DNA of 64,000 nucleotides, from positions 4,845 through 68,844 of the forward strand of contig QMQO01000001.1 of NCBI GenBank assembly GCA_003650545.1, written 5' to 3'. The position numbers and the translations under genes are program-made. Positions 1 to 64,000 of this stretch are shown here, piece after piece. Within the stretch, counting starts at the first letter, position 1. Each line of letters opens with the position of its first letter. Below the pieces are notes generated by a model. The model did no database searches. It was given only the letters and a program-made list of their open reading frames with translations, and was not told the DNA's origin. The DNA comes from Candidatus Woesearchaeota archaeon (GTDB lineage Archaea > Nanobdellota > Nanobdellia > Woesearchaeales > B72-G16).

Positions 1-1
1 T

Positions 2-265
2 GAAGTTGTGTTCTATAAGGTCGAACCAAAGGATGTAACAAGGGAGCGGCCAGAAGAGTGTAAAGATAAACCATGCATGTGCATATATGCAAAAGCAGGA
101 TATGGCTACAGGTGTGAACGCTTTAACTTTGATCTGACGTTTGCATCTGGCTTGGTTAATATACCTGGACAGACAGAGATCCAGCAAACATTGGTTAGTT
201 TCCATAACACCCGAACGATAGTTTTAAATAGGCATAAAGAAACGATCGAGATAGATGTAAAATAG
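2..265 (+). CDS. C-terminal part of a cluster protein (gene continues upstream of window); Cys motif domain paralogous to product of 4325..4969
   Basis: Frame is open to the window edge (the track start is an internal GTG). The ECKDKPCMCIYAKAGYGYRCERF segment and the following beta-like segment align by eye with RCKGNACMCLMRSSGVSFDCKIY of the 4325 gene. The stop lies 8 nt before the next start. Confidence 0.5.
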   Translation, partial: EVVFYKVEPKDVTRERPEECKDKPCMCIYAKAGYGYRCERFNFDLTFASGLVNIPGQTEIQQTLVSFHNTRTIVLNRHKETIEIDVK

Positions 266-272
266 ATGTAAA

Positions 273-1190
273 ATGAGGCTAAGAAGGCTTGAAAAAAGCG
301 GTGGTACTTTTACGATTGAAACTCTGGTTTATCTGATATTGATGGTGATGACTTTTGCTATTCTTGGAAGCTTTCTCGTAAATGTTGGCGAGGGTGGTAA
401 ACAAGCAGAACGTGATCAGATCTGTAGAACATCTGCATTGTTGAATGCAAATACAAAAACTTTTGGGGTTGATCTTTTCTATCTTGACTGTCCACAGCGC
501 TTGGTGAGAATCACAGAGAAGGATGTTACAAAAAAAGCTACTAAAAATGAGAGAAAAAAGATAAGCGAATATGGCTATAGTGTTGACTGGGATAACCAGA
601 AAGAACTTGCAGGATATAGAACAGATGCAATTATTGCTAAAGAGATGTATGATTGCTGGCGCTTGCTTGGAGAGGGTAAGCTGCCTTTGTTTGGCCAGTG
701 GGCATATGATAGTATAGCAGAGAGTGATAAGGCTGCTAAGTGGAAATTATTCTTAGAGATGTTTGAAAAACAGCTGGCTTATGTGCAAGGTCTTGAACAG
801 GCAGATGTTATGTGTGTTATATGCTCGAGAATAAAGTTTGATAAAGAAGTTAAGGAAATGGTTAAAGAAGATAGAGATCTGACAAAATGGCTAAAATCTC
901 ATCCAATACCAAGTGAAGAGAAGGTGATGAGTTATTATGATTATCTGACAGAACTCCTTGCTCCTAAAACAAAGTTAATCCCATATAGTTATAATACAAA
1001 GAATCCGCTTGCAATAGTTTATGCTAGAGTCAATACAGGGTATCTAACTAACTTGGGAAATAGAATCTGGTCGGTTCTAACTGAAGGAATCTCTGCATCA
1101 GTCCAGGGAAGTTTTTATGATGGTGTTTCGATTATTGCCATAGCACCTTACTCTGATGCATTAAGGAATTGTGATCATATTGCTAACTGA
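273..1190 (+). CDS. pilin-like (class III signal) N-terminus protein, function unknown
   Basis: N-terminus is MRLRRLEKSGG/TFTIETLVYLILMVMTFAILG. This is a basic leader, then Gly, then a hydrophobic helix with Glu at +5, as in the G/FTLIE prepilin motif. No recognisable domain afterwards. Confidence 0.6.
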   Translation: MRLRRLEKSGGTFTIETLVYLILMVMTFAILGSFLVNVGEGGKQAERDQICRTSALLNANTKTFGVDLFYLDCPQRLVRITEKDVTKKATKNERKKISEYGYSVDWDNQKELAGYRTDAIIAKEMYDCWRLLGEGKLPLFGQWAYDSIAESDKAAKWKLFLEMFEKQLAYVQGLEQADVMCVICSRIKFDKEVKEMVKEDRDLTKWLKSHPIPSEEKVMSYYDYLTELLAPKTKLIPYSYNTKNPLAIVYARVNTGYLTNLGNRIWSVLTEGISASVQGSFYDGVSIIAIAPYSDALRNCDHIAN

Positions 1191-1192
1191 AA

Positions 1193-1348
1193 ATGAAAAT
1201 GAGAAAACTTAAAAAAAAAGCAATAGCATGGCCCTACCTCTTAGCGCTCATATTGGCAGCCATGTTAATAGTGGTGCTAGCGATTCTATATCTGAAGGGC
1301 GGCTCTAAACTGGGAGATGTTTGGAATAGCTTACTAGGCAGATTTTAG
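1193..1348 (+). CDS. small single-pass membrane protein (51 aa), hypothetical
   Basis: Below the track cutoff. ATG lies 3 nt after the previous stop. Product MKMRKLKKKAIAWPYLLALILAAMLIVVLAILYLKGGSKLGDVWNSLLGRF has a basic leader plus one TM helix. Confidence 0.35.
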   Translation: MKMRKLKKKAIAWPYLLALILAAMLIVVLAILYLKGGSKLGDVWNSLLGRF

Positions 1349-1514
1349 ATTTGCTAAAGTTTGAATATTGCTGTGCTCTGCTGAGTTGCTGAGGGTTGCT
1401 GAACATTGTTGAGGCTGCTAAACCTCGGATGTTGTTGAGTTGGTTTTTATGCAAATACCAAAAAATCAGGAAAGATATAATCAAGAAATGATATATAATC
1501 CTGAATAATATCAT

Positions 1515-1575
1515 GAGAATAACGAGAATAACAAGAATAAGAAAATAATGAGAATAATGAGATTAATGAGATAAA
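1515..1575. repeat. about 7 tandem copies of a 9-nt unit (GAGAATAAC and variants) ending at the start codon of the 1576 gene
   Basis: Read directly: GAGAATAAC GAGAATAAC AAGAATAAG AAAATAATG AGAATAATG AGATTAATG AGATAAAATG. Confidence 0.8.
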
Positions 1576-2973
1576 ATGGTTGCATTAAAAGAAGTAAAAA
1601 GTGCTGTACTTCTGGTGATTGTGTTAATTGTGGTTGTAGCATTGGTTTTTCCAGTTATAAGGGATACTGTAAAGGAAATGTTAGGTTATCAACTGCCTGA
1701 ACTTGAAAGTCCTGTGTTTGCACCAGAAGAGCAACAAACTTCAGTTAGATGTACTGCAGAGGCAATCGCGTTTGCTGCTGATTTTTTAAGCAATCCATCA
1801 AAACAACGTTTTAATGAGGAAAAAAAGAGATGCGGGTGTGAACTTAGGCATAGATGCGAGGATGGTGAAAAAATCGGCTGCAAGGATGGGGTAGCATTCG
1901 GTCAGATCTGTCTGAAATGGAAATATTTGAAGATTAAAAAAATGGAAAATGGCGAATCTGTGACCACAGGCCATAACATCATGAAATTGGAAAATTTGGT
2001 GCTGCCACAGGATGTTAGTTTGTCCCAGCAGGTACTAACCGAGTTTGCGCCTAGATACTGGTTTACCTCAACTACAAAAGGACCAAAGTTTTTAACTTAT
2101 TATGAGCATTTTCCAGAGGATGAAGCTGCGTCATGGGTTATTGCTAAGTCTAACATTGATATGTCCCCAAATATGTTCTCAAGGGTGAATGATCTCTATC
2201 AGGCGATGGATGAAATGTCTCAGGCGTCACGTGTTTCTGAGGATACTCTAGGATTAATAGAAATAACCCCTAATTTTTATGCAGGACTTGCAGACATTTG
2301 GGAGCCTATATCCTTAGAAGCAAGGTCAGGGAATATGCCATTTATGATGGGCATGATTATAAAAGATCCAAGTATTAAAATAGAAGGAAAGATTGCTTTT
2401 TTTTCTGTTCCATTCTATTTAGCAAGTCCGTGCAAAACCGATGCAATCATGGTTTTTGCAAGATGTAAATGCGATCTTCCTGCAAAATCAGATATGCCCA
2501 TATTTCAAAAAAAGATAAAATTAGATGGTGAAGAATATTCCATCCCATATAGAGGTGTTAAGTTAAAAGGACCAGTTCGCCCAAAAAATGGTATTTATGA
2601 AATTGAAGATGAGTCCCTAGCTGATTTTTCAAAAGCGTATAAGTATGGCTGTTATACTGGTTCTATATGGTCAGATGAAATATCTTTACCGTTTGTACAA
2701 TCTGTTTGTATGCTGTTCATTCCTGTAAACACAGACAAGTTCTGCTATACATCTTCGAGAGCCCTGGTCTATGGAGTATATCCTCAGTTAAAAGAACAAC
2801 TATCTAAATGGCCTGAAGGAGGACTTTTTAGCCAAATCTGGGGCGTCCTTAATAAAGAAGCGGCTGTTGATGCAGCAGGCAGATATAATGTACAATACTG
2901 GCCAGAGTCTCCATCAAGCTTTAATGAAGAGGAAATCAATAACATATTAAGTGAGTATTTCACTCAGCGTTAG
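1576..2973 (+). CDS. N-terminally anchored Cys-rich extracellular protein, function unknown
   Basis: N-terminus MVALKEVKSAVLLVIVLIVVVALVF is a single N-terminal TM helix. Long ORF with many Cys and no recognisable motif. Confidence 0.55.
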   Translation: MVALKEVKSAVLLVIVLIVVVALVFPVIRDTVKEMLGYQLPELESPVFAPEEQQTSVRCTAEAIAFAADFLSNPSKQRFNEEKKRCGCELRHRCEDGEKIGCKDGVAFGQICLKWKYLKIKKMENGESVTTGHNIMKLENLVLPQDVSLSQQVLTEFAPRYWFTSTTKGPKFLTYYEHFPEDEAASWVIAKSNIDMSPNMFSRVNDLYQAMDEMSQASRVSEDTLGLIEITPNFYAGLADIWEPISLEARSGNMPFMMGMIIKDPSIKIEGKIAFFSVPFYLASPCKTDAIMVFARCKCDLPAKSDMPIFQKKIKLDGEEYSIPYRGVKLKGPVRPKNGIYEIEDESLADFSKAYKYGCYTGSIWSDEISLPFVQSVCMLFIPVNTDKFCYTSSRALVYGVYPQLKEQLSKWPEGGLFSQIWGVLNKEAAVDAAGRYNVQYWPESPSSFNEEEINNILSEYFTQR

Positions 2974-2989
2974 CACTAAAATATTCTAA

Positions 2990-3721
2990 TCATACTAACA
3001 TAAACAAGATCCCCTGTTTAAGATCTTCTTTCTCCAATCCTGTAACATTACCTACAAAAATCTTCTCTGTTATCACTGGTGTATCAAACCTCTCGGTTCT
3101 GTCTTGTATCTTGTTCAGGTAGATTCCATCTGCAACTATTCTGTTTTCAGAAAAATCAAATGGTTGTTTGATAGAATGATTTTTACCATAGATTATCAAT
3201 GTTGTTCCTTTCACATCTCTTTTCCAGTCGCTATCTAAAAAGATATAAACATATGGTTTTCTGTTCTCAAATGTCTCGAACATATAAATCTCACTTATGC
3301 CATTATTGGGTGTTAGTTCTCTGGTTAGGCTAAAATTATACCAATGAAACGGTTTTCCAAATGCAAAACCCCTGACATCAAAAGCAAAGCTGCCTTCAGG
3401 ACCAGTGTATTGCTGGAACACCATTCTGTATGCTTTCATGTTGCTGTAACCTTCAATGTTAATAGTGGAAACACCGTCCTTTGTGATTACTAGGTTATGG
3501 TTGGGCATCTCCTGAATCACTATTATAATTGAAACTATTATTATAGCGATAATCACAACATATGTCAGAATAGGTATCAAAGGGCTTTTCTCGATGGCTT
3601 GCTCTATTGCTTTGTTGATGATCCTGTCAGAATAACCACGCTTGCGCATCCTCTGCCTAATAGTAGCAAAAGAATAGTTATTTTTTAAGAGCTTCCTTAC
3701 TTCTTTTTTCAAGCTGTCCAT
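2990..3721 (-). CDS. membrane-anchored hypothetical protein (small cytoplasmic helical N-domain, one TM, extracellular domain)
   Basis: 243-aa ORF. N-terminal KRGYSDRIINKAIEQAI segment is followed by the TM helix PLIPILTYVVIIAIIIVSIIIVI. It is the only opposite-strand gene inside the cluster. Confidence 0.55.
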   Translation of the reverse strand: MDSLKKEVRKLLKNNYSFATIRQRMRKRGYSDRIINKAIEQAIEKSPLIPILTYVVIIAIIIVSIIIVIQEMPNHNLVITKDGVSTINIEGYSNMKAYRMVFQQYTGPEGSFAFDVRGFAFGKPFHWYNFSLTRELTPNNGISEIYMFETFENRKPYVYIFLDSDWKRDVKGTTLIIYGKNHSIKQPFDFSENRIVADGIYLNKIQDRTERFDTPVITEKIFVGNVTGLEKEDLKQGILFMLV

Positions 3722-4034
3722 AGGATAGATTTTTATTCAGAGATATTTATAATTTGTGGTTTATTATTCAATTTATTGATTGTTAGCTTGTTTTTTTGGT
3801 TTATGCAATCTTTTACAATGTCTCGATGTCTTGAACATCTTGAATATTCGTTGAAGATAAAAGATAGTTGACAGTTTTGTTTGTGATAGTTTTGTGATAG
3901 TTTGGGTATAAGGTCATAATAGTATATACTTATAAAACCATTTTAAGAAGGAAGATATTTTAAGAAGTTATAGTTCTCATAAGAAGGTTATAAAAACATT
4001 TATAAAAACAAAAAATATATACTGTGAAGAGGTG

Positions 4035-4328
4035 ATGATGCTGAAGAAATCGCAAGGTTTAGCCCTGAGCACTCTAGCAATAGCTGTTCTGGTTATCATT
4101 ATTATTGTGGTTATAGTTGCTTTGATTATAGGCTATGTTGGTAATTGGAAATCTTCGGTTAATATCTCTAAAACTGCAGTAGCTAAAGCTAATTGTGAGA
4201 ATTTCTTGCGTCCAGAAAGAAAATGTATGCGCCAGTGTCCAGATGGATGGGTAGAGGTTGCTATAACTGCTGAGGATTGTGAAGGATATAAATGCTGCGA
4301 ACCTGTTGCTGCAGAAAAGAAAAAATGA
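4035..4328 (+). CDS. small pilin-like protein with Cys-rich C-terminus
   Basis: N-terminus is MMLKKSQG/LALSTLAIAVLVIIIIVVIVALIIG. The short ectodomain has CxxxxxxxxCxxxC and CEGYKCC. A GAGG sequence lies just upstream. Its stop overlaps the next start (ATGA). Confidence 0.6.
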   Translation: MMLKKSQGLALSTLAIAVLVIIIIVVIVALIIGYVGNWKSSVNISKTAVAKANCENFLRPERKCMRQCPDGWVEVAITAEDCEGYKCCEPVAAEKKK

Positions 4329-4969
4329 AACTAAAAAAACCATACAGAAGATTTTCACAAAACAAAAAAGGCATCACTCTTACATTAGAGGAAGTCATAA
4401 AGCTAATTCTTGTAACAATAGTCATTATAATCATTGTTATTCCAATGGGCCGTTTTATCTGGAGGATGATGCTGAAATCACCTAGCCCGGACATGATGAA
4501 CAGTTACAAGAGACTTGATTCAGAGATAAGGGATATAGAACAGGGAGATGTTGTGACAGTGCCAATAAAAACAAAAGCAGGGGAACCATTCCATATAAGA
4601 TTTTATACAAAATCAGATGGATATTCTCGTTGCAAGGGAAACGCATGTATGTGTCTCATGCGGAGTTCTGGTGTTTCTTTTGACTGTAAAATATACAAGG
4701 GTACAAAAGGGTATGTTGATTTTAAACTGGAGGATGGCAATGAGATAAATCCTGGTGAGGTTAGGCATGTAACCATCAGAAGAGACCCAGAGAAGATAGT
4801 TATCAAGATTAGTGCTGCGTCACAACTGTCTGCAGCTGGAGAGAAAAGCAAAGAAGGTGAAGCAACTGCGTCAATAGAAACAGGTTTGGGAATCGAGGGT
4901 ATGTCAAAAGGAACAAAGGCTGGCTCTTGGCAGTGGGTTGGTAAACAGATTGTTGTGACACCACCATAA
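4325..4969 (+). CDS. pilin-like N-terminus protein with CxxxxCMC domain
   Basis: The ATGA overlap with the previous gene makes 4325 the likely start, rather than the track start at 4292. N-terminus is MKLKKPYRRFSQNKKG/ITLTLEEVIKLILVTIVIIIIVI. The C-domain is paralogous to the partial gene at 2..265. Confidence 0.6.
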   Translation: MKLKKPYRRFSQNKKGITLTLEEVIKLILVTIVIIIIVIPMGRFIWRMMLKSPSPDMMNSYKRLDSEIRDIEQGDVVTVPIKTKAGEPFHIRFYTKSDGYSRCKGNACMCLMRSSGVSFDCKIYKGTKGYVDFKLEDGNEINPGEVRHVTIRRDPEKIVIKISAASQLSAAGEKSKEGEATASIETGLGIEGMSKGTKAGSWQWVGKQIVVTPP

Positions 4970-5119
4970 AAACACAAATAAGAAATTAAATATAAAAATA
5001 TAAAACAATAAAAAATTAAAAGTAAATAATAAAAAATAATAAAAAAATAAAATATAAGTAAAAATAGATTCATCATAGAGGTGTTGAATTTTAAATTACT
5101 TGAAAAAAAGAATAGAGCG

Positions 5120-7153
5120 ATGAAACAAAAACTTTTTATGATTGTGTTTTCAGTTTTGCTTTTGATAGTACTGGGTTTATCTTATGGAAATGAACGCGAC
5201 TGTCCGGATGGATGGACTTATGTGCCAGATGGTTATGAATATCATGGAGAGACTAAGCACTGCTTGGGGCCAGTTTTCGAAGAGGATAATAGATGCTATT
5301 GGCAACAGTATAAATGTTACTGTGATGCAAACGAGTATTGTAGTTTTGGACAATACTGCCTAAACCAAAAATGCGTTTCAGAAGAGAATGTGTTTAACAT
5401 AGGCGATAAAATAAAGCTGAACATAAACACCAATCCTGATAAGGATGTTGAGATCTTGATTACAGAAAAAGGACCAATTCTAAGATTGTTGCATGACGAA
5501 CAAGATATAGTCGACTCTAAAAAGGTTTATAAGGAAGGTGACTCTCTAAGAATAGCAGTTAATTATAAAGGTCATTTATTCTCATTGTATTTTAAGGATG
5601 GCGTTTTTCATAAAGTGATTGAAAAGGTTAATTTTGGTTTTCTAATTTCGGTTGATGAAGATAAAGACGGAAAATTATTATGTGGCGACAGGTATATCTA
5701 TGAATATAACAATGGTGATCCACAAGATTACAAGAGGTATATAATTGTGTTTAAGCAAGGTAAGGATAAGTGTGAGGTCAAGGGTTTTTATAGAGACGAT
5801 AAAGAAGGCGGTGGTGGTGAAACTTCTTGGTATTATGATCCTGGCGACAAGCCAGTGTCAATAAATGATGATAGTAATCTTAGAGAGTTAAAACAAAAGT
5901 TTTATTCTTATGATTTTGTTGATGTAACAAATGATGTTGCTGCTATGCTTTTTGAATTAGATGACAATAGAGAGGTTATTAGGAACATACCAACAGAGAC
6001 AACAGAGACAACAGAGCCAGGAGCGCCAAAGGAAATTGAAGGTAAAAAAAAAGTTTATTTATGTAAGAATGCTGTAGATGATTCTGACATTTGTACAATA
6101 TATCTAAATATATGTAAAGATGAAGAGTATGAGAATTCTTACAATAGTTTTGAAGAATGCTTAGAGGCAAGAGTAGGGAGAGAAAAGGCGAAGTTTTATT
6201 TTTATTTTGTTAAGGATGTTAATTGGGAAGATGATGATGAGTTTCGGGAGTTCAGCAAAAAAAGTTTTGAGTACCTTAAAGATGTTTTGAAGAGGTCAGA
6301 TCCAGAAGCATACGATCTATTTTCTCAAAAAATTGAAGCAAAATATATAACAGACTTAGATGTTGATTGCGCTGAGCTAAAAAAAGCAAGGGATAAGAAA
6401 ACTTTGTTAAGATACATATCATATCATGAAGATGATATTGATAATCTACCATCACAGCGCATACCATATAAGGTTATTTGTGTTAAGGATACTTTCTATA
6501 AAGAATATATTAATCCAAATGAACCTTATTATGGGGAACCAGACTGTGAAACCTATGTAATAGGAACAACCTGGCTATATAGTTCTGTGATCTTTATATC
6601 TCGTAGACATCCTGATCCATTTAAGTCTCAAGTTGAACACATTGATACACTGGCTCATGAATTTGGTCACTCGATGGGGTTTTGTGATGAGTATGCTTGG
6701 AAAACATATCGGGACTCTGATATCTCTATGTCCGGTCTACTTTGGCATATTGGATGCCCAAATGAATTTCCTCCTTGTTGTGAACGTGTCTTCTTTCCAT
6801 ATGAGAATTATATAAAAAATGTTAACGCTGAGATGATTAAGAAGATTAAGGAATTTAAAAAATATGGTTTTAACTGTGTGGCGTCTCAAGACTTTGACCC
6901 TAACCCTGATTTTCCATATAGATGTGATCACAATATGAAGTGTGGTGTTTATCATATTGATCCTTATTGTGCTGGATATCCGTTTGGAAAACCAGAAGAA
7001 AAAATAAGAAGTATTATGGGTATAGGGAAAGTACGTCTTGATCCCGAATATATTATAGTGTATCCTACCCCTATAGTACCTTCTGAGCAAGGTAAGAAAG
7101 GCACAACATTAGCGAATTATGTCAGATTAAAAGGAATAGGTGTCTTTGGATGA
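5120..7153 (+). CDS. secreted Cys-rich zinc metallopeptidase (HExxH; M64-like HEFGHSxGxxDEY motif)
   Basis: Sec-type signal MKQKLFMIVFSVLLLIVLGLSYG. Catalytic-looking motif TLAHEFGHSMGFCDEYAW. Many Cys throughout. The family call is from motif memory only. Confidence 0.6.
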   Translation: MKQKLFMIVFSVLLLIVLGLSYGNERDCPDGWTYVPDGYEYHGETKHCLGPVFEEDNRCYWQQYKCYCDANEYCSFGQYCLNQKCVSEENVFNIGDKIKLNINTNPDKDVEILITEKGPILRLLHDEQDIVDSKKVYKEGDSLRIAVNYKGHLFSLYFKDGVFHKVIEKVNFGFLISVDEDKDGKLLCGDRYIYEYNNGDPQDYKRYIIVFKQGKDKCEVKGFYRDDKEGGGGETSWYYDPGDKPVSINDDSNLRELKQKFYSYDFVDVTNDVAAMLFELDDNREVIRNIPTETTETTEPGAPKEIEGKKKVYLCKNAVDDSDICTIYLNICKDEEYENSYNSFEECLEARVGREKAKFYFYFVKDVNWEDDDEFREFSKKSFEYLKDVLKRSDPEAYDLFSQKIEAKYITDLDVDCAELKKARDKKTLLRYISYHEDDIDNLPSQRIPYKVICVKDTFYKEYINPNEPYYGEPDCETYVIGTTWLYSSVIFISRRHPDPFKSQVEHIDTLAHEFGHSMGFCDEYAWKTYRDSDISMSGLLWHIGCPNEFPPCCERVFFPYENYIKNVNAEMIKKIKEFKKYGFNCVASQDFDPNPDFPYRCDHNMKCGVYHIDPYCAGYPFGKPEEKIRSIMGIGKVRLDPEYIIVYPTPIVPSEQGKKGTTLANYVRLKGIGVFG

Positions 7154-7863
7154 AACAATTAAATCATTGGAAAAAACAAACAAAAATTGGTGTGTGTATT
7201 TTGATTTTTCTATTTTTTGTTAGTCTTGTTTGTGCAGACAAAGCTTTCTTTGTGACATTGAAATTTTATAATCCTGCTCTAGGAAATGATTCTGTTGAAC
7301 TCTTGGGCTATAGTGTTGGCTATATCAATCCCTGGCCTGACGAACCAAAATCTGCAGATTATCAGATTCGGCTTTATGATAGTCACGGAGATTTGATATC
7401 TGAAAGAAATCATCAGGTGATTTTTCTTTTATTTGGGAGATTTGTCAGAGAATTAAATCAAACGATCTCGATAATCCCAATGAAATATTCCAGAGACATT
7501 AAACATATACAAGTCTATAGAAAAGGAACCTTATTGCTATCTAGAAAAATAACTGAACTTTGTAATGGCAATGGATTTTGTGATGGCAAAGAAAATTATT
7601 ATAGTTGTAGCACAGATTGTAAAAGCTATTCAGCAGACGGTGTTTGCGTACCTGTAGGTGATTTCGTGTGCGATCCTGACTGTTTACAGGGTACAGATCC
7701 TGATTGCTATAAGGTTAAACCAATTGAGGTTTCACACAGGCCAATGGAGGTGTCAGCAGAAGTTGAAGAAAGATTCAATGTCTGGATAGCAATTGCTTTT
7801 TTAGCGTTTATGTGTGCGTTACTCTTGTCGTTCTTATACTACAAGAGACGCCATGCTAAATAA
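7150..7863 (+). CDS. type I membrane protein with Cys-rich ectodomain, function unknown
   Basis: ATGA overlap with the metallopeptidase gene. N-terminal signal ends ...FLFFVSLVCA. Cys cluster CNGNGFCDGKENYYSCSTDCKS. C-terminal TM WIAIAFLAFMCALLLSFLYY is followed by KRRHAK. Confidence 0.55.
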   Translation: MKQLNHWKKQTKIGVCILIFLFFVSLVCADKAFFVTLKFYNPALGNDSVELLGYSVGYINPWPDEPKSADYQIRLYDSHGDLISERNHQVIFLLFGRFVRELNQTISIIPMKYSRDIKHIQVYRKGTLLLSRKITELCNGNGFCDGKENYYSCSTDCKSYSADGVCVPVGDFVCDPDCLQGTDPDCYKVKPIEVSHRPMEVSAEVEERFNVWIAIAFLAFMCALLLSFLYYKRRHAK

Positions 7864-8280
7864 AATTATTTTGACATTGTGTAGGATTAATTGTAGGATT
7901 AAGGCTTTACTCAATTAAGGTGTTAATTAATGATTAAATTTGATAATTGAGATTACATGAATCTGAAAAATGCTTGAGAAAGATGAACTGTACATCATGT
8001 TAGGATTGGAGATTTGTGCAGATGTTCTTGTTAGACGATATAGATGTTGAAGGGCTGTCGAAGGACAGAGTGCTTGATAAAAAAACAATATAAAAAATAA
8101 TATAAAAGAAAAAAATAAAAATGGCAAATGGTAATATAAATAGTACTATGATAGTTTGCACAAACAAAAGCTTTATAAATGATTGTTCATTATTCTAAAC
8201 AACTGTATGAAATTTGAACGATTGTTCAATTTATTGAACATTTTTTTAAAAAGATGTGTAGTCTAAAAAAGGAGAGAATC

Positions 8281-8529
8281 ATGTTTAGAGAATTTGGGTT
8301 GCTAAAACCTTTTCTGGATAATCCTGGTGAAGAGTATCATCTTCGTGAGTTGGCCAGAATGCTTAGGAAGAGTCCAGCTACAGTTGATAAGAATCTTGAA
8401 GTGTTCGTTAAAGCCGGTGTTCTTAATAAAAGAAAAATGCGAATGTATACTCTCTACTCTGCTAATGAGGCTAACCCTTTTTTTAGAGAGATAAAGCTGT
8501 TTTATAAAAAAATGAAGAAGGTGTTTTAA
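8281..8529 (+). CDS. small winged-helix DNA-binding protein (putative cluster regulator)
   Basis: The segment YHLRELARMLRKSPATVDKNLEVFVKAGVLNK looks like a wHTH recognition region. GGAG lies upstream of the ATG at 8281. The stop abuts the next start. Confidence 0.5.
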   Translation: MFREFGLLKPFLDNPGEEYHLRELARMLRKSPATVDKNLEVFVKAGVLNKRKMRMYTLYSANEANPFFREIKLFYKKMKKVF

Positions 8530-9576
8530 ATGAAGCGCACAAGGAATCGGCCAAGGAATCTGCTAACCTCAAGAAAGGGAACAATGCAGCAGTTGATCTG
8601 GGAGCCCTTGATGCACCTAATCTTAGTGTTTGTGATAATATTCCTGCCGCTGCTGGCTTATACAGCAGCTATAACAAATGACACTATGTTTGAGAAGAAG
8701 TTCTATGCGATAGATACTGCGTTGATGTTGGAGACTTTGTATGCTGCTCCAGGAAGTGTTTTGTTTGATTATGGTGAAAAGAATGTACAACAATTTAGTT
8801 TTGATTTCAGTCAGCACAAAGTAGAGGTTTTTGATAGAGAAAAATCTGGCAAAAAGCCTCCAAAGTATCAGATAATGTATTTTAATGTTATTGCAGATAA
8901 TAATGTGCCATTTGTGCAAAGCTCTGTTGATAAACAACCTCTAGTTTTTCTCAAGTCCGATGTTGTTGGAGTGAATCTTGAACCCAGCAAATACCAAGAA
9001 AGCTTTTTAAAACAGACACCATGCAGCATTAAAGATTATAGAATTACTGGTAAAGTTGTTTTTGATTATGAGAGGCTTGCAGAAGAAGAATCGCCTGTTT
9101 ACACAGAAGTTGCTGGAACTGAGAAAATGATGAGCAATAGCGATCTAAATGCGATAATGGAGTCAGCAATTATGTTAAGGCTTAATGATGCGGATGAAGA
9201 TTATTTTTCATTAAAATATTCTACTGGCTCTGGAGTGGGTTACGAGTATACTATTGAGCAGCTTCCAGAGCATGACTTGTTTATAATGTTTAAGGTTTCA
9301 GACTTGAATAAAATATATTATAACGCTGACAAGGAAAAGTACGCGAAACTTGCATGCCTATTACAGAAAGAATTCGGCTATATAGCTTCACCAAAGAAGG
9401 GTGTTGATGGTGTAGAGATTAATTTTGCTAGAACCAGGTTTGTTTACTCTACACTGGATGAAAAAAATGCGATTGTTAAGGACTTTATAAATGATGTTGT
9501 GAGCAAGACCACAAAAGCCATTGAAATGTTTTTCGGTGGGGAGGAAGCTGAGAAAAAGGGAACTGAGTTTGAGTAA
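8530..9576 (+). CDS. pilin-like N-terminus protein, function unknown
   Basis: N-terminus is MKRTRNRPRNLLTSRKG/TMQQLIWEPLMHLILVFVIIFLPLLAYTA. It is followed by a roughly 300-aa soluble domain with no recognisable motif. Confidence 0.5.
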   Translation: MKRTRNRPRNLLTSRKGTMQQLIWEPLMHLILVFVIIFLPLLAYTAAITNDTMFEKKFYAIDTALMLETLYAAPGSVLFDYGEKNVQQFSFDFSQHKVEVFDREKSGKKPPKYQIMYFNVIADNNVPFVQSSVDKQPLVFLKSDVVGVNLEPSKYQESFLKQTPCSIKDYRITGKVVFDYERLAEEESPVYTEVAGTEKMMSNSDLNAIMESAIMLRLNDADEDYFSLKYSTGSGVGYEYTIEQLPEHDLFIMFKVSDLNKIYYNADKEKYAKLACLLQKEFGYIASPKKGVDGVEINFARTRFVYSTLDEKNAIVKDFINDVVSKTTKAIEMFFGGEEAEKKGTEFE

Positions 9577-9804
9577 AAGTAAAAGGCTAAGTTAAAATGA
9601 GAAAACCAAAATGATAAACTAAAAAATGCTAAAAACTAATGATGGTTAAAAAATAAGAAAAAAAATATGATTAAAAAATAAGAAAAATAAGAAAAAATTT
9701 GAAAAAATACAAAGAAAAGAAATCAAAAAGCAAGCTAATAAAATTGTATAGAAAGTATAAAAGATTAAAAAAATCAAGAAAAAAATGAAATTAAAGGAAG
9801 AGAA

Positions 9805-10308
9805 ATGAAACTGTTGAAAAGTAAACGAGGAATAACCGAGTTAGTGATGAAGTGGGTAGTAAGACTTATAATGGTGGTTGTAGTGTTATTTGCACTTAAC
9901 TTTATACTACAAAATGCTTACAAACAAAAACTAGACTATGGATGTCTGAGGGCAGATGTGTTGACCTATCGTTTAATGTATGGAAAAAATTTGATGATGT
10001 ATACTGATGATGTGACAGGCAGAGTGTATACCGGAATAATTGATTTAGAGGAGTTTAGAAAAAAAAATTTACTAGATGATGCAATGGGTGGTGGTATCAC
10101 GACTATCGCGATAGAAGCTTTGTTGAAGTATAAAGATGAGTCTGGTGAGGATAAAACAGAGAGTTTATATTTTAATAAGGATTTTTACGAGACAGTGAAA
10201 AGTTCTACTACGAGAAGAAATCAGCATCTTTTTTTTGTGAAGGTCAAAGATGGTGATAGGTTCTATGATGGTATTTTAGATATAACTGTGTTTGACTTTT
10301 CAAGATGA
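9805..10308 (+). CDS. small pilin-like protein
   Basis: N-terminus MKLLKSKRG/ITELVMKWVVRLIMVVVVLFALNFIL. Size (167 aa) is typical of a pilin subunit. The 4-nt overlap with the next gene suggests coupling. Confidence 0.6.
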   Translation: MKLLKSKRGITELVMKWVVRLIMVVVVLFALNFILQNAYKQKLDYGCLRADVLTYRLMYGKNLMMYTDDVTGRVYTGIIDLEEFRKKNLLDDAMGGGITTIAIEALLKYKDESGEDKTESLYFNKDFYETVKSSTTRRNQHLFFVKVKDGDRFYDGILDITVFDFSR

Positions 10309-10730
10309 TACGAAAAATGCATAAAAAAGGTATTTCGGAGATGTTTATGTTAGTGGTGGTTATATTCATCTTGTTTGCTTATTTCATGATATTCTTTTCA
10401 ATAATAGGTTTGACATTTGAGGAGAATAAACGCGAAATCAAAGCAGAGTTTTCTGCAAAGTTCAACGAAACAAATTTTGTAAATATATTGCGTGCTGGTA
10501 CAATTTATGGAGATTTTGCAGAGCTAATTGCTTTTGCTTGTTTTGACGGGAATTATGAAGATAAGTTGGGGAATGTAAAAGACAGACTTGTAGATAAAAA
10601 TCTCTTTAAAGCTATGTCAATTAAATGTGATAATGGAAAAAATATTGACTATGGTGCAGGTTTCCGGGGTTATAGGATTCAAATTCCTTCATTGAATAGA
10701 AAAATAATAAATGTGTATTTTATAAGCTAA
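10305..10730 (+). CDS. small pilin-like protein
   Basis: N-terminus MIRKMHKKG/ISEMFMLVVVIFILFAYFMIFFSIIG. Product is 141 aa. Confidence 0.6.
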   Translation: MIRKMHKKGISEMFMLVVVIFILFAYFMIFFSIIGLTFEENKREIKAEFSAKFNETNFVNILRAGTIYGDFAELIAFACFDGNYEDKLGNVKDRLVDKNLFKAMSIKCDNGKNIDYGAGFRGYRIQIPSLNRKIINVYFIS

Positions 10731-10770
10731 ATTAAGATTTGTAAGCTGAACAAAAGGCTAAAGAGCTAAA

Positions 10771-12225
10771 ATGAACAGAAAAGCAGCAATAGGGTTGTTT
10801 GAAGTTGGCTTTATGATGGTTGTTGTTCTATCACTGACAATAATGTCTGTTGCTTTGTTGAATAAGATAAACAAAGTGCATGTTATTGGTAAAAAACAAG
10901 CTGCATTGATTGAAGCTTACAAAGAAGGGGAGAAGACGCTGCTTTATATAGATGAAGCTACAAGTCTGGCTGCAAAGCAAACTATATATGACCTGGCAAA
11001 GTTGGCTGGCTTCAACCTACCAAAAGAATGTGGTGCGTATCTTGGTGTACCAAAGTGGCATGCACCTAGATGGGAAAATGGAAAATTCAAGGGAATGCAA
11101 TACTGTGAACCTGAAACAGAAGAGTTAGAAAATGACTTTATCAAAATGTTTAACTTAGCGTTTGCAGAGTATGCAGCTGAATTTTCCAGTAAAAATCTGC
11201 ATGTTAAGGTTCCGTTAGATAATCACGATATTGTGCTTATGCCAATTGAAAATAAAAATTCTATGGATATAATAGGTATTTCAAAGAAGCCTATACTGAT
11301 CAGTATTTTAAAAGATGCTATTGGCGCTGACACAGCAGGCTTGCTGAGGAAAACAACAATTAATGTAGATAGTGTTGATTATGATGTGGTGGTGTTGGCA
11401 GGAGAAACACATGAAGATGTAGTAAAAACAATATCACTAGATCTTGTAAAATGTTATAAGGATTCAAAAACAGATCCAAATGCTTGTAAGAATAAGCGGT
11501 ATATTGTGCGTAATGAGGTCACTAAAAATGATATAGAAGAATTCTTGAGTGATGAAGAAAATTTAATTAAAAACAGTATTGACAAACAGACTGCAAAAGA
11601 GCTTATAGGGAATAAATATTTTGTCTTTCCTACAACACAAATAACAGACGATAAAATTGAAACAAATTATATTTATGATTTCAAGGTTGAAAGAGGCAGG
11701 GTTACAGTGTCTCGTTCAAAACAGCTGCCTCTGGTGTGGCCAACAGATTATAATGTGGTAACCTCTTGTTATGGAAACAGAAAAATTTCTGGAAGAGCAA
11801 GCAAATTCCATAGAGGAGTAGATATCAGAGCAGGAGCCGGCGATAATATATACGCTATTGCTGATGGGAGTGTTACTTATGTTGGTTGGAAGGGAGGATA
11901 TGGAAATACTGTTCAAATTGATCATGGTAATTTTGTTTCGCTATATGGACATAATAAAGAGATAAAAGTTAGGAAAAATCAGAAGGTTAAGGCAGGCGAG
12001 GTGATTGCTCTTGCAGATAAAACTGGCGTGAGCAAAGGAGATCATCTACACCTTTCGATATATGTTGATGGAGAAGCCAAAGATCCTCTTGAATTTTATA
12101 TGCAACATCTCGGTAGTTTAGACGTGCTGGGACTGAGATTTGTAAAAAGAAGCAATTGCGTATACTATTTGGAAAAAAACAAATATGCGTATGCAGATTA
12201 TATTGAAGCAAATCAGGTAGGTTAA
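10771..12225 (+). CDS. M23 family metalloendopeptidase (peptidoglycan endopeptidase type) with pilin-like N-terminus
   Basis: C-terminal KFHRGVDIRAGAGDNIYAIADGSVTYVGWKGGYGNTVQIDHGNFVSLYGH...GDHLHLSIYVDGEAKDP carries the HxxxD and HxH zinc motifs of M23. N-terminus is MNRKAAIG/LFEVGFMMVVVLSLTIMSVALL. Confidence 0.85.
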   Translation: MNRKAAIGLFEVGFMMVVVLSLTIMSVALLNKINKVHVIGKKQAALIEAYKEGEKTLLYIDEATSLAAKQTIYDLAKLAGFNLPKECGAYLGVPKWHAPRWENGKFKGMQYCEPETEELENDFIKMFNLAFAEYAAEFSSKNLHVKVPLDNHDIVLMPIENKNSMDIIGISKKPILISILKDAIGADTAGLLRKTTINVDSVDYDVVVLAGETHEDVVKTISLDLVKCYKDSKTDPNACKNKRYIVRNEVTKNDIEEFLSDEENLIKNSIDKQTAKELIGNKYFVFPTTQITDDKIETNYIYDFKVERGRVTVSRSKQLPLVWPTDYNVVTSCYGNRKISGRASKFHRGVDIRAGAGDNIYAIADGSVTYVGWKGGYGNTVQIDHGNFVSLYGHNKEIKVRKNQKVKAGEVIALADKTGVSKGDHLHLSIYVDGEAKDPLEFYMQHLGSLDVLGLRFVKRSNCVYYLEKNKYAYADYIEANQVG

Positions 12226-14490
12226 ATGAAAAAACATCTGATCAGGAATGGAATGTTTGTACTGCTAATGTTGATAATGTTTGGCGGAATGATTTTGTGG
12301 TTTACAGAAGACAATGGCTCTAATCAGGTTACAGGAATGGTTGATTTGAACAAAGATGCAATTGATAGAATCGCACAATACGATGACATCATTAAGAAGG
12401 CAGCTCACAAGTTTAACGTGCCAGAGAGTTTGATCAAGGGCACTATTTATGTAGAATCTAGAGGAAATTATAAAGCAATATCAAAAAGGCCCGCGTATGA
12501 GGGCGGTGGTTTGTGTGGAGCAGTCGGCCTGATGCAATTAATGCCTTTGACTGCGTATAAGTACGGCAAGGATTATGGTTTAACAGTTCTATTCGAAGAT
12601 TCTCGTGATGCAAAATGTAATCCTGCTATGGCAAGAAGGTTGTACGATGCGATTCAAGGAAAGAGTGACGAAGATATCTTTCGGATGGATAATCGTTTCG
12701 ACCCTGAAAAAAACATCTATGCTGGAACTAATTATTTGGCTTATATGCTTCATACAAAATATGCAGGTGACCCAGAAGCTTACGCAAAAACAATGATAGA
12801 ATATAATTCTGGTATCTCCTGTAAAGAAAAAACAGTTGAAGAGTGTCGTGCTAGTTTAACAAAACAGACAAGTGATTATTTTGATTTTGTGTTGGATGTT
12901 ATAAGTGAATATGAAGGTGGCATCTTGCCAATCTCGGTCGCGCCACCAACCTATGCAAGCTATGTCAATAGAATCTATGAAACAACAGGCGTCTATCTGG
13001 TAGATCCATCTTTTAGAACCAGAGTAGATTTTGACTTTGGGGTTTATAAAAAAGCATTTGAAGAGTTTAAGAAGGTTGAAGAAGTGTGCGGGAAGTTCGA
13101 TAAGCAGAAAAAGTTTGACGATTGCGTAAAACAAGAAACAGAAAAGCTTGGTGGAGGTCTCAGGTGGGGTGTGGTTGGTGATGGTGTCAGTGATGAAGAC
13201 AAACTGATTAAGTTTGCAAAGCAGTACGAGCAATGCTTATCATCTTTAGATCATTTTTGTTATTGCGATCTTGATGTTCCTGACGGTTATGAGATCTATA
13301 CTGAGCAGGAAGCTCAGAACGAAGACGGTTTCTACAGATTTAAGTTGTTGAAGGATGGTAAAGTTGTTTATGCTAATAACGATTATGGGGTAATTCACGC
13401 ATTATGTATATATTCAAATCATAAGATAGAAAAAGTAAACAACCTTAGATTAAGCGATAATAAGGTTGTTGTTGGAAATAAAAATGAAGAAAAAGATGTT
13501 GATAGACTCAGAATGGTTAAATACATAGATGATAACTATGAGTTATTATCGTGTATAAGCGTAGAAAAACAAAAGCCTTTGGATTTACATGAATGCAGAA
13601 AAGCACCTATAAGAACCGCACTCATAAAAGCGAAAACAGGCCTTAGCTTATATGTGTCGGATGGTGTAAATGTTAAAGAAGAAGAGGTAGTCATAAATTT
13701 TGCTTATGATATTCCTGACGAGGTTGGACCTTCAAATGAACTGGCAATCAATGCTATAGATGAGTTTAGGGCTGAAGGCTCGGTTATGTTGAGTTGGCGA
13801 GATTCCCCAGACACAGACACAATAAAATATCTTGTTTATTATGGGAAAGGTTCTGTTTCTATTACAGAAGAACAAAACCCGCAACTAGAGGTTGTTGTTG
13901 CTGATATTCCTGAGAAAAATCTTTATTATGATTTAAGTGAAGATGCTAGGCCTGTTAAAGATAAACCAAATGAATTTGTTGTAGAACGTGTACCAGGCAG
14001 AGCTGATGACATTTCTCTAGAACATAATGAACCATATTACTCTTTCAAAGATAATAGGTATCATGTTATTATAGACAACTTAGAGGATGGTGTAGAGTAT
14101 AGCTTTGTAGTAGTACCTGTAGATATTTGGGGCAACAAGAATTTAGTTGTAGAAGAAGGCAAAAATATGATTAAAATTATACCTGAAGATGATTTACCTC
14201 CTGCTGCAATAGATTTCAGTGTTGCTTCAGATGGAACCGTTGCTTGGAATGTTGATTTAAAGAATTTAAAGAATGATGATGGTAGCGAGCTAGTAGATCT
14301 TCAGAATGTCTATGTGTATGAGAGTCCTAAGCCTTTTAGCTATATGGATATACCGAAAATGAATAAATATCGCACTCCAGTAAGTGGAAAGATGTATAAG
14401 GCGAGTAAGGGTCGTTATGTGGCTGTTGTTGCCAGAGATGAAACCGATCATGTCAGTAGATATATAAATATGATCTTATTAAAAAAGTAA
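12226..14490 (+). CDS. soluble lytic transglycosylase (SLT/GH23) domain protein with C-terminal FN3-like repeats
   Basis: The region PESLIKGTIYVESRGNYKAIS...AVGLMQLMPLTAYKYG...YAGTNYLAYML matches the SLT catalytic Glu-Ser and GLMQ motifs. C-terminal segments such as SVMLSWRDSPDTDTIKYLVYY and YSFVVVPVDIWGNKN look FN3-like. N-terminal anchor is MKKHLIRNG/MFVLLMLIMFGGMILWF. The start abuts the M23 gene stop. Confidence 0.85.
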   Translation: MKKHLIRNGMFVLLMLIMFGGMILWFTEDNGSNQVTGMVDLNKDAIDRIAQYDDIIKKAAHKFNVPESLIKGTIYVESRGNYKAISKRPAYEGGGLCGAVGLMQLMPLTAYKYGKDYGLTVLFEDSRDAKCNPAMARRLYDAIQGKSDEDIFRMDNRFDPEKNIYAGTNYLAYMLHTKYAGDPEAYAKTMIEYNSGISCKEKTVEECRASLTKQTSDYFDFVLDVISEYEGGILPISVAPPTYASYVNRIYETTGVYLVDPSFRTRVDFDFGVYKKAFEEFKKVEEVCGKFDKQKKFDDCVKQETEKLGGGLRWGVVGDGVSDEDKLIKFAKQYEQCLSSLDHFCYCDLDVPDGYEIYTEQEAQNEDGFYRFKLLKDGKVVYANNDYGVIHALCIYSNHKIEKVNNLRLSDNKVVVGNKNEEKDVDRLRMVKYIDDNYELLSCISVEKQKPLDLHECRKAPIRTALIKAKTGLSLYVSDGVNVKEEEVVINFAYDIPDEVGPSNELAINAIDEFRAEGSVMLSWRDSPDTDTIKYLVYYGKGSVSITEEQNPQLEVVVADIPEKNLYYDLSEDARPVKDKPNEFVVERVPGRADDISLEHNEPYYSFKDNRYHVIIDNLEDGVEYSFVVVPVDIWGNKNLVVEEGKNMIKIIPEDDLPPAAIDFSVASDGTVAWNVDLKNLKNDDGSELVDLQNVYVYESPKPFSYMDIPKMNKYRTPVSGKMYKASKGRYVAVVARDETDHVSRYINMILLKK

Positions 14491-14691
14491 AATGAATAAT
14501 AAAATGAATTTTTAAAGCGCATATACAATGAGCTGGTTTTGCTAATTTTGGGTTGAAACTAAATAGAAATAGGATGTCTTTAAAATTAGAGATAAAATGT
14601 TTTTTTGATGTGTGTTTGATGTATGGACCTTTCTTAATAAAATTTTTAAAACCAAAATAAAAACAAGATAAAAATAAGATTCAAAATAGAT

Positions 14692-14967
14692 TCACGCAAA
14701 TGAACCCACTATACTAACTACGCTGCCAATTACAACTGCTGTTATTATAACTATAGCTACTCCAATTGCTATACCAACTATACTACAAACCAAACCAGCA
14801 ATTGCCATTCCCTTTCCTTCTGCTTGTCTTGCTTTGATCTTCTTCAATGCAACTAATGATAACACTAGGCCAACTATTCCGCAAATAATTGCGATAAACC
14901 ATGCCCAAGAAAATACTATGGACACTATACCTAGCACCATCCCTGCAATAGCCAATCCTTTTCCCAT
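14692..14967 (-). CDS. small integral membrane protein with internal duplication (DUF4190-like)
   Basis: Two repeats, GKGLAIAGMVLGIVSIVFS... and GKGMAIAGLVCSIVGIAIG..., each followed by a hydrophobic helix. Confidence 0.55.
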   Translation of the reverse strand: MGKGLAIAGMVLGIVSIVFSWAWFIAIICGIVGLVLSLVALKKIKARQAEGKGMAIAGLVCSIVGIAIGVAIVIITAVVIGSVVSIVGSFA

Positions 14968-15082
14968 TGTTTATACCTCCTTTTTTTGAGTTATTAGTGA
15001 AGAATAATTAAAATAATATTTAAAATTTGTGTAAAGTTGCTATAAGAATTAACAGAATTAACATATTTCTCTTGTCCATTAT

Positions 15083-16882
15083 TTACCCTTCTAGACCCAA
15101 GCTTTTTACAATCAATCTAGAATCAAACTCAGTTAGATCATCATATCCTTGGCCAGTACCAAGATATAAAATTGGTTTTTTTGTTACATAGCTTATCGAA
15201 ATGGCAGCACCACCTTTGTCATCAACATCTGCCTTTGATAGAATTATTCCATTAACATTTGTAACTTTGCTAAACTCTTTTGCCTGTTCAACACAGTCAT
15301 TTCCTGTGATGCTCTCGCCAATAAAGATTGTGATGTCTGGCTTGCTCACGCGAATAACCTTGGCAAGCTCTTCCATCAAGTTGATGTTACTGTGTTGTCT
15401 TCCAGCAGTGTCTATTAGCACAACATCCATTGCTTTTGCCTTTGCATATTTAATGGCGTCAAATGCTACAGCTGCGCTATCTGCTCCGTAATCATGTTTG
15501 ATCACCTTTACACCAACCTTTTTTGCGTGTTCTTCCAGCTGATCAATAGCAGCTGCACGGAAAGTATCGCCAGCTGCGATTACAGGCAATAAACCTTCTT
15601 TCTTAAACAAATTGGCTAGTTTCGCTATTGTGGTTGTTTTGCCAGATCCATTTACACCAACAAAACAGATCACATAAGGTTCGCCCTTTTCTTTTTTTTT
15701 GCGGATATTGCTCAAGAGATTAATTTTCTCAACATCAAACAAAGATTCTATACTGTTCTTTAATGAGTTTTCTATTTTCGGCAACACCTTGCCTCGTGGA
15801 ATTGGGGTGTCAACAAGCTCTTTTTTTAGATCTTCTTTAATTTTGTCTATTACTTCGACAGCAACATTGTTCTCCAAAAGAACAACTTCTAGGTTCCAGA
15901 ATAGCTTCTCGAACTTTTCTGCACTAATTCTCTTTGTTACTATTTTTTCTTTAAGTTTTTTGAAGAACCCTGCTCTTGGTTTTTCTTTTTTTACTTTTTC
16001 TCTCATTTCGGCTTCTTCTATGTCTTCTATAATCTTTTTTTTCTCTTTTTCTTCCTTTAACCTCTCCATCTGTTCGTCTTTCTCTTTTGTTTTTTTTTCA
16101 ATTTTCTGTATTTTCAATTCCTTTCTTTCTTCGTCTCTTGTTTTTTCTAGTTCTTCAAGCTCTTGCTCCAGCCTAGTCTCAGGAATTTTTTCAATTTCTC
16201 GTTCAAGTTCTTCAACCTTTTTTTCTACTTCTTTTTTTTCTTTAACAAGCTCGTGTTTTTTCTCTTCTAATTTTTTTACTTCTTCTTCTTGACGTGAGAC
16301 TTCTTCTTTTTCTGCTTTGATTTTTTTGGGGTCTTCTTTTTCAATCATCTCACCGACTATTTGTTCCTTTTCTTCGTCGATCTGTTCTTTCTTTTGTTCT
16401 ATTTTTGAATCTAATTTTTCTATGATTTCTTCAGCATCAAGAATGATCTTTTCTTCTTTTCTCGCTTTTTTTCTATATTTTAATTTTTCTTCAATTTCAG
16501 CAAACTCATCTTTTATTTCTGGAGCAGGTATTATTTCAGCTGGTTCTGGAATTTCTTTTTTTTCTTTTTTCTCTTCTTCTTTCTTTTTAATTTCTTCGAA
16601 TTCTTTTTTATACTCTTCTTCTTTTTTCTTAAATAATTTTGAAAATAGCCCTTTTTTTTCTTTTTTTTCTTTAATAGTTTCTGTTTCTGGTTTTTTTATT
16701 TCTGTTTTTTCCCTTTCTTTCTTTTCAACAGTTTCTTTTTTTTCTTCACTTTTTTCTTTTTTAGCTTCGTCCTTCTCAATTGCCTTCTCTTCTGGGGTTT
16801 TAATCTCTTCTGCTTCTTCTTCAAAACTCTCTGAGAATTTCTTAAGACCTTTTTTGAGTTTATCACGTAAAAACTTGAACAT
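15083..16882 (-). CDS. ftsY: signal recognition particle receptor FtsY with long Lys/Glu-rich N-terminal extension
   Basis: The C-terminal NG domain has GVNGSGKTTTIAKLA, DTFRAAAIDQL, DTAGRQH and LSKADVDDKGGAAIS. Roughly the first 300 aa are K/E low complexity. Confidence 0.95.
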   Translation of the reverse strand: MFKFLRDKLKKGLKKFSESFEEEAEEIKTPEEKAIEKDEAKKEKSEEKKETVEKKEREKTEIKKPETETIKEKKEKKGLFSKLFKKKEEEYKKEFEEIKKKEEEKKEKKEIPEPAEIIPAPEIKDEFAEIEEKLKYRKKARKEEKIILDAEEIIEKLDSKIEQKKEQIDEEKEQIVGEMIEKEDPKKIKAEKEEVSRQEEEVKKLEEKKHELVKEKKEVEKKVEELEREIEKIPETRLEQELEELEKTRDEERKELKIQKIEKKTKEKDEQMERLKEEKEKKKIIEDIEEAEMREKVKKEKPRAGFFKKLKEKIVTKRISAEKFEKLFWNLEVVLLENNVAVEVIDKIKEDLKKELVDTPIPRGKVLPKIENSLKNSIESLFDVEKINLLSNIRKKKEKGEPYVICFVGVNGSGKTTTIAKLANLFKKEGLLPVIAAGDTFRAAAIDQLEEHAKKVGVKVIKHDYGADSAAVAFDAIKYAKAKAMDVVLIDTAGRQHSNINLMEELAKVIRVSKPDITIFIGESITGNDCVEQAKEFSKVTNVNGIILSKADVDDKGGAAISISYVTKKPILYLGTGQGYDDLTEFDSRLIVKSLGLEG

Positions 16883-16886
16883 GGTA

Positions 16887-17357
16887 TCACTCTTCGCTCA
16901 GTTTTAATATTGATTCTTCCATCTGCTCTATCTGGAGTGTTAAAAATGATAATGTGTCTGTAAGTTCACGCTTGTAGTTTATGAGTTCTTTAACTTGCTT
17001 GTTAATCATTTTTATTGCTTCGTCTATGCTCTTTTCGACAGTGACTTTGCTTCCAATATTGACTTTTATGTTTTTATTATCGTCAAGTTTGGCTGCTGCA
17101 AAAATACCAGGACCTACTGGTACAAGAATGTCTGTGCCTTGTTTTGTGTTCTTTATATCTTCTAATGCTTCGGTAGTTGCATTTAGTTGCTCCAGATTTT
17201 CGTCAATCTTCTTTATTTGTGCTTCTATATTATTGATTTGTTGACTGGCCATTTGCATTTCTATGTAATGTTGTTGAAGTTGCTGTTGTTTCTCTTCTTC
17301 TGTTTGCTTTGTTCCAAGCTTTGTTCCAACTTTTTTTTCATTTTTTTCTTTTGCCAT
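16887..17357 (-). CDS. pfdA: prefoldin alpha subunit
   Basis: Coiled coil, then DILVPVGPGIFAAAKLDDNKNIKVNIGSKVTVEKSIDEAIKMI, then coiled coil. It sits in the conserved position next to ftsY. Start placed at MAKEKNEKK. Confidence 0.85.
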   Translation of the reverse strand: MAKEKNEKKVGTKLGTKQTEEEKQQQLQQHYIEMQMASQQINNIEAQIKKIDENLEQLNATTEALEDIKNTKQGTDILVPVGPGIFAAAKLDDNKNIKVNIGSKVTVEKSIDEAIKMINKQVKELINYKRELTDTLSFLTLQIEQMEESILKLSEE

Positions 17358-17466
17358 TGTTATGTTAAAAAACGCTTTTTTTTGACGCATTAAAAACTTA
17401 AAAATCTGTTTTTTTTAGACGTCCTAAAAATGTTATTATCGGTAAAATGGAAATCTACAACACATT

Positions 17467-17637
17467 TTAAAGTCCCTTTAATTTTTTTGTCAGTTTTTTA
17501 TGAAATTCTTCGTATTTTTTTTCGGAATCAAAAAGTTTTAACGGGGGCCCAAGTATACTCTGTTTTTCTTCTTTATACTTCTTAAAATTTTCCTTCATTA
17601 AATATAAGAGATATTTTTTCTCGAGTTCTGTGAGCAT
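17467..17637 (-). CDS. small basic hypothetical protein (56 aa) between aIF6 and pfdA
   Basis: Below the track cutoff. Product is MLTELEKKYLLYLMKENFKKYKEEKQSILGPPLKLFDSEKKYEEFHKKLTKKLKGL. It occupies the slot where many archaea have rpLX, but the sequence does not resemble LX to my eye. Confidence 0.3.
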   Translation of the reverse strand: MLTELEKKYLLYLMKENFKKYKEEKQSILGPPLKLFDSEKKYEEFHKKLTKKLKGL

Positions 17638-17681
17638 TTTTATCTTTTTTTTACTTATATTTTATTTTTTTTTATTATTTT

Positions 17682-18356
17682 TTATCTCTTCAAAAAACCC
17701 AGTGCCATATCGGTATTCTGAATCTCTATCCCTGTAGATGCAGCGCCTATAATGAAACCATTACTATTGACTATTATTCCTGAACTGACAAATGGAACAC
17801 CGAAGTTAATAGTACCTGTATCTACACTAACATTTAATAATCTTTCTATTTTTTTCTGTTCCTGCTTTAAAATTTCAGGATGAGTAAGGCAATGGTTTTT
17901 CCTGAGTACTGCCAGAGAGCCAACAATGTTTAACTCAGCTATAGTTCCTCTCTTTACAGGGACTTTAAGCGCTTCTTTGATTTCCTTGATAGCTATGTCA
18001 GAAAACTCTGGATTGACAACACAGCCTTTGTTGTTGCAAAGTATGTTATTGCCAAGTGCTGTCAAGTGTGTTTTGATAATTTTGTATTTTATCTTTAATT
18101 TTTCAAGTGTCTTAAGCTCTTCTTCAAAAACAATCTCTGGTAGCAATAAGCAGTTTTTGTTTCCAACTGCAAATACACCTAACATATTAGTGCCACATAG
18201 TGAAAGTTTATGAATAGGAACATCAAGGATTTTTTTGATCTTGTTTTGCTCTGCTTTAGGCATGTTGTAACCTAGTAGGCAATATTTATCTGTTGTGTAG
18301 GCATAAAGACCTATGTTAGGATTGCCTTGAAAGCTTGTTTTTAGTACATGAGCCAT
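17682..18356 (-). CDS. eif6: translation initiation factor 6 (aIF6)
   Basis: N-terminus is FQGNPNIGLYAYTTDKYCLLG. The pentein-like repeat pattern, the length (224 aa) and the neighbourhood with pfdA and ftsY all fit. Confidence 0.9.
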   Translation of the reverse strand: MAHVLKTSFQGNPNIGLYAYTTDKYCLLGYNMPKAEQNKIKKILDVPIHKLSLCGTNMLGVFAVGNKNCLLLPEIVFEEELKTLEKLKIKYKIIKTHLTALGNNILCNNKGCVVNPEFSDIAIKEIKEALKVPVKRGTIAELNIVGSLAVLRKNHCLTHPEILKQEQKKIERLLNVSVDTGTINFGVPFVSSGIIVNSNGFIIGAASTGIEIQNTDMALGFLKR

Positions 18357-18430
18357 GCTATTTAGATTTTTTAACTGTTTATATAGTTTTGTTATATTTC
18401 TGTAAATGTGTGGTAGATGTGTGATAGAAT

Positions 18431-18464
18431 TCTAAGGTATCTAAGGTGTCTAAAGTATCTAACA
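18431..18464. repeat. about 4 tandem copies of a 9-nt unit (TCTAAGGTA variants) in a divergent promoter region
   Basis: Read directly: TCTAAGGTA TCTAAGGTG TCTAAAGTA TCTAACA. Confidence 0.75.
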
Positions 18465-18679
18465 TTATGGTTTATTAGTAAGGTTAGTGTACATTAGATA
18501 GAGACGATATAGATAAAAAATAGAGATAAATGGGTGCAGAAAAAAAGAAATAGGATACAGAAAAAAAAGATGGATGAATCTGTTTTAATTATCTTTATTT
18601 TAGAGTAGTGTCACAGCATTAAAAATTTATAAATTTTGATATAGTTAAAATTAAATATCTCAAAAAAATTGTTTCAAAC

Positions 18680-19000
18680 ATGATTAGAAACATGGATGAC
18701 TTAGAAAGAGAATTAAGATATATCCCTCAAACTGAGCTTTACAGATTTATAGACTTAAGAATGTCTGAATTGTGTAGATTGGTAAAACCAGGACATAATG
18801 TAGAAGTTTTTCAAGAAGGTTATTTTTGTTCGAACTGTAACTACAAATTAAATAATGAAGAGACGTGGTGGCATTATTGCCCAAATTGTTTAGTTATTTT
18901 TGATTGTTGTGAAGAAGAAAATGAACCTTGCGAAATTTGTGGATCAGAAGTTGAAAGACTTGTTCTTGAATCTTATAAAAAGATAAGTCAGAAAAGATAA
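18680..19000 (+). CDS. zinc-ribbon protein, function unknown
   Basis: Paired CxxC motifs: CSNCNY...CPNC and CEIC. Confidence 0.5.
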   Translation: MIRNMDDLERELRYIPQTELYRFIDLRMSELCRLVKPGHNVEVFQEGYFCSNCNYKLNNEETWWHYCPNCLVIFDCCEEENEPCEICGSEVERLVLESYKKISQKR

Positions 19001-19091
19001 ATCAAGAACGAAACTCAGGTTGAAATTTTCCTTCATGTGATTGGATGAAACAAAACCCAAAAAATTTTTGATATTAATTTTTATCTGATTT

Positions 19092-19433
19092 TTATAGGAG
19101 TTTTACGAATTTATTATTGTTATCAACCAAAATATTCTTTGCTTTGATTGGTTTGTCTGTTAATTCAAACCCCATAATGATAACTTCATCGCCAATTTTA
19201 ATCAAGTGAGCAGCAGCACCATTTATGCAGATATTTCCAGAACCGCGTTCTCCAGCAATTACATAAGTTTCAAGTCTTACACCTGACGTGTTACTAACAA
19301 CTAATACTTTTTCACCTGGCCAGAAACCAGCTTTCTTAATTAAATCCTCATCAATGGTAATACTGCCTATGTAATTTATGTTGGCTTCTGTTACTGTTGC
19401 TTTATGGATTTTTGATCTTAGTAGCCATCTCAT
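19092..19433 (-). CDS. panD: aspartate 1-decarboxylase, pyruvoyl-dependent (bacterial PanD type)
   Basis: [31 protein letters not shown] carries the Gly-Ser self-cleavage site. The 113-aa length fits PanD. Confidence 0.9.
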
Positions 19434-19678
19434 AGTGCATATGAATTAAACCGATTTAATAAATGTTGTTAAAAACCTCATGTTAAATGTTAGAGAATGA
19501 GTGCATTTTGATATTAGCTTAACATGCTTAGCATCAATTAAATTTTCTTCTTTCGGATTTTTTTCGGTTTTTTTGAAACATTTTTATATTTCAAACAGAT
19601 AATGGTGGAAATTAAAAAATTTTAAGAGTTGTGGTTTAACTATCTAAAATTTCTAATATTTGCTTTTTAATATTCTAT

Positions 19679-20206
19679 TCAATCATTAACAAAATTTTTG
19701 TAGTTTATAGCCCTGTCTCTTCTTAATACCTTTCCGTCTGCAGAAATAAGAGCCAATTCGATTGCGGATTCTTCAGGATTAAAATCTCTATCTAAATAGA
19801 ACACTCTGTCTCTATCACATGGTCCTGAATGAAATCCACTATAGATTCTTTTTTTTTCATATTTTGGAATTTTAGCAGAGATACAATCGCCAACTCTTAC
19901 AACTGAAACACCATCAAAAATAAGAGTTCTAATAGGGATATCTGGGTTTTCTGGTGAAACTCTAAGAAGGAGTCTTAAAGTAAAACCTCCTTTATAGACA
20001 GGGGGCTTACCCCCAAAAACCATTTCCGAATAAGGTGTGAATGATGTTACATACGATTCTGAAACAACTTCGTCAACGCTAAAGTTTTCTGTAACAATAA
20101 GTTCTGATAAGGGTTTTGATCGTGATTCTAAATCTTCAATTTCCTTCTGTCTTTTTTTTTCGCCATCTTTCATAATTTTGTCCAAATCTATCTTTTGGCT
20201 TCTCAT
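19679..20206 (-). CDS. hypothetical protein
   Basis: 175-aa ORF with no recognisable motif. Confidence 0.45.
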   Translation of the reverse strand: MRSQKIDLDKIMKDGEKKRQKEIEDLESRSKPLSELIVTENFSVDEVVSESYVTSFTPYSEMVFGGKPPVYKGGFTLRLLLRVSPENPDIPIRTLIFDGVSVVRVGDCISAKIPKYEKKRIYSGFHSGPCDRDRVFYLDRDFNPEESAIELALISADGKVLRRDRAINYKNFVND

Positions 20207-20448
20207 GGTAGAAAGAGAATGAATTAAATATAAAAACTTATCGGAAAAAGAATCATGTCAAAGCCTCCTCATAAAATTATGTCCCCAAATTTATATCCCT
20301 AAATTTATATCTGAGGTTATACTAAATTGTTCAACAATATTATTTAAAAATCAGAAATCAGAGGTTTAGCAATAATTATTAAAAGAAAATAATCAAAAGA
20401 AAAAGAATAAAAGAAAAAGAATTAAAGGAAAAGAATTTACATGTTTAT

Positions 20449-21015
20449 ATGGATAAAGAAAAAATAATTCAAGAAACAGAGAATTTTATGAAAAAGAATA
20501 TCCCTAAATCTAGAATTACTAAGGAAGGTTCGAGTGAAATTTATTTTAGGCATGTTCTTGGAGTCAAAAAATATGCTTTACATTTAGCAGAGCTCTATAA
20601 TGCTGATAAATTTATCGTTACAATAGCAGCATTATTACATGATGTTGGTGCTGATGCCGGAAAATATCATGCTGAAGAAAGTGCTAAAATTTCCCGGAAA
20701 TTTTTGTCCAGGTTTGATATTCCTGAAAATATTAAAGAAAAAATAATTAGATGCATTGAGAAGCATTCTATAGGCTCAAATACAGAAACAATCGAAGAAC
20801 AAATAGTCCAAGATGCAGATGGAATTATTTTTATAGAAGATACATTCAAATTTTTCTTTGATGAACAAAAACAAAAATTTCCTCATGAAGAAGCAAAAAA
20901 ATTGAGTATCAAAAAAATAAAAGAGATGATGAATAAAATTAAAACAGAAGAAGGTATTAGATTAGCTAAAAATTTTTTTTCTGTATCTTTGAGTTATCTG
21001 GAATCTACATTTTAA
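20449..21015 (+). CDS. HD-domain phosphohydrolase
   Basis: H...LLHDVGA...H...DADG pattern (RHVLGV, ALLHDVG, IEKHS, VQDADG). Confidence 0.75.
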   Translation: MDKEKIIQETENFMKKNIPKSRITKEGSSEIYFRHVLGVKKYALHLAELYNADKFIVTIAALLHDVGADAGKYHAEESAKISRKFLSRFDIPENIKEKIIRCIEKHSIGSNTETIEEQIVQDADGIIFIEDTFKFFFDEQKQKFPHEEAKKLSIKKIKEMMNKIKTEEGIRLAKNFFSVSLSYLESTF

Positions 21016-21376
21016 CTTTTTTGTTCTTTTTTGTTGTCAAAATAATCTTTTGTTATTTGTACAAATATAATATTTTACAAATATAATATTTTTTATTGCA
21101 AACTCTGTAAATGACAAAATGTTAAAAAAATTGAAGAGTCTTATCTGAGGATGATGCATTCAGAGCTAAAACATTTTGATAAAAAAAATGAAAAACTAAT
21201 TTTAGAATATTATTGAAAAATATAAATCTTTAAAAATTCAACATCTACAATTAAAATAAAAACATCTTAAGAAAAATTAGGTTATATCTAGATCAAAAGT
21301 AGACCTATTATAACCTATTATAAAGACTAATAACCTTTTATAGAGACTGGAGACTTTCTAGACTTCTATATAGACC

Positions 21377-21814
21377 TTAAGCTATAAATCTACATTTAGA
21401 AAAATATGTGTGATAATATAATATCAGCTCTTTTGTTAAATTTGTACAAAAGCATTCTAATATTTTTTGTCTTTCTTCAGATAAATGTTTGAAATCTCTC
21501 AAATCTTTCGCAATTAAATTTGTCTGAAGTAGGACCTCGTCAACATGTCCGCCTTTTTCTTTCCAGTATTTTTCAAAGTTTTCTCTACCTGAAATAGCAT
21601 AAGCTAAAATAATAGAGACATCTGCATTCTTTACAACCGGTTCTTCACCTTGTGTTAGTTTATTAATAAGGTGAGATAAATATTTTACCGAGTATCTTCT
21701 TCAGCACCAGTTAACCTAATTGCAAATATCTACGGCTGCTTCTGAAACAAGAAAAGTTAGGTTAGGATTTCTGGGGTCAAATTCAGGAACTATATCTTTG
21801 TGCTTATAACTCAT
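21377..21814 (-). pseudogene. decayed ORF (three collinear reading-frame pieces, function unknown)
   Basis: On the minus strand, the ATG at 21814 opens MSYKHKDIVPEFDPRNPNLTFLVSEAAVDICN, then TAG. A short LTGAEEDTR piece follows in another frame. A further roughly 100-codon open stretch has no Met: YLSHLINKLTQGEEPVVKNADVSIILAYAISGRENFEKYWKEKGGHVDEV... Confidence 0.45.
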
Positions 21815-22172
21815 GATTAAAGGAATGTTTTAATTATTTAAATAAACATTTGTGATTTAGTATATGATTTAGTATAGTGATAAAGAATACTTTTGTGCCT
21901 GAGTATCAATGAAATTAATTATAGTCTTCTGCAGAAATAGATAAATAGAATTCAATAGAATTCTAAAATGATTTAGAAAAAGAAGTGTAATTAAAGAAGT
22001 ATAAAGAAGTATGAGAAAAGTGAATTTAGATTCCCAAATCACACCACAATTCAAAACCACAATTTAAAACAAGGAAATATTTTTATACAGTTCTAGTGAC
22101 AAATCCCTTCTACTTCAGAAAACTATATTTGTGACTACGCAAAAGTTTATATATTGATGGTTTTTTAAAAAA

Positions 22173-23018
22173 ATGATGGGGGAGTTTATGGTTGATAGCT
22201 TTGATGAGATTGAGGAAAAGCTGAAGAATAGTTTTCAGGCGATGAAAGCCGATGTTCAAGCTGTGAAGGAAAGCTTAGAAAACAAACAAAAGCTCCATTC
22301 TGAGCGTGTAAAAGATGCTTTTGACAAAGTAAAGCAGGATATCGCCTCAATTGAACAAGAGATAGCAACTGCTAAGAAAAGGCTCGACTACAGAGATGAT
22401 CTAAGAGAAACTGTTCATGATATAAAACAACTAAAATTAGATTTAGAAAAGATAAAGCGTGTTTATGTGAAAAAGGAAGAACTTGGCGAAGATCTTGAGA
22501 AACTAATTAAACTGATAAACGAGCTTGATGCTAATACATTAAAAAAAATTGAATTGTATAAAGATTTTGATAAGATAAATGCTGATATATTAAAACTAAA
22601 AGATAACAAACTTGATGTTAAAGAATTTGACAGATTTTCGTCTAAGGTTGAGCGTGCGCTTGAAGGTAAAGCAGAAATCAAAGATGTTGAGAAGTTTATG
22701 CGTCTGGCTGAAAAAGGAAGAGTTATTACAAAAATCCCTATTAAAAAGGTTGAGCTCAAACAAAGGGGGGTAGCAAAGAGGTTTGCTAAAACTAGGCTTG
22801 GGGAAAAGACGATAGAGTCCAAAAAGGAGCCATACAGTAAGGTGAATAGAATTGCAAATATCTTGCTGTTCTTGGCTTTCCTTTTTTTGGTTGGAAGTAT
22901 AGTTATATTTTTTTTAAATAGAACATTTATAGACTATTTTTTGGTAATTGGTGCTGCTCTGCTTATAGCTTCAATTGTGGTTAAGATCATGTTCCTAGTA
23001 GATAAAAAGAATTTCTAA
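22173..23018 (+). CDS. tail-anchored coiled-coil membrane protein, function unknown
   Basis: Roughly 220 aa of heptad-like K/E/L-rich sequence. The C-terminus has two hydrophobic helices, IANILLFLAFLFLVGSIVIFFL and FLVIGAALLIASIVVKIMFLV. Confidence 0.55.
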   Translation: MMGEFMVDSFDEIEEKLKNSFQAMKADVQAVKESLENKQKLHSERVKDAFDKVKQDIASIEQEIATAKKRLDYRDDLRETVHDIKQLKLDLEKIKRVYVKKEELGEDLEKLIKLINELDANTLKKIELYKDFDKINADILKLKDNKLDVKEFDRFSSKVERALEGKAEIKDVEKFMRLAEKGRVITKIPIKKVELKQRGVAKRFAKTRLGEKTIESKKEPYSKVNRIANILLFLAFLFLVGSIVIFFLNRTFIDYFLVIGAALLIASIVVKIMFLVDKKNF

Positions 23019-23060
23019 TTAAGTGGTGATGATAAATATTTATATAAGAACTTCTTTTAC

Positions 23061-23262
23061 AAATGTGAAAACTATTCAGAAGTATAAATTTTCAGTATAT
23101 TAAAAATAAGAAAAATAAATGTGAAAGAAGGGGTAATGTTTGTGTGTTTACAGAAAACATTCGAGGGTGGAACAACAGGTTTGTTAGCATTTGTTTTATA
23201 AATGTGAAAACAAATGTTGTGTGAAATGTGAAATTTTAACATTTGGTTTTTAAATGTAAAAT
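23061..23262. repeat. five dispersed direct copies of AAATGTGAAA(A/G) upstream of the recombinase-like gene
   Basis: Copies start at about 23061, 23117, 23200, 23223 (GAAATGTGAAAT) and 23251 (AAATGTAAAA). All are in the same orientation within 200 bp. Confidence 0.7.
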
Positions 23263-23271
23263 AGTGGTGCT

Positions 23272-23964
23272 ATGCATAAGCAGATTAATTATATAAGTCA
23301 AGAGGAGTGGCAGAAGCTAAATAGTGTTATTGTTAATGCCCGTGACAAGCTGATAATTAATACCATATATCATACAGGCTGCACTGTTTCTGAGCTTGTA
23401 AGGATAAAAGTAAAGGATGTTGACTTTGTGAACTCTATGATATACTTTCCTGCAGAAAACACAAAATCAAGGAAAGATAGGTTTTCAAGAATTCCAGTAA
23501 GTCTGGCGTTTAGGCTAAAGAGCTATCTTGAGTTAATAGGGGATGAAAAGAATCAGGATGTATTTGTTTTTGGTAGCAATAAACAAAGTGCAATATCAGA
23601 GAATAGAGTTAGGCAGATTGTAAAGAAGTATGCTGACAAGGCAGGAATTCAGAAAGTGTATGGAGTTGATAGCAAAGGAAGAAAGTTGTATGCTGTTACT
23701 GTTCACACATTAAGACATAGCCACATAAAACACGCAATCGACAAGAATGTTCCCTTACAGGCTATAATGAAGCAAGTAGGTCATAGCAACATAAGGACAA
23801 CAAAGTTCTATTATAATTTGAGTGCAAATGATGTTAAACAAGCTTATGAGCAAGCAGGTTTTGACGATTCTGATGAAGAAGAACTGATGTTTGGATCTGA
23901 CGAGCCAAACATGTCAAATATGCCAAATTCAGGGGATTATGGAGATTATGATGCAGACTCGTAG
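23272..23964 (+). CDS. tyrosine recombinase-like protein (catalytic-domain only, Arg I apparently replaced)
   Basis: HTLRHSHIKHAI (HxxR) and GHSNIRTTKFYY (His and Tyr) match integrase boxes. The box I position reads TGCTVSEL instead of TGLRxSEL. There is no N-terminal core-binding domain, and the C-terminal tail is acidic. Confidence 0.7.
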   Translation: MHKQINYISQEEWQKLNSVIVNARDKLIINTIYHTGCTVSELVRIKVKDVDFVNSMIYFPAENTKSRKDRFSRIPVSLAFRLKSYLELIGDEKNQDVFVFGSNKQSAISENRVRQIVKKYADKAGIQKVYGVDSKGRKLYAVTVHTLRHSHIKHAIDKNVPLQAIMKQVGHSNIRTTKFYYNLSANDVKQAYEQAGFDDSDEEELMFGSDEPNMSNMPNSGDYGDYDADS

Positions 23965-26900
23965 GAAGACTAAAGTTGTAAGAAAAAAGCATAGAATTCT
24001 GCTAATAAAAGGTCTCAATGTTGCGTTGATATTTATATTGTTTATAGTGATGATGCGTTTGATGATTTTTGTTGAGCCAGATATAGGGAATAAAGTTAGA
24101 AATATGTTTTTAGATGTTGATGAAAAAGAATATAAACCGATATTTGACTTAGGTCTAGTTGAGAAACAAACTGATAAGGAATTCGTTGATGTTAAAATAG
24201 AGGTTAAGAATAGAGACACACCAATAAAATCAGTAGAGTTTAAAGGGGCAAAAACTGATACGCTAAAGAATTTTAGAGTTGTCAATGTGGTTGAAGATAG
24301 CAATAATGCGAAGTTTGCTGAAATTTATTCAGTAGATTCTGCAGACGCAGAGTTTGATTCTGCGAAACTGATTGTTGAAGCTAATGGAAAAGATCTGTTT
24401 AAATGTGTTGATTGGGATGGAGAAAAACAAGAGTGCAAAGGAAAGTGGAAGAAGATTAAAGATATTACTCCAGGGGAGAATTATGAATTGACAGTGACAA
24501 AAGGTGATCCTGGCTTTGCAGAGATTGGTTATATCGCTCTGACTGATAAAGACGAATATCTCATTGATGCAGATTTTAAGATTAAAGGTGATGGAAATAA
24601 AGTTGATGTTGAGATAATACCTAAGGATAGTGTTATTAAGAAGATTGTGGTAAATGATTTTGAAAGAGATTCTTTAGATAATGACATGAGAATTGAAAAT
24701 AAAACAAATGAAAATGGTTTTGTGCAAAGTTATTCTATTGATCCAACTATGCTAGCTTTCGGCGATGTAGAAGTGACTGTTGTTGCGAGAGGAACAAAGT
24801 TGATGAAGTGTAAGGATTGGGATTTTGAAATGCAGAAATGTAAAGGGAACTGGGAAATTTGGAAGAATGGCCTTGTACCTGGAGTAGAATATACATTTAC
24901 TTTAACAAAAGAGGATCCTGGCTATGGAGAGATAGTTAATATATCTGATGCAGTACATCTAGATAGTAATTTGAGTTTTATCTCTAATATTTATGATGAA
25001 GTTAAAAGTAAGGATGGTGTATGGTCTGAACCAATCTATGAAAATGAGTATGTTAGAATTGTCTTCGAGGAAAATCTTACAGCTGATGATGACATAATGG
25101 TCTATGTAAGGAATAATCAAAGTCTTAATACTAATATAGAGGTTTATTATTATAATAGTACAGAAAAGATAACTGGTTTTCCTAGAATCATCAATGAGGA
25201 CTATTATAGGGTTTATCTAACAGGCATGACAGGTAGTCATGATACTTTTGACCTTAAGGTTGTTAATACAGACTCTGAGACAGCATATCTGGAGTTTGAC
25301 CATATAATAGATCCTAAATTAACACCTGTTCAGATTTTTTATGAGACCTTTCCTAATGCTGATGGGGCTTGGGATGGTTCTTCAGATACGGCACAGGATG
25401 AACCGGGTTGGGTGACAATTCAGGGTTCAAGTGATTCTAATGATGTCCAGGTGAGCAATGAAGATGTGGCTAGTGGCACTTTGCCGCCGTCAGGAGGAAA
25501 CCATTTAACATTTGAAGATTGTGATGATGGTCAGCTAATACCAAATACACAATATGATCTGGCTTGTGTGCCTATAGACTTAGATGGTTATTCTAATGTA
25601 ACTATAGAAGTTTATGGCCAATCAGATGATGTTGATGCGAATGAGTGGCTGCAGGTTTCATACTCAATAGATGCTGCAAGCTGTACAGATGGATCATGGG
25701 TGCAGTTAGGTTATTATGAAAACCCAACAGACGACACCTGGTATTTGATAACATATAGCATACCTAATGAAAATGCTAGTGCGAATTTTAGGCTGAGGTT
25801 TGCTTCGAAGTCAAACAGAGCAGGAGAGCATTTTTATATTGATGATGTAAAAGTAACAGGAAACCCAATTCCAGTTGTTGCAGATCCAAAAACTTATAAT
25901 TTATCATTGATAGGAAAAACAATATTTGAGGTTGGCGACACTATAGTCACTAGAGTTAATGTGACTGACGCAAGCGGCTCAGATGATATTGAAGCTGTTT
26001 TGATAACCATAACAAGTCCGAATTCAACAGATGTGGTTGTTAATGCCTCAATGACAAATGTTTCTTCTATTACTAATGGTTATGTCTATGAATATAATTA
26101 TACTATCCCTTTGGTGTTTTCTGCAATTGGAAATTGGAGTATAGTTATTTATGCAAATGATAGTTATTCTGTTTTGGGGCGAAACTCTACTAAGTTTACA
26201 GCATTCGATACTACAGCTCCAAGCTATGTTAACTTAAGCGAGTCTCCAGCACATCCTGCAACATACGCTCCGGGCCAAAGCTATCAGTTTAATGCAACAT
26301 GGACAGATAATCTAAATATTGATACTGTAATACTGGAATTTGATGGGGTTAATTATACAGTTCTAACTAATGATAGCAATGAATATTACTATTCCTTTAC
26401 AGACTTAGCTGTAGGAACATATAATTATACTTGGTATGCAAATGATACAAGCAATAATTGGAATAGCACAATAATGCAGAATTATACTATAAACCAGGCT
26501 AGCAGTGAAATAAATTTAACTTTAGATGAAAATGATTCTAATATAACAGTTGAAGTTGGTAGTTATGTTAATATTACTGCTACTCTAGTGACACCCATAG
26601 CAGGTTACATTGAATTATACAATAATGGAACTCTAATAAATAGTGGAAACAGTCCATTGAACAATTATACGCTGTTTAGCGCTATTGGAATTTATAATAT
26701 AACTGCTTTTTATCTAGAAACACATAATTATTCATCCGGTTATGAAACACATTATGTCATAGTACGGGATACTACGGCTCCTATAGTAGAGCTAAACAAT
26801 CCAACTAACGGGTATAATACATCTTCTACTTCGATCAACTTTAACTGGACAGTCTTGGACAATGTTGACACTAACTTGTCTTGTAATCTTACACTTGACG

Positions 26901-28573
26901 GTGTGACAAATGCAAGCAATATTGCTTCTTTGAATAATACACCAGTAAATTACTCTGTAAGCACTTTAAATGATGGAACACATTACTGGAATGTGACGTG
27001 CTGGGATAACTCGAATAATACTAATACTAGTGAAACGAGAAGCTTTACTATTGATACTGTTGGACCAATAATAGAGTTAAATGCACCAATTGAAGCTCAT
27101 AATTTTTCTACAAATACCATCAACTTTAATTGGACGGCGACTGATGCAAAACAAAATGAGATTACATGTAATCTGACACTAGATGGAGTTACTAATATAA
27201 GTGGAATAACATCTTTGAATGCGACGCCAACAAATTATACTGTCTCTGGCTTGTTAGATGGTTTGCATTACTGGAATGTAACGTGCTGGGATAAAGTTAA
27301 CAATACTAACACAAGCGCTACAAGAAGTTTTATAGTCGATACAGTGGAACCAAAAATAAATCTTACATCTCCAGTAAATTATTATAATTCATCTTCAAGC
27401 AATGTTTCATTTGAATGGATTGCAACTGATGGTCTTGATTCAGTATTGACATGCGATATAACAATAGACTATTCTGTGAACATGTCAGATGTCCTGTCAA
27501 CAAATAACACGCCAACCTTGGTTATTGTAACGGGATTACAATCTGGAACACATCACTGGAATGTAACATGTGGAGATGATGCGGGAAACTATAATACGAG
27601 CGAAACAAGAATGCTTGTTGTAGACCTTATAAATCCTGTTATAAATGCTGTAAGCGATTCACCAGATCCCTTGAATCAAACATCTTATATCAACATAACT
27701 GCTAATGTGACAGATGATCTTGGTGTTGACACTGTTTTGGTTGATATACTTGGAGTGAATTACACCATGCAACAGGGAACTATAGATATCTATTATTACG
27801 ATGGTTTTAATACAACCCAACTTGGTCTAATAAACTATACAGTCTATGCAAATGATACAGCGGGCAATAACGCAATAGCAGTCAGTAGCAACTTTACTGT
27901 TGTTGATGTAACGCTGCCTGTTATTAATAGTATAAGTGATTCGCCAGATCCGGTTGATCCAGGCACTGTTATAAACATAACTGCTAATGTTACAGATAAT
28001 ACAGGTGTTAGTAAGGTATGGGTTCAGATAAATGGTTTGAATTATACTATGTTAAAAGCTGACTCTGAAACATATTATTATGATGGTTTTGATACTAGCA
28101 GTGTTCCTGCTGGAACACATAACTACTATGTATATGCAAATGATACTTCTGGTAATAATGCAACTCCTATAGTTGGAAGCTTCTCTGTTAACCCTTTAGT
28201 TTCAGTAATGCTTTATAATTATCCTGTTAACTTCACCAGTACAGAGGTCGGCTTTACTGTTAATGCAACAAATGCCAAAGGCTTTCCAATGATTATTGAG
28301 AATGAGGGAAATGTCTATGTGAATGTTTCTATTAAAGGAACCGATATGATTGGGCAGATAAATAATAGCTATACAATACCTGTAAACCAGATTGAATATA
28401 GCTTATACGAGAGCTTTAATGAGAGTAACACTTTAACTACAGGATTTACTTCGATTGTTGATAACATACTATATTTCAGCAATAGGACAGTTTATTTTAG
28501 GATTTCTGTGCCAATAAATAGAATACAGCAAACTTATCAAGGTAATCTGACTATCAGAGCTATACAGAGCTAA
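23948..28573 (+). CDS. giant N-terminally anchored surface glycoprotein/adhesin with Ig-like repeat arrays
   Basis: The start MMQTRRKTKVVRKKHRILLIKGLNVALIFILFIVMM overlaps the recombinase-like gene stop. The protein contains several repeat families and dozens of N-x-S/T sequons in its C-terminal two thirds. Confidence 0.75.
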   Translation: MMQTRRKTKVVRKKHRILLIKGLNVALIFILFIVMMRLMIFVEPDIGNKVRNMFLDVDEKEYKPIFDLGLVEKQTDKEFVDVKIEVKNRDTPIKSVEFKGAKTDTLKNFRVVNVVEDSNNAKFAEIYSVDSADAEFDSAKLIVEANGKDLFKCVDWDGEKQECKGKWKKIKDITPGENYELTVTKGDPGFAEIGYIALTDKDEYLIDADFKIKGDGNKVDVEIIPKDSVIKKIVVNDFERDSLDNDMRIENKTNENGFVQSYSIDPTMLAFGDVEVTVVARGTKLMKCKDWDFEMQKCKGNWEIWKNGLVPGVEYTFTLTKEDPGYGEIVNISDAVHLDSNLSFISNIYDEVKSKDGVWSEPIYENEYVRIVFEENLTADDDIMVYVRNNQSLNTNIEVYYYNSTEKITGFPRIINEDYYRVYLTGMTGSHDTFDLKVVNTDSETAYLEFDHIIDPKLTPVQIFYETFPNADGAWDGSSDTAQDEPGWVTIQGSSDSNDVQVSNEDVASGTLPPSGGNHLTFEDCDDGQLIPNTQYDLACVPIDLDGYSNVTIEVYGQSDDVDANEWLQVSYSIDAASCTDGSWVQLGYYENPTDDTWYLITYSIPNENASANFRLRFASKSNRAGEHFYIDDVKVTGNPIPVVADPKTYNLSLIGKTIFEVGDTIVTRVNVTDASGSDDIEAVLITITSPNSTDVVVNASMTNVSSITNGYVYEYNYTIPLVFSAIGNWSIVIYANDSYSVLGRNSTKFTAFDTTAPSYVNLSESPAHPATYAPGQSYQFNATWTDNLNIDTVILEFDGVNYTVLTNDSNEYYYSFTDLAVGTYNYTWYANDTSNNWNSTIMQNYTINQASSEINLTLDENDSNITVEVGSYVNITATLVTPIAGYIELYNNGTLINSGNSPLNNYTLFSAIGIYNITAFYLETHNYSSGYETHYVIVRDTTAPIVELNNPTNGYNTSSTSINFNWTVLDNVDTNLSCNLTLDGVTNASNIASLNNTPVNYSVSTLNDGTHYWNVTCWDNSNNTNTSETRSFTIDTVGPIIELNAPIEAHNFSTNTINFNWTATDAKQNEITCNLTLDGVTNISGITSLNATPTNYTVSGLLDGLHYWNVTCWDKVNNTNTSATRSFIVDTVEPKINLTSPVNYYNSSSSNVSFEWIATDGLDSVLTCDITIDYSVNMSDVLSTNNTPTLVIVTGLQSGTHHWNVTCGDDAGNYNTSETRMLVVDLINPVINAVSDSPDPLNQTSYINITANVTDDLGVDTVLVDILGVNYTMQQGTIDIYYYDGFNTTQLGLINYTVYANDTAGNNAIAVSSNFTVVDVTLPVINSISDSPDPVDPGTVINITANVTDNTGVSKVWVQINGLNYTMLKADSETYYYDGFDTSSVPAGTHNYYVYANDTSGNNATPIVGSFSVNPLVSVMLYNYPVNFTSTEVGFTVNATNAKGFPMIIENEGNVYVNVSIKGTDMIGQINNSYTIPVNQIEYSLYESFNESNTLTTGFTSIVDNILYFSNRTVYFRISVPINRIQQTYQGNLTIRAIQS
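26768..27622 (+). repeat. three tandem 285-nt (95-aa) coding repeats inside the giant surface protein
   Basis: Units begin DTTAPIVELNNP, DTVGPIIELNAP and DTVEPKINLTSP. Each contains INFNWT...C(N/D)(L/I)T(L/I)D...HYWNVTCWD...NTS(E/A)TR. Confidence 0.85.
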
Positions 28574-28821
28574 GGTTTTATTCTGTAATAGAACATGAAG
28601 AAAGTAAAAATCATTAGTGCTAAAACTAAACTTAATGTGATTATGAATAGTTTTTTATCAGTGCTAAAGCCGAATGGAATAAAACCAATCACGCCAACTG
28701 CAGACACCTTGACATTGCTCTCTTTGTTTTTTGGTAGTAACAAAGAGCTAGCCATGAGAATGATTATTCCTAAGAATATTACCACAATTCCAATAAATGT
28801 TAGCTGGTTTTGTGTTATCAT
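28570..28821 (-). CDS. small polytopic membrane protein, hypothetical
   Basis: 83 aa with three hydrophobic segments. It converges on the adhesin gene with a 4-nt overlap. Confidence 0.45.
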   Translation of the reverse strand: MITQNQLTFIGIVVIFLGIIILMASSLLLPKNKESNVKVSAVGVIGFIPFGFSTDKKLFIITLSLVLALMIFTFFMFYYRIKP

Positions 28822-28864
28822 TCTAATTGGATTTTTTTATCTTAATAAGTATTTTTCCATAATC

Positions 28865-28874
28865 TTTATAAATA
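28865..28874 (+). promoter_or_regulatory. archaeal TATA box for tRNA-Val
   Basis: TTTATAAATA is centred about 27 nt upstream of the tRNA 5' end at 28897. Confidence 0.55.
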
Positions 28875-28896
28875 GGGTATATGTGCTATATAGAAC

Positions 28897-29068
28897 GGGC
28901 TCGTGGTCTAGCGGCTATCGGAAGACCGTAAATGACAGCGCCCTTACATTGTGAGATTGTTTCAATTGTTTCACACAAGAGAGGCGTTAATCCCCGGTTC
29001 GAGTCGGAGAATCAAAATTAGCTTTATCAATTTCAACTTGCATCTTCGCGAATATCCGGGCGGGCCCA
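28897..29068 (+). tRNA. tRNA-Val (anticodon UAC) with three introns
   Basis: Exons are 28897-28916, 28932-28948, 28982-29003 and 29055-29068. They assemble into a 73-nt cloverleaf: GGGCTCG TG GTCT AGCGGCTA TGAC A GCGCC CTTACAA GGCGT TAATC CCCGG TTCGAGT CCGGG CGGGCCC A. Introns are 15 nt (D-loop), 33 nt (37/38) and 51 nt (T-loop 59/60), each with a BHB-like fold. Confidence 0.85.
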
Positions 29069-29171
29069 TTCCTAGAAAATTTTTTATGTAGTAAAAAAAA
29101 TGGCTTTAGAGTGCTTGAAAATGCAGACTGTCTTACTATCTTGTTTGTCTGCATCTTCTTTGCATCTTTAA

Positions 29172-29295
29172 GCGGCAGTAGTATAGTGGTTAGAGATTCA
29201 TAATCGGCCAATACCCGGCGTTGCCAACGCCGTAACCGGGGTTCAAATATGCCGAAGCAATTTATGCTTCGCGATTGAAAGTCCCCGCTGCCGCA
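29172..29295 (+). tRNA. tRNA-Gly (anticodon GCC) with two non-canonical introns
   Basis: Exons are 29172-29193, 29212-29247 and 29282-29295. They give a 72-nt cloverleaf: GCGGCAG TA GTAT AGTGGTTA GTAC C CGGCG TTGCCAA CGCCG TAAC CGGGG TTCAAAT CCCCG CTGCCGC A. Introns are 18 nt (D-loop) and 34 nt (T-loop 59/60). Confidence 0.85.
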
Positions 29296-29453
29296 TACGA
29301 GATAATATTTTTTTTTAGACATAAGGAAAAATCATTTTATGGAAAAATGTTTTATGGAAAAACCTTACAACATTGATACAACTCAGAATAATATAGTGAA
29401 GAAGACAAGAAGAACTCGCATATAAGCATATAAGATTTTTTATATTTTCGAAA

Positions 29454-30125
29454 ATGAAAATACTTTTCCTAGAAGCAAGAAACGATATTCAGCTAAAGAG
29501 AATAAAAAATATAGAAATTCTTCCAACCAAGATTGGTTTATTAGGCATAGTACAATATGCAGACCAATTACAAAAGTTAAAAGAAACCCTTGAAAATTCG
29601 GGCAAGGAAGTTATTTTTGGAAAATCGGCTAAAACAAAGAATGTTGGTCAGATACTTGGTTGTGATATTAAAGCTGCAGAAAGTATTGAAGATAGAGTTG
29701 ATGCATTCTTATTTCTTGGAGATGGGTTATTTCACCCGAGAATGCTGTTGTTAAAGTTAAAAAAACCTGTATTCTTCCTAAGTCCCACAAAAAATAAGAT
29801 ATATCAGTTAAAGGACTCTGATCTAAAGAGAATAAAAATCAAGCAGAAGACGGCTACAATCAAGTATCTATCTTCTAAGGAAATAGGAATAATCGTTAGT
29901 ATAAAACCAGGGCAGAATCAGACAAAGGCTGCTATTTTATTGAAAGAAAAGTTGAGGAAACAAGGTAAGAATGCATACTTATTGATAGCAGATACTGTTG
30001 ATTATCAACAACTTGAGAATTTTCCATTTATAGAATGTTTTGTTAACACAGCTTGTCCTAGAATAGCACTAGATGATTACGAAGCAATAAAAAAACCAAT
30101 TCTTAATATTGATGACGTCCCTTAA
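29454..30125 (+). CDS. dph2: diphthamide synthesis Dph2-like protein, N-terminally short
   Basis: GQILGCD, FLGDGLFHP and NTACPRIALDDY resemble archaeal Dph2 domains 2-3. At 223 aa it is about 100 aa shorter than typical archaeal Dph2. Confidence 0.55.
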   Translation: MKILFLEARNDIQLKRIKNIEILPTKIGLLGIVQYADQLQKLKETLENSGKEVIFGKSAKTKNVGQILGCDIKAAESIEDRVDAFLFLGDGLFHPRMLLLKLKKPVFFLSPTKNKIYQLKDSDLKRIKIKQKTATIKYLSSKEIGIIVSIKPGQNQTKAAILLKEKLRKQGKNAYLLIADTVDYQQLENFPFIECFVNTACPRIALDDYEAIKKPILNIDDVP

Positions 30126-30136
30126 TCTTCGGCTAA

Positions 30137-31039
30137 TTATTTATTCTTAACTTTGTCGAAACTTTTGCTTAACTCTTTGCTCCAAAAGCTGGGTAGTGGA
30201 TTAGAAACAAAGCCACGATAAACATCTGCATAGATGTATACAAGGCCTGGTTCTGATTTGAGTGCATCAAAGTCAGAAGATGCATCTTCGTAAATCTTCT
30301 TGACAATGTTGCGTTCAAGATCTTTTTGTAACAAAGAGTTAGGTTTTAGCAACAAGAAATCTGCCTGCCTTATAGCATTAACGTCTATATTAGATGAGTT
30401 TTGTGAGATGAAGATCACACTGAGGTCCTTGTGCCTTGCAACCAGTAGCACTTTTGACAAAAGCTTGTTGATATTGCTCATTGTATCCCTGCTCGAGAAT
30501 GTGATGCCACCTTCGTCTATGAGAAGGACAGAATTTCTTGCGATATCGTCAATTATATCAAAATTTTTAATAGAAGTTATCCAGTTGGGAATCTTGTCTG
30601 TTTTGAAGCCCAATGCATAAATATTCTTGTTTGTTTTTGCTTTGAAGTTTTCTAATAGTTTCATGCCAATTGCTGACTTGCCTTTACCCCTTGCACCTAA
30701 GATGATACCAATTTTACTATCTGATCTATAAAGCTTGTTTTCCCATTCATCAAAGCTTCCTTTAATTGTTTTTAGCACATTAAATTTTGCATAGGTGTAA
30801 TCTACTCGAAGTTTTCCTGTTGCAATGGGTCTTTCTCTATCTTTCTTCTCTTCAGATTTTACTTTTATTTTTTCTTTCTTTTTATTTTTTGCAATCTTTT
30901 TGAACACAACCTTAAAGATCATAATCGCGAGAATGACCATGCTTTTTAAAAACTCTTTTATTACATAATAGACAGCATACATTGGGTAACCTATTATTTT
31001 TTTCCACCATGCGATTCTTCTGTTTCTCAGTTTGGCCAT
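30137..31039 (-). CDS. membrane-anchored P-loop NTPase (Zot-like)
   Basis: N-terminal TM helices and a K-rich linker. Walker A is GIILGARGKGKSAIG and Walker B is SVLLIDEGG. The following ARHKDLSVIFISQNSSNIDVNAIRQADFLLLK resembles Zot/pI-type NTPases. Confidence 0.6.
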   Translation of the reverse strand: MAKLRNRRIAWWKKIIGYPMYAVYYVIKEFLKSMVILAIMIFKVVFKKIAKNKKKEKIKVKSEEKKDRERPIATGKLRVDYTYAKFNVLKTIKGSFDEWENKLYRSDSKIGIILGARGKGKSAIGMKLLENFKAKTNKNIYALGFKTDKIPNWITSIKNFDIIDDIARNSVLLIDEGGITFSSRDTMSNINKLLSKVLLVARHKDLSVIFISQNSSNIDVNAIRQADFLLLKPNSLLQKDLERNIVKKIYEDASSDFDALKSEPGLVYIYADVYRGFVSNPLPSFWSKELSKSFDKVKNK

Positions 31040-31111
31040 GGTTATTAATGATTATTTCTGTATTTAAAAGATTTTCTGAAAATTTATATAACCAAATTTT
31101 TTTCTAGTTGT

Positions 31112-32323
31112 ATGACAGAATTATTAGCACCAGCTGGAAATTGGCCTGCCTTGAGGGCTGCTGTAGAAGCTGGCGCAGATGCTGTTTATTTTGGTGTAAA
31201 GCAACTGAATATGAGAATAACTACAGAAAATTTTGATATTGGTGAGATCAAGAAAATAACAGAGTATTGCCATGAAAGCGGTGTTAAAGCATATCTTACA
31301 TTAAATGTTATAATTTATGACGAAGAACTGCCGATTGTGAAGAAAATAATAACAACTGCAAAAAATGCGAACATAGATGCAATAATCGCTTGGGATAATG
31401 CTGTGTTGACAGAATGTAAAAGACAAGACATAAGAATTCATTTGTCTACACAGGCTAGTGTTAGCAATTACGAGGCTGTTAAGGTATACGCCAGTCTTGG
31501 TGTTAAAAGAATAATTCTAGCTCGTGAATTATCTATTCCTCAGATTGCTTTTATAAAAAAACAGATTAAGAAAGATGAGCTAGATGTTGAACTGGAAACT
31601 TTTGTTCACGGTGCTATGTGTGTCGCTATCAGCGGGAGGTGTTTCACTAGTCAGTTTGTGTTTGGTAAGAGTGCAAATAGGGGGAATTGTCTGCAACCTT
31701 GCAGACGGGAATATATAGTTCAAGATACTGACAATGAAATCACATTAAAACTAGGTAATAATTATGTTATGTCGGCTAAAGATTTATGTGCATTGCCATT
31801 CTTGAATAAACTTGTAGAAGCAGAAATCGATGCTTTTAAAGTTGAAGGTAGAAATAAGCAGCCAGAGTACGTGAAAACTGTTGTTGAAGTTTATAGAGAA
31901 GCGTTAAATTCTATTGAGAAAAAAAAGTTTGATAAAAAGCTTGTTAGTAAATTGATGATTAAACTCAGAACAGTTTATAACCGCGACTTTAGTTCAGGTT
32001 TCTTCTTGGGAAAACCTTTGCCAGAGCACTTTGCAGATGCTTATGGTAGCAAGCAAAAGATGAAAAAAGTTTTTTTGGGATTTGTTGGTAACTATTATCC
32101 TAAGGTTGGTGCTGCAGAAATAAAGTTACTTACATCTGGCCTAAAGCATGGTAATTGGATTATGTTTCAGGGGAAGACAACGGGTGTTTTTGAACAGGTT
32201 GTGAGTAGTATGGAGATTAATAACAAAAAGACTAAAGCTGCAGCTAAAGGCGAGTCAGTTGCGATTAAAGTTAATCGAAGAGTTAGAAAGAATGATAAGG
32301 TCTTTTTGATTTCTTATTCATAG
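31112..32323 (+). CDS. peptidase U32 family protein
   Basis: N-terminus is ELLAPAGNWPALRAAVEAGADAVYFG. Also present: ILARELS, the FVHGAMCVAISGRCF Cys motif, and VEGR. Confidence 0.85.
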   Translation: MTELLAPAGNWPALRAAVEAGADAVYFGVKQLNMRITTENFDIGEIKKITEYCHESGVKAYLTLNVIIYDEELPIVKKIITTAKNANIDAIIAWDNAVLTECKRQDIRIHLSTQASVSNYEAVKVYASLGVKRIILARELSIPQIAFIKKQIKKDELDVELETFVHGAMCVAISGRCFTSQFVFGKSANRGNCLQPCRREYIVQDTDNEITLKLGNNYVMSAKDLCALPFLNKLVEAEIDAFKVEGRNKQPEYVKTVVEVYREALNSIEKKKFDKKLVSKLMIKLRTVYNRDFSSGFFLGKPLPEHFADAYGSKQKMKKVFLGFVGNYYPKVGAAEIKLLTSGLKHGNWIMFQGKTTGVFEQVVSSMEINNKKTKAAAKGESVAIKVNRRVRKNDKVFLISYS

Positions 32324-32410
32324 TATGCTTATTTATAATAGGCTTAGAGTAGGCTTAGAATTATTTTTGTTTATTATATGTTAATATTTTTGAATATAAC
32401 ATTCTTAAAA

Positions 32411-34942
32411 TTATATTTTGCCTAGCTTCTTTTTTAAATCGTTTAAACGGTTACTGATATCATTAAGTTCTTTCTCATTTGTCTTGATTTTTATTTTTAG
32501 ATTTCTGAAAGAAAATTTGTCTTTAGGTACAGTCTTAACTGGCTTTATCTTCTTAAGGCTGCGCTCTTCTTTTTTCTTTATTATTTTAGCTTTTTCAATC
32601 TCTTCTCGTTGTTCATTTAAGTGTTCCTTTCTAATTCGCTCTTGCATATAAATACCTTTTCTAAGCTTTTTCAATGTCTCTTTCTCTCTTTGCTCTGCTT
32701 TTTTATTAAAATAGATTTCGCGAGCTTTCTTTTTGTGCTTGAGTTTTATTTGTAAAATATAATTCTGTTGCTGTTGAATCTCTTTGTATTTGCCTATCCT
32801 GTCAATCTTGAATTTGTAATCTTCAAAATTTTTTTTGAGATTGCCGTACGCATCTTTGCTGAATGATAAGAATGCATTGAAGTTTTTAATAATACCGCTA
32901 GATAAGCTGGTTGTATAATTTTTCAGCGCGTTTGTAGCTTTTTCAAATTTTAACTTTGGTTCATGTCTTTCTTTGATATTTTCTGTCCTGAATTGAACAA
33001 GTTTAGCATCAAACTTGTTTCTAGCGTTAAGTTCTAAATTCTGATGATATCTATGCAAAATGACGTAACTGGTTATGATGATGATATTTATAAGCGCTAC
33101 GAAACCAACAGCTAGCCAACCAATAGATTTTTTATCAAGTTTCAGTATCGATTCTGGAAATTCAAGAATACTCGATCCTGTTAAATCTTTTTTAATATCC
33201 TTTGTTGATGTTTTGTTATCTGTTTGTGAGAAAGTTTCTAAAACTTTTTTTGTTTCCTCAGGTATATCTTGAGTTTTCACTGATGCTGGCGCTTGAATCT
33301 CGACAATTGTTTTTTTTGGTGCAAGAGTTTTTTGAAAAGTTGCATTCCCGGTAATTGCAAAATAGCTAAAGCTAGGGGTGAAGGCGGTATAGTGTGCGTA
33401 ATGGCTATCTTCTCTTGATAGGATAGTGTTAAGTTCATTCCAGCTGTCAGTGTAGTGCATCAACCTTACTGAATTTTTACTGATGTTGTTGGATGTCAGC
33501 CAGGTTTTTTCAACTTTAAATTTAATTTCGTTATTAGTTATATTAACGTTTCTGTCTTTGCTAATCTCTAGATATTTATAGACCTTATTTGGGGCTGAAT
33601 CGATATGTTCTGGTTTATTAGTTAGTGCTTTTACTTCTAAATTAAGGTTTGTTATTTCTTCCTTTGCAGTGATTTTAATTCCAGTAATAGGTATGTTTTC
33701 TCTTTTAATGTTGATTTCATAGTAATTACCTTTATTTATCTTTAGGATTAGATATGTTACCGCGTATTCAGACGGTTTCGTACCAAGGTTGCCACTTCCA
33801 GCTGTATTGTCAGGAGGGCTATAGCCAGGACAATAGCTAACTTCGCTTGGTTTGTCTTGGTCAGTACCACAATGATGCTGTTCTTCACAGTGTCTTATTT
33901 TATACTTTATACCTTCCTGACAGCTGCTCCACTCATCGCATTCCCATCTTTCAATACACCTGAACACTGTGAAGTTGTATTCGTCAGATGTGAAACTGTT
34001 GTTTTTGACATCCTTTGCAATGACAAAAAATTTTTTTTCGCCCATGCTCAGCGGACTAATCACCCAGGTATAGGTTTTGTTAGAGCCAAAGCTTGGAAGC
34101 TGAGTTTTACCTTCGATATAAATTTTGGCTTCGTCTATATCATTATGATCTGTAAAATTTACAGTTATTGTTTGACTTTCGTTCGTATAAACTAAACTAC
34201 GATATTTGATTTGAATTATTTTTGGTGGTATTTGGTCTTCTACAGTTATGTTGATATATTTGGTTAACTTAGTTATGCTATCGTTAAGGGTTAAGCTAAT
34301 TGTTAGATTGCCTTCTTTATCAAAACTATAGGTAGTGTTTAGTGTGGTTGCTGTTATTTTGCTAAGGTTCCAGAGATATGTTATATTAGCATTATCTGGG
34401 TTATAGAGGGAAGATGTAAAGTTTATGGTTTCGTATAAATTAAAGATCGCATTGTTCTTAGGGTTAGTTATGTTAAAATCAAAACCGTCATAGACTGGAC
34501 TAACATTAACAAGGAATGATGAGTTTGTTTCATGACCTTCAGGATCCCTTATTGTTAAGTTAACATTTTCAATACCATTCCAGTTAGCAGCTGCAGTGAT
34601 ATTTAAGCTTAATGTTGTGTTATCTGTTATTGTGATTTTTATATTATCTGTTGTGAACTCTGTTCTGAGATCGCTTAAATTAGTATCATTATCTGTAACA
34701 TAGGTCTTTAATTTGATTGAATCATTGTAACCGTCTTCTTCAAAAATTATGGTTGGGATTTGGTTTATAACAGGTGACATGTTTGTTTCGTTCAAATCCA
34801 TTATTGTAACTTGGCCCATATATTTTATTGGCAATATAATCGCGAGGGATATGGCTGCAAATACTAACATTGTGCTCACGATTCCGTCTAGGTTAATATT
34901 TGCGCGTTTCATAACATTCCAAAAATCACTTCTTTTTTTCAC
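32411..34942 (-). CDS. large surface protein with PGF-pre-PGF-like domain, TM helix and Lys-rich cytoplasmic coiled-coil tail
   Basis: N-terminal anchor followed by beta-rich N-x-S/T-rich repeats. The segment KFKVEKTWLTSNNISKNSVRLMHYTDSWNELNT...YTAFTPSFSYFAITG resembles the archaeal PGF-pre-PGF domain. This is followed by the TM WLAVGFVALINIIIITSYVIL and a K/E-rich tail. Confidence 0.7.
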   Translation of the reverse strand: MKKRSDFWNVMKRANINLDGIVSTMLVFAAISLAIILPIKYMGQVTIMDLNETNMSPVINQIPTIIFEEDGYNDSIKLKTYVTDNDTNLSDLRTEFTTDNIKITITDNTTLSLNITAAANWNGIENVNLTIRDPEGHETNSSFLVNVSPVYDGFDFNITNPKNNAIFNLYETINFTSSLYNPDNANITYLWNLSKITATTLNTTYSFDKEGNLTISLTLNDSITKLTKYINITVEDQIPPKIIQIKYRSLVYTNESQTITVNFTDHNDIDEAKIYIEGKTQLPSFGSNKTYTWVISPLSMGEKKFFVIAKDVKNNSFTSDEYNFTVFRCIERWECDEWSSCQEGIKYKIRHCEEQHHCGTDQDKPSEVSYCPGYSPPDNTAGSGNLGTKPSEYAVTYLILKINKGNYYEINIKRENIPITGIKITAKEEITNLNLEVKALTNKPEHIDSAPNKVYKYLEISKDRNVNITNNEIKFKVEKTWLTSNNISKNSVRLMHYTDSWNELNTILSREDSHYAHYTAFTPSFSYFAITGNATFQKTLAPKKTIVEIQAPASVKTQDIPEETKKVLETFSQTDNKTSTKDIKKDLTGSSILEFPESILKLDKKSIGWLAVGFVALINIIIITSYVILHRYHQNLELNARNKFDAKLVQFRTENIKERHEPKLKFEKATNALKNYTTSLSSGIIKNFNAFLSFSKDAYGNLKKNFEDYKFKIDRIGKYKEIQQQQNYILQIKLKHKKKAREIYFNKKAEQREKETLKKLRKGIYMQERIRKEHLNEQREEIEKAKIIKKKEERSLKKIKPVKTVPKDKFSFRNLKIKIKTNEKELNDISNRLNDLKKKLGKI

Positions 34943-35084
34943 TTTTAGCTTTCTCTAATTCCTTTTTCATATAAAGTTCGATCTTCTTAGAAAGCATGAT
35001 GGCATTCTCGTTACAGTACTCTCTATAGCGATCATATATTTTTGCGTCTACACTTAGTGTTACCTTTTTTTTGCCATCAGCCAT
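34926..35084 (-). CDS. ribbon-helix-helix (CopG-like) small protein, 52 aa
   Basis: Below the track cutoff. MADGKKKVTLSVDAKIYDRYREYCNENAIMLSKKIELYMKKELEKAKSEKKK has the beta-strand plus two-helix RHH pattern. Its 3' end overlaps the start of the 32411..34942 gene by 17 nt. Confidence 0.5.
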   Translation of the reverse strand: MADGKKKVTLSVDAKIYDRYREYCNENAIMLSKKIELYMKKELEKAKSEKKK

Positions 35085-35276
35085 TTATCAACATTTACCT
35101 GATTAAGTGCTCTTATCAGAGTTGATTATAAGAGATTAGATATTATACTTCTATTTAAATCTTTTTATGTAAAAATATGTTTTTTTAAGTATATTTACAT
35201 AAATACACTTCTTTGGAAATAAAAATGAAAAATTAGATTATAAACTTTTATAAATAGACATTCATTCTAGTATTAG

Positions 35277-35624
35277 ATGGCAAAAAAACCGATGTCTGCA
35301 AAAGAAGAGAAAGAATACGAGCAAGAGCAGATTAGAAGGATCAGACTTCCTAGACCACCCCAAGTATTAGGTATTGTAGACCAACGTTTGGGTGGCTCAA
35401 GGCTGAAGGTTCGTTGTTTAGATGGTAAAACCCGCGTCTGTAGGATTCCTGGCAGACTAAAGAAATTTCTGTGGTTGCGAGAGGGAGATGTTGTGATTAT
35501 TGAGCCATGGGAGTTCTCTGGAGAAGAAAAAGGCGATGTTGTATTGAAATACAAGCCGATTCAGGTGCAATATCTTAGAAAGAAGGGATATCTTGATAAA
35601 CTTGAAGGACTTGAAGAATTTTGA
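35277..35624 (+). CDS. eif1a: translation initiation factor 1A (aIF1A)
   Basis: The region RIRLPRPPQVLGIVDQRLGGSRLKVRCLDGKTRVCRIPGRLKKFLWLREGDVVIIEPWEF is a typical aIF1A S1-like fold sequence. Confidence 0.9.
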   Translation: MAKKPMSAKEEKEYEQEQIRRIRLPRPPQVLGIVDQRLGGSRLKVRCLDGKTRVCRIPGRLKKFLWLREGDVVIIEPWEFSGEEKGDVVLKYKPIQVQYLRKKGYLDKLEGLEEF

Positions 35625-35734
35625 TTGCACATTCGTCCCTGTGACAGACAATAAAATTTTAAATATTTTTTCTTTATATTAAATAAAATTCATATGCAAA
35701 ATAAAAAAACTGAAAAAAACTCGAGGATTATAGT

Positions 35735-36349
35735 ATGGATAATAGAAAACTCTTAAAATTATCTGTTATAGTTGCTATTATAACATTATCTGCACTATTA
35801 TTAACATTGTTTGGTGTCACGAAGATTTTAATAGGAGAACTGATCTTTGCAATCGTCATCACATTGTGTGCAATTGTTATGTTTTTGACTTTAAAGCATT
35901 ATAGAATTTTTGTTATTTTGTCGTTTCTGTTTTACATAGCTAATCTGTTCAATGTGATTTTATTGTATGTTTATTCATACACATATGCGATAATACTATT
36001 GTTGATAATAAGCATAATTGGCTTTTTCTTGGCGATTGCATCTACGGATATGTTAAGAAAAACCAGATCATCAAAGAAAAAGGTTAGAGATACAGATATA
36101 AAGTCAGATATAAAGCCAGAAATTTATGAGGTTGAAGATAGCTTTAATGATATAAAACAAGTAAAGAAAAGTTCTATAGCTATTAAACCAAAGGTTAAGC
36201 CAAGGAAAAAAGCTAAGACAGATTACCAGAAATCAAAGATTTCCACAACAGGTGGGAAGAAGAAAATTAAAACGAAAGTGAAGAAAAAAGCAGAAAAGAA
36301 AGCTACCAAGATCAAGAAAAAAGTTAAAGAGAAAAAGGCAAAGAAATAA
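35735..36349 (+). CDS. polytopic membrane protein with Lys-rich C-terminal tail
   Basis: Four hydrophobic helices are followed by roughly 90 aa of K-rich low complexity. Confidence 0.5.
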   Translation: MDNRKLLKLSVIVAIITLSALLLTLFGVTKILIGELIFAIVITLCAIVMFLTLKHYRIFVILSFLFYIANLFNVILLYVYSYTYAIILLLIISIIGFFLAIASTDMLRKTRSSKKKVRDTDIKSDIKPEIYEVEDSFNDIKQVKKSSIAIKPKVKPRKKAKTDYQKSKISTTGGKKKIKTKVKKKAEKKATKIKKKVKEKKAKK

Positions 36350-36366
36350 ATAAAAATCAGAAATAT

Positions 36367-36885
36367 TTATCTTTTTTTGGGAGTTTTAGTTTTAGCAAAC
36401 TTTTTCTTATCAAGGTATTCGAATTTAAAAAAGAACCAGATTAATAATGCTGCGCCTATAACCAAGGCTGCATCAGCAATATTGAATGCGGGCCATATTC
36501 TGAAATCTATAAAGTCAATAACGCCACGGTAAAAAAAACGGTCAATTAGGTTTCCTATTGTTCCAGCAAATATTAAAGCTGTTGCAGGAATCATTTTAAT
36601 AGGAATTCTCCTGTAATATCTGATGATTGTTCCAAGCACAATTAATGAGATCACAATCATTAGCCATGCATATCCCTGAAATAAAGAAAATGCAGAACCT
36701 CTATTCAAACTGTATGTCAGATAAAAAATGTTTTTGATGACTGGTGTGGAGATTTCAGACTTTTTAGCAAGTAGTTTTGTAATTTGGTCAGATATGACGA
36801 CCAAGACAACTATTAGAATAAAATTTAAATTCCTATTGAATCTCTTGATTAATTTTTCGTTGGATCTGGTCTGCTTTTTTACCAT
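36367..36885 (-). CDS. lspA: lipoprotein signal peptidase (signal peptidase II)
   Basis: LNRGSAFSLF, GTIGNLIDRF and GVIDFIDFRIWPAFNIADAAL match the LspA conserved boxes, including both catalytic Asp contexts. Confidence 0.85.
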   Translation of the reverse strand: MVKKQTRSNEKLIKRFNRNLNFILIVVLVVISDQITKLLAKKSEISTPVIKNIFYLTYSLNRGSAFSLFQGYAWLMIVISLIVLGTIIRYYRRIPIKMIPATALIFAGTIGNLIDRFFYRGVIDFIDFRIWPAFNIADAALVIGAALLIWFFFKFEYLDKKKFAKTKTPKKR

Positions 36886-37274
36886 CGTCTTCTCGGTGAC
36901 TCATGTTCACCAAAAGCTGCACGCTCCAGATTGGCTAGACGTTGGTTAATGCTGTCTAAGGTAACCTTTAAGGTATCTAGCTTACTTGAGATGATTTGGA
37001 TGTCCTTTGAGATTACATCCTCTCTGCTTACTTGAGCTTGTGGCGCTGCACCAGGCATCTCCCTTATATAAGCTGGTCCTTCATCGTAGTAGGGCTTTCT
37101 TTGCTCGTAAATTGGTTCAGGGCGTTCAGCAGTTGTTTCAACTCTCCATGGTTCTGTTTCTGGTAAGCCTGGCAATGGTTTTAATTCAGTTGGTCTTAAG
37201 CCAAGTTTAGGACTAGCAGCAACATCAAATTTTGTTTCTTTTTTTCTGCGAAATATGTCGAAGATCCCCATCAT
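36879..37274 (-). CDS. Pro-rich protein with C-terminal coiled coil, function unknown
   Basis: 131-aa ORF, visibly GC-richer than its neighbours. It overlaps the lspA start by 7 nt. Confidence 0.45.
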   Translation of the reverse strand: MMGIFDIFRRKKETKFDVAASPKLGLRPTELKPLPGLPETEPWRVETTAERPEPIYEQRKPYYDEGPAYIREMPGAAPQAQVSREDVISKDIQIISSKLDTLKVTLDSINQRLANLERAAFGEHESPRRRW

Positions 37275-37284
37275 TCACCTCTTT

Positions 37285-39792
37285 TTACCTCTTTCTTTTC
37301 CATGTAAGTATTTTTTTGAAAAAGTTTAATATATGCTCTAAAAACGTTTCAGGCTGATAGACTTTACTGACCTTTATGATTTTCTGTTCCTTTGTTGGGG
37401 TTTTTATAACTTTAATTCTTAAAATATCAGTACTAGTATAAAAAGTTTTGTCTTCCTGCTTGTATTCTGCAATAGTGGGTGATAATGTTTTAATTCCCGG
37501 TGTGTCAAAACTAATATTGTAAACTATTGTGCGTTTTTCATAAGGAAGAAGTTTGGTGTAATATTCCTCCAACTCATCGTACACTTTGACATAGCTGGAT
37601 ATATTTTGTAGATTTTCTAACCTAAGAAAGACCTCTGCTTTTTCTCCAGTGAAAATTTCTTCTTGAATTAGTTCTTTGTCTATAACAATGCTTGGGACCA
37701 CATAGCTTGAATTATGAACTTTGATGTTAAGTGTACTTGAGTTAATCTCGTAATGTTCATTATCTACTTCATAGCTTAAAATAGTTCTTTTTAGTTTGTG
37801 TGTATCTTTTAACTTGGGTTTGATGTAGTGAACTTTTTCTATCGTGATGCTCTCTCCCGGATTTAAAGTGGCGATGTCATAATAGCGCGTGTTAACCAAA
37901 TCGAAATTTCTTTGTGTGGGAAAAATAAGTCTTATATTTTTGATTTGTACATCGTCGTTATTGGTGATTGTATATCTGAGAGGCAGGATTTCATTTTGGT
38001 ACACTATGTTATCTTCATCATCGAGAACACGCGAAAAAGAAATCTTGTGTTTTTTAATGTTGGTCACTGTTATTTTATTTACGATCGTTTCGTTGATTTG
38101 TTCATTGTTGTAAGTATAGCTGGTGGTGGTGTTGATGGTGTAGGTAGAATCTTTTTTAACTTTCGGTGCTTTTATCGTGTATGTGTATGCTGTAGTTTCT
38201 TGACCTGCAGCTAAACTGATTGTGTTGGCTGAGATCCCTGTAACTTTGAAAACCGTGGGGATATTTTCTATGACTTTTATCCTTAACAGATCGATTTTTC
38301 TGTTATTTTTAATTTTCACTTCAACTTCGCATTTATCATCTTCTAAGATATTTTTTGGCAATGTTTTGGTTATTTGTAATGGTTTTGGTGGATTAATATA
38401 GATATTCATCTTATGTTCTTTTTCAAGATTGTCGCCAAATTCTGTTGTATAATTTATCTTTACATTAAATTTATATTTCGTTCTTTTTTCAACTATTTTA
38501 TTAAGGTGGATCTTCCATACAAGTCTGCGATTTGTTGCATTAAGTCTATCAAGAATAATACCTGCAATATCCTTTAATTCGGTTTCTATACTAGCATTAA
38601 GAAAAGTATAGTCTATATACGGGTTTGGGTTCTGGATAAATACCAATATGGTATAATCTTCGCCGGATTCAAACTCTTCACCATTTTCTATGTTAGAAGT
38701 TACAATTGGATCCTTTATGACTAACTTGAGGCTTGTTTTTTCTGAAAGTATATTCGTTATTTTCTCATCGCTATCTTCATCACGGAATGTTATATCATAG
38801 TAGATATCTAAGTTATACAATCTTTTACCAATTATCTTGAATTCATAGGTTTTTGTGCTGCCTGAAGAGATTCTTGAACCCTCGCTTGGTAATTTAAGGT
38901 ATTTTCTAATCCCTCTTGTTATGTGCGTATCTTTTGGTATTATTTCGCCATTATCCGAGGTATAAATTGAGAATTTATCAATGCGGATATCATGGTTGGG
39001 GTGTTTGTTTTCTACAGTTATTTTCAGTATAATGTTCTCGTCATTTAGTCTTGCAGAAGAAACCTCTTCGAGAGTGTTGTCGATCTCGCTTTGTCTGTAA
39101 AACTTTGAACTGATTGATATAGCTGGCTCTGTTTTAAGGCTGAGCTTTCCGAGGTAGTCTTCAATTTCTTCAATACCATTAAAGTAATTTACTTGGGATG
39201 AAAAACTTTGAGTAAACTTTTCTGTTGGAGTTATTTTATAAGTTAGCTCATGTTCACTATCTCCGTTTAGGTTACCTTCCCAGACAACATTGTTATTGAT
39301 AATAGAACAGCCAGAGCATTCTTCTAAGATGATGTGCTTAGGGAATCTGTCTTTATAATTTATAATTGTGCCATAATCTCCAGTGTTTTTTACAGTGGAT
39401 GTTACTGTGTAGGTTTCTCCAGTGTAAAGTGTGGTTGAACTTATAGATCTTGATACGGTTATAATTGCTTTGATTGAATACACTTTGATTCTTGCCTTGT
39501 ACTCTTCTCTATCATAGTCAAATGTACTTTCTATATAGCAGATTTCTGTCACATTTGTTTGATCGCAACTTCCTTTTTTGATAAAAAGTGGCATCCCAGC
39601 CGTTCGAACTAGAATTTCACTTCTGTCTTTAGAGAATGTAATGATAAAGTTTTCGTTGTTAACTGTAAGGCTATCACCGGAGAAAAGATACCTGTCGTAG
39701 ATAAGACTTTTCGCACTTGCGGTTGTTGTAAGAACAAGTAAGATTATAATAAAGAGAAAAAAATTATTCTTCATCTTACTCGACAATACCAA
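37285..39792 (-). CDS. large secreted beta-sandwich repeat protein (DUF11/CARDB-like by pattern)
   Basis: The signal peptide ends ...LLVLTTTASA/KS. The 835-aa product has recurring roughly 100-aa beta-rich modules, such as GETYTVTSTVKNTGDYG and EVKIKNNRKIDL. Confidence 0.6.
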   Translation of the reverse strand: MVLSSKMKNNFFLFIIILLVLTTTASAKSLIYDRYLFSGDSLTVNNENFIITFSKDRSEILVRTAGMPLFIKKGSCDQTNVTEICYIESTFDYDREEYKARIKVYSIKAIITVSRSISSTTLYTGETYTVTSTVKNTGDYGTIINYKDRFPKHIILEECSGCSIINNNVVWEGNLNGDSEHELTYKITPTEKFTQSFSSQVNYFNGIEEIEDYLGKLSLKTEPAISISSKFYRQSEIDNTLEEVSSARLNDENIILKITVENKHPNHDIRIDKFSIYTSDNGEIIPKDTHITRGIRKYLKLPSEGSRISSGSTKTYEFKIIGKRLYNLDIYYDITFRDEDSDEKITNILSEKTSLKLVIKDPIVTSNIENGEEFESGEDYTILVFIQNPNPYIDYTFLNASIETELKDIAGIILDRLNATNRRLVWKIHLNKIVEKRTKYKFNVKINYTTEFGDNLEKEHKMNIYINPPKPLQITKTLPKNILEDDKCEVEVKIKNNRKIDLLRIKVIENIPTVFKVTGISANTISLAAGQETTAYTYTIKAPKVKKDSTYTINTTTSYTYNNEQINETIVNKITVTNIKKHKISFSRVLDDEDNIVYQNEILPLRYTITNNDDVQIKNIRLIFPTQRNFDLVNTRYYDIATLNPGESITIEKVHYIKPKLKDTHKLKRTILSYEVDNEHYEINSSTLNIKVHNSSYVVPSIVIDKELIQEEIFTGEKAEVFLRLENLQNISSYVKVYDELEEYYTKLLPYEKRTIVYNISFDTPGIKTLSPTIAEYKQEDKTFYTSTDILRIKVIKTPTKEQKIIKVSKVYQPETFLEHILNFFKKILTWKRKR

Positions 39793-40426
39793 CCACTTTA
39801 TTAAGAAGTGAGTTTGGTGTGTACTTCGCTATTTTGAATAATGGGGTTTCAGGGTAAACCCTGATGTCTTTACTCTTGACACCTTTTATTAAGTAGAGCT
39901 GTCCTTCTTCTTCCATTTTTTTGCTGAATAACCCTGCAAAGATTCTTGTTTTCATGTCTGTAGGGGTGGTTTCTGAGTAAAGTATTTCTCTTATATTTTC
40001 TTGTTCTAAGGTTTGACCCTGAAAATTGATACTCTGCTCTTTTATCAGTGGCTGCAGTTTGAATATGAATGCTTTATAATTGTGACCTAGGATTGCTTCG
40101 TAATCTCTGTTTGCAAGATGGGTACTCATAATCTCAAGATCTTCTACTGTTAGGGTTTCTATTGTTTCAGGATCTTCAAAACTAACAATGCGTAACCCTG
40201 CAAGTGCTCTGTCTTTTTCTTGAAGTAAGAATAGCTTTGGTTGTGTGTTGAAGTTTTTTTGTATATCCATATAGTCAGTATAACCAAAGTATAGACCTAT
40301 CCCCGTGAGGATCACTAGCAAGAGAATTGCAAAGGCTACTATCTTCACAATTGATTTTCCGAATTTAATAATAAGAATTATACCAACAATAAGTGTTAGA
40401 ATTTCCACCATTGTTAGTAGCGCCAT
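39776..40426 (-). CDS. N-terminally anchored membrane protein, function unknown
   Basis: Two N-terminal TM helices. It overlaps the downstream large gene by 17 nt, consistent with an operon with 37285..39792, 36879..37274 and lspA. Confidence 0.5.
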   Translation of the reverse strand: MALLTMVEILTLIVGIILIIKFGKSIVKIVAFAILLLVILTGIGLYFGYTDYMDIQKNFNTQPKLFLLQEKDRALAGLRIVSFEDPETIETLTVEDLEIMSTHLANRDYEAILGHNYKAFIFKLQPLIKEQSINFQGQTLEQENIREILYSETTPTDMKTRIFAGLFSKKMEEEGQLYLIKGVKSKDIRVYPETPLFKIAKYTPNSLLNKVVGIVE

Positions 40427-40534
40427 GATATCACCTCTTTATTAGAGGTTATATTATAGGTATTTAAATGTTGCGGGATTTTGGCATTGTAAAGAATAAT
40501 GTAAAGAATAAAAGAAAAAAATTAAATATGGAAT

Positions 40535-40894
40535 TTGGTTTTTGAGATAGAAGAAACTGCAAAAATGGTTGGGAGAGTTAAAAAACATAAACTTACATAT
40601 TACAACAGGTATAAAATTTGTGATGAGGATATTTCTCTAATTGTAACTAATGCTTACGGGAATAGAGAAGAAATATTAATACCGCGTGATGTACAAGTTA
40701 TTGCTGTTGATACATCAGATATTATACGTAAGAATGTTTTTTCACTTATATATTTAAAAAAAATAAGGGGAGCGTTTGTCGAAATAAATAAACACGAATT
40801 CAATAGTCTGTTATATGAAGTTCTGACGAATAAACTTGCTAATTACACCAAAGTAAATCTTGTTATGAGAGAAAACAAATTTTATTATGAATAA
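40535..40894 (+). CDS. hypothetical protein (start uncertain: TTG at 40535 or ATG at 40565)
   Basis: ORF only; no recognisable motif. Confidence 0.35.
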   Translation: MVFEIEETAKMVGRVKKHKLTYYNRYKICDEDISLIVTNAYGNREEILIPRDVQVIAVDTSDIIRKNVFSLIYLKKIRGAFVEINKHEFNSLLYEVLTNKLANYTKVNLVMRENKFYYE

Positions 40895-41607
40895 CTCTCT
40901 TTATAATTCTGCTTAATATCTGCATAATATTTGCAGTTCTTTCTCAGAATGCACTCTTTACATAATGGCTTTTTGTGGCAGTACATTTTGGCGTGCTTTA
41001 CTATCAACGCATGATATTCTTTGTAAACTTTAAGGTTTTTCCTTAAATGTTTGTGGAAGAATTGCTGAACTTCATCGTAGTTGTTGTTTTCGTTTATCAG
41101 ACCAAGCCTAGAGAAAATACGTTTTGTGTATGCATCCACAACAAAGATCGGTTTTTCAAATGCATATAATACGATGCTGTCTGCTGTCTCAGGGCCGATA
41201 CCCTTAATTTTTAGCAGGATGTTCCTTAAGTCGTTAGTTGAGAGTTGTAATAAATTATAGAATTTTGTATGGTAAAGAAACTTTGCTATGATTTTTAGCT
41301 TGATTGCTTTTTGATTATAATAACCCGAGCTACGTATAATTTTAGCAAGTGTTTTCTCGGGAATGGCGAGGATGTTTTTAGGATCCATAAGTTTGTTTTT
41401 GTTGAGCAATGTTATTGTTTTCTCAACGTTTTTCCATGTTGTGTTTTGGGTTAGAATTGCGCCTACGATTATCTCAAAGACATCCCTATTACTTTTAGGA
41501 GGACCGTTATGGTGTTTGCTGTAGAGAGAATTCTTTGATAAAGGCCACCAGCCTTGAGGACCGTATGTTTTATGCAAGGTTTTGTAGATTGTTTGGATTT
41601 TGTTCAT
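40885..41607 (-). CDS. endonuclease III-like HhH-GPD DNA glycosylase family protein
   Basis: ILTQNTTWKNVEKTI, IKGIGPETADSIVLYA, VVDAYTKRIFSRLG and the C-terminal Cys cluster CHKKPLCKECILRKNC. Confidence 0.8.
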   Translation of the reverse strand: MNKIQTIYKTLHKTYGPQGWWPLSKNSLYSKHHNGPPKSNRDVFEIIVGAILTQNTTWKNVEKTITLLNKNKLMDPKNILAIPEKTLAKIIRSSGYYNQKAIKLKIIAKFLYHTKFYNLLQLSTNDLRNILLKIKGIGPETADSIVLYAFEKPIFVVDAYTKRIFSRLGLINENNNYDEVQQFFHKHLRKNLKVYKEYHALIVKHAKMYCHKKPLCKECILRKNCKYYADIKQNYKESYS

Positions 41608-41647
41608 ATTTTCCTTTCCTCAAAACTTAAATGTTAAAATAACCGAA

Positions 41648-42739
41648 TTATCTTAATTTTATAACTAGACCTTCCTCAGTTACTTCCACAGATGTGCCAA
41701 GTTCATCTGAAAGTTGAATCATCCTTTTTTCAATATCTTCTTTTTCAGATCCTTTTGCTTTCCTTGTCTGAAATGTTGTTATTATCGGGATTAGCACAAT
41801 TTCTCGTGGATATCTAACCTTGAAAATAAAAGACCAATCGTTTCTTAATACAGGATCAACTGCATAGTCGTCTATAAAATCTCCTGTATCATACAGTATG
41901 GGTCTGTTATTATAAATTTCTATACCTTGAAAAACGTGAGAAGAATGCCCGTGAAAGATGTCTGCACCAGTATCTATGACAGACCTTGCAAAATCTTGGA
42001 ATTCTCTGCTAGGCCTTAGCTTCATGTTAGGTCCCCAATGTGCCGAGACAATCAATATATCGACTTTACTTCTAACATTAGAAATCTGTTGTTTAATCTC
42101 TTCTAGGCCTGCATCATTTATACGGATATAATTTGTGCCAGGTTTTCCATTAGCTTTCCAGCCGGGTTCATTATCTGTTATAGAGATTATACCTATTCTT
42201 TTTCCCCTTACTTCTAATATCGCTGGCTTTTTTGCTTGCTCTAGTGTTTTGCCTGCACCAGCATGTTTTATACCTGCGTCATCTAAAACCTTGATTGTCT
42301 CTGTTAGACCAGAGTACCTATAATCTAAAATATGGTTGTTGGCAAGTGATGCATAATCAATTAAGGCCATTTTCAACGCTTGCACATTTTCTGGATTTGA
42401 TTTATAGTTGAACACTTTTGGAGTCCACTTTTCTTTTTGCGTTGTTAGTGTTGTTTCGAGATTTATTATTCTCAGGTCTGCATTTTCCAATTCACTTAGT
42501 ATATCTCCCCAGATCCAGATGTAGCCCTTCTCGGCTATGACATCGTTCATTAATCTACCAATCATAACATCCCCCGTAAAGACAATGCTAATAGTTTCAT
42601 TTGGATGTTGTTCTTTTTCTTGAGGTTTTTTACCTTCTTTTATTTTTTCTGATGGAATATATGAAACGCAAGCTGTTAGAAGCATCATAAATACTATGAT
42701 ACATACAATGATCCCTATAAATAGATATTTTTCCATCAT
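41648..42739 (-). CDS. CapA/PgsA-family metallophosphatase-fold protein with bacterial-type lipobox
   Basis: FTGDVMIGR, NLETTLT, SLANNHILDY, VSAHWGPN and GHSSHV match the CapA family. The signal peptide ends MMLLTAC, a lipobox L-T-A-C. Confidence 0.8.
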   Translation of the reverse strand: MMEKYLFIGIIVCIIVFMMLLTACVSYIPSEKIKEGKKPQEKEQHPNETISIVFTGDVMIGRLMNDVIAEKGYIWIWGDILSELENADLRIINLETTLTTQKEKWTPKVFNYKSNPENVQALKMALIDYASLANNHILDYRYSGLTETIKVLDDAGIKHAGAGKTLEQAKKPAILEVRGKRIGIISITDNEPGWKANGKPGTNYIRINDAGLEEIKQQISNVRSKVDILIVSAHWGPNMKLRPSREFQDFARSVIDTGADIFHGHSSHVFQGIEIYNNRPILYDTGDFIDDYAVDPVLRNDWSFIFKVRYPREIVLIPIITTFQTRKAKGSEKEDIEKRMIQLSDELGTSVEVTEEGLVIKLR

Positions 42740-43697
42740 CTCCTTATCATGATCTCTTTAAGTACGTTTTCTTTGACAACAAAAAACCTGACGTCTGGTG
42801 TAATATCGTAAATGTATTGTTTGATAACACCATCGTCTGGCTTCTGTTTGAAAATCACATTTACTTTTAGTTTGTTTTTACCTGAACAAAATATTATAAC
42901 ATCACTAAACTTATTATAATTTAATATCTTTATTTGCTCATATCTGCCTTCAGGAATTATTCCAAAATTCCATTGCCGTTTGAATGTGAATAGCCCTGCA
43001 CTCAAGTGGTGACCAAAAAGATTTGTGTCTGAACCACTGGTCAATATTTCATATCCTTTTTCTTTCCCGTATTTTATAAAGTTATACACGAGAAAATCGC
43101 TTAATCCGTCTTTTTGAAACTCAGGCAGGGTTGCCTTATAGCTTGATGTCAATATTGTTTTTCCGTTTAATGTTCTTACATTTACGATCGACCTCCGATG
43201 AGTCTATTATCAAGAAATGCAAAAATACCGATGACTTTTTGATTATTTATGCGTTTAGTATTTAACCACCCCAATGATGCTAGTTTGAGTCCCTTCTCTT
43301 TTTGTGAAATGGAGTTGTAGTATAATGTAAGCCAATCTTTAAAGTTTTTGTCATCGAGATTTTCTATGAATTTAATTGTTATGCCTCTGACATTCAAATG
43401 TCTTATTCTTTTTCTTTTTTCTTTTTTTAAAGATTCTAGGTAATTTTCAGGAATAGTTTTTGTGTAGAGAATGTTTCTTATTTTTTTTGGTTTTAAAAAA
43501 TAATTATCTAAACCTTTAAAATAATTTTTAATTATTATTACATCTGAATTTTTATTTTTAGCAATCTTTTCTATTTTTATTATATCATTTTCATCATTTA
43601 AATTATTGACAACAAAGTAGCGTAGATTGAAGAATTCCTGGATTTCAGCCATCAGATCATCGATCTTGAATTTTTCAACAGTTGTTCCGTCTCTCAT
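42736..43697 (-). pseudogene. GNAT/Fem-like acyltransferase-fold gene split by a frameshift (ORFs 43182..43697 and 42736..43152)
   Basis: The upstream ORF ends ...AFLDNRLIGGRS then TAA. The downstream frame is already open across the junction (HRRSIVNVRTLNGKTILTSSYKATLPEF...). A 1-nt shift therefore gives one continuous roughly 320-aa product. The downstream ORF otherwise needs a TTG start. Confidence 0.55.
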
Positions 43698-43831
43698 ATC
43701 ATATTAAAATGCTTAGTTTTATTTAAACTTTATTCTACATATCTACACGTCTCTACATCTGTCTCTCTATATTTCTATCTATATCTTTCATTATAATAAT
43801 CTATTTAAAATATTTTCAACATTGATTTTAC

Positions 43832-46800
43832 ATGGGGGCGTTGGAAGATTGCTTCATTGCAAATGAAGTTAGAGTAGATTCTACAAGAAATTACAAACTC
43901 CATGTTTCTTTTCAGGGTTTGGGAGAGGTATATTGTGATTGGAAACACACATTTCCAACGACATTTATCTATGATAAAAAACACCTAGACGAGTTAATAG
44001 ATGCAATTGAAAAAAGTCCCTTAAAAGATTTTAAATTCAGAGTGATAAAAAGAGCTTATCCTGTTGTGCAGCTGGATGCACCAATCCCTCTTGTTTTAGA
44101 TTTTATAGAGAAGAGAATGTCAAAAATTTTTCTAGAGGATATATTTAAAAAATATTCTGAGAAAACTCCCTATTTAATGTGGGTACAAGAAGCAAGAGAT
44201 GCTGCTGCACAAGGTGAGAATCCATTCCAACCTCTTTGGAAGAATATGGTTGCTTTTGTTGAGTCCATTAACCCAGAAGCAAAAGGCCAGCTAAAAAACT
44301 TTAAGATGAATTTTAAAAATTATTTAGAAAAATATGTTCTTGGCAGAACCGATGTAGAAGGAGAATATTATTCGGATGAAAAAGTCAAATGGATGATTCG
44401 GTTCTGTAAATATGTAAAAGCAAGACAGAATCCCAACCATCGTATTTACTATCCTTTTAGTTATTTCTCGCTGGGTTATTATAACCAGCAGGCAAGGTGG
44501 AGAGTTGGAAATGCTGGCGGGTTGTTTAAACTTGATCCAAGGTTGATAGAATTATTGAGAGAACGTAAGAATATCCAAGATAATGTTTTGGCTCTTGAAG
44601 ATAGGATAGACGCCATTTTCAGTTCAGAATCAGGAGCAACAAGGATGAAGAATGAGCTAGTGTCTGCGTTTAAAATGTATAATGGAAGAAACCTTGATAA
44701 GATTCTTACAGGCATTTCTAAAACAACACGTAAAAAAAGAATATTCGCAATTGAATGGTTGAGGAACATCATGGATGAAATTTCTGATCTAGAAAATCGA
44801 ATGGAGAACATGGGACATGTTGAGTTGAGATGTTATTGTGATACAAAAAACAAACGTCTTGGTACAAGGTTATTCAATGTTGAGATCCATCTAGATTCAA
44901 CTGATAGTTTTTTATACCAAAGAATGCTTAATGCAGATGAGATTAGACGACAGATTTGGATATTTTTTGATTTTGAGAAGCCACTATTTGGTGAAGATGA
45001 AGAAAAGTTATCTTATGGAGGTTTTCTCATACTTGCTAATGATAAACCCGTGATGTCTAATATATATACTATCCACAAAACAGGTATTAAAAGTATGAAA
45101 GGATTTGTGGTGAAGCAAAATTTTGGTACTGTTAGAAAAATGTTAGATGCGATAATTGATGATATTAATAAGATTAAAGCAAGATATCCTGAAAAACTAA
45201 TTATCTATGCTCCTTTTAATGCAAAGTTTGATCTGCTCGAAACTCGTGAACAAGAAGGTGGTTTTTTGGTTGGTGCAAGAAAATCAGATCCTATAAAAGA
45301 AGTTTCTCGTGAATTCGGGATTAGAATTGGCGTAAGACAAGCGCAAGTTTATGATTTTTTTTGGCAAGCACAGCTTGATGCGAAACATTTGCCAAGAAAA
45401 AAACTCGATGTGTACGAACTTTTTTGTATGGGCGATGAAGCTGTAGGAAAATCTCTTAGCTATGACGAAATGCGCGAACTAGAATGGATTGCTATAAGTA
45501 ACTGCTTTGATCCTGATGTGGTAAGTTATAATGTAAGTGAACACCTTTCTAAACAAACAGGATTGCCCATTGTTGATCTGGAGATGGTGCGTGATATAGG
45601 TAAGTATGCTGCACAGTGTATCGTCAGTTATCTAATTGACGATGTTGTAGCTCTTAATCGGATATTTGATTCTGAGCGTGGAAGAAAATGTCTTAGGATA
45701 AAAGCGCATATTTCGGAGGAATATGGCATAGAACTCACAAAGACTGCGTATTATCCTTCTCCTATAAATGATGCGCAGGAAAAACTTTACTTTGAAAAAG
45801 TTGGAACGTTCAGAAAGGTTGTTTATCCAGAGAATAAGTTTTCACGCGAATTGGCTGAAAAATCAAAAACCTTCTTTAGCAGATATAGGCGCGGTTTGAT
45901 AAAGCACGATAATGTTGAAGGTGTATTTCATAATGTCCACCAAGTTTATTTGCCTTGGCCAGAGTTCCTTGCAGACCTAATCGCGATAAGATTTTCAGAG
46001 AATGGCACTCTCGAAAGTTCAAAGTTAAGAAGAACATTAGAGCTAGCAGCAGAATTAGATGATCCCTACTCAAAACATCATCTAAGCCAATACATTAGAG
46101 CGCTTGCTGGTTTCATCATAAAGGATTATGGCGACTATCAACTTGAAAGAAATAAGCTAACGAGACTGTTGAAAAAAAGTGGATTGGCAGGAAATTTCTC
46201 TAGTGTTAGAGATGTTGTTGTGATGTTAATGAATACTCTTGATTCAGTCGATAGGTTTAGGTTAAGAAATGGCTATCTATCCGCAAGAAAGATACTTAAT
46301 TTTAGACAGTCTACCCTTTTTAAGCTTACTGAGATAGTGAAAGGGTTTGGTATGCAACAAGACGATCCGTTTGATGCCGATAAAACTCTGGTTGATGTTA
46401 TAAACACTTGTGCTAAATACTATCATAAAAAAAGAAAATTCAAGGGTCAGTTTAATTTTGAACCAAGGTTTGTTAGAGAGATATTAGGTGATAGGGATAA
46501 AGGTGTTGGCTTATTCTTAGATGTAGCAAATAAATTAAAGAATGCTGGCTTTAGCATCCTTAAAAACAATGGAGATTTTCTTTATGTGATTGGTGATGCG
46601 AGAAAGTTACCAGAACCAACTGTGCATCTACAAACGATAAATAGTGTTCTTAAGGTCAAAGACAGGTTATATTATAAAGTTGCAGGTCAATTTGCAGGAA
46701 TTAAAATAAGAGAGAAGCCATCTAATCAACTTTGCGTATATGAGTCAAGAGTGTATGCAGAGTTCCTAGACAGAATTCTTTCAGGAAATGTAGAAGATGC

Positions 46801-47191
46801 AGCAGAGTTTGCATATAGGGCTATTATGAATGTTATCAATGCAGATAACATTGATCTGGTTTGGTATGTGAAGAGTCGAGATATTTATAATGCTTATGAT
46901 GTCTATGATGGCTGTGTCTTTTTTTATGATCCCTATAGGCAACCGGATAAAGTTGAGTATGTTGAAAAAGAATTTGGTAGTATGGGTTACAAAGTTCTTA
47001 GGCGGATAGAGGATCTAAATCTAGATATGCGTAAATATCGTGAAAGGTTGAGGGTCCAGTTTGACTTTTTTCTGAGTCCCTTTATGAACCCTGCACAAAG
47101 ACTTAAGTTATTAAGGACTGGTAAGGTTCCAGATGGTGTCACAGAAAAAAGGCCGTATAATCTAACCTTAGATTTTGATGCTTTAGATTAA
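43832..47191 (+). CDS. family B DNA polymerase-like protein: DEDDy exonuclease motifs present, polymerase motifs A and C degenerate
   Basis: Exo I is FFDFE (around aa 380), Exo II is FNAKFDL (around aa 463-467), and Exo III is SYLIDD (around aa 600-604). The motif A position reads VYLPWPEFLADLI instead of DxxSLYPSII. The motif C position reads LYVIGDAR instead of YGDTDS. The downstream KDRLYYKV...ESRVYAEF..VEDAAEF layout parallels the KKRYA...RRDW...eeA region of PolB. Confidence 0.55.
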   Translation: MGALEDCFIANEVRVDSTRNYKLHVSFQGLGEVYCDWKHTFPTTFIYDKKHLDELIDAIEKSPLKDFKFRVIKRAYPVVQLDAPIPLVLDFIEKRMSKIFLEDIFKKYSEKTPYLMWVQEARDAAAQGENPFQPLWKNMVAFVESINPEAKGQLKNFKMNFKNYLEKYVLGRTDVEGEYYSDEKVKWMIRFCKYVKARQNPNHRIYYPFSYFSLGYYNQQARWRVGNAGGLFKLDPRLIELLRERKNIQDNVLALEDRIDAIFSSESGATRMKNELVSAFKMYNGRNLDKILTGISKTTRKKRIFAIEWLRNIMDEISDLENRMENMGHVELRCYCDTKNKRLGTRLFNVEIHLDSTDSFLYQRMLNADEIRRQIWIFFDFEKPLFGEDEEKLSYGGFLILANDKPVMSNIYTIHKTGIKSMKGFVVKQNFGTVRKMLDAIIDDINKIKARYPEKLIIYAPFNAKFDLLETREQEGGFLVGARKSDPIKEVSREFGIRIGVRQAQVYDFFWQAQLDAKHLPRKKLDVYELFCMGDEAVGKSLSYDEMRELEWIAISNCFDPDVVSYNVSEHLSKQTGLPIVDLEMVRDIGKYAAQCIVSYLIDDVVALNRIFDSERGRKCLRIKAHISEEYGIELTKTAYYPSPINDAQEKLYFEKVGTFRKVVYPENKFSRELAEKSKTFFSRYRRGLIKHDNVEGVFHNVHQVYLPWPEFLADLIAIRFSENGTLESSKLRRTLELAAELDDPYSKHHLSQYIRALAGFIIKDYGDYQLERNKLTRLLKKSGLAGNFSSVRDVVVMLMNTLDSVDRFRLRNGYLSARKILNFRQSTLFKLTEIVKGFGMQQDDPFDADKTLVDVINTCAKYYHKKRKFKGQFNFEPRFVREILGDRDKGVGLFLDVANKLKNAGFSILKNNGDFLYVIGDARKLPEPTVHLQTINSVLKVKDRLYYKVAGQFAGIKIREKPSNQLCVYESRVYAEFLDRILSGNVEDAAEFAYRAIMNVINADNIDLVWYVKSRDIYNAYDVYDGCVFFYDPYRQPDKVEYVEKEFGSMGYKVLRRIEDLNLDMRKYRERLRVQFDFFLSPFMNPAQRLKLLRTGKVPDGVTEKRPYNLTLDFDALD

Positions 47192-47206
47192 GTAAGAATA
47201 TTATTT

Positions 47207-47587
47207 TTATTCTTCAAGCAAGATAGCATTAACAACGCCTACTTGAGCGGGCCTAGATGTAATGCGGGCTTTACCTAATTCTGTATCAATAATTGTGCCT
47301 TTTGTTAGAATGTTTCTTCTAACATAGTGTCTGTTGGCAGGATTTTCAAGAATAGCTTTGATCTTGACTTTTTTTACTCTTCTGTCTTTCCCAACAACAT
47401 TTGCGTACTCTTCTTCAAATAACCTTGTTTTTAGGTTGCCACCTAATACACGAATATTCTTTCTTTTTGTGTTACCTAATTTAGTAAGAGTGGCTACTCT
47501 ACCTAAGTTAGCCTTTGGCTTTTTCTTTTGGCGCTTGTAGACGCCTCCTGTTACCTTTCGATGTGAGCGTTTTTGACTAATCGCCAT
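47207..47587 (-). CDS. rps8e: 30S ribosomal protein S8e
   Basis: [30 protein letters not shown]...IRVLGGN... is typical eS8. Start placed at the internal Met of the track ORF. Confidence 0.9.
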
Positions 47588-47921
47588 TTTTCTTTGTGTT
47601 TCTTGCTTGTAGGATTTAAAAGGATTTATAAAGCTATCCATTTAATTCTAACACAGGATATTTTTCAATACATTAGATTTAAAATAAAAACTATAGCGAT
47701 TCAGTGTTTTATTTTACTTTACACATTCTTATGTTATAGTTCTCTTTCTGAGTTAAACCCGAAAGTGCAGCAACAAAATGCAGAGTAAAAAGTAGTTTTA
47801 ATCCTTTACGAATTCATGACATTGAATATCACAGGCAAAAAGCAGAAACCTTTAAATATACTTGTTAATTTTAACACAGAGTGGGGTGACCCATTATTTT
47901 ATTAATTTGGGAGGTTATAAA

Positions 47922-48146
47922 ATGGAACAATCAAGACCATTAGATATGCTTAATAAGGCTCGTGATAAGCGGGTTATAGTTGAGCTTAAAAATAATAAAC
48001 AATTTATAGGTGACTTAAAAGCGTTTGACATACATATTAATGTAGTTCTTGAAAATGCTGAAGAGTGGGTTGAAGGAGAACTTAAAAGAAAATTAGGTAG
48101 TGTTTTCCTGCGCGGAGATACAATTACAATCATATCACCAGCGTAA
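47922..48146 (+). CDS. Sm-like (LSm) archaeal protein
   Basis: RPLDMLNKARDKRVIVELKNNKQFIGDLKAFDIHINVVLENAEE...VFLRGDTITIISP contains the Sm1 and Sm2 motifs. GGAGG lies 8 nt upstream of the ATG at 47922. Confidence 0.9.
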   Translation: MEQSRPLDMLNKARDKRVIVELKNNKQFIGDLKAFDIHINVVLENAEEWVEGELKRKLGSVFLRGDTITIISPA

Positions 48147-48176
48147 GTAACTATGTTGTTTAACTAGGTGTATCAG

Positions 48177-48383
48177 ATGACAAAAGGAACAGCATCTATG
48201 GGCAAGAAAACAGGAAAGAAAACACATATAGTCTGCAGACGTTGTGGTAAACGAACATATCATCTGCGCAAAAAGAGATGTTCTAGTTGCGGTTATGGAA
48301 ATAAGACTAAGGTACGCAAATTTAGATGGCAAAAAAAGGGAAGTGCAATAAAAAGAAATAAAGATAAAAAAAAGAGAAAATAA
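48177..48383 (+). CDS. rpl37e: 50S ribosomal protein L37e
   Basis: MTKGTASMGKKTGKKTHIVCRRCGKRTYHLRKKRCSSCGYG carries the zinc ribbon of eL37. Confidence 0.9.
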   Translation: MTKGTASMGKKTGKKTHIVCRRCGKRTYHLRKKRCSSCGYGNKTKVRKFRWQKKGSAIKRNKDKKKRK

Positions 48384-48387
48384 ACCT

Positions 48388-49098
48388 ATGTCTTGTCAAA
48401 AGCAACCTAAGATTTTAGTAGGATGCCCAACATATATTGGTAAGCAATATTGTTGGCAGCACTATGTAGGAGCAGTAAAAGCACTAACATACAATAACAA
48501 AGATGTTTTAATAGTAGATAACTCTAAGACTGATGAATATTACCATAAAATCAAAAAGGATTTGCCAACTATCAAAGATGAATTCTTGCAAAATGCTAAA
48601 GATAGGATAGTGCACTCTAGAAATCTGTTAAGAGAGAAGGTGCTGAATGAGGAATATGATTATTTCTTGAGTTTAGAGCAAGATGTGATTCCACCTAAAA
48701 ACATAATAGAGGCTTTGCTGAACCACGGCAAGAAGATTGTAACTGCTGTGTATCTGCATTATCAAAAAACAACTAATGGTAAGTTAGCACCTGCTGTGCT
48801 TGCATACAAAAAGGTTGGCCTGAATGACGCTGGCGAAAACATTGTTCAACCATATAGTCCACAAGAGATAATTGGTAAAGGGCTTGTGTTGGTTAGCTCA
48901 TGCGGCATGGGTTGCTTGTTGATTCATCGCGATGTTCTAGAAAATGTTAGATTCAGGCATGTCCCGGGTAAAAAATCTTTTGATGATATTTGGTTTTGCA
49001 TTGATGCAAAGAAGGCAGGCTATAATATATACTGTGATGGTAATTGCGTATGTGGCCATGTTGTACAAAGACCAAAACAAAGGAATAGTTCTCTTTGA
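48388..49098 (+). CDS. glycosyltransferase-like protein (GT-A fold, family uncertain)
   Basis: ILVGCPTY...LIVDNSKTDEY...LSLEQDVIPP resembles the nucleotide-binding and DxD-like regions of GT2-type enzymes. Support is weak. Confidence 0.45.
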   Translation: MSCQKQPKILVGCPTYIGKQYCWQHYVGAVKALTYNNKDVLIVDNSKTDEYYHKIKKDLPTIKDEFLQNAKDRIVHSRNLLREKVLNEEYDYFLSLEQDVIPPKNIIEALLNHGKKIVTAVYLHYQKTTNGKLAPAVLAYKKVGLNDAGENIVQPYSPQEIIGKGLVLVSSCGMGCLLIHRDVLENVRFRHVPGKKSFDDIWFCIDAKKAGYNIYCDGNCVCGHVVQRPKQRNSSL

Positions 49099-49275
49099 TT
49101 AATAGAGTAGATATATTTTAGTTTACTAAAAATGGATCACCTAAATAGATAGATTTTTATAAGCGTTATATCTTCTTTAAATGTTATGTAGGAACTAGAA
49201 TTTCGCTCTAAATGATATTTTGTTGTTTGACTTAGAGGTGCTATGATTTCGATTTACCTTTTGCTTATGATGATT

Positions 49276-49434
49276 GCGGGGATGCCGGAGTGGCCAAACG
49301 GGACAGACAATCTGGTCTAAGCTTAGGTCGCTTAACGCGTAGGTAACCTGTTGGCTTAGACAGAAGCATAGCTTTTATTAAAAAGCTGCACTTTTGGAGC
49401 AATGCCTACGGGGGTTCGAATCCTCCTCCCCGCA
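49276..49434 (+). tRNA. tRNA-Leu (anticodon UAG), class II, with three introns and a 7-nt anticodon micro-exon
   Basis: Exons are 49276-49306, 49321-49327, 49346-49359 and 49403-49434. They give an 84-nt molecule: GCGGGGA TG CCG GAGTGGCCAAA CGG G ACAGG CTTAGGA CCTGT TGGCTTAGTGCCTAC GGGGG TTCGAAT CCTCC TCCCCGC A. Introns are 14 nt (30/31), 18 nt (37/38) and 43 nt (variable loop). The acceptor and T arms are unambiguous. The internal exon assignment rests on hand-drawn BHB cores. Confidence 0.7.
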
Positions 49435-49720
49435 CTTCTTTTTATAGAATTTAATAAGGTTTTAATATAGCAAACGCTATACTGACATACTTTTTTAACA
49501 AATAAAACAACTTATTACTTTCAAGTAGTTATGAACTTTTAGGTCTTAATTCCACGAAATTTTGCATAATCAATTTCTAAACAACTAAAATTAATTCCAG
49601 ATTTGCGAAAATTTTATAAAAACAATATTTTTATACGCACGTTAGTGAGCTAGGATGCTCGATGAAACCATATAATGGTTTTGTATGTAAAGATAGCCAA
49701 GATAAACATGCGAAACACTT

Positions 49721-49728
49721 AGGAGGTG
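49721..49728 (+). promoter_or_regulatory. Shine-Dalgarno sequence of the S-layer gene
   Basis: AGGAGGTG lies 7 nt upstream of the ATG at 49736. A/T-rich TATA-like boxes (TTTTATAAAAA, TTTTTATACG) lie about 100 nt upstream. Confidence 0.6.
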
Positions 49729-49735
49729 TTTAGAT

Positions 49736-52240
49736 ATGGAAGTAAAAAAGGTGTTGAAGACTGCGTTTGCTCTTGGAACTGGTCTAGCAATGCTAGGAGC
49801 TACGGTTATGGGAGCAGCAGCATATGACCTTAATGACTATCCGAGTCCGTTTATTACGGCTGGTGCATTAAATGCATGGATAGTTGTGGGTGAAAATGCT
49901 TTGGCAGTCGACACAATAGGAATGACTGACATTGCAACAAGTTTGCAATTGCAGTTAGCACCAGGTGCAGAGCTAGCACCAAGCGTGCAAGTGTTAGGAG
50001 ATTCGTTTAGAATCGACAAAAGCACAAACTTCTTGGAGATTAATGAAGATCTACAGGATGTTATATCGACTTTGACAGACGACGACCTGAACGCTCTAGT
50101 AGGCGGTACATTCAGAGCAAAGGATGGTAGCTATGACTACTCAGAGTACTTGGATATACCAACAAATTCAGCATCTGTGCAGTATACTGTTGATGATGAT
50201 GATGACGATGACAAGCATGCTTCGTATTTACATTACAACATTAATACAGCTGCGTATACGTACAGGTTAGAATTCGCAACATCAGCAGAATCTGATGTAG
50301 TCACAACGAGTGGTGAACAGCTAGACGATTTCCAGGATAAGACTATCACCATCCTTGGAAAGCCTTATACCATCATTGCAACTGACAATAAAACAACCAC
50401 GAATGGATTAAAGATAGATTTGATGGGTGGAGCAATCCAGGATGTGCTAGAAGAAGGATCTTCAAAAACATACACATTGGATGGCACTGACTATGAAGTT
50501 AAGGTAGTTATTATCTCAGATAGTGGAACTGGAACAGATACAGTAATTATGGAGATAAATGGTGAGAGAACAGACGAACTAAGTGAAGGAGAGACATATA
50601 AGCTTGCTGACGATACAGAAGTTGGTATCAGAGATATATTGCCAAACGAAGCTGGAGAGCTTGCAGGAGGAGACATTGTAAGTTTCTACTTGGGAGCTCA
50701 AAAGATAGTGCTAGAAGACACAAACTATTTAACTGTTGGAACCGGCGACCAAGAAGTAGAAGTTAATGACAATGACATAGATGATACAGCAGTTGCTATA
50801 ACAGCTACGTATGATGGTAAAATTAAACTGACAAAGATTAATGTGACATATACACCAGACGATGATTTGTACATTCCAGAAAAAGGCAAATTGTCAGATG
50901 TTGTTGACGACCCTGAGCAACTGTTCACAAAAATGATAGATGTAGAGTTTAAAGGGTTACAGACCGGAACAACAGAAGAAATTGAACTTGATGCCAATGG
51001 TGACGACAAGTATAAGCTGAGATTTACTAATGACGCTGGCTACAATATTGATATACCTTATATCTACTGTACTGGTAGTACTATGTCAAGTGGCGATGGT
51101 ACAAGGGATCTTGTTAAGACAGAATACTGTGATGATGGTGCTAAAGGAGCTGCTATAACAACTTGTAACAGAAGTATGACATTCAATATCGACATAAATG
51201 ATTATTTTGTTGTAGACAGTGGAGAAAGCAGCTATTTATTGCAGTATAAGGACCAAGATGCAGATGATAACACACTGAAATTTGTAGTAGAGGGTGCACC
51301 TAGTGGCTCTGATACAATAGAGATAACGTATTCTGGAATAGCAGGAAATGCATCGGGTTCAGCAAACGCAGTCATTCCTCTTGGAGGAAAGGATTTTATG
51401 GTGTGGATTTCTGCCGATTCAAATGACCAAGCTATAGCAGTAGACCTTAATGATGACCAGTCTATTGCTAATTTGACGACTTTAGTGATGGACACTAAAC
51501 TTGGTGCGCAGATCAACTTAACATTGCTGCCTGAAGCATTCTTTGTTAGATCCGAACAGCTTGACAATGACAGCTATGACTGGATAAATGTAACTGCTAC
51601 ATGTGCTAGTTCAGTGTTGGATTTTGCAACGCCAGGTTACATAACATCTACGTCATCTACAACCACACCACAGGCGTATGCAACAGGATGGATCGCTTCA
51701 AAAGATGCTGATTCTGACGACAAAGATGGTATGACAAGGTATGGTATCTATGCAGAGATAAAAGATGGTGGATCAAATAATCCAGACGAGCTAACATTGA
51801 CATATCCAGATGACCAAGTTGAAGCGCTTGTGTATGTTACATCTGGGGAAGTGACAACAGTTGGTGGCGGCACAACAGCAGGAAGCATTGTAGGAACATC
51901 TATCTTTGATAGCGATCTAGCTGCTAAAGGCGGACTAGCAGCTAACAATGTAATCGTTGTTGGTGGACCATGTGCTAACAGTGTTGCAGCTGACTTGATG
52001 GGTAATCCAGCAGATTGTACAGAAGGCTTTACACCTGGACGTGCAATGGTTAAGCTTTTCCCCAGTGCAACTGGCAGCAAAGTTGCGATGTTGGTAGCTG
52101 GTTATGCTGGAGAAGACACCAGGAAAGCAGCAAGAGTTGTTGCTGATATGACAAAGCTACAAGCTTTGGCAGACGGTGTTATGGAAGTTGAAGTTAGCGG
52201 AGCAAACATCGAGAATCCAGTTGTAACTGTTGTACAATAA
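49736..52240 (+). CDS. S-layer protein (Methanococcales-type)
   Basis: The signal peptide MEVKKVLKTAFALGTGLAMLGATVMGAAA is followed by YDLNDYPSPFI. The C-terminal NNVIVVGGPCANSVAADLMG resembles euryarchaeal S-layer proteins. The product is acidic, T/D/G-rich and Lys-poor. The gene is visibly GC-richer than its surroundings and has a strong RBS. Confidence 0.8.
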   Translation: MEVKKVLKTAFALGTGLAMLGATVMGAAAYDLNDYPSPFITAGALNAWIVVGENALAVDTIGMTDIATSLQLQLAPGAELAPSVQVLGDSFRIDKSTNFLEINEDLQDVISTLTDDDLNALVGGTFRAKDGSYDYSEYLDIPTNSASVQYTVDDDDDDDKHASYLHYNINTAAYTYRLEFATSAESDVVTTSGEQLDDFQDKTITILGKPYTIIATDNKTTTNGLKIDLMGGAIQDVLEEGSSKTYTLDGTDYEVKVVIISDSGTGTDTVIMEINGERTDELSEGETYKLADDTEVGIRDILPNEAGELAGGDIVSFYLGAQKIVLEDTNYLTVGTGDQEVEVNDNDIDDTAVAITATYDGKIKLTKINVTYTPDDDLYIPEKGKLSDVVDDPEQLFTKMIDVEFKGLQTGTTEEIELDANGDDKYKLRFTNDAGYNIDIPYIYCTGSTMSSGDGTRDLVKTEYCDDGAKGAAITTCNRSMTFNIDINDYFVVDSGESSYLLQYKDQDADDNTLKFVVEGAPSGSDTIEITYSGIAGNASGSANAVIPLGGKDFMVWISADSNDQAIAVDLNDDQSIANLTTLVMDTKLGAQINLTLLPEAFFVRSEQLDNDSYDWINVTATCASSVLDFATPGYITSTSSTTTPQAYATGWIASKDADSDDKDGMTRYGIYAEIKDGGSNNPDELTLTYPDDQVEALVYVTSGEVTTVGGGTTAGSIVGTSIFDSDLAAKGGLAANNVIVVGGPCANSVAADLMGNPADCTEGFTPGRAMVKLFPSATGSKVAMLVAGYAGEDTRKAARVVADMTKLQALADGVMEVEVSGANIENPVVTVVQ

Positions 52241-52403
52241 AGAGGAAATTAATTTTCCTTTTTTTTCTTCTTTTTTTTTAAAAGAGCTCTTTTATTCTAC
52301 TGTATTGAATTCTTGTTTCCATTGTAGAGTTCTTCTTCATCCTAAGTAATGTTCCTTGTTTTCTGATATTTTCTTTGCAGAAGTCTATTTTAAAGATTTG
52401 AGA

Positions 52404-53636
52404 TTAACTTAAGGTTCCAGTAAATACATTGTGCTTACTTCTTGTTATTTTTATTCTAACTTTTCTGCCTGTCTTTTTGTTGCATCTGACAGAAATGAGC
52501 CTATCTTTAGCAATAGCTAGACGTTCGTTAGGATAACGACCATTACAGATTATTGTTGCGGTAATTATCTGATCTTTCTTAAATGGTTTTTTTAATGTTT
52601 TATCCTTAACAATGCCAAAATCATTAGGATTTAGAATCAGCTTAACTTTGTAGTGTTCTTCCCAATTTTTTAATTCTTTGTAGAAGAGATTCCACGGCAG
52701 TTGCTTTGTAGGTTTTCTTCCCAGAGAATATTCCAAGAAATTTTGAATTCCTAGCTTTGGTACTTTTTGTTTTCGTTTAATTGTTTTAATTGAATACTCT
52801 ATTAGCTCTGTTAGATCCTCGTTAAATCCTGGCAATAAAATAGGTGCTATTATTATATCTAGATCTTTGGTTGCTGTATAAGCTAATATCCTTTTTAAAT
52901 GTTTGAGATTGTAGGGAGCGTCTGCTAGTTTCCTACAGAGCTCTTCATTTATTGCATTTAATGAGATGTTTAATCTATCTAATCCAGCTTTTATTAGTTG
53001 GTCTATTAGTCCTTCTGTTAGTAGCAAGCCGTTAGTGTTAATTGAAATAGTCTCAACATTCTTGATTTTCCTTAATTCTTCAACAAGGTCGACTATCTCG
53101 GCGTAAAGCAAGCTTTCACCATGTGCATTTATGTGAGCTTCTACAGGATGTTTTTTTATTGCTGCTAATTTTTTGAACTCTTCAACTAAATAATCCAGTT
53201 CTACTAGGAAATCGTATGTTTTCTTGTTAATACCTTCAGAAATTGAACAATAGATGCAGTTAAGATTACAGCCTGTGACTGGCTTGATCTCAATTAGGTT
53301 GGTGCCGCGATCTACAAGACCAAAGTAATTTGTTCCAATTAATGGTATGCCTGAATTTTTGTGTATATAGATAGTATTTTTATTGTGCAACACGCTTTTA
53401 AGCTGTGTTAATCCTCTATTGATTAATAGGTTAAACTTATGTATGGCTCTTTTTTTTGAAGTTTCAAATGTTATGCTATATTTCCTTAGTTTATATTTTC
53501 CAATTTTCTCTAGTTCTGAATTCGGAATCTCAAAATAGAACCATTTAAGGAAGATAACCTTTGTTTTACCATCTAATCGGATGAATTTCAATTGCTCAAA
53601 TTTCAGTTTAGCAGTCATTTTTGATTTTTTAAACAT
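52404..53636 (-). CDS. radical SAM protein with C-terminal TRAM/OB-like segment
   Basis: GCNLNCIYCSISEG is the CxxxCxxC motif. GESLLY and NTNGLLL are also present. Start placed at the ATG two codons inside the track ORF, which begins at TTG. Confidence 0.75.
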   Translation of the reverse strand: MFKKSKMTAKLKFEQLKFIRLDGKTKVIFLKWFYFEIPNSELEKIGKYKLRKYSITFETSKKRAIHKFNLLINRGLTQLKSVLHNKNTIYIHKNSGIPLIGTNYFGLVDRGTNLIEIKPVTGCNLNCIYCSISEGINKKTYDFLVELDYLVEEFKKLAAIKKHPVEAHINAHGESLLYAEIVDLVEELRKIKNVETISINTNGLLLTEGLIDQLIKAGLDRLNISLNAINEELCRKLADAPYNLKHLKRILAYTATKDLDIIIAPILLPGFNEDLTELIEYSIKTIKRKQKVPKLGIQNFLEYSLGRKPTKQLPWNLFYKELKNWEEHYKVKLILNPNDFGIVKDKTLKKPFKKDQIITATIICNGRYPNERLAIAKDRLISVRCNKKTGRKVRIKITRSKHNVFTGTLS

Positions 53637-53810
53637 AACCAAAACTACAAACGTTTTTAAGTTTGATAAATTAAAATTATACTTTCATGAATTCAAAGCT
53701 AAAATGTCTAATATTCGTGCTGTTTATGTGAATGACATTTGATTTCATATATATAGCATTATGTAAATATTTATAAATATGTACACTTTTATTATCGTGG
53801 GGTCGAACAG

Positions 53811-54518
53811 ATGGCTGTAAACATAAACTTTGAAACTCTGTTTGAATTCTTAAGGAACGAGAAAAAGAGAGATGAATTGCAAAAACTAGATAGTAATTTC
53901 TTTGAAAGTTTGCTTAGCTATCTGATCGAGAAAAAAAAGCTACTAGAACAACAGCAGAGTAAGGTTGATATTTTCTCAGTTACAGAGCGCGCTAAAACTG
54001 AACGGCAGCTAACAAGCGTGCTTCAGATTATTAAAGAACTGTATGAAAGAAGGGAGAAAAAAATAATTAATATGGCTATCAATAAAGTGAGAACTGGTTC
54101 TGGTCTTATCGATACGTCTGCATTACTAAAGGAAGAACAATCATTTTATAATGATATGGTTGAAATTCTAAGTAGGTATAAAAAGGGTTTGTTGTCTAAC
54201 CTGTTGAGTTGTAGGCAACCGAATGTTGAAGTTGCTGAGAAAAAAGAAGTTAAAGAAAAAAAGAAAGAAGGCAAAGAAGACAAAAAAGACAATAAAAAAG
54301 AACTATCAAAAGATGAAAAAGACGAATCTGTATCTCCAATATCAAATAAGGATGAAATCCTAGTAAGATTTATTTCGCCAATACCTAAGTTTTATGGACC
54401 TGAGTTAGAAGTATATGGACCATTTGACGAAGAGGATATGGCTAAACTTCCAAGAAAAGTGGCTGAAGTTCTGATAAACAAGGCTAGAGCAGAAGAGATA
54501 AAAGATAGTTCTGATTAA
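53811..54518 (+). CDS. GINS subunit (Gins51/Gins15-like) with inserted Lys/Glu-rich linker
   Basis: The N-terminus INFETLFEFLRNEKKRDELQKLDSNFFESLLSYL matches the GINS A-domain start. The C-terminal VRFISPIPKFYGPELEVYGPFDEEDMAKLPRKVAEVLINKARAEEI matches the B-domain. Confidence 0.7.
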   Translation: MAVNINFETLFEFLRNEKKRDELQKLDSNFFESLLSYLIEKKKLLEQQQSKVDIFSVTERAKTERQLTSVLQIIKELYERREKKIINMAINKVRTGSGLIDTSALLKEEQSFYNDMVEILSRYKKGLLSNLLSCRQPNVEVAEKKEVKEKKKEGKEDKKDNKKELSKDEKDESVSPISNKDEILVRFISPIPKFYGPELEVYGPFDEEDMAKLPRKVAEVLINKARAEEIKDSSD

Positions 54519-54613
54519 ATAATTCTGCTTGTTCATGAAGTTTAACACCCCTCTTTTAAAACTTAAAAACAAAAAACAAAACACTTAAAAAGGCGCCTAT
54601 TTTCTGAATATTG

Positions 54614-54925
54614 ATGAAATTGCCCAAGACTATTAGGAGGCTCTGTCCTTACTGTAAGAAGCATACACAACACAAAGTTATGCAGTCTAAAAAGCGAGCA
54701 AAGGGTAGTGCACACCCTCTTACAGTGGGCTCTAAATCAAGGACAAGAAAGCGTGGACAATGGAGGGGATATGGTAATTTAGGGAAGTATAGCAAACCGC
54801 CAAAACCAAAAATGTCTGGCAAGAAGCAAAGCAAAAAGACTGACTTGAGGTATGAGTGTACAGTTTGTAAAAAGAAACATATACAGAAAAAAGGTATTCG
54901 TGCAAAAAGGGTGGAGTTTAAATAA
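54614..54925 (+). CDS. rpl44e: 50S ribosomal protein L44e
   Basis: MKLPKTIRRLCPYCKKHTQHKV...GYGNLGKYSKPPKPKMSGKKQSKKTDLRYECTVCKKKH. Confidence 0.9.
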   Translation: MKLPKTIRRLCPYCKKHTQHKVMQSKKRAKGSAHPLTVGSKSRTRKRGQWRGYGNLGKYSKPPKPKMSGKKQSKKTDLRYECTVCKKKHIQKKGIRAKRVEFK

Positions 54926-54994
54926 TTCTATTTACGAACCCGATACTTTTAAATACCATTCTTATTTACGTATATACGAAATAAACAAGGGGGA

Positions 54995-55180
54995 ATGATT
55001 ATGATTAAGGAGCCTGTTTCAAAATTTGTTAAGATAAGGTGTCCAAAGTGTAGGAATGAGCAGATAACTTTCGGTAAATCTGCTACTAAAGTTAATTGCC
55101 TTGTATGTGGAAAGGTGTTAGTGGAACCAACAGGTGGTAAGAGCAAGATTAAAGCTAGAATATTAGAGATACTGGATTGA
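54995..55180 (+). CDS. rps27e: 30S ribosomal protein S27e
   Basis: VKIRCPKCRNEQITFGKSATKVNCLVCGKVLVEPTGGK carries the zinc ribbon of eS27. Confidence 0.9.
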   Translation: MIMIKEPVSKFVKIRCPKCRNEQITFGKSATKVNCLVCGKVLVEPTGGKSKIKARILEILD

Positions 55181-55196
55181 GATAATTAAGATAATT

Positions 55197-55988
55197 ATGC
55201 AAGGAATGCTACTAAAAAAATCAGGGTATCCTGAGGAGAATGAGATAGTACTCTGCACAGTGACAGCTGTAAAATACACGTCTGTTTTTGTTAAGGTTAA
55301 TTTCTATGATAAATCTGGAATGATTCATATAAGCGAGATCTCTCCTGGAAGGATAAGGAATATTCGAGATTATGTGAAAGAGGGGAAGGTTATTGTTTGT
55401 AAAGTTCTATCTGTGAATAAAGAGAAGGGCCACATAGATCTTTCGTTGAGAAGAGTTAACGAAACTCAAAGAAGAGCAAAAATGGAAGAAGTCAGACAAG
55501 AACAGAAAGCTCAGAAAATAGTTGAATTTGTAGCTGAGAAGCTCAAGATGACCGCTAGGGAACTTTATGATAAACTTTCTGAAAAAATCCTAGAAGAATA
55601 CGATTCATTGTATAACTGCTTTTCGGATGTTGTTGCAGGAGAGGTTACCTTAAAAGAACTCGGGGTTGATCCCATGATTGCAGATGAGATAACAGATGTA
55701 GTGATGCAACGTGTAAAATTACCCGAAGTAGAGCTGAAGGGTGAATTCAAACTTTCAACTTATGATCCCGATGGAGTAGGTATTATAAAAGAAGCTTTAG
55801 CACAGGCTACCAAAATTAATAAAGATGCAAAGATAACTTATGTTGGTGGTGGCAGATACGATGTTGTTCTGTATTCACAGGATTACAAATCTGCAGAAAA
55901 AATGCTTGAAAAGATGTCCACAGCAGTGATAGATTTTATGGAGAGTAAGGGTGGCCAAGCCAGTTTCCAAAAGATAGAATCAAAATGA
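55197..55988 (+). CDS. eif2a: translation initiation factor 2 alpha subunit (aIF2-alpha)
   Basis: The S1 domain reads YPEENEIVLCTVTAVKYTSVFVKVNFYDKSGMIHISEISPGRIRNIRDYVKEGKVIVCKVLSVNKEKGHIDLSLRRV. Confidence 0.9.
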   Translation: MQGMLLKKSGYPEENEIVLCTVTAVKYTSVFVKVNFYDKSGMIHISEISPGRIRNIRDYVKEGKVIVCKVLSVNKEKGHIDLSLRRVNETQRRAKMEEVRQEQKAQKIVEFVAEKLKMTARELYDKLSEKILEEYDSLYNCFSDVVAGEVTLKELGVDPMIADEITDVVMQRVKLPEVELKGEFKLSTYDPDGVGIIKEALAQATKINKDAKITYVGGGRYDVVLYSQDYKSAEKMLEKMSTAVIDFMESKGGQASFQKIESK

Positions 55989-56158
55989 GACATATATTGA
56001 AGTGTAGCAAATGTGGAGGATACACACTTAATAAAAAATGTAGATGTGGCGGCATAGCTGCTACGATAAAACCACCAAAATATTCAGTTGAGGATAAATA
56101 TGCTAAATATCGTCGAGAAATCAAACGAAAAGAAAGAGAGGAAGCAGGCATACTATGA
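55985..56158 (+). CDS. nop10: H/ACA RNP protein Nop10 (57 aa)
   Basis: Below the track cutoff. Product is MRHILKCSKCGGYTLNKKCRCGGIAATIKPPKYSVEDKYAKYRREIKRKEREEAGIL. ATGA overlaps occur at both ends, in the conserved eIF2a-nop10 arrangement. Confidence 0.85.
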   Translation: MRHILKCSKCGGYTLNKKCRCGGIAATIKPPKYSVEDKYAKYRREIKRKEREEAGIL

Positions 56159-56934
56159 GTAACTGGGAATTTACACTTGTTGGAAAGAAACCAAAATTAA
56201 AAAATCCAATTCTAATAGAAGGTTTGCCTGGTATAGGCAATGTAGGAAAGATAGTTGTTGATTTTTTGATTGAACAGCTAAAACCAAAAAAAATATATGA
56301 CATTTTTTCTCCTTCCTTTCCACATTCTGTATTTGTAAATGAAAAAAATCTTGTAGAGCTACCATCTATAGAAATGTACTACTTAGATATTAATAAACGT
56401 AGCTTTTTACTATTGACAGGGGATGTTCAGCCAACAGACGAAGTAAACTCTTATGAGTTTGTAGAAAAAGTTCTAGATGTCGTTTCAGAACTTGGTTGTA
56501 AAGAAATAATAACTATCGGCGGTATTGGCTTGCAGCAACCTCCAAAAAAGCCAAGGATATTTTGTACTGGTAATAATGCTGCATTTATCCGGAAGTATAA
56601 GGGCAGTGCAGATAACAGGTTGTATGGTGTGGTCGGTCCGATAATAGGAGCTTCTGGTTTATTACTGGGTTTAGGTCAGAAAAGAAAAATAAACGCAATG
56701 GCTTTACTTGCCGAGACATTTGTCCATCCGATGTATCTTGGTGTTGATGGCGCTCAAGAAGTATTAAAGATTCTTGATAATAATTTTAGATTCAAGATTG
56801 ATTTAAAGAAACTTACGAAAGAATTAAAAGAAGTAAAGACAGAACTAAAAAAGATAAGCGATCTCGGTGAAGTTAGCAAACAAACTGCTATGAAGAAAGC
56901 TGAGAAAGTAAGACAGATAAGTTATATAGGTTGA
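56155..56934 (+). CDS. proteasome assembly chaperone PAC2-family protein
   Basis: NPILIEGLPGIGNVGKIVVDFLIEQL is a typical N-terminus of archaeal PAC2 (COG1938) proteins. It sits in the conserved position after nop10. Confidence 0.75.
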   Translation: MSNWEFTLVGKKPKLKNPILIEGLPGIGNVGKIVVDFLIEQLKPKKIYDIFSPSFPHSVFVNEKNLVELPSIEMYYLDINKRSFLLLTGDVQPTDEVNSYEFVEKVLDVVSELGCKEIITIGGIGLQQPPKKPRIFCTGNNAAFIRKYKGSADNRLYGVVGPIIGASGLLLGLGQKRKINAMALLAETFVHPMYLGVDGAQEVLKILDNNFRFKIDLKKLTKELKEVKTELKKISDLGEVSKQTAMKKAEKVRQISYIG

Positions 56935-57029
56935 TAGAAATTATAGTGTTTTAATTGAATCAACAATTGAGACAACAGTTTAATGTTCTTTGTTATCAAC
57001 TTTAAGTTTTTCTTTTTTTTTGGCTAAAG

Positions 57030-57047
57030 TTACCAAGATTACCAAGA
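57030..57047. repeat. two tandem copies of TTACCAAGA upstream of enolase
   Basis: Read directly: TTACCAAGA TTACCAAGA. Confidence 0.7.
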
Positions 57048-57119
57048 CACTGATAGAATTAAGTAGTTAAATTTATAAATAAAGGTCATTTATATTTAAC
57101 AAGAACAAGGTAATGATTT

Positions 57120-58367
57120 ATGGTGAAACTGGAAAAGGTAAAAGCAAGAGAGGTAATAGATTCTCGTGGAAACCCTACTGTAGAAGTTCAGATAGATACT
57201 TCTAAGGGTAGAGTCTTTGGCATAGCACCGAGTGGAGCTAGCATTGGTAGACATGAGGCATTAGAGATACGAGATCATAAAAAGGCTTATCTAGGTTTAG
57301 GTGTTACAAAAGCTGTAAGGAATGTTCCATTGTTAGCACAGAGGTTAAAAGGTAAACAGCTTGATATGATTAAGGCAGATAGAATTATTTCTAAAGCAGC
57401 TGGAAAAAATAAAATAAAATTTGGTGCAAATGCTACAACAGCATTAAGCATTGCTGTGGCCAGGGCTGATGCATTAAATAGAGGGCTTCCTTTGTATAAA
57501 TATATTTCTTATGTTAGTGGAAGAAAACTGAGAATGCCTGTCCCATTTGCAAATGTGATTAATGGTGGAAAACATGCATCTGGAGGTCTTGAGATACAAG
57601 AATTGATGATCGTTCCTGTAAAGGCCAAGAGTTTTAGGCAGGCAACACAGATGATATCAGAAACTTATCATGTTCTAAAACAAGATATAATCAAAAAGAT
57701 AGGCAAAGAATCTGCAAATGTTGCGGATGAGGGGGGCTTTGTGCCAAAGATTGCAAACACGTATGAGGCGTTAAGCTTGCTTAATGGTGCGATAGAAGAT
57801 GCAGGTTATCAAAGAAAGATGAAGATTGCTATAGATGCAGCAGCTAGTAATTTCTATTACATTAAAAGGTATGTTATTGATGGTGAAAAATTTTTCGGTG
57901 ATGGTTTGATTGATAAATATCAAGATCTAATAAACATGTTTCCAGTTATCTCAATAGAAGATCCTTTTGCAGAAGATGACTTTAGGAACTTTAAGATGTT
58001 TTATGAGCGCATTGGCCATAGGATTCAAGTTGTTGGCGATGATCTATTAGTGACAAATCCTGAGAGGATTAAGTTTGCTATCAAGGAGAAGCTTTGTGAT
58101 ACTCTGCTGATGAAGGTCAATCAGATCGGTACAGTGACAGAAGCTCTAGATGCTGCAAAGTTAGCTTTTGACGCAGGTTGGAATGTTATGGTGAGCCATA
58201 GAAGCGGTGAAACAGAAGATACATTTATATCTGATCTTGCTTGTGGTTTAGGCTGCGGCCAGATTAAATTAGGCGCGCCATGTCGCGGAGAAAGGACAGC
58301 TAAATATAATCGTTTGCTTAGAATAGAAGAAGAGCTTGGCAAAAAGGTGAAGTTTGGGTGGCAGTAA
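57120..58367 (+). CDS. eno: enolase
   Basis: VKAREVIDSRGNPTVEVQI, IEDPFAEDD, LLMKVNQIGT and SHRSGETEDT. Confidence 0.95.
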   Translation: MVKLEKVKAREVIDSRGNPTVEVQIDTSKGRVFGIAPSGASIGRHEALEIRDHKKAYLGLGVTKAVRNVPLLAQRLKGKQLDMIKADRIISKAAGKNKIKFGANATTALSIAVARADALNRGLPLYKYISYVSGRKLRMPVPFANVINGGKHASGGLEIQELMIVPVKAKSFRQATQMISETYHVLKQDIIKKIGKESANVADEGGFVPKIANTYEALSLLNGAIEDAGYQRKMKIAIDAAASNFYYIKRYVIDGEKFFGDGLIDKYQDLINMFPVISIEDPFAEDDFRNFKMFYERIGHRIQVVGDDLLVTNPERIKFAIKEKLCDTLLMKVNQIGTVTEALDAAKLAFDAGWNVMVSHRSGETEDTFISDLACGLGCGQIKLGAPCRGERTAKYNRLLRIEEELGKKVKFGWQ

Positions 58368-59878
58368 AACAACCGGTTATGCTAATTATACAGGATGGGT
58401 ATGGCTACAGAAGAAGTAAACAGTATAATGCTGTTGCATTAGCTAAAACGCCAAACTTTGATCATTATTGGAAGAAAAATCCTCATACTCTGCTACATGC
58501 GTCAGACCACTATGTTGGATTGCCTGATGGTTTCCCTGGTAATAGTGAAGTTGGTCACGAAAATCTTGGAGCAGGAAGAATTGTTGACCAAGATATGGTA
58601 AGGGTTAATAAGGCAATCAGAACAGGAGAGTTTTATAAAAATAAAGTTTTAATGGCTGCAATAGCTAATGTGAAGAAGAATAAAAGTAATCTCCATCTAA
58701 TGGGCTTGCTTTCAGACGGTGGTGTGCATTCACATATAGATCACCTATTTGCTTTGTTAAGGCTTGCTAAGAAACACAAGATTAAAAATGTTTATGTTCA
58801 TTGTTTTACAGATGGCAGAGATGTTAGGATTAAATCTGCAAAGAAATACATCAAGCAGTTGCAGGTGTATATGAAAAAACTTTGTGTTGGTGAGATTGCT
58901 AGTATTATAGGAAGATACTATTCAATGGATAGAGATAACAGATGGAATCGCGAGCATAAAGCATACGATGCAATGGTAAATGGATTTGGCCTTTATTATG
59001 ATGATCCAATCAAAGCTGTTGATGAGGCGTATAAGAGAGGAGAGACTGACGAGTTCATCAAACCAAACGTGATATATTGTAAAAGGCATAAAATTAGACA
59101 TCTAGTGAAAGATAACGATTCAATAATTTTCTTCAATTTTCGTAGTGATAGGGCAAGGCAGATAACAAAAGCGTTTGTTCAGGGCAGGTTTAAGGAATTT
59201 AAAAGACACAGAATAATAAAGCTTTATTTTGCTTCTTTGACTCAGTATGATAGTAAGATAAGGAATTCTCACGTTGTATTTTCTCCTGTTCATTTAAAAA
59301 ACATACTCGCAGATGTTTTGGATAGAAACAGGATTAGACAGTTGAGGGCTGCTGAAACAGAGAAATATGCACATGTTACCTATTTCTTTAACTGTGGTAG
59401 GGAGAGCCCATTTCCTACAGAGGATAGAATTTTGATTCCTAGTCCCAAAGTTTCAACATACGATCTTAAACCCGAGATGAGTGTAAACAAAATCAAGGAT
59501 TCTGTTATAGAGTATATTAGTAAAAAAAAGTTTGGTTTTGTGCTTGTTAATTTTGCTAATCCAGATATGGTAGGACATTCGGGAAAATTAAATCCAACAA
59601 TCAAGGCTGTTGAGTCAACTGATAGAGCATTGGGTTCTCTTGTTGACAGAGCGGTAAATCTTGGTTATGCTGTAATTATCACAGCAGACCATGGAAATGC
59701 AGAAGAGATGATTGGAAGGTATCAGACGAGCCACACTCGTAATAAGGTACATTGTATCTTAGTTAATTATGGTGAGAAGGTTAAATTGAAGGATGGTAGT
59801 ATTTCTAACATCGCTCCTACTGTGTTAAAGATAATGGGTTTGGAGAAACCTAAAGAGATGAGCGATGGGTTGTTTTGA
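58358..59878 (+). CDS. gpmI: 2,3-bisphosphoglycerate-independent phosphoglycerate mutase (GpmI type)
   Basis: LIIQDGYG, GNSEVGHENLGAGRIV, LLSDGGVHSH, NFANPDMVGH and TADHGNAE. A GTG start overlaps the eno stop. Confidence 0.9.
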   Translation: MAVKQPVMLIIQDGYGYRRSKQYNAVALAKTPNFDHYWKKNPHTLLHASDHYVGLPDGFPGNSEVGHENLGAGRIVDQDMVRVNKAIRTGEFYKNKVLMAAIANVKKNKSNLHLMGLLSDGGVHSHIDHLFALLRLAKKHKIKNVYVHCFTDGRDVRIKSAKKYIKQLQVYMKKLCVGEIASIIGRYYSMDRDNRWNREHKAYDAMVNGFGLYYDDPIKAVDEAYKRGETDEFIKPNVIYCKRHKIRHLVKDNDSIIFFNFRSDRARQITKAFVQGRFKEFKRHRIIKLYFASLTQYDSKIRNSHVVFSPVHLKNILADVLDRNRIRQLRAAETEKYAHVTYFFNCGRESPFPTEDRILIPSPKVSTYDLKPEMSVNKIKDSVIEYISKKKFGFVLVNFANPDMVGHSGKLNPTIKAVESTDRALGSLVDRAVNLGYAVIITADHGNAEEMIGRYQTSHTRNKVHCILVNYGEKVKLKDGSISNIAPTVLKIMGLEKPKEMSDGLF

Positions 59879-60449
59879 GTCGCGCTAGATGGCCAGACTT
59901 AATCTCTTTTTCGTATAATTCGACTGTTCTGGGATCATCGGGATCAACTAAATAATTTAAAGTGAACCAGCTTGCAGATTTTCCCCCGTCGCCACAATAG
60001 ATTGTTTTACACTCTAATGGTTTAACCTCTTGAATTCCGCAAAGTATTTTTACATCAGTAACTGCCTCTGTAAATCTTTCAAGTGCTTTCCAAAGCCTTA
60101 AAAAAGAATTTGCAGAAACATATATCCTGCTTCTTATTTCTTCAATTTGTTTTTCTTTCTTGATCCAACTTCCAACACCAAATATACAATAAAAGTTATA
60201 TTTTTTTGGTTTGAATCTGTTTTTGAAGTATACTTCAGTAGGAAGCAGTCCTTTAGACACTAAGTCATCAAAAGGAATGCTTAAATAATCCGCAATTCTT
60301 TCAGCTTCACCTTCTAGAAGTACAGGAGTTGAGCTTTCGCAACAAGTGCTTGTTTTACACTGTTTGCAGCCCAGATTTGAATAGGCTATGATGGTCTCTA
60401 AATCTGTGTTCGTTGTTATGTTTGGTTCAACTAGTTGTCTAAAGTTCAT
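59850..60449 (-). CDS. YkgJ-family Cys-cluster (zinc/iron-chelating) domain protein
   Basis: The N-terminal GCKQCKTSTCCES is a CxxCxxxxCC-type motif. Further Cys occur near the C-terminus (ECKTIYCGDG). Confidence 0.5.
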   Translation of the reverse strand: MNFRQLVEPNITTNTDLETIIAYSNLGCKQCKTSTCCESSTPVLLEGEAERIADYLSIPFDDLVSKGLLPTEVYFKNRFKPKKYNFYCIFGVGSWIKKEKQIEEIRSRIYVSANSFLRLWKALERFTEAVTDVKILCGIQEVKPLECKTIYCGDGGKSASWFTLNYLVDPDDPRTVELYEKEIKSGHLARLKTTHRSSL

Positions 60450-60547
60450 ATTACTACTATTTAGTGGCTATGAGCTTTATAAATTTTTCGCTTTTTTTGT
60501 TCAATTTTTTGTTAAGATTTTTTAAACATGATGTTTTTCTAGTGAAT

Positions 60548-61213
60548 ATGCAGATATCTAAGATTAAAAGAATGATTCCAGAGAGATTGTACGATGAATT
60601 GTCTAAGGTTATTTCTAAGCTGAGACCTTGCCAAGAGAAGGCTATTAAAGCTGGCATGTTAAGTGGAAGAAACCTTCTAGTATGTACGCCAACAGCTAGT
60701 GGAAAAACTTTGATTGCAGAGTTGGTTATGCTTAAGTCAATTTTAGAGCATAAGGGAAAAGCGATCTACATTGTACCTCTAAAAGCGCTTGCAAATGAAA
60801 AGTATAAAGATTTTACAGCACACTATGGACATCTTTGTAAGATAGCTATTGCTATCGGTGATTTTGATAGTCAGGATGCTTACTTAAGGAATTTTGATAT
60901 GATAATTTGCACATCTGAAAAATTAGATAGTTTGATTAGGCACAACACACCCTGGTTACGTGATGTTGCTGTTGTTATTGTTGACGAAATACACCTTTTG
61001 AATGATCCAGGCAGAGGACCGACGTTAGAGGTGTTAATAACTCTGTTACGGAAATTATTAGAAGATGTTCAAGTGATAGGATTGAGTGCAACAATAGGTA
61101 ATCCGGACGAACTTGCAGAATGGCTTGGAGCAGAGCTTGTTGAGGATAATTGGAGACCAGTTAAGTTAAAGCAAGGGGTTTATTTTATGGGCGAGATTGA
61201 GTTTAAGAAATAA
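60548..61213 (+). CDS. Hel308/Ski2-like helicase fragment (first RecA domain only)
   Basis: LRPCQEKAI (Q motif), CTPTASGKT (motif I), VIVDEIHLL (DEIH, motif II) and GLSATIGN (motif III). The ORF stops shortly after WRPVKLKQGVY. No RecA2, winged-helix or ratchet domains follow. Confidence 0.7.
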   Translation: MQISKIKRMIPERLYDELSKVISKLRPCQEKAIKAGMLSGRNLLVCTPTASGKTLIAELVMLKSILEHKGKAIYIVPLKALANEKYKDFTAHYGHLCKIAIAIGDFDSQDAYLRNFDMIICTSEKLDSLIRHNTPWLRDVAVVIVDEIHLLNDPGRGPTLEVLITLLRKLLEDVQVIGLSATIGNPDELAEWLGAELVEDNWRPVKLKQGVYFMGEIEFKK

Positions 61214-61297
61214 GATTTTATTTTAGGATGACGATGACAATGTCTATGTTTGGTTGATTAATTTTTGGTTGTCAGTTACTGGTTTTTTTGTTTTTGC

Positions 61298-61993
61298 TTA
61301 TTTAATCTTCTCCATTACAAAACAACTAACAGCAATCCTTACAATTCTTTTTTTATGAAACTTCATTGTTTGTTTGATTGGCAACTGAAATCGAATTTCG
61401 TCTATAATATTAAAATGATAGTCGCTTGCAACAGCCTGTACAAACTTTCTAGTTGAGGTTTTATGGAACGAATAAACAACATCAGCGATTCTGAATGCAG
61501 TTTCGAGAAAAATTTTATCAGCATGCTTTTGTTTTGTACCGAATGGGGGATTCATGATGACAGTGTCAATTCTTTTATCAAATTTTTTACCAAGATTCTT
61601 GATGTTATCACAAATAAACTTTGCTTTTCCTCTCATGATTTTAGGGTATCTTTTCTTTAGCAGATTTAAGTTTTCTTTAGCTAATGTTAATGCGTTTTTG
61701 TCTTCGTCGATAAAATAAACGAGCGAACTGCCTAACATCATAGTGCCTAAACCTAGTATCCCTGTGCCACAACCAAGATCAGCTATGCATTTTCTAGCTA
61801 GATGGCCATGCATGTGTGCATACCAGCAAATAGTTGCTGCTATCTCTGGATCAGTGCTGTATTGCTCTAATTTAGGCTCTGGTGAGTGAAATATAGCTAA
61901 TTTAGATAGTTCTATGGCTAGCTTGGATTTACTCACTCTGCTTATGTTTGTGCTTGAATAAGAGCTTGATTTTGTCATATTTATAGAATTCAT
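61298..61993 (-). CDS. SAM-dependent N6-adenine RNA methyltransferase (METTL5-like, COG2263 type)
   Basis: Motif I is IADLGCGTGILG and motif IV is VIMNPPFGT. Confidence 0.75.
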   Translation of the reverse strand: MNSINMTKSSSYSSTNISRVSKSKLAIELSKLAIFHSPEPKLEQYSTDPEIAATICWYAHMHGHLARKCIADLGCGTGILGLGTMMLGSSLVYFIDEDKNALTLAKENLNLLKKRYPKIMRGKAKFICDNIKNLGKKFDKRIDTVIMNPPFGTKQKHADKIFLETAFRIADVVYSFHKTSTRKFVQAVASDYHFNIIDEIRFQLPIKQTMKFHKKRIVRIAVSCFVMEKIK

Positions 61994-62174
61994 ACTCTAT
62001 GTTTAAAAAGGTTACCTTTTAAATTTGCTATTTGTAATTGGTGGATAATTATAAATTTTTATAAACAAGCTATAATTTCTGACTGACTGTTGGTGTGTGA
62101 TTGTTGATGTTCTAGCGTCGATAAACATCCTGTAGATGATTATAGATGATTCAAGCTGGTTGGGGGTTAAAAAT

Positions 62175-62690
62175 ATGGCAGAAACAAAAGAAGAAACAAT
62201 ACAATTAAAAAATGAATTGAACCAGATTCGTGAGGAGTTGGATGAGCATCTTATTGGCATTAATGAAAATACAACTGAGATAGAAACTCAATATGAATAT
62301 CTTTCTGAGATTGATGCAAAGATCGAGAAGCTAAGTGAGAAGATCGACGATATCTACTTGTTTTTAGGAGTGAATAAAGAGCATTATGAACTTAAAAGAG
62401 AGCTCACTCTTCGAGAAAAGGAGATATTTAAGATACTTTATCAGGAAGAGGTTGAGAATGTCGATTTCCGTTTTATCGCAAGAACACTGATATTACCTGT
62501 CTCTTTGGTTAAGCGCTCCATCGATAACATGATTGCGAAAGGCGTTCCAATTAATAAGAAATTCTTAAAATCAGGGGTTTATCTTTCATTAGATCGCTAC
62601 TTTAAACGGCTACAGGCAAAATTCAATCTTGTTGGTATTGAAAATAGCCCTAAAAAGATTATACAACTCTCACTTTTTGATTATAGATGA
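62175..62690 (+). CDS. coiled-coil plus putative HTH protein, function unknown
   Basis: The N-terminal coiled coil begins MAETKEETIQLKNELNQIREELDEH. The C-terminal LTLREKEIFKILYQ...RTLILPVSLVKRSIDNMIAKG is HTH-like. Confidence 0.45.
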   Translation: MAETKEETIQLKNELNQIREELDEHLIGINENTTEIETQYEYLSEIDAKIEKLSEKIDDIYLFLGVNKEHYELKRELTLREKEIFKILYQEEVENVDFRFIARTLILPVSLVKRSIDNMIAKGVPINKKFLKSGVYLSLDRYFKRLQAKFNLVGIENSPKKIIQLSLFDYR

Positions 62691-62922
62691 TGTTTTGGCT
62701 GGTGTTTTGATTGTTTTTTGTCGGTAGATTTCTGACATTTGTTCTAATTTAAACTAAAAAATTCGTTTTAATATTGATGCTAAATTAGCGTTATTTGTCT
62801 TAATTATGTCGTCTTTTATCGAGATAATTATCTTTACCTCAAGAATAATCTTAAATTTATCGAATCTGCAATTAAAAATTAATATATTCAATCAAAGTGC
62901 ATAAGTTTTAAAAGTTTTAGTT

Positions 62923-63414
62923 TTATTCTATATTTTTGCTGGTATTTTGCCGTTGTGATTTACTTATTTTTTCATTTTTCAGCAGCTTTTGGAGCTCAAG
63001 AATAAGTTTTGCTGTTTTTTCTGTGTTATTCCTAATTTTTATGGCTGTTTTTTCAAATGCACTTTCAAGAGTGTTTCCGTTTAATTTATACCCTATTATT
63101 ACTTTACTGTCTTTTATATAGCTAGTCTTTTTAATCAGATCAAGATCGATCCAACGTTTAAGATAATCGTACATAGTTTGCCTTGTGATGCCAGCAAAAA
63201 ATGCCATTTCCTCGACAGTAATCACTGCTTTTTCAGGTTGTCTTTCGCGACTAGCTTCTTTGGCACGCTCGTAAAGTTCTACTAAAACACGATTCATTTG
63301 CTCTGTAGAACCTTTTTTGCGAGGCATCAGTCCAATTCTATTAATGATGACATTTGCAAGCTCTTCTGAGTTAGAATTTAGATCTGGCTCATGATCCTGG
63401 AGTATGATCTTCAT
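62923..63414 (-). CDS. winged-helix transcriptional regulator-like protein
   Basis: The segment MAFFAGITRQTMYDYLKRWIDLDLIKK is an HTH followed by a wing-like segment. Confidence 0.5.
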   Translation of the reverse strand: MKIILQDHEPDLNSNSEELANVIINRIGLMPRKKGSTEQMNRVLVELYERAKEASRERQPEKAVITVEEMAFFAGITRQTMYDYLKRWIDLDLIKKTSYIKDSKVIIGYKLNGNTLESAFEKTAIKIRNNTEKTAKLILELQKLLKNEKISKSQRQNTSKNIE

Positions 63415-63542
63415 GCTTTCACCTTGTTTTTCCTTGTTTTTTTAACTTTTTTTCAATGGATTATGTTAAATTTATATAGAATAGAGCTATTATTTAAATC
63501 TATCGTCATAATTTCGACAACTGTCGTAATCTTTATATGTGT

Positions 63543-63579
63543 TTTTAATTTTTGATTAAAGCTTTTAATTTTGATTAAA
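63543..63579. promoter_or_regulatory. two tandem copies of TTTTAATTT(T)TGATTAAA (each containing the inverted repeat TTAAT..ATTAA) upstream of the 62923..63414 regulator
   Basis: Read directly. The position, 130-165 nt upstream of the divergent wHTH gene, suggests an operator, but this is inference. Confidence 0.35.
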
Positions 63580-64000
63580 ATTTTATTTTTTTAAGTATAG
63601 TTTTATATGTAAAATTATCGTCGAAAATTATGAGTTTTGCTCAAACATTTTTAGCAGATTCATTATGAGCCAGAATTAGTTGTTGTTTCTGAATGGTAAT
63701 ATTATTTGTTATAGATTTTTCGGATTTTTTTGGTGTGAATTTTGAGTTCAAATAATTTTCGATATAATCCCGAATTCATAAACAGGACAAAAACTGTGTT
63801 TTTCTGGGATGATCTTTTCATAATCGGCATTATATCGAAAAATGGGTTTTTTTCGTGCATAATCCCGTCAAAATAGTTTGGGGTGGTTTTACACAAGAAG
63901 CGGGCTTCACGGGTGTAAATATGCTAAAGTATGAACAAGTTAGAGAGTTTGAGCTAAATTGTAGGAATAATCCCGATAGAGTAAAATATGCGGTGTTTTT

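Follow-up and report, generated by a model that had tools for sequence, protein, structure and literature searches.

P0001, a protein encoded in a window of 64,000 nucleotides from a tiny-celled Candidatus Woesearchaeota archaeon (GCA_003650545.1 QMQO01000001.1:4845-68844), is probably a clamp-tethered, polymerase-dead 3'-5' exonuclease that derives from a family-B DNA polymerase (PolB) and represents a family of Woesearchaeota-type DPANN archaea. The residues for DNA synthesis appear to have been lost and the nuclease site kept, so that P0001 probably works on its own as an enzyme that trims DNA ends.

The gene and its family

The open reading frame of P0001 is real and intact (Table 1); it ends in a TAA codon at 47189-47191, and the N-terminus lines up with those of the family in the alignment. 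Read from the sequence, a TATA-like element (tatttaaaata) lies about 25 nt upstream of the ATG and is a putative promoter of the gene, the mRNA of which is probably leaderless. An antisense frame within the gene (44479..44811) is regarded as spurious.

As a single sequence, P0001 matched nothing in Pfam except, below threshold, DUF6176, and nothing in NCBIfam, PHROGs or the PDB (phmmer). The two Pfam models of PolB, PF00136 (DNA_pol_B) and PF03104 (DNA_pol_B_exo1), gave no match even at E<=10, the RNase_H-like and DnaQ models gave none, and a word-indexed protein search, started with P0001 or with the family alignment, returned the query alone. An exhaustive HMMER search of the whole library found 109 relatives, with identities of 22-33% and lengths of mostly 800-1250 aa. 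Carriers make up about 30 of the 251 genomes sampled from the phylum, and almost all of them belong to the same order; a search with a 10-sequence sub-alignment of the family found relatives in MAGs that bear the names Ca. Woesearchaeota or Nanoarchaeota. Because Pfam and NCBIfam do not recognise its members, the family is likely to go unnamed. Residue conservation was counted over 59 divergent members, which are 19-28% identical to P0001 and have a mean column identity of about 17%; P0001 itself deviates from the family at a number of otherwise well-conserved sites (W395Y, F496G, E497I and N522R).

The family evolves fast, members from different genomes being 22-26% identical where the canonical PolBs of those genomes share 45-50%, and its distribution is patchy, as might be expected of a viral or mobile-element replicase that is decaying and persists by chance. 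We consider such an origin extremely improbable, given that the 1119-codon frame is intact and yields a confident AlphaFold model, that the five catalytic exonuclease residues are strictly conserved, and that viral PolBs in a viral structure library were no closer to P0001 than the cellular, archaeal ones and no PHROG match was found. The family gene is also syntenic with the genes of ribosomal protein S8e and of an LSm protein (G018, G008 and L058); it is chromosomal and vertically inherited.

Homology to family-B polymerases

A profile of the P0001 family matched the archaeal PolBs D. Tok, Tgo and KOD in the PDB (E=3e-10), with matches that span the Exo II region and the thumb. Aligned by hhalign with a profile of 28 canonical PolBs of the same order, the family reached a probability of 99.6% (E=7e-24) over 745 columns, a strong support that came with the 28-sequence profile, the comparison with one canonical PolB alone being weak (22%). 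When the canonical PolBs of the order were split into their two groups, hhalign supported both to a similar degree (95% and 97.7%). The AlphaFold model of P0001 (pLDDT 85.3, pTM 0.85) retrieved with Foldseek only family-B polymerases among the PDB top 50, with E=3e-12 over about 800 columns to the P. abyssi, KOD and Tgo enzymes at about 11-13% identity, and the best match was P. abyssi PolB in editing mode. The domains follow one another in PolB order (N-terminal, exonuclease, palm, fingers and thumb). At the level of its predicted fold, P0001 thus belongs to the family-B DNA polymerase superfamily. The first-pass annotation had noted a palm and thumb layout that parallels PolB, and both comparisons extend this likeness to the whole architecture, well beyond the homology to a generic DnaQ-like exonuclease that it had named as the outcome that would speak against it.

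Table 1 Features of the P0001 gene and its surroundings (positions counted from the first nucleotide of the window; res, residues of P0001)
Feature	Position	Strand	Basis or conservation
A+T-rich spacer 5' of the gene	43698..43831	+	read from sequence
Whole gene, PolB-derived P0001	43832..47191	+	1119 aa; ORF list and translation
N-terminal beta-rich domain, res 1-84	43832..44083	+	AlphaFold strands E7-84, pLDDT >90
Family-specific helical insertion, res 85-325	44084..44806	+	secondary structure and pLDDT
3'-5' exonuclease domain (predicted), res 373-615	44948..45676	+	most conserved part of P0001
Exo I, D380-F-E382	44969..44977	+	D and E in 59/59 members
Exo II, N463-A-K-F-D467	45218..45232	+	N in 57/59, D in 58/59
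D508, Asp of the PolB-typical GRxxxD strand past Exo II	45353..45355	+	59/59
Exo III, Y600-L-I-D-D604	45629..45643	+	Y and D in 59/59
Degenerate motif A strand, G697..Y706..P708	45920..45955	+	hhalign; AlphaFold strand E697-706, helix 709-721
Degenerate motif C hairpin, K911-N-N-G-D-F916	46562..46579	+	hhalign, high column confidence; hairpin E908-912/E916-920
KxY-like strand, R945-L-Y-Y948	46664..46675	+	Y948 in 52/59; register moderately certain
Thumb domain, res 966-1100	46727..47131	+	profile match to ETQARVLEAIL...; hhalign confidence 8-9
C-terminal tail N1110-L-T-L-D-F1115, degenerate PIP-box-like	47159..47176	+	tentative; disordered tail

A complete exonuclease site

The motifs FFDFE, FNAKFDL and YLIDD, which had been proposed as Exo I, Exo II and Exo III from the sequence, are all present as such, and the DEDDy pattern that they form (D380, E382, D467, Y600 and D604) is complete and in the right order, with the four acidic residues and the Tyr that mark the DnaQ-like DEDDy 3'-5' exonuclease superfamily. 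In the profile matches to the PDB the Exo II of the family aligns with the NxxFD motif of PolB, and D508 is aligned with the strand kGRihfDLy of D. Tok and 9 degN-type PolB. Since these five residues and D508 hardly vary, if at all, among 59 members at 19-28% identity, their presence is far beyond chance. Among the columns of the family, 13.5% in the exonuclease domain and 3.7% in the palm and fingers are conserved at 75% or more, as against 15% and 24%, respectively, in the canonical PolBs of the same order. Conservation in the P0001 family is centred on the exonuclease domain, whereas canonical PolBs show the opposite; the pattern points to strict selection on the exonuclease centre of the family.

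A non-catalytic role as a scaffold of the replisome, comparable with that of the C-terminal half of Pol epsilon, in which the exonuclease residues would bind a DNA end or a metal, is improbable in our assessment. Some inactivated PolB modules are known to serve structurally (PMC2669801, PMC2527604), the large family-specific helical insertion could be a docking surface, and many members have a PIP-like tail (see below); the known structural derivatives, however, all have degraded exonuclease motifs too, whereas the five DEDDy residues are kept here at a mean column identity of about 17%, which is the signature of catalysis and not of a scaffold.

A degenerate polymerase site

In the hhalign register, Y706 sits on the catalytic Asp of DxxSLYPS in motif A, with the PolB pattern PGlYxnIxvfDf paired with GlxxnVxkxyi. 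The corresponding family column holds mostly Tyr (29), Phe (11) and His (4), with Val and Leu also present, and there is no Asp among its seven commonest residues, which account for 53 of the 59 members. The stretch that had been read as collinear with motif A, GVFHNVHQVYLPWPEFLADLI (residues 697-717), indeed lacks the expected Asp and has Y706 in its place.

For motif C, KNNGDF is aligned with Y(G/S)DTDS, the usual form in the family being H-Q-E/Q-G-x-Y. Over the 59 members, column 913 is E in 23, Q in 16, N in 6 and D in 3, and column 915 is P in 14, N in 10, S in 8 and D in 5, P0001 itself being one with an Asp (D915) at the distal aspartate position, as are 5 of the 59 members. The loss of YGDTDS was thus correctly noticed at first, and the register set by eye is borne out by the profile and structure comparisons, the equivalent of motif C being found just upstream, at K911-F916, where it overlaps with FLYVIGDAR (residues 916-924), the second strand of the motif C hairpin.

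No motif B, Kx3NSxYG, is found in P0001 in either candidate register, as the first-pass annotation had stated, but the segment that it offered as the equivalent, AGFIIKDYGDY (residues 758-768), corresponds to a finger-helix motif conserved in the family (ALAxWxxxDY), and hhalign, with low alignment confidence, places motif B near residues 868-876 (KFKGQFNF). Neither the profile-profile nor the structure comparisons uncovered motif A or C aspartates that had been mis-registered by eye. The residual acidic residues of P0001 in this part are D765, the D934-equivalent and E971, and no acidic residue is invariant across the family in the C-terminal half. Judged by its motifs, P0001 is without the features A, B and C of an active family-B polymerase.

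Elsewhere in the polymerase half, local hhalign pairs the family pattern kiYY with KKKY of PolB, a candidate counterpart of the primer-binding KxY motif, the global and local registers being different, and the thumb has residues conserved in the family at E971, K1014 and Y1019. The well-predicted palm, fingers and thumb fold, the KxY-like Y948, the thumb residues K1014 and Y1019, and D915 might be taken to mean that P0001 is still a DNA (or RNA) polymerase with a non-canonical active site. The precedent would be PolB2/Dpo2, which was predicted to be inactive, later shown to polymerise and is an active TLS extender (PMC8764526, PMC7390963; PMC7544198), and which calls for caution in declaring a PolB dead from its motifs alone. 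We nevertheless regard a polymerase activity of P0001 as unlikely: PolB2 has the distal motif C Asp together with a compensating conserved D(K/R) motif, whereas the P0001 family has no conserved acid at 706 (Y/F/H), 913 (E/Q/N) or 915 (P/N/S/D), motif B is absent, and the palm and fingers are the least conserved region.

N-terminal insertion and C-terminal tail

Between the N-terminal beta-rich domain, in which G31 and H39 are conserved across the family, and the exonuclease domain, AlphaFold predicts a helical module at about residues 85-325, which accounts for the insertion of roughly 250 aa that had been seen ahead of Exo I. Residues 167-209 within it are predicted to be disordered, and its family-conserved positions include F212 and Y217 (FxxGxYTxxARW) and a TR..N.L motif. 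The insertion had no fold match in the PDB at E<0.09, nor did the N-terminal 372 aa when modelled and searched apart with Foldseek.

The C-terminal end of P0001 (residues 1105-1119) has a pLDDT below 50. A PIP-like tail, Qxx[LIMF]..[FL], is present in 26 of the 59 members as compared with 2.4% of control windows (p=2e-26), a count for which the pattern was set after inspection of the tails. Canonical PolBs of the order terminate in QxxLxxFF or QKxLFxF, and the tail of the family occupies the position homologous to this PIP box. For P0001 itself the assignment is tentative, because the Gln of the PIP box, Qxx[LIM]xx[FYW][FYW], is replaced by Asn (NLTLDF).

Genome context

A search of the genome for further PolBs and for PolD, as had been recommended, found all of these: a KOD-like PolB of 810 aa in which every motif is present (E=2e-161 to KOD), another PolB of 751 aa and the PolD subunit DP2. 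Genome-wide scans with PF00136 and PF03104 detected the two canonical PolBs only, plus a sub-threshold match of PF03104 on contig C4. Since the genome has these three polymerases, P0001 is an accessory paralog, and the suggestion made at first sight, that it could be a highly diverged yet active replicase in a reduced genome, is left without support. We also considered whether the family complements a missing PolD or PolB in its carriers and rejected the idea, both being near-universal in the order (PolD in 57 of 61 relatives, PolB in 25 of 25).

Across 16 family loci, S8e is the only recurrent neighbour, and we found no conserved partner gene or operon that would point to a pathway; the flanking genes, according to Pfam scans, are translation and housekeeping genes. 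A HhH-GPD glycosylase gene lies within 2-5 kb in three of the family loci, and a UvrD-type helicase gene adjoins the family gene at one locus. These two would suit a pairing of P0001 with a Cas4/RecB-like nuclease in a two-protein machine for DNA trimming or defence. This arrangement seems very unlikely, considering that no PD-(D/E)xK or Cas4-like gene was found beside the family gene in the 16 loci or in the Pfam scans of the flanks, and that the two Cas4/PDDEXK genes of the host genome lie away from P0001, on contigs C2 and C13.

Comparison with known systems

Thermococcales-type PolBs (KOD, Tgo, 9 degN, Pfu, P. abyssi and D. Tok; group B3 in the Makarova/Kazlauskas scheme) share with P0001 the five-part architecture and the fold, with its family the Exo I, II and III motifs, the GRxxxD strand and the thumb segment, and with many family members the C-terminal PIP-like tail. 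Unlike these enzymes, P0001 is without the residues for catalysis and dNTP binding in motifs A, B and C; its fingers exceed theirs by about 80 aa, and its N-terminal region contains the helical insertion of about 240 aa.

The PolB2 group (Rogozin et al. 2008), likewise paralogous to PolB, has degraded polymerase motifs and occurs beside active polymerases. In PolB2, Exo I and III are missing or degraded, the distal motif C Asp is kept, and there is a D(K/R) motif (PMC2527604, PMC7544198); the remark in the first-pass annotation that the exonuclease site is also disrupted in the inactivated archaeal PolBs agrees with the disruption of Exo I reported there (PMC2527604). P0001 is the reverse, with an intact exonuclease and both motif C positions unconserved, and neither hallmark of PolB2 (degraded Exo motifs, conserved distal motif C Asp) was found when looked for in the P0001 family.

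The C-terminal half of eukaryotic Pol epsilon, poxvirus F12 and the helicase-fused PolB remnants of Tlr1/PLV are, like P0001, PolB folds exapted after the loss of catalysis, but their exonuclease is inactivated or lost and none has a complete DEDDy site. A similar logic may be found in the prokaryotic PolX proteins, described, in work cited in PMC12926913, as having an inactivated polymerase site and an active PHP 3'-5' exonuclease: both they and P0001 would keep a polymerase scaffold for the sake of its attached 3'-5' exonuclease, selection being stronger on the nuclease than on the site of synthesis. PolX differs in belonging to family X, not B, and in having a PHP and not a DnaQ-like DEDDy fold.

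Stand-alone DnaQ-like or PolB-exo-like exonucleases (the DnaQ epsilon subunit and the COG3298/YprB type) would resemble P0001 in their DEDD(y/h) chemistry, in having no polymerase activity of their own and as possible proofreaders in trans; they consist of the exonuclease domain alone, whereas P0001 keeps a palm-fingers-thumb body of about 500 aa. In the literature searched we found no description of an exonuclease-only PolB. A PolB that keeps its exonuclease and, as its motifs suggest, has a dead polymerase would thus be of a kind not found described for family B, the other dead PolBs that we found having a lost or degraded exonuclease.

Proposed function and implications

By its predicted fold P0001 retains the whole PolB body, with the N-terminal domain, the DEDDy exonuclease, the palm, the enlarged fingers and the thumb, but its polymerase centre no longer has the two aspartates that bind metal or motif B, which binds dNTPs. 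As the most likely mechanism, we propose that a primer-template duplex would still be gripped by the thumb and what is left of the palm, and that its 3' end would be passed to the exonuclease centre, much as happens when a normal PolB edits, so that mismatched, damaged or blocked 3' ends may be trimmed but could not be extended. Many family members would be anchored to PCNA by their C-terminal PIP-like tail, and P0001 would act in trans, beside the KOD-like PolB, the second PolB and PolD.

More tentatively, a duplicated PolB may have been turned, in a sizeable branch of Woesearchaeota, into a PCNA-tethered, editing-only enzyme that sits on the clamp alongside PolB or PolD and, acting in trans, proofreads or cleans 3' ends, a scenario that we put forward as a possibility with the odds somewhat against it. 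Its substrates could be misincorporations, or 3'-blocked ends produced by the nearby HhH-GPD glycosylase/lyase. If this scenario is true, the protein would be the first known case of a stand-alone exonuclease exapted from a B-family polymerase, with the dead polymerase body serving as a sensor of DNA junctions.

With over 100 sequence clusters, the family escapes the present domain libraries (Pfam, NCBIfam); in it the proofreading centre appears to have been kept by selection and the synthesis centre to have decayed, with the whole polymerase body retained. If P0001 is an active clamp-bound exonuclease, it would provide a natural experiment that separates editing from synthesis in PolB and a ready-made "editing-mode" PolB for structural work; in archaea whose genomes are very small and whose repair repertoires are thin, it could serve as an extrinsic proofreader or as a cleaner of 3' ends.

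Homology to family-B DNA polymerases

The protein P0001 is a PolB over its entire length. Used as a single query it gave no match in Pfam, NCBIfam, PHROGs or the PDB, and a word-indexed search of 5.8 billion proteins recovered the query alone. With a cutoff of E<=1e-3, exhaustive HMMER searching of 1.84 billion cluster representatives returned 109 relatives, of which 50 reach E<=1e-30; identities are 22-33% (38% in one short fragment) and most lengths fall at 800-1250 residues. A profile built from 59 divergent full-length members matched the archaeal PolBs of the PDB (D. Tok, Tgo, KOD, 9 degN, Pfu and P. abyssi) with E-values down to 3.4e-10, the alignment falling in the Exo II/GRxxxD region and the thumb, and in dozens of genomes it also picked up canonical PolB genes through their Exo II region. 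Aligned by hhalign with 28 canonical PolBs of the same order, the family scored a probability of 99.6% (E=7e-24), the match spanning 745 columns. The AlphaFold2 model of P0001, computed with the family alignment, is confident (mean pLDDT 85.3, pTM 0.85); its best 50 Foldseek matches in the PDB are all family-B polymerases, with about 800 columns aligned, and the best of these are P. abyssi PolB in editing mode (E=3e-12, TM 0.48-0.51 normalised to target length). None of the viral PolB models compared with P0001 was closer than the cellular PolBs.

The models divide the region N-terminal to Exo I into three parts (see table), and this region, modelled separately, gave no significant fold match. 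Judged by motif spacing, the fingers are about 80 residues longer than in canonical PolBs.

Features of the P0001 locus (window positions) and of the N-terminal region of the protein (residues)
Feature	Position	Strand	Remark
P0001 ORF	43832..47191	+	1119 codons, uninterrupted
Antisense ORF within the P0001 gene, 110 aa	44479..44811	-	chance frame suspected
Two ORFs, 171 aa and 138 aa, divergent from P0001	42736..43697	-	no Pfam match
HhH-GPD (EndoIII/Nth-like) base-excision glycosylase	40885..41607	-	2.2 kb from the P0001 gene
216-aa protein	39776..40426	-	no Pfam match; gene order beside the family gene conserved in genome G018, 23% identity
835-aa protein	37285..39792	-	no Pfam match; gene order beside the family gene conserved in genome G018, 26% identity
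Beta domain	residues 1-84		well modelled
Helical insertion	about 240 aa		middle disordered; family-specific motifs FxxGxYTxxARW and TRxxNxL
Three strands	between helical insertion and exonuclease domain		lead into the exonuclease domain

Conservation of the exonuclease and polymerase sites

Every peptide string that the first-pass annotation had cited for P0001 is found in the translation at the position it reported. The sole invariant columns of the 59-member alignment are D380 and E382 of Exo I, Y600 and D604 of Exo III, and D508, which is the aspartate of the GRxxxD strand typical of PolBs (each 59/59), while the Exo II residues N463 and D467 are kept in 57 and 58 members. Set beside this site, a purely structural role as a replisome component seems improbable.

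In the polymerase half, hhalign places the catalytic Asp of motif A (DxxSLYPS) on Y706, which in the model closes strand 697-706 ahead of helix 709-721, the exact PolB topology; Y, F, H, V and L are found in this column of the family alignment, and Asp is not among its seven commonest residues, which account for 53 of 59 members. Motif C (YGDTDS) is paired by hhalign with K911-N-N-G-D-F916, in the hairpin 908-912/916-920 of the model. Its first Asp column is E/Q/N (D in 3/59) and its second P/N/S/D (D in 5/59, P0001 included). The motif B signature Kx3NSxYG is absent from P0001. There is no invariant acidic residue in the C-terminal half of the alignment, where the best kept are E971 (53/59), D1065 (51/59) and D765 (49/59); the KxY-like Y948 and thumb K1014/Y1019 are conserved. 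Columns conserved at >=75% make up 13.5% of the exonuclease domain, 3.7% of the palm/fingers and 6.8% of the thumb, whereas in canonical PolBs of the same order the values are 15% for the exonuclease domain and 24% for the palm/fingers. By this measure of sequence conservation, the family's nuclease is held about as tightly as that of a functioning polymerase, and constraint on the synthesis centre is relaxed.

P0001 shares its fold with active family-B polymerases but fails at motifs A, B and C. PolB2/Dpo2 provides a precedent for a non-canonical polymerase, a reading to which we give little chance here; PolB2 is described as having degraded Exo motifs and a retained distal motif C Asp (PMC2527604, PMC7544198), and the P0001 family does not show these defining features. 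The C-terminal half of Pol epsilon, poxvirus F12 and Tlr1-type remnants have lost the exonuclease as well, whereas the P0001 family keeps it. The nearest functional analogy comes from a different family, in PolX proteins described with a dead polymerase site and a live PHP exonuclease (PMC12926913). The available part of the 2020 comprehensive PolB survey gives groups B7 and B9 for Woesearchaeota and names no exonuclease-only group (PMC7544198). Our literature search found no description of an exonuclease-only PolB, which is apparently unpublished.

Other polymerases of the genome

The source genome encodes an 810-aa PolB that is KOD-like (E=2e-161) and has all canonical motifs (DIET, FDLPY, YNLQD, DFRSLYPS, KTLLNSTYG, YGDTDS, KKKY; tail QSKLESFF). 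A second, very divergent PolB of 751 aa (contig C31, ~4.4-6.1 kb; loci L002, L003, L005; KOD E=1e-24) keeps its exonuclease motifs intact, as well as motifs A and B, reads EVDTDG at motif C and has a C-terminus (..QLSYRKA) without a PIP-like tail. PolD DP2 is also encoded. The suggestion that P0001 might be the divergent replicase of a reduced genome does not survive these findings. Among relatives, all 25 examined for PolB have it and 57 of 61 have PolD, regardless of whether they carry the family; P0001 is therefore an accessory paralog. On the same counts, we rejected P0001 as a substitute for a lost proofreader.

C-terminal tail

All canonical PolBs of the order end in a PIP box, QxxLxxFF or QKxLFxF, and global hhalign superimposes their tails on those of the family. 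The pattern Qxx[LIMF]..[FL] occurs in the last 14 residues of 26 of the 59 members, compared with a frequency of 2.4% in control windows (binomial p=2e-26, an optimistic value because the pattern was chosen after inspection, yet the enrichment is large). The P0001 tail, ..PYNLTLDFDALD, is a degenerate PIP-like version with Asn for Gln and is disordered in the model. Two family members, P0038 and P0040, carry instead of this tail a CxC..CxH terminus resembling a SWIM-type zinc finger.

Genomic context and inheritance

The source assembly comprises 133 contigs (1.64 Mb). Upstream of the P0001 gene lie 134 nt of A+T-rich spacer, in which a TATA-like box sits ~25 nt 5' of the ATG, and 15 nt separate its 3' end from the stop of the convergent ribosomal protein S8e gene. 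Its neighbours in the window encode S8e, LSm, an S-layer protein, SRP54/FtsY, a PGA_cap protein and the HhH-GPD glycosylase, a set that points to a DPANN archaeon of the Woesearchaeota type; the antisense ORF is most likely a chance frame of A+T-rich DNA.

No partner gene recurs among 16 family loci, beside which a nuclease machine dependent on a partner is quite unlikely. The flanks include aIF5B, S19e, S8e, dCMP deaminase, M50 peptidase, PKD-domain proteins and unknowns, together with FtsY, prefoldin-like and aIF6-like proteins, names assigned by reading the sequences, unscored. One flank, in a Woesearchaeota MAG, is a UvrD-type helicase with an RQC domain (L064:4470-6365, minus strand), convergent with the family gene. 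There is no Cas4-like neighbour in the window or the other loci, and the two Cas4/PDDEXK genes of the source genome sit on contigs other than that of P0001. In two other genomes (L025, L026) BLAST places homologs of the glycosylase near the family gene, at distances of 2.2 and 4.8 kb; a connection with the cleaning of 3' ends during base excision repair is conceivable, but the hint is weak and post hoc.

With P0001 as single query, the family was found in 8 of 61 relatives' genomes, and when 251 genomes sampled from the phylum were searched with the family profile, ~30 gave strong full-length matches, nearly all from the same order. Named carriers are MAGs labelled Ca. Woesearchaeota, Nanoarchaeota or Nanoarchaeia; two further bins bear the label Methanosarcinales, probably by mislabelling. 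The family gene is chromosomal and vertically inherited, since its place beside S8e and LSm is preserved in the closest genomes, and a mobile-element gene in decay is very improbable. It evolves fast, with 22-26% identity against 45-50% for canonical PolBs in the same genome pairs. One member match (G136:C11:86421-88565) contains an in-frame TAA, for which pseudogenisation, sequencing error and recoding are all candidate explanations.

Proposed function

Taken together, the residue and selection patterns make it likely that P0001 is a polymerase-dead enzyme for 3'-end trimming or proofreading that acts in trans, probably tethered to PCNA. The DEDDy 3'-5' exonuclease would be the sole chemistry left to it, and the polymerase body would be retained as a scaffold that binds the DNA junction, as would, in many members, the clamp-binding tail.

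Follow-up and report, generated by a model that had tools for sequence, protein, structure and literature searches.

A probable three-intron tRNA-Leu(UAG) gene with a 7-nt anticodon exon in a Woesearchaeota/Pacearchaeota-like DPANN archaeon

The locus and its mature tRNA

The stretch of DNA analysed here, which we call the window, comprises 64 kb of densely coding archaeal sequence whose genes, identified by Pfam scans, include diphthamide synthase, an S-layer domain protein, eIF-6, prefoldin, aIF2-alpha, and PAC2. Positions 49276-49434 on its forward strand (159 nt) hold a leucine tRNA gene in four exons, interrupted by three inserts of 14, 18, and 43 nt. All coordinates and sequences given for this locus in a first-pass annotation proved correct when we re-read them. 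The exons, and a short run of T downstream, are laid out as follows:

49276-49306, forward strand: exon 1, 31 nt, GCGGGGATGCCGGAGTGGCCAAACGGGACAG; acceptor 5' strand, D arm, position 26, and anticodon-stem positions 27-30
49321-49327, forward strand: exon 2, the micro-exon GCTTAGG, 7 nt; position 31 and anticodon-loop positions 32-37, with the anticodon TAG at 34-36
49346-49359, forward strand: exon 3, 14 nt; position 38, the anticodon-stem 3' strand CCTGT, and the start of the variable arm (T GGC TTAG)
49403-49434, forward strand: exon 4, 32 nt; the end of the variable arm (T GCC TAC), T arm, acceptor 3' strand, and A73
49439-49443, forward strand: T5 run beginning four bases past the discriminator; candidate archaeal transcription stop signal, read from the sequence

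The T arm in exon 4 is GGGGG TTCGAAT CCTCC, followed by the acceptor 3' strand TCCCCGC and the discriminator A73; CCA is absent from the encoded 3' end. The T5 run is likely an archaeal transcription stop signal, and no clear TATA-like promoter was found upstream of the gene. Joined together, the four exons give an 84-nt class II molecule that ARAGORN calls tRNA-Leu(tag). Its acceptor stem has 7 bp and its D stem 3 bp; the anticodon arm reads ACAGG-CTTAGGA-CCTGT and the variable arm GGC-TTAGT-GCC. An exact-protein search turned up only a 5.6-kb Logan contig, which ends ~30 nt inside the gene, and nothing for the upstream ORF. The G+C content of this spliced tRNA is 64%, compared with ~34% for the genome.

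Standard detectors did not recover the gene. ARAGORN at its default settings and Rfam at gathering thresholds returned zero RNA genes across the 64-kb window, and Rfam searched at E values up to 10 matched only an 18-nt T-arm fragment at the tRNA-Leu locus. The same two tools also miss the other tRNA genes of the window, tRNA-Val and tRNA-Gly, which are arranged as follows:

28897-29068, forward strand: tRNA-Val(TAC); unique best three-intron solution under strict cloverleaf enumeration
28917-28931, forward strand: tRNA-Val intron in the D loop, 15 nt
28949-28981, forward strand: tRNA-Val intron at 37/38, 33 nt
29004-29054, forward strand: tRNA-Val intron in the T loop, 51 nt
29172-29295, forward strand: tRNA-Gly(GCC), with two introns, in the D loop and the T loop
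29194-29211, forward strand: tRNA-Gly D-loop intron, 18 nt, the best strict bulge-helix-bulge (BHB) solution, with an ambiguous boundary
29248-29281, forward strand: tRNA-Gly T-loop intron, 34 nt

A T-arm scan, a GC-island scan, and an intron-tolerant acceptor-stem finder revealed no further tRNA-like loci in the window, which thus holds three tRNA genes and eight introns. The first-pass claim that every tRNA in the window is multi-intronic therefore stands, with three introns in tRNA-Val and two in tRNA-Gly. The intron-tolerant finder was exact on the window; in relatives of higher GC content, most of its hits were false. The Val and Gly exons, compared by BLAST with the tRNAs of the fetched loci, gave no useful orthologues.

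Two further features lie near the Val/Gly pair. The motif TGCATCTT(C) occurs three times, at 29039-29047 (inside the tRNA-Val T-loop intron) and at 29150-29158 and 29161-29168 (both just upstream of tRNA-Gly), and may represent a common regulatory or processing element or what is left of a duplication. About 5 kb upstream of the pair, a tyrosine recombinase gene (23272-23964, forward strand; Phage_integrase, E 1.4e-27) directly precedes and overlaps a gene for a 1560-aa Ig-domain surface protein (23891-28573, forward strand), and the two may mark an integrated element.

We placed the tRNA-Leu gene among its relatives by running a degenerate pattern for the acceptor and D arm (the uninterrupted 5' 26 nt) against GTDB genomes. 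More than 120 loci matched, nearly all of them labelled Woesearchaeota, Pacearchaeota, or Nanoarchaeota, and this distribution of lineage labels places the predicted host among the DPANN archaea of that group, as a Woesearchaeota/Pacearchaeota-like member. Many GTDB records with a DPANN-type tRNA-Leu bear the title "uncultured Methanosarcinales archaeon," "Candidatus Woesebacteria bacterium," "Methanobacteriota archaeon," or "bacterium" (L009, L020, L021, L028, L029, L038, L039, L041-L043, L045, L046, L049, L005/L032, and others); these are probably mislabelled or mis-binned DPANN contigs.

The matched loci yielded a sample of 72 intron-free genes (83-85 nt) and 35 interrupted genes. Because the pattern needs the first 26 nt to be free of interruptions, it under-samples genes with D-loop introns, and because gene extraction needed an uninterrupted T arm, the intron counts given below for the family are lower bounds. 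Thirteen loci have a 5' match and no 3' end (L012, L020, L021, L033, L053, L069, L071, L080, L085, L089, L095, L108, and L110); contig ends may have truncated them, or they may have introns in the T arm, as tRNA-Val and tRNA-Gly of the window do.

A splice-aware dynamic-programming alignment to a profile of 59 of the intron-free genes, in which no BHB information was used, yields exactly three introns in the gene of the window, at 30/31 (14 nt), at 37/38 (18 nt), and in the variable (V) loop (43 nt). These are the same boundaries that the first-pass annotation had drawn, at 49307-49320, 49328-49345, and 49360-49402. Excision of all three inserts leaves a canonical tRNA whose cloverleaf is intact and whose conserved residues are in place, as judged by ARAGORN and by comparison with L045, an intron-free Leu(TAG) orthologue with a score of 56.6 bits (E 8e-12) against the Rfam tRNA model. 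The spliced product is identical to L045 at 81 of 84 positions; the three differences are one D-loop base and a compensatory change of an A:T to a G:C pair in the variable stem. The earlier assignment to tRNA-Leu(UAG) is borne out by both the ARAGORN call and this match.

Another exon structure, or another anticodon, has some claim to attention, since ARAGORN run with its intron search proposes a tRNA-Cys(gca) with a single 87-nt intron, and since it accepts 1265 of 51083 BHB-bounded splice combinations of the locus, many of them with nonsense anticodon loops. The acceptor, D, and T arms are fixed, however, so ARAGORN does not discriminate among alternative splicings here. The predicted product matches L045, and no intron-free relative corresponds to any of the alternatives; the acceptor and D arm form a Leu-specific class II signature common to more than 100 tRNA-Leu genes; and a one-base shift of any boundary alters conserved G37, A38, or the V loop, as is evident on reading the letters. 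In essentially every top solution, strict cloverleaf enumeration over BHB-bounded excisions also sets introns 1 and 2; this pruned enumeration leaves the variable arm unscored and so cannot set the boundary of intron 3 alone. We consider a different structure or anticodon hardly credible.

Bulge-helix-bulge geometry and a proposed splicing route

At the boundaries defined by homology, each of the three introns has a central helix with four of four pairs and 3-nt bulges on opposite strands:

49307-49320, forward strand: intron 1, 14 nt, ACAATCTGGTCTAA, Sprinzl position 30/31; inner mini-hairpin CA-ATC-TG
49301-49304 with 49315-49318, forward strand: BHB helix of intron 1, GGAC:GTCT; bulges 49305-49307 (AGA) and 49319-49321 (AAG)
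49328-49345, forward strand: intron 2, 18 nt, TCGCTTAACGCGTAGGTA, canonical position 37/38; inner hairpin CGC-TTAAC-GCG
49322-49325 with 49340-49343, forward strand: BHB helix of intron 2, CTTA:TAGG; bulges 49326-49328 (GGT) and 49344-49346 (TAA)
49360-49402, forward strand: intron 3, 43 nt, in the variable-arm loop TTAG|T; inner helix 49361-49366 with 49391-49396 (CAGAAG:CTTTTG)
49354-49357 with 49397-49400, forward strand: BHB helix of intron 3, GCTT:GAGC; bulges 49358-49360 (AGA) and 49401-49403 (AAT)

The inner helices of introns 1, 2, and 3 measure 2, 3, and 6 bp, and the outer (exon-side) helices 1, 1, and 0 bp. The outer helix of intron 1 is the single pair G49300:C49322. That of intron 2 is the anticodon stem, which is complete only once intron 1 is gone and is reduced to 1 bp in the unspliced form. 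In intron 3, the CAGAAG:CTTTTG helix encloses an internal hairpin of 7-8 bp (49369-49376 with 49381-49388). Introns 1 and 3 are relaxed HBh'-type motifs. All of the helices, bulges, and inner hairpins described in the first-pass annotation are present, both in the sequence and in constrained folds; it had conceded that the outer helix of the 43-nt intron was weak, and we find 0 bp there and only 1 bp at the 14-nt intron.

Relaxed BHB-like candidates are common enough in this DNA (78 in 170 nt) that a single one carries little weight. When the introns were shuffled with the homology-defined boundaries held fixed, a complete central helix at all three sites had a joint probability of ~5e-6, on which we reject chance resemblance; with the observed inner helices included, it falls to ~1e-10. 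Two other kinds of gene were also considered and rejected. A self-splicing group I intron of the bacterial or organellar tRNA-Leu type sits in the anticodon loop and has at least 200 nt with a catalytic core, as opposed to inserts of 14, 18, and 43 nt, and no Rfam intron family matched the locus even at E values up to 10. A split or permuted tRNA gene does not fit four exons that are collinear on one strand within 159 nt.

The unconstrained minimum free energy (MFE) fold of the 159-nt precursor forms none of the three BHBs. The competing helix pairs the palindrome CTAAGCTTAG (49317-49326, containing AAGCTT), which spans the junction between intron 1 and the micro-exon, with the variable-arm segment GGCTTAGA (49353-49360; GGCTTAG), and this helix competes with all three BHBs. 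Measured by constrained folding against the MFE, the BHB of intron 1 costs 2.4 kcal/mol in the full precursor and that of intron 3 costs 1.6 kcal/mol. Forcing the BHB of intron 2 costs 7.8 kcal/mol in the full precursor and 3.6 kcal/mol once intron 1 is removed, and forcing all three together costs 13.8 kcal/mol.

These structures constrain how the precursor could be processed. In the BHB of intron 1, tRNA positions 25-28 are paired with the intron, which rules out a cloverleaf precursor at the time of that cut. The BHBs of introns 1 and 3 have no proper exon-side helix, and an endonuclease that accepts relaxed motifs would thus be needed. Since the anticodon stem that serves as the outer helix of intron 2 forms only without intron 1, the folding model suggests ordered splicing in which introns 1 and 3 leave before the canonical intron 2.

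The route that we infer, from transcription through cleavage and ligation, would have the archaeal splicing endonuclease EndA cut the 159-nt transcript within the 3-nt bulges, and an RtcB-type ligase join the exons into the 84-nt class II tRNA, to which CCA would then be added. Introns 1 and 3 would be removed, the exons ligated, and intron 2 removed last, an order that would keep the 7-nt anticodon exon covalently tethered on one side at each step. It agrees with the sequential removal described for closely spaced archaeal introns, of which one must leave before the next BHB can form (PMC8450103). No EndA or RtcB gene was found by Pfam among 30 scanned ORFs of the window, which has 46 ORFs of at least 150 aa.

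Recurrent insertion sites in the tRNA-Leu family

Introns in the sampled tRNA-Leu family recur at four sites, namely the D loop, 30/31, 37/38, and the V loop, with a maximum of three per gene. A 7-nt micro-exon (GCTTAGG, ACTCAAG, or ACTTAAG) lies between the 30/31 and 37/38 introns in 14 distinct genes, and the exact three-intron layout of the window recurs twice, in L124 (CAA) and L131 (TAG). At 14 nt, intron 1 of the window is the shortest of 17 introns at 30/31, close to the minimum able to hold half a BHB plus a hairpin.

We examined covariation at the two non-canonical sites, the V loop and 30/31. A metagenome scan for TTAG|T insertions in the V loop returned 43 stretches, and from these, L070, and the window, 19 distinct V-loop introns were picked automatically; L131 was added by hand for the alignment, giving about 20. 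Every one of the 19 scored introns has a central helix with four of four pairs and 3+3 bulges, with inner helices of 3-10 bp. In a pseudo-alignment of the V-loop junctions, 96.8% of cells are paired, and six of six inner pairs show double changes; none of 500 shuffles reached the observed value, and shifted registers pair at 30-54%. Introns at 30/31 were placed by profile dynamic programming, regular-expression placement having been discarded after it gave many false junctions. Across 17 distinct genes, 93.5% of cells at this site are paired, with exon positions 27 and 28 covarying with the intron; again none of 500 shuffles reached the observed value, and shifted registers gave 27-52%.

These data bear on two other readings of the locus. 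It could be a decaying pseudogene, once a tRNA-Leu gene, that has taken on insertions and is no longer processed, which would fit the blindness of standard detectors to it and the absence of the BHBs from the precursor MFE. Its exons, however, carry no lesions and match the family consensus at conserved positions, and all three inserts sit at family-recurrent sites with perfect BHB cores, of a kind that the shuffle test indicates random insertions would not produce; the helices at 30/31 and in the V loop covary besides. Small DPANN genomes usually have one gene per anticodon, which we also count against decay. We give the pseudogene a very small chance.

It could also be that only the introns at 30/31 and 37/38 are removed and that the 43-nt insert is kept as an enlarged variable arm. 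The insert does sit in the loop of an arm that naturally varies in length, it folds into a stable stem-loop, and helix covariation by itself would equally fit a retained structural arm. Against retention, the geometry is that of an EndA substrate, a 4-bp helix with exact 3-nt bulges on opposite strands in 20 of 20 distinct V-loop inserts; the BHB helix uses the V-stem bases GCTT instead of the normal GGC:GCC stem; excision restores the V arm GGCTTAGTGCC, which is 96-98% conserved; and the close orthologue L045 has no insert. We therefore judge retention highly improbable.

We put at roughly 0.88 the probability that 49276-49434 functions as a tRNA-Leu(UAG) gene with three protein-spliced BHB introns in a Woesearchaeota/Pacearchaeota-like DPANN archaeon.

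Close relatives differ strikingly in their introns. L045 has exons 96% identical to those of the window and no introns at all; L134 (94%) has introns at 37/38 and in the V loop; and L163 (96%) has them in the D loop, at 37/38, and in the V loop. With orthologues 94-96% identical carrying zero, two, or three differently placed introns, the inserts are dispensable for the mature sequence, and the pattern indicates apparently rapid intron turnover among near-identical tRNA-Leu orthologues. V-loop intron similarity is also decoupled from exon similarity. L070 (GAG) and L141 (CAA) share a V-loop intron at 98% identity with exons at 75%, and L122 and L141 have exons at 99% identity with V-loop introns at 68%; the V-loop intron of the window is 72% and 69% identical to those of its nearest relatives, L133 and L124. 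Such patterns suggest intron transfer or gene conversion among tRNA-Leu genes.

To our knowledge, the current record for tRNA intron density is held by Pyrobaculum calidifontis, with 71 introns in 46 genes. A stronger claim, that a V-loop intron family moves or is copied between DPANN tRNA-Leu genes as the first of its kind in class II tRNAs, and/or that the host exceeds P. calidifontis in intron density, a comparison that rests on the three visible genes of the host genome with their eight introns, is one we advance tentatively and would sooner bet against. Translocatable introns in class II tRNAs were not known to a 2015 review (PMC4390854), and intron transfer, if true, would contradict that published view.

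Two observations on other members of the family deserve mention. On the minus strand of L059 (JAHJEM010000075.1), two tandem Leu(TAG) copies lie ~180 nt apart, at about 364-630 counted from the beginning of the reverse-complemented locus. In the upstream copy, similarity ends past the 5' strand of the T stem, and this copy is either a duplicate that has been truncated or a gene carrying a large insertion in the T arm.

The second concerns long 37/38 introns of tRNA-Leu(CAA), 13 of 19 of which have in common TTGAGTG-NNGA, a hairpin, and RATGA (L013, L037, L041, L044, L055, L062, L087, L094, L122, L140, L141, L142, and L144). The archaeal tRNA-Trp intron acts in cis as a box C/D guide for 2'-O-methylation. 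In tRNA-Leu(CAA), TTGAGT is perfectly complementary to ACTCAA, the anticodon-loop exon, and a CUGA/AUGA box follows it, with C34 at the fifth position upstream, which would be the geometry of such a guide. Rfam gave only sub-threshold archaeal C/D sRNA matches for the L055 intron (sR5, E 0.49). In some long Leu(TAG) introns (e.g., L038 and L039), a similar box would be directed at position 39, and the 18-nt intron 2 of the window has no C/D-guide-like box.

Significance and comparison with known systems

The gene belongs to a type that is already known. Archaeal precedents exist for three introns, for V-arm introns, and for 6-nt exons, and its novelty is therefore modest. The first-pass annotation had called an intron in a class II variable loop and so short an exon rare, which holds for the classic literature and fails within this lineage, where about 20 V-loop introns and 14 micro-exon genes occur; precedents are found elsewhere as well (PMC3293823, PMC3239211). 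Our literature search found no survey describing such DPANN tRNA-Leu architectures. If read correctly, the gene extends maximally interrupted tRNA genes from the Thermoproteales to Woesearchaeota/Pacearchaeota-like DPANN, and its family displays four recurrent insertion sites in one class II tRNA together with apparently rapid intron gain and loss among near-identical orthologues. It would also be a compact natural substrate for asking how an endonuclease handles three overlapping relaxed motifs, and it raises the question of how a 7-nt exon with the whole anticodon is kept in place during splicing.

There is a practical consequence. ARAGORN and Rfam miss all three tRNA genes of the window, so genomes of this lineage will appear to lack tRNAs. 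Incomplete tRNA sets that need manual curation have been noted in DPANN as unexplained (PMC5829648). In the same study, Kaneta et al. tied increased tRNA disruption to the L3-loop alpha4 EndAs of DPANN, among them those of one Pacearchaeota and one Woesearchaeota genome (PMC5829648).

Three introns per tRNA is the documented archaeal maximum, found mainly in the Thermoproteales (PMC4033280, PMC4390854, PMC8450103, PMC3239211), where Pyrobaculum calidifontis pre-tRNA-Glu(UUC) and P. islandicum pre-tRNA-Pro(UGG) are examples (PMC4390854, PMC4033280, PMC8450103). Like these genes, that of the window carries three BHB introns in one tRNA. Unlike these crenarchaeal genes, it belongs to a DPANN archaeon, encodes a class II tRNA, and has one intron in the variable-arm loop. 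The enzyme would differ too: by analogy, the host likely has an alpha4-type EndA with the L3 loop (PMC5829648), in contrast to the (alpha-beta)2 form of the Thermoproteales.

Fujishima et al. in 2010, as cited in later papers (PMC4033280, PMC4090602), reportedly described translocatable tRNA introns of the Thermoproteales, near-identical introns in non-orthologous genes. The V-loop introns of L070 and L141 resemble them in being near-identical in non-orthologous genes, whereas the spread observed in DPANN involves tRNA-Leu isoacceptors only, at a single site.

Within the DPANN, the closest parallel to the micro-exon is ARMAN-2 tRNA-Pro, in which introns at 53/54 and 59/60 leave a 6-nt exon (PMC3239211). 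In both genes, two adjacent introns leave a loop micro-exon (6 nt there, 7 nt here); that of ARMAN-2, however, lies in the T loop and is without the anticodon, its gene has two introns, and its EndA is of the epsilon2 type. Caldiarchaeum subterraneum has a multi-intron tRNA-Leu(UAA), and V-arm introns are reported (PMC3293823), which makes it, by description, a parallel for a multi-intron class II tRNA-Leu and for V-arm introns; unlike the DPANN host of the window, it belongs to the TACK superphylum. Among eukaryotes, nuclear and nucleomorph tRNA genes of Cyanidioschyzon merolae and cryptomonads are multi-intronic (PMC3728597, PMC4090602). They share with the gene of the window up to three ectopic introns per tRNA gene and BHB-like junctions, in eukaryotic genomes rather than in an archaeal one.
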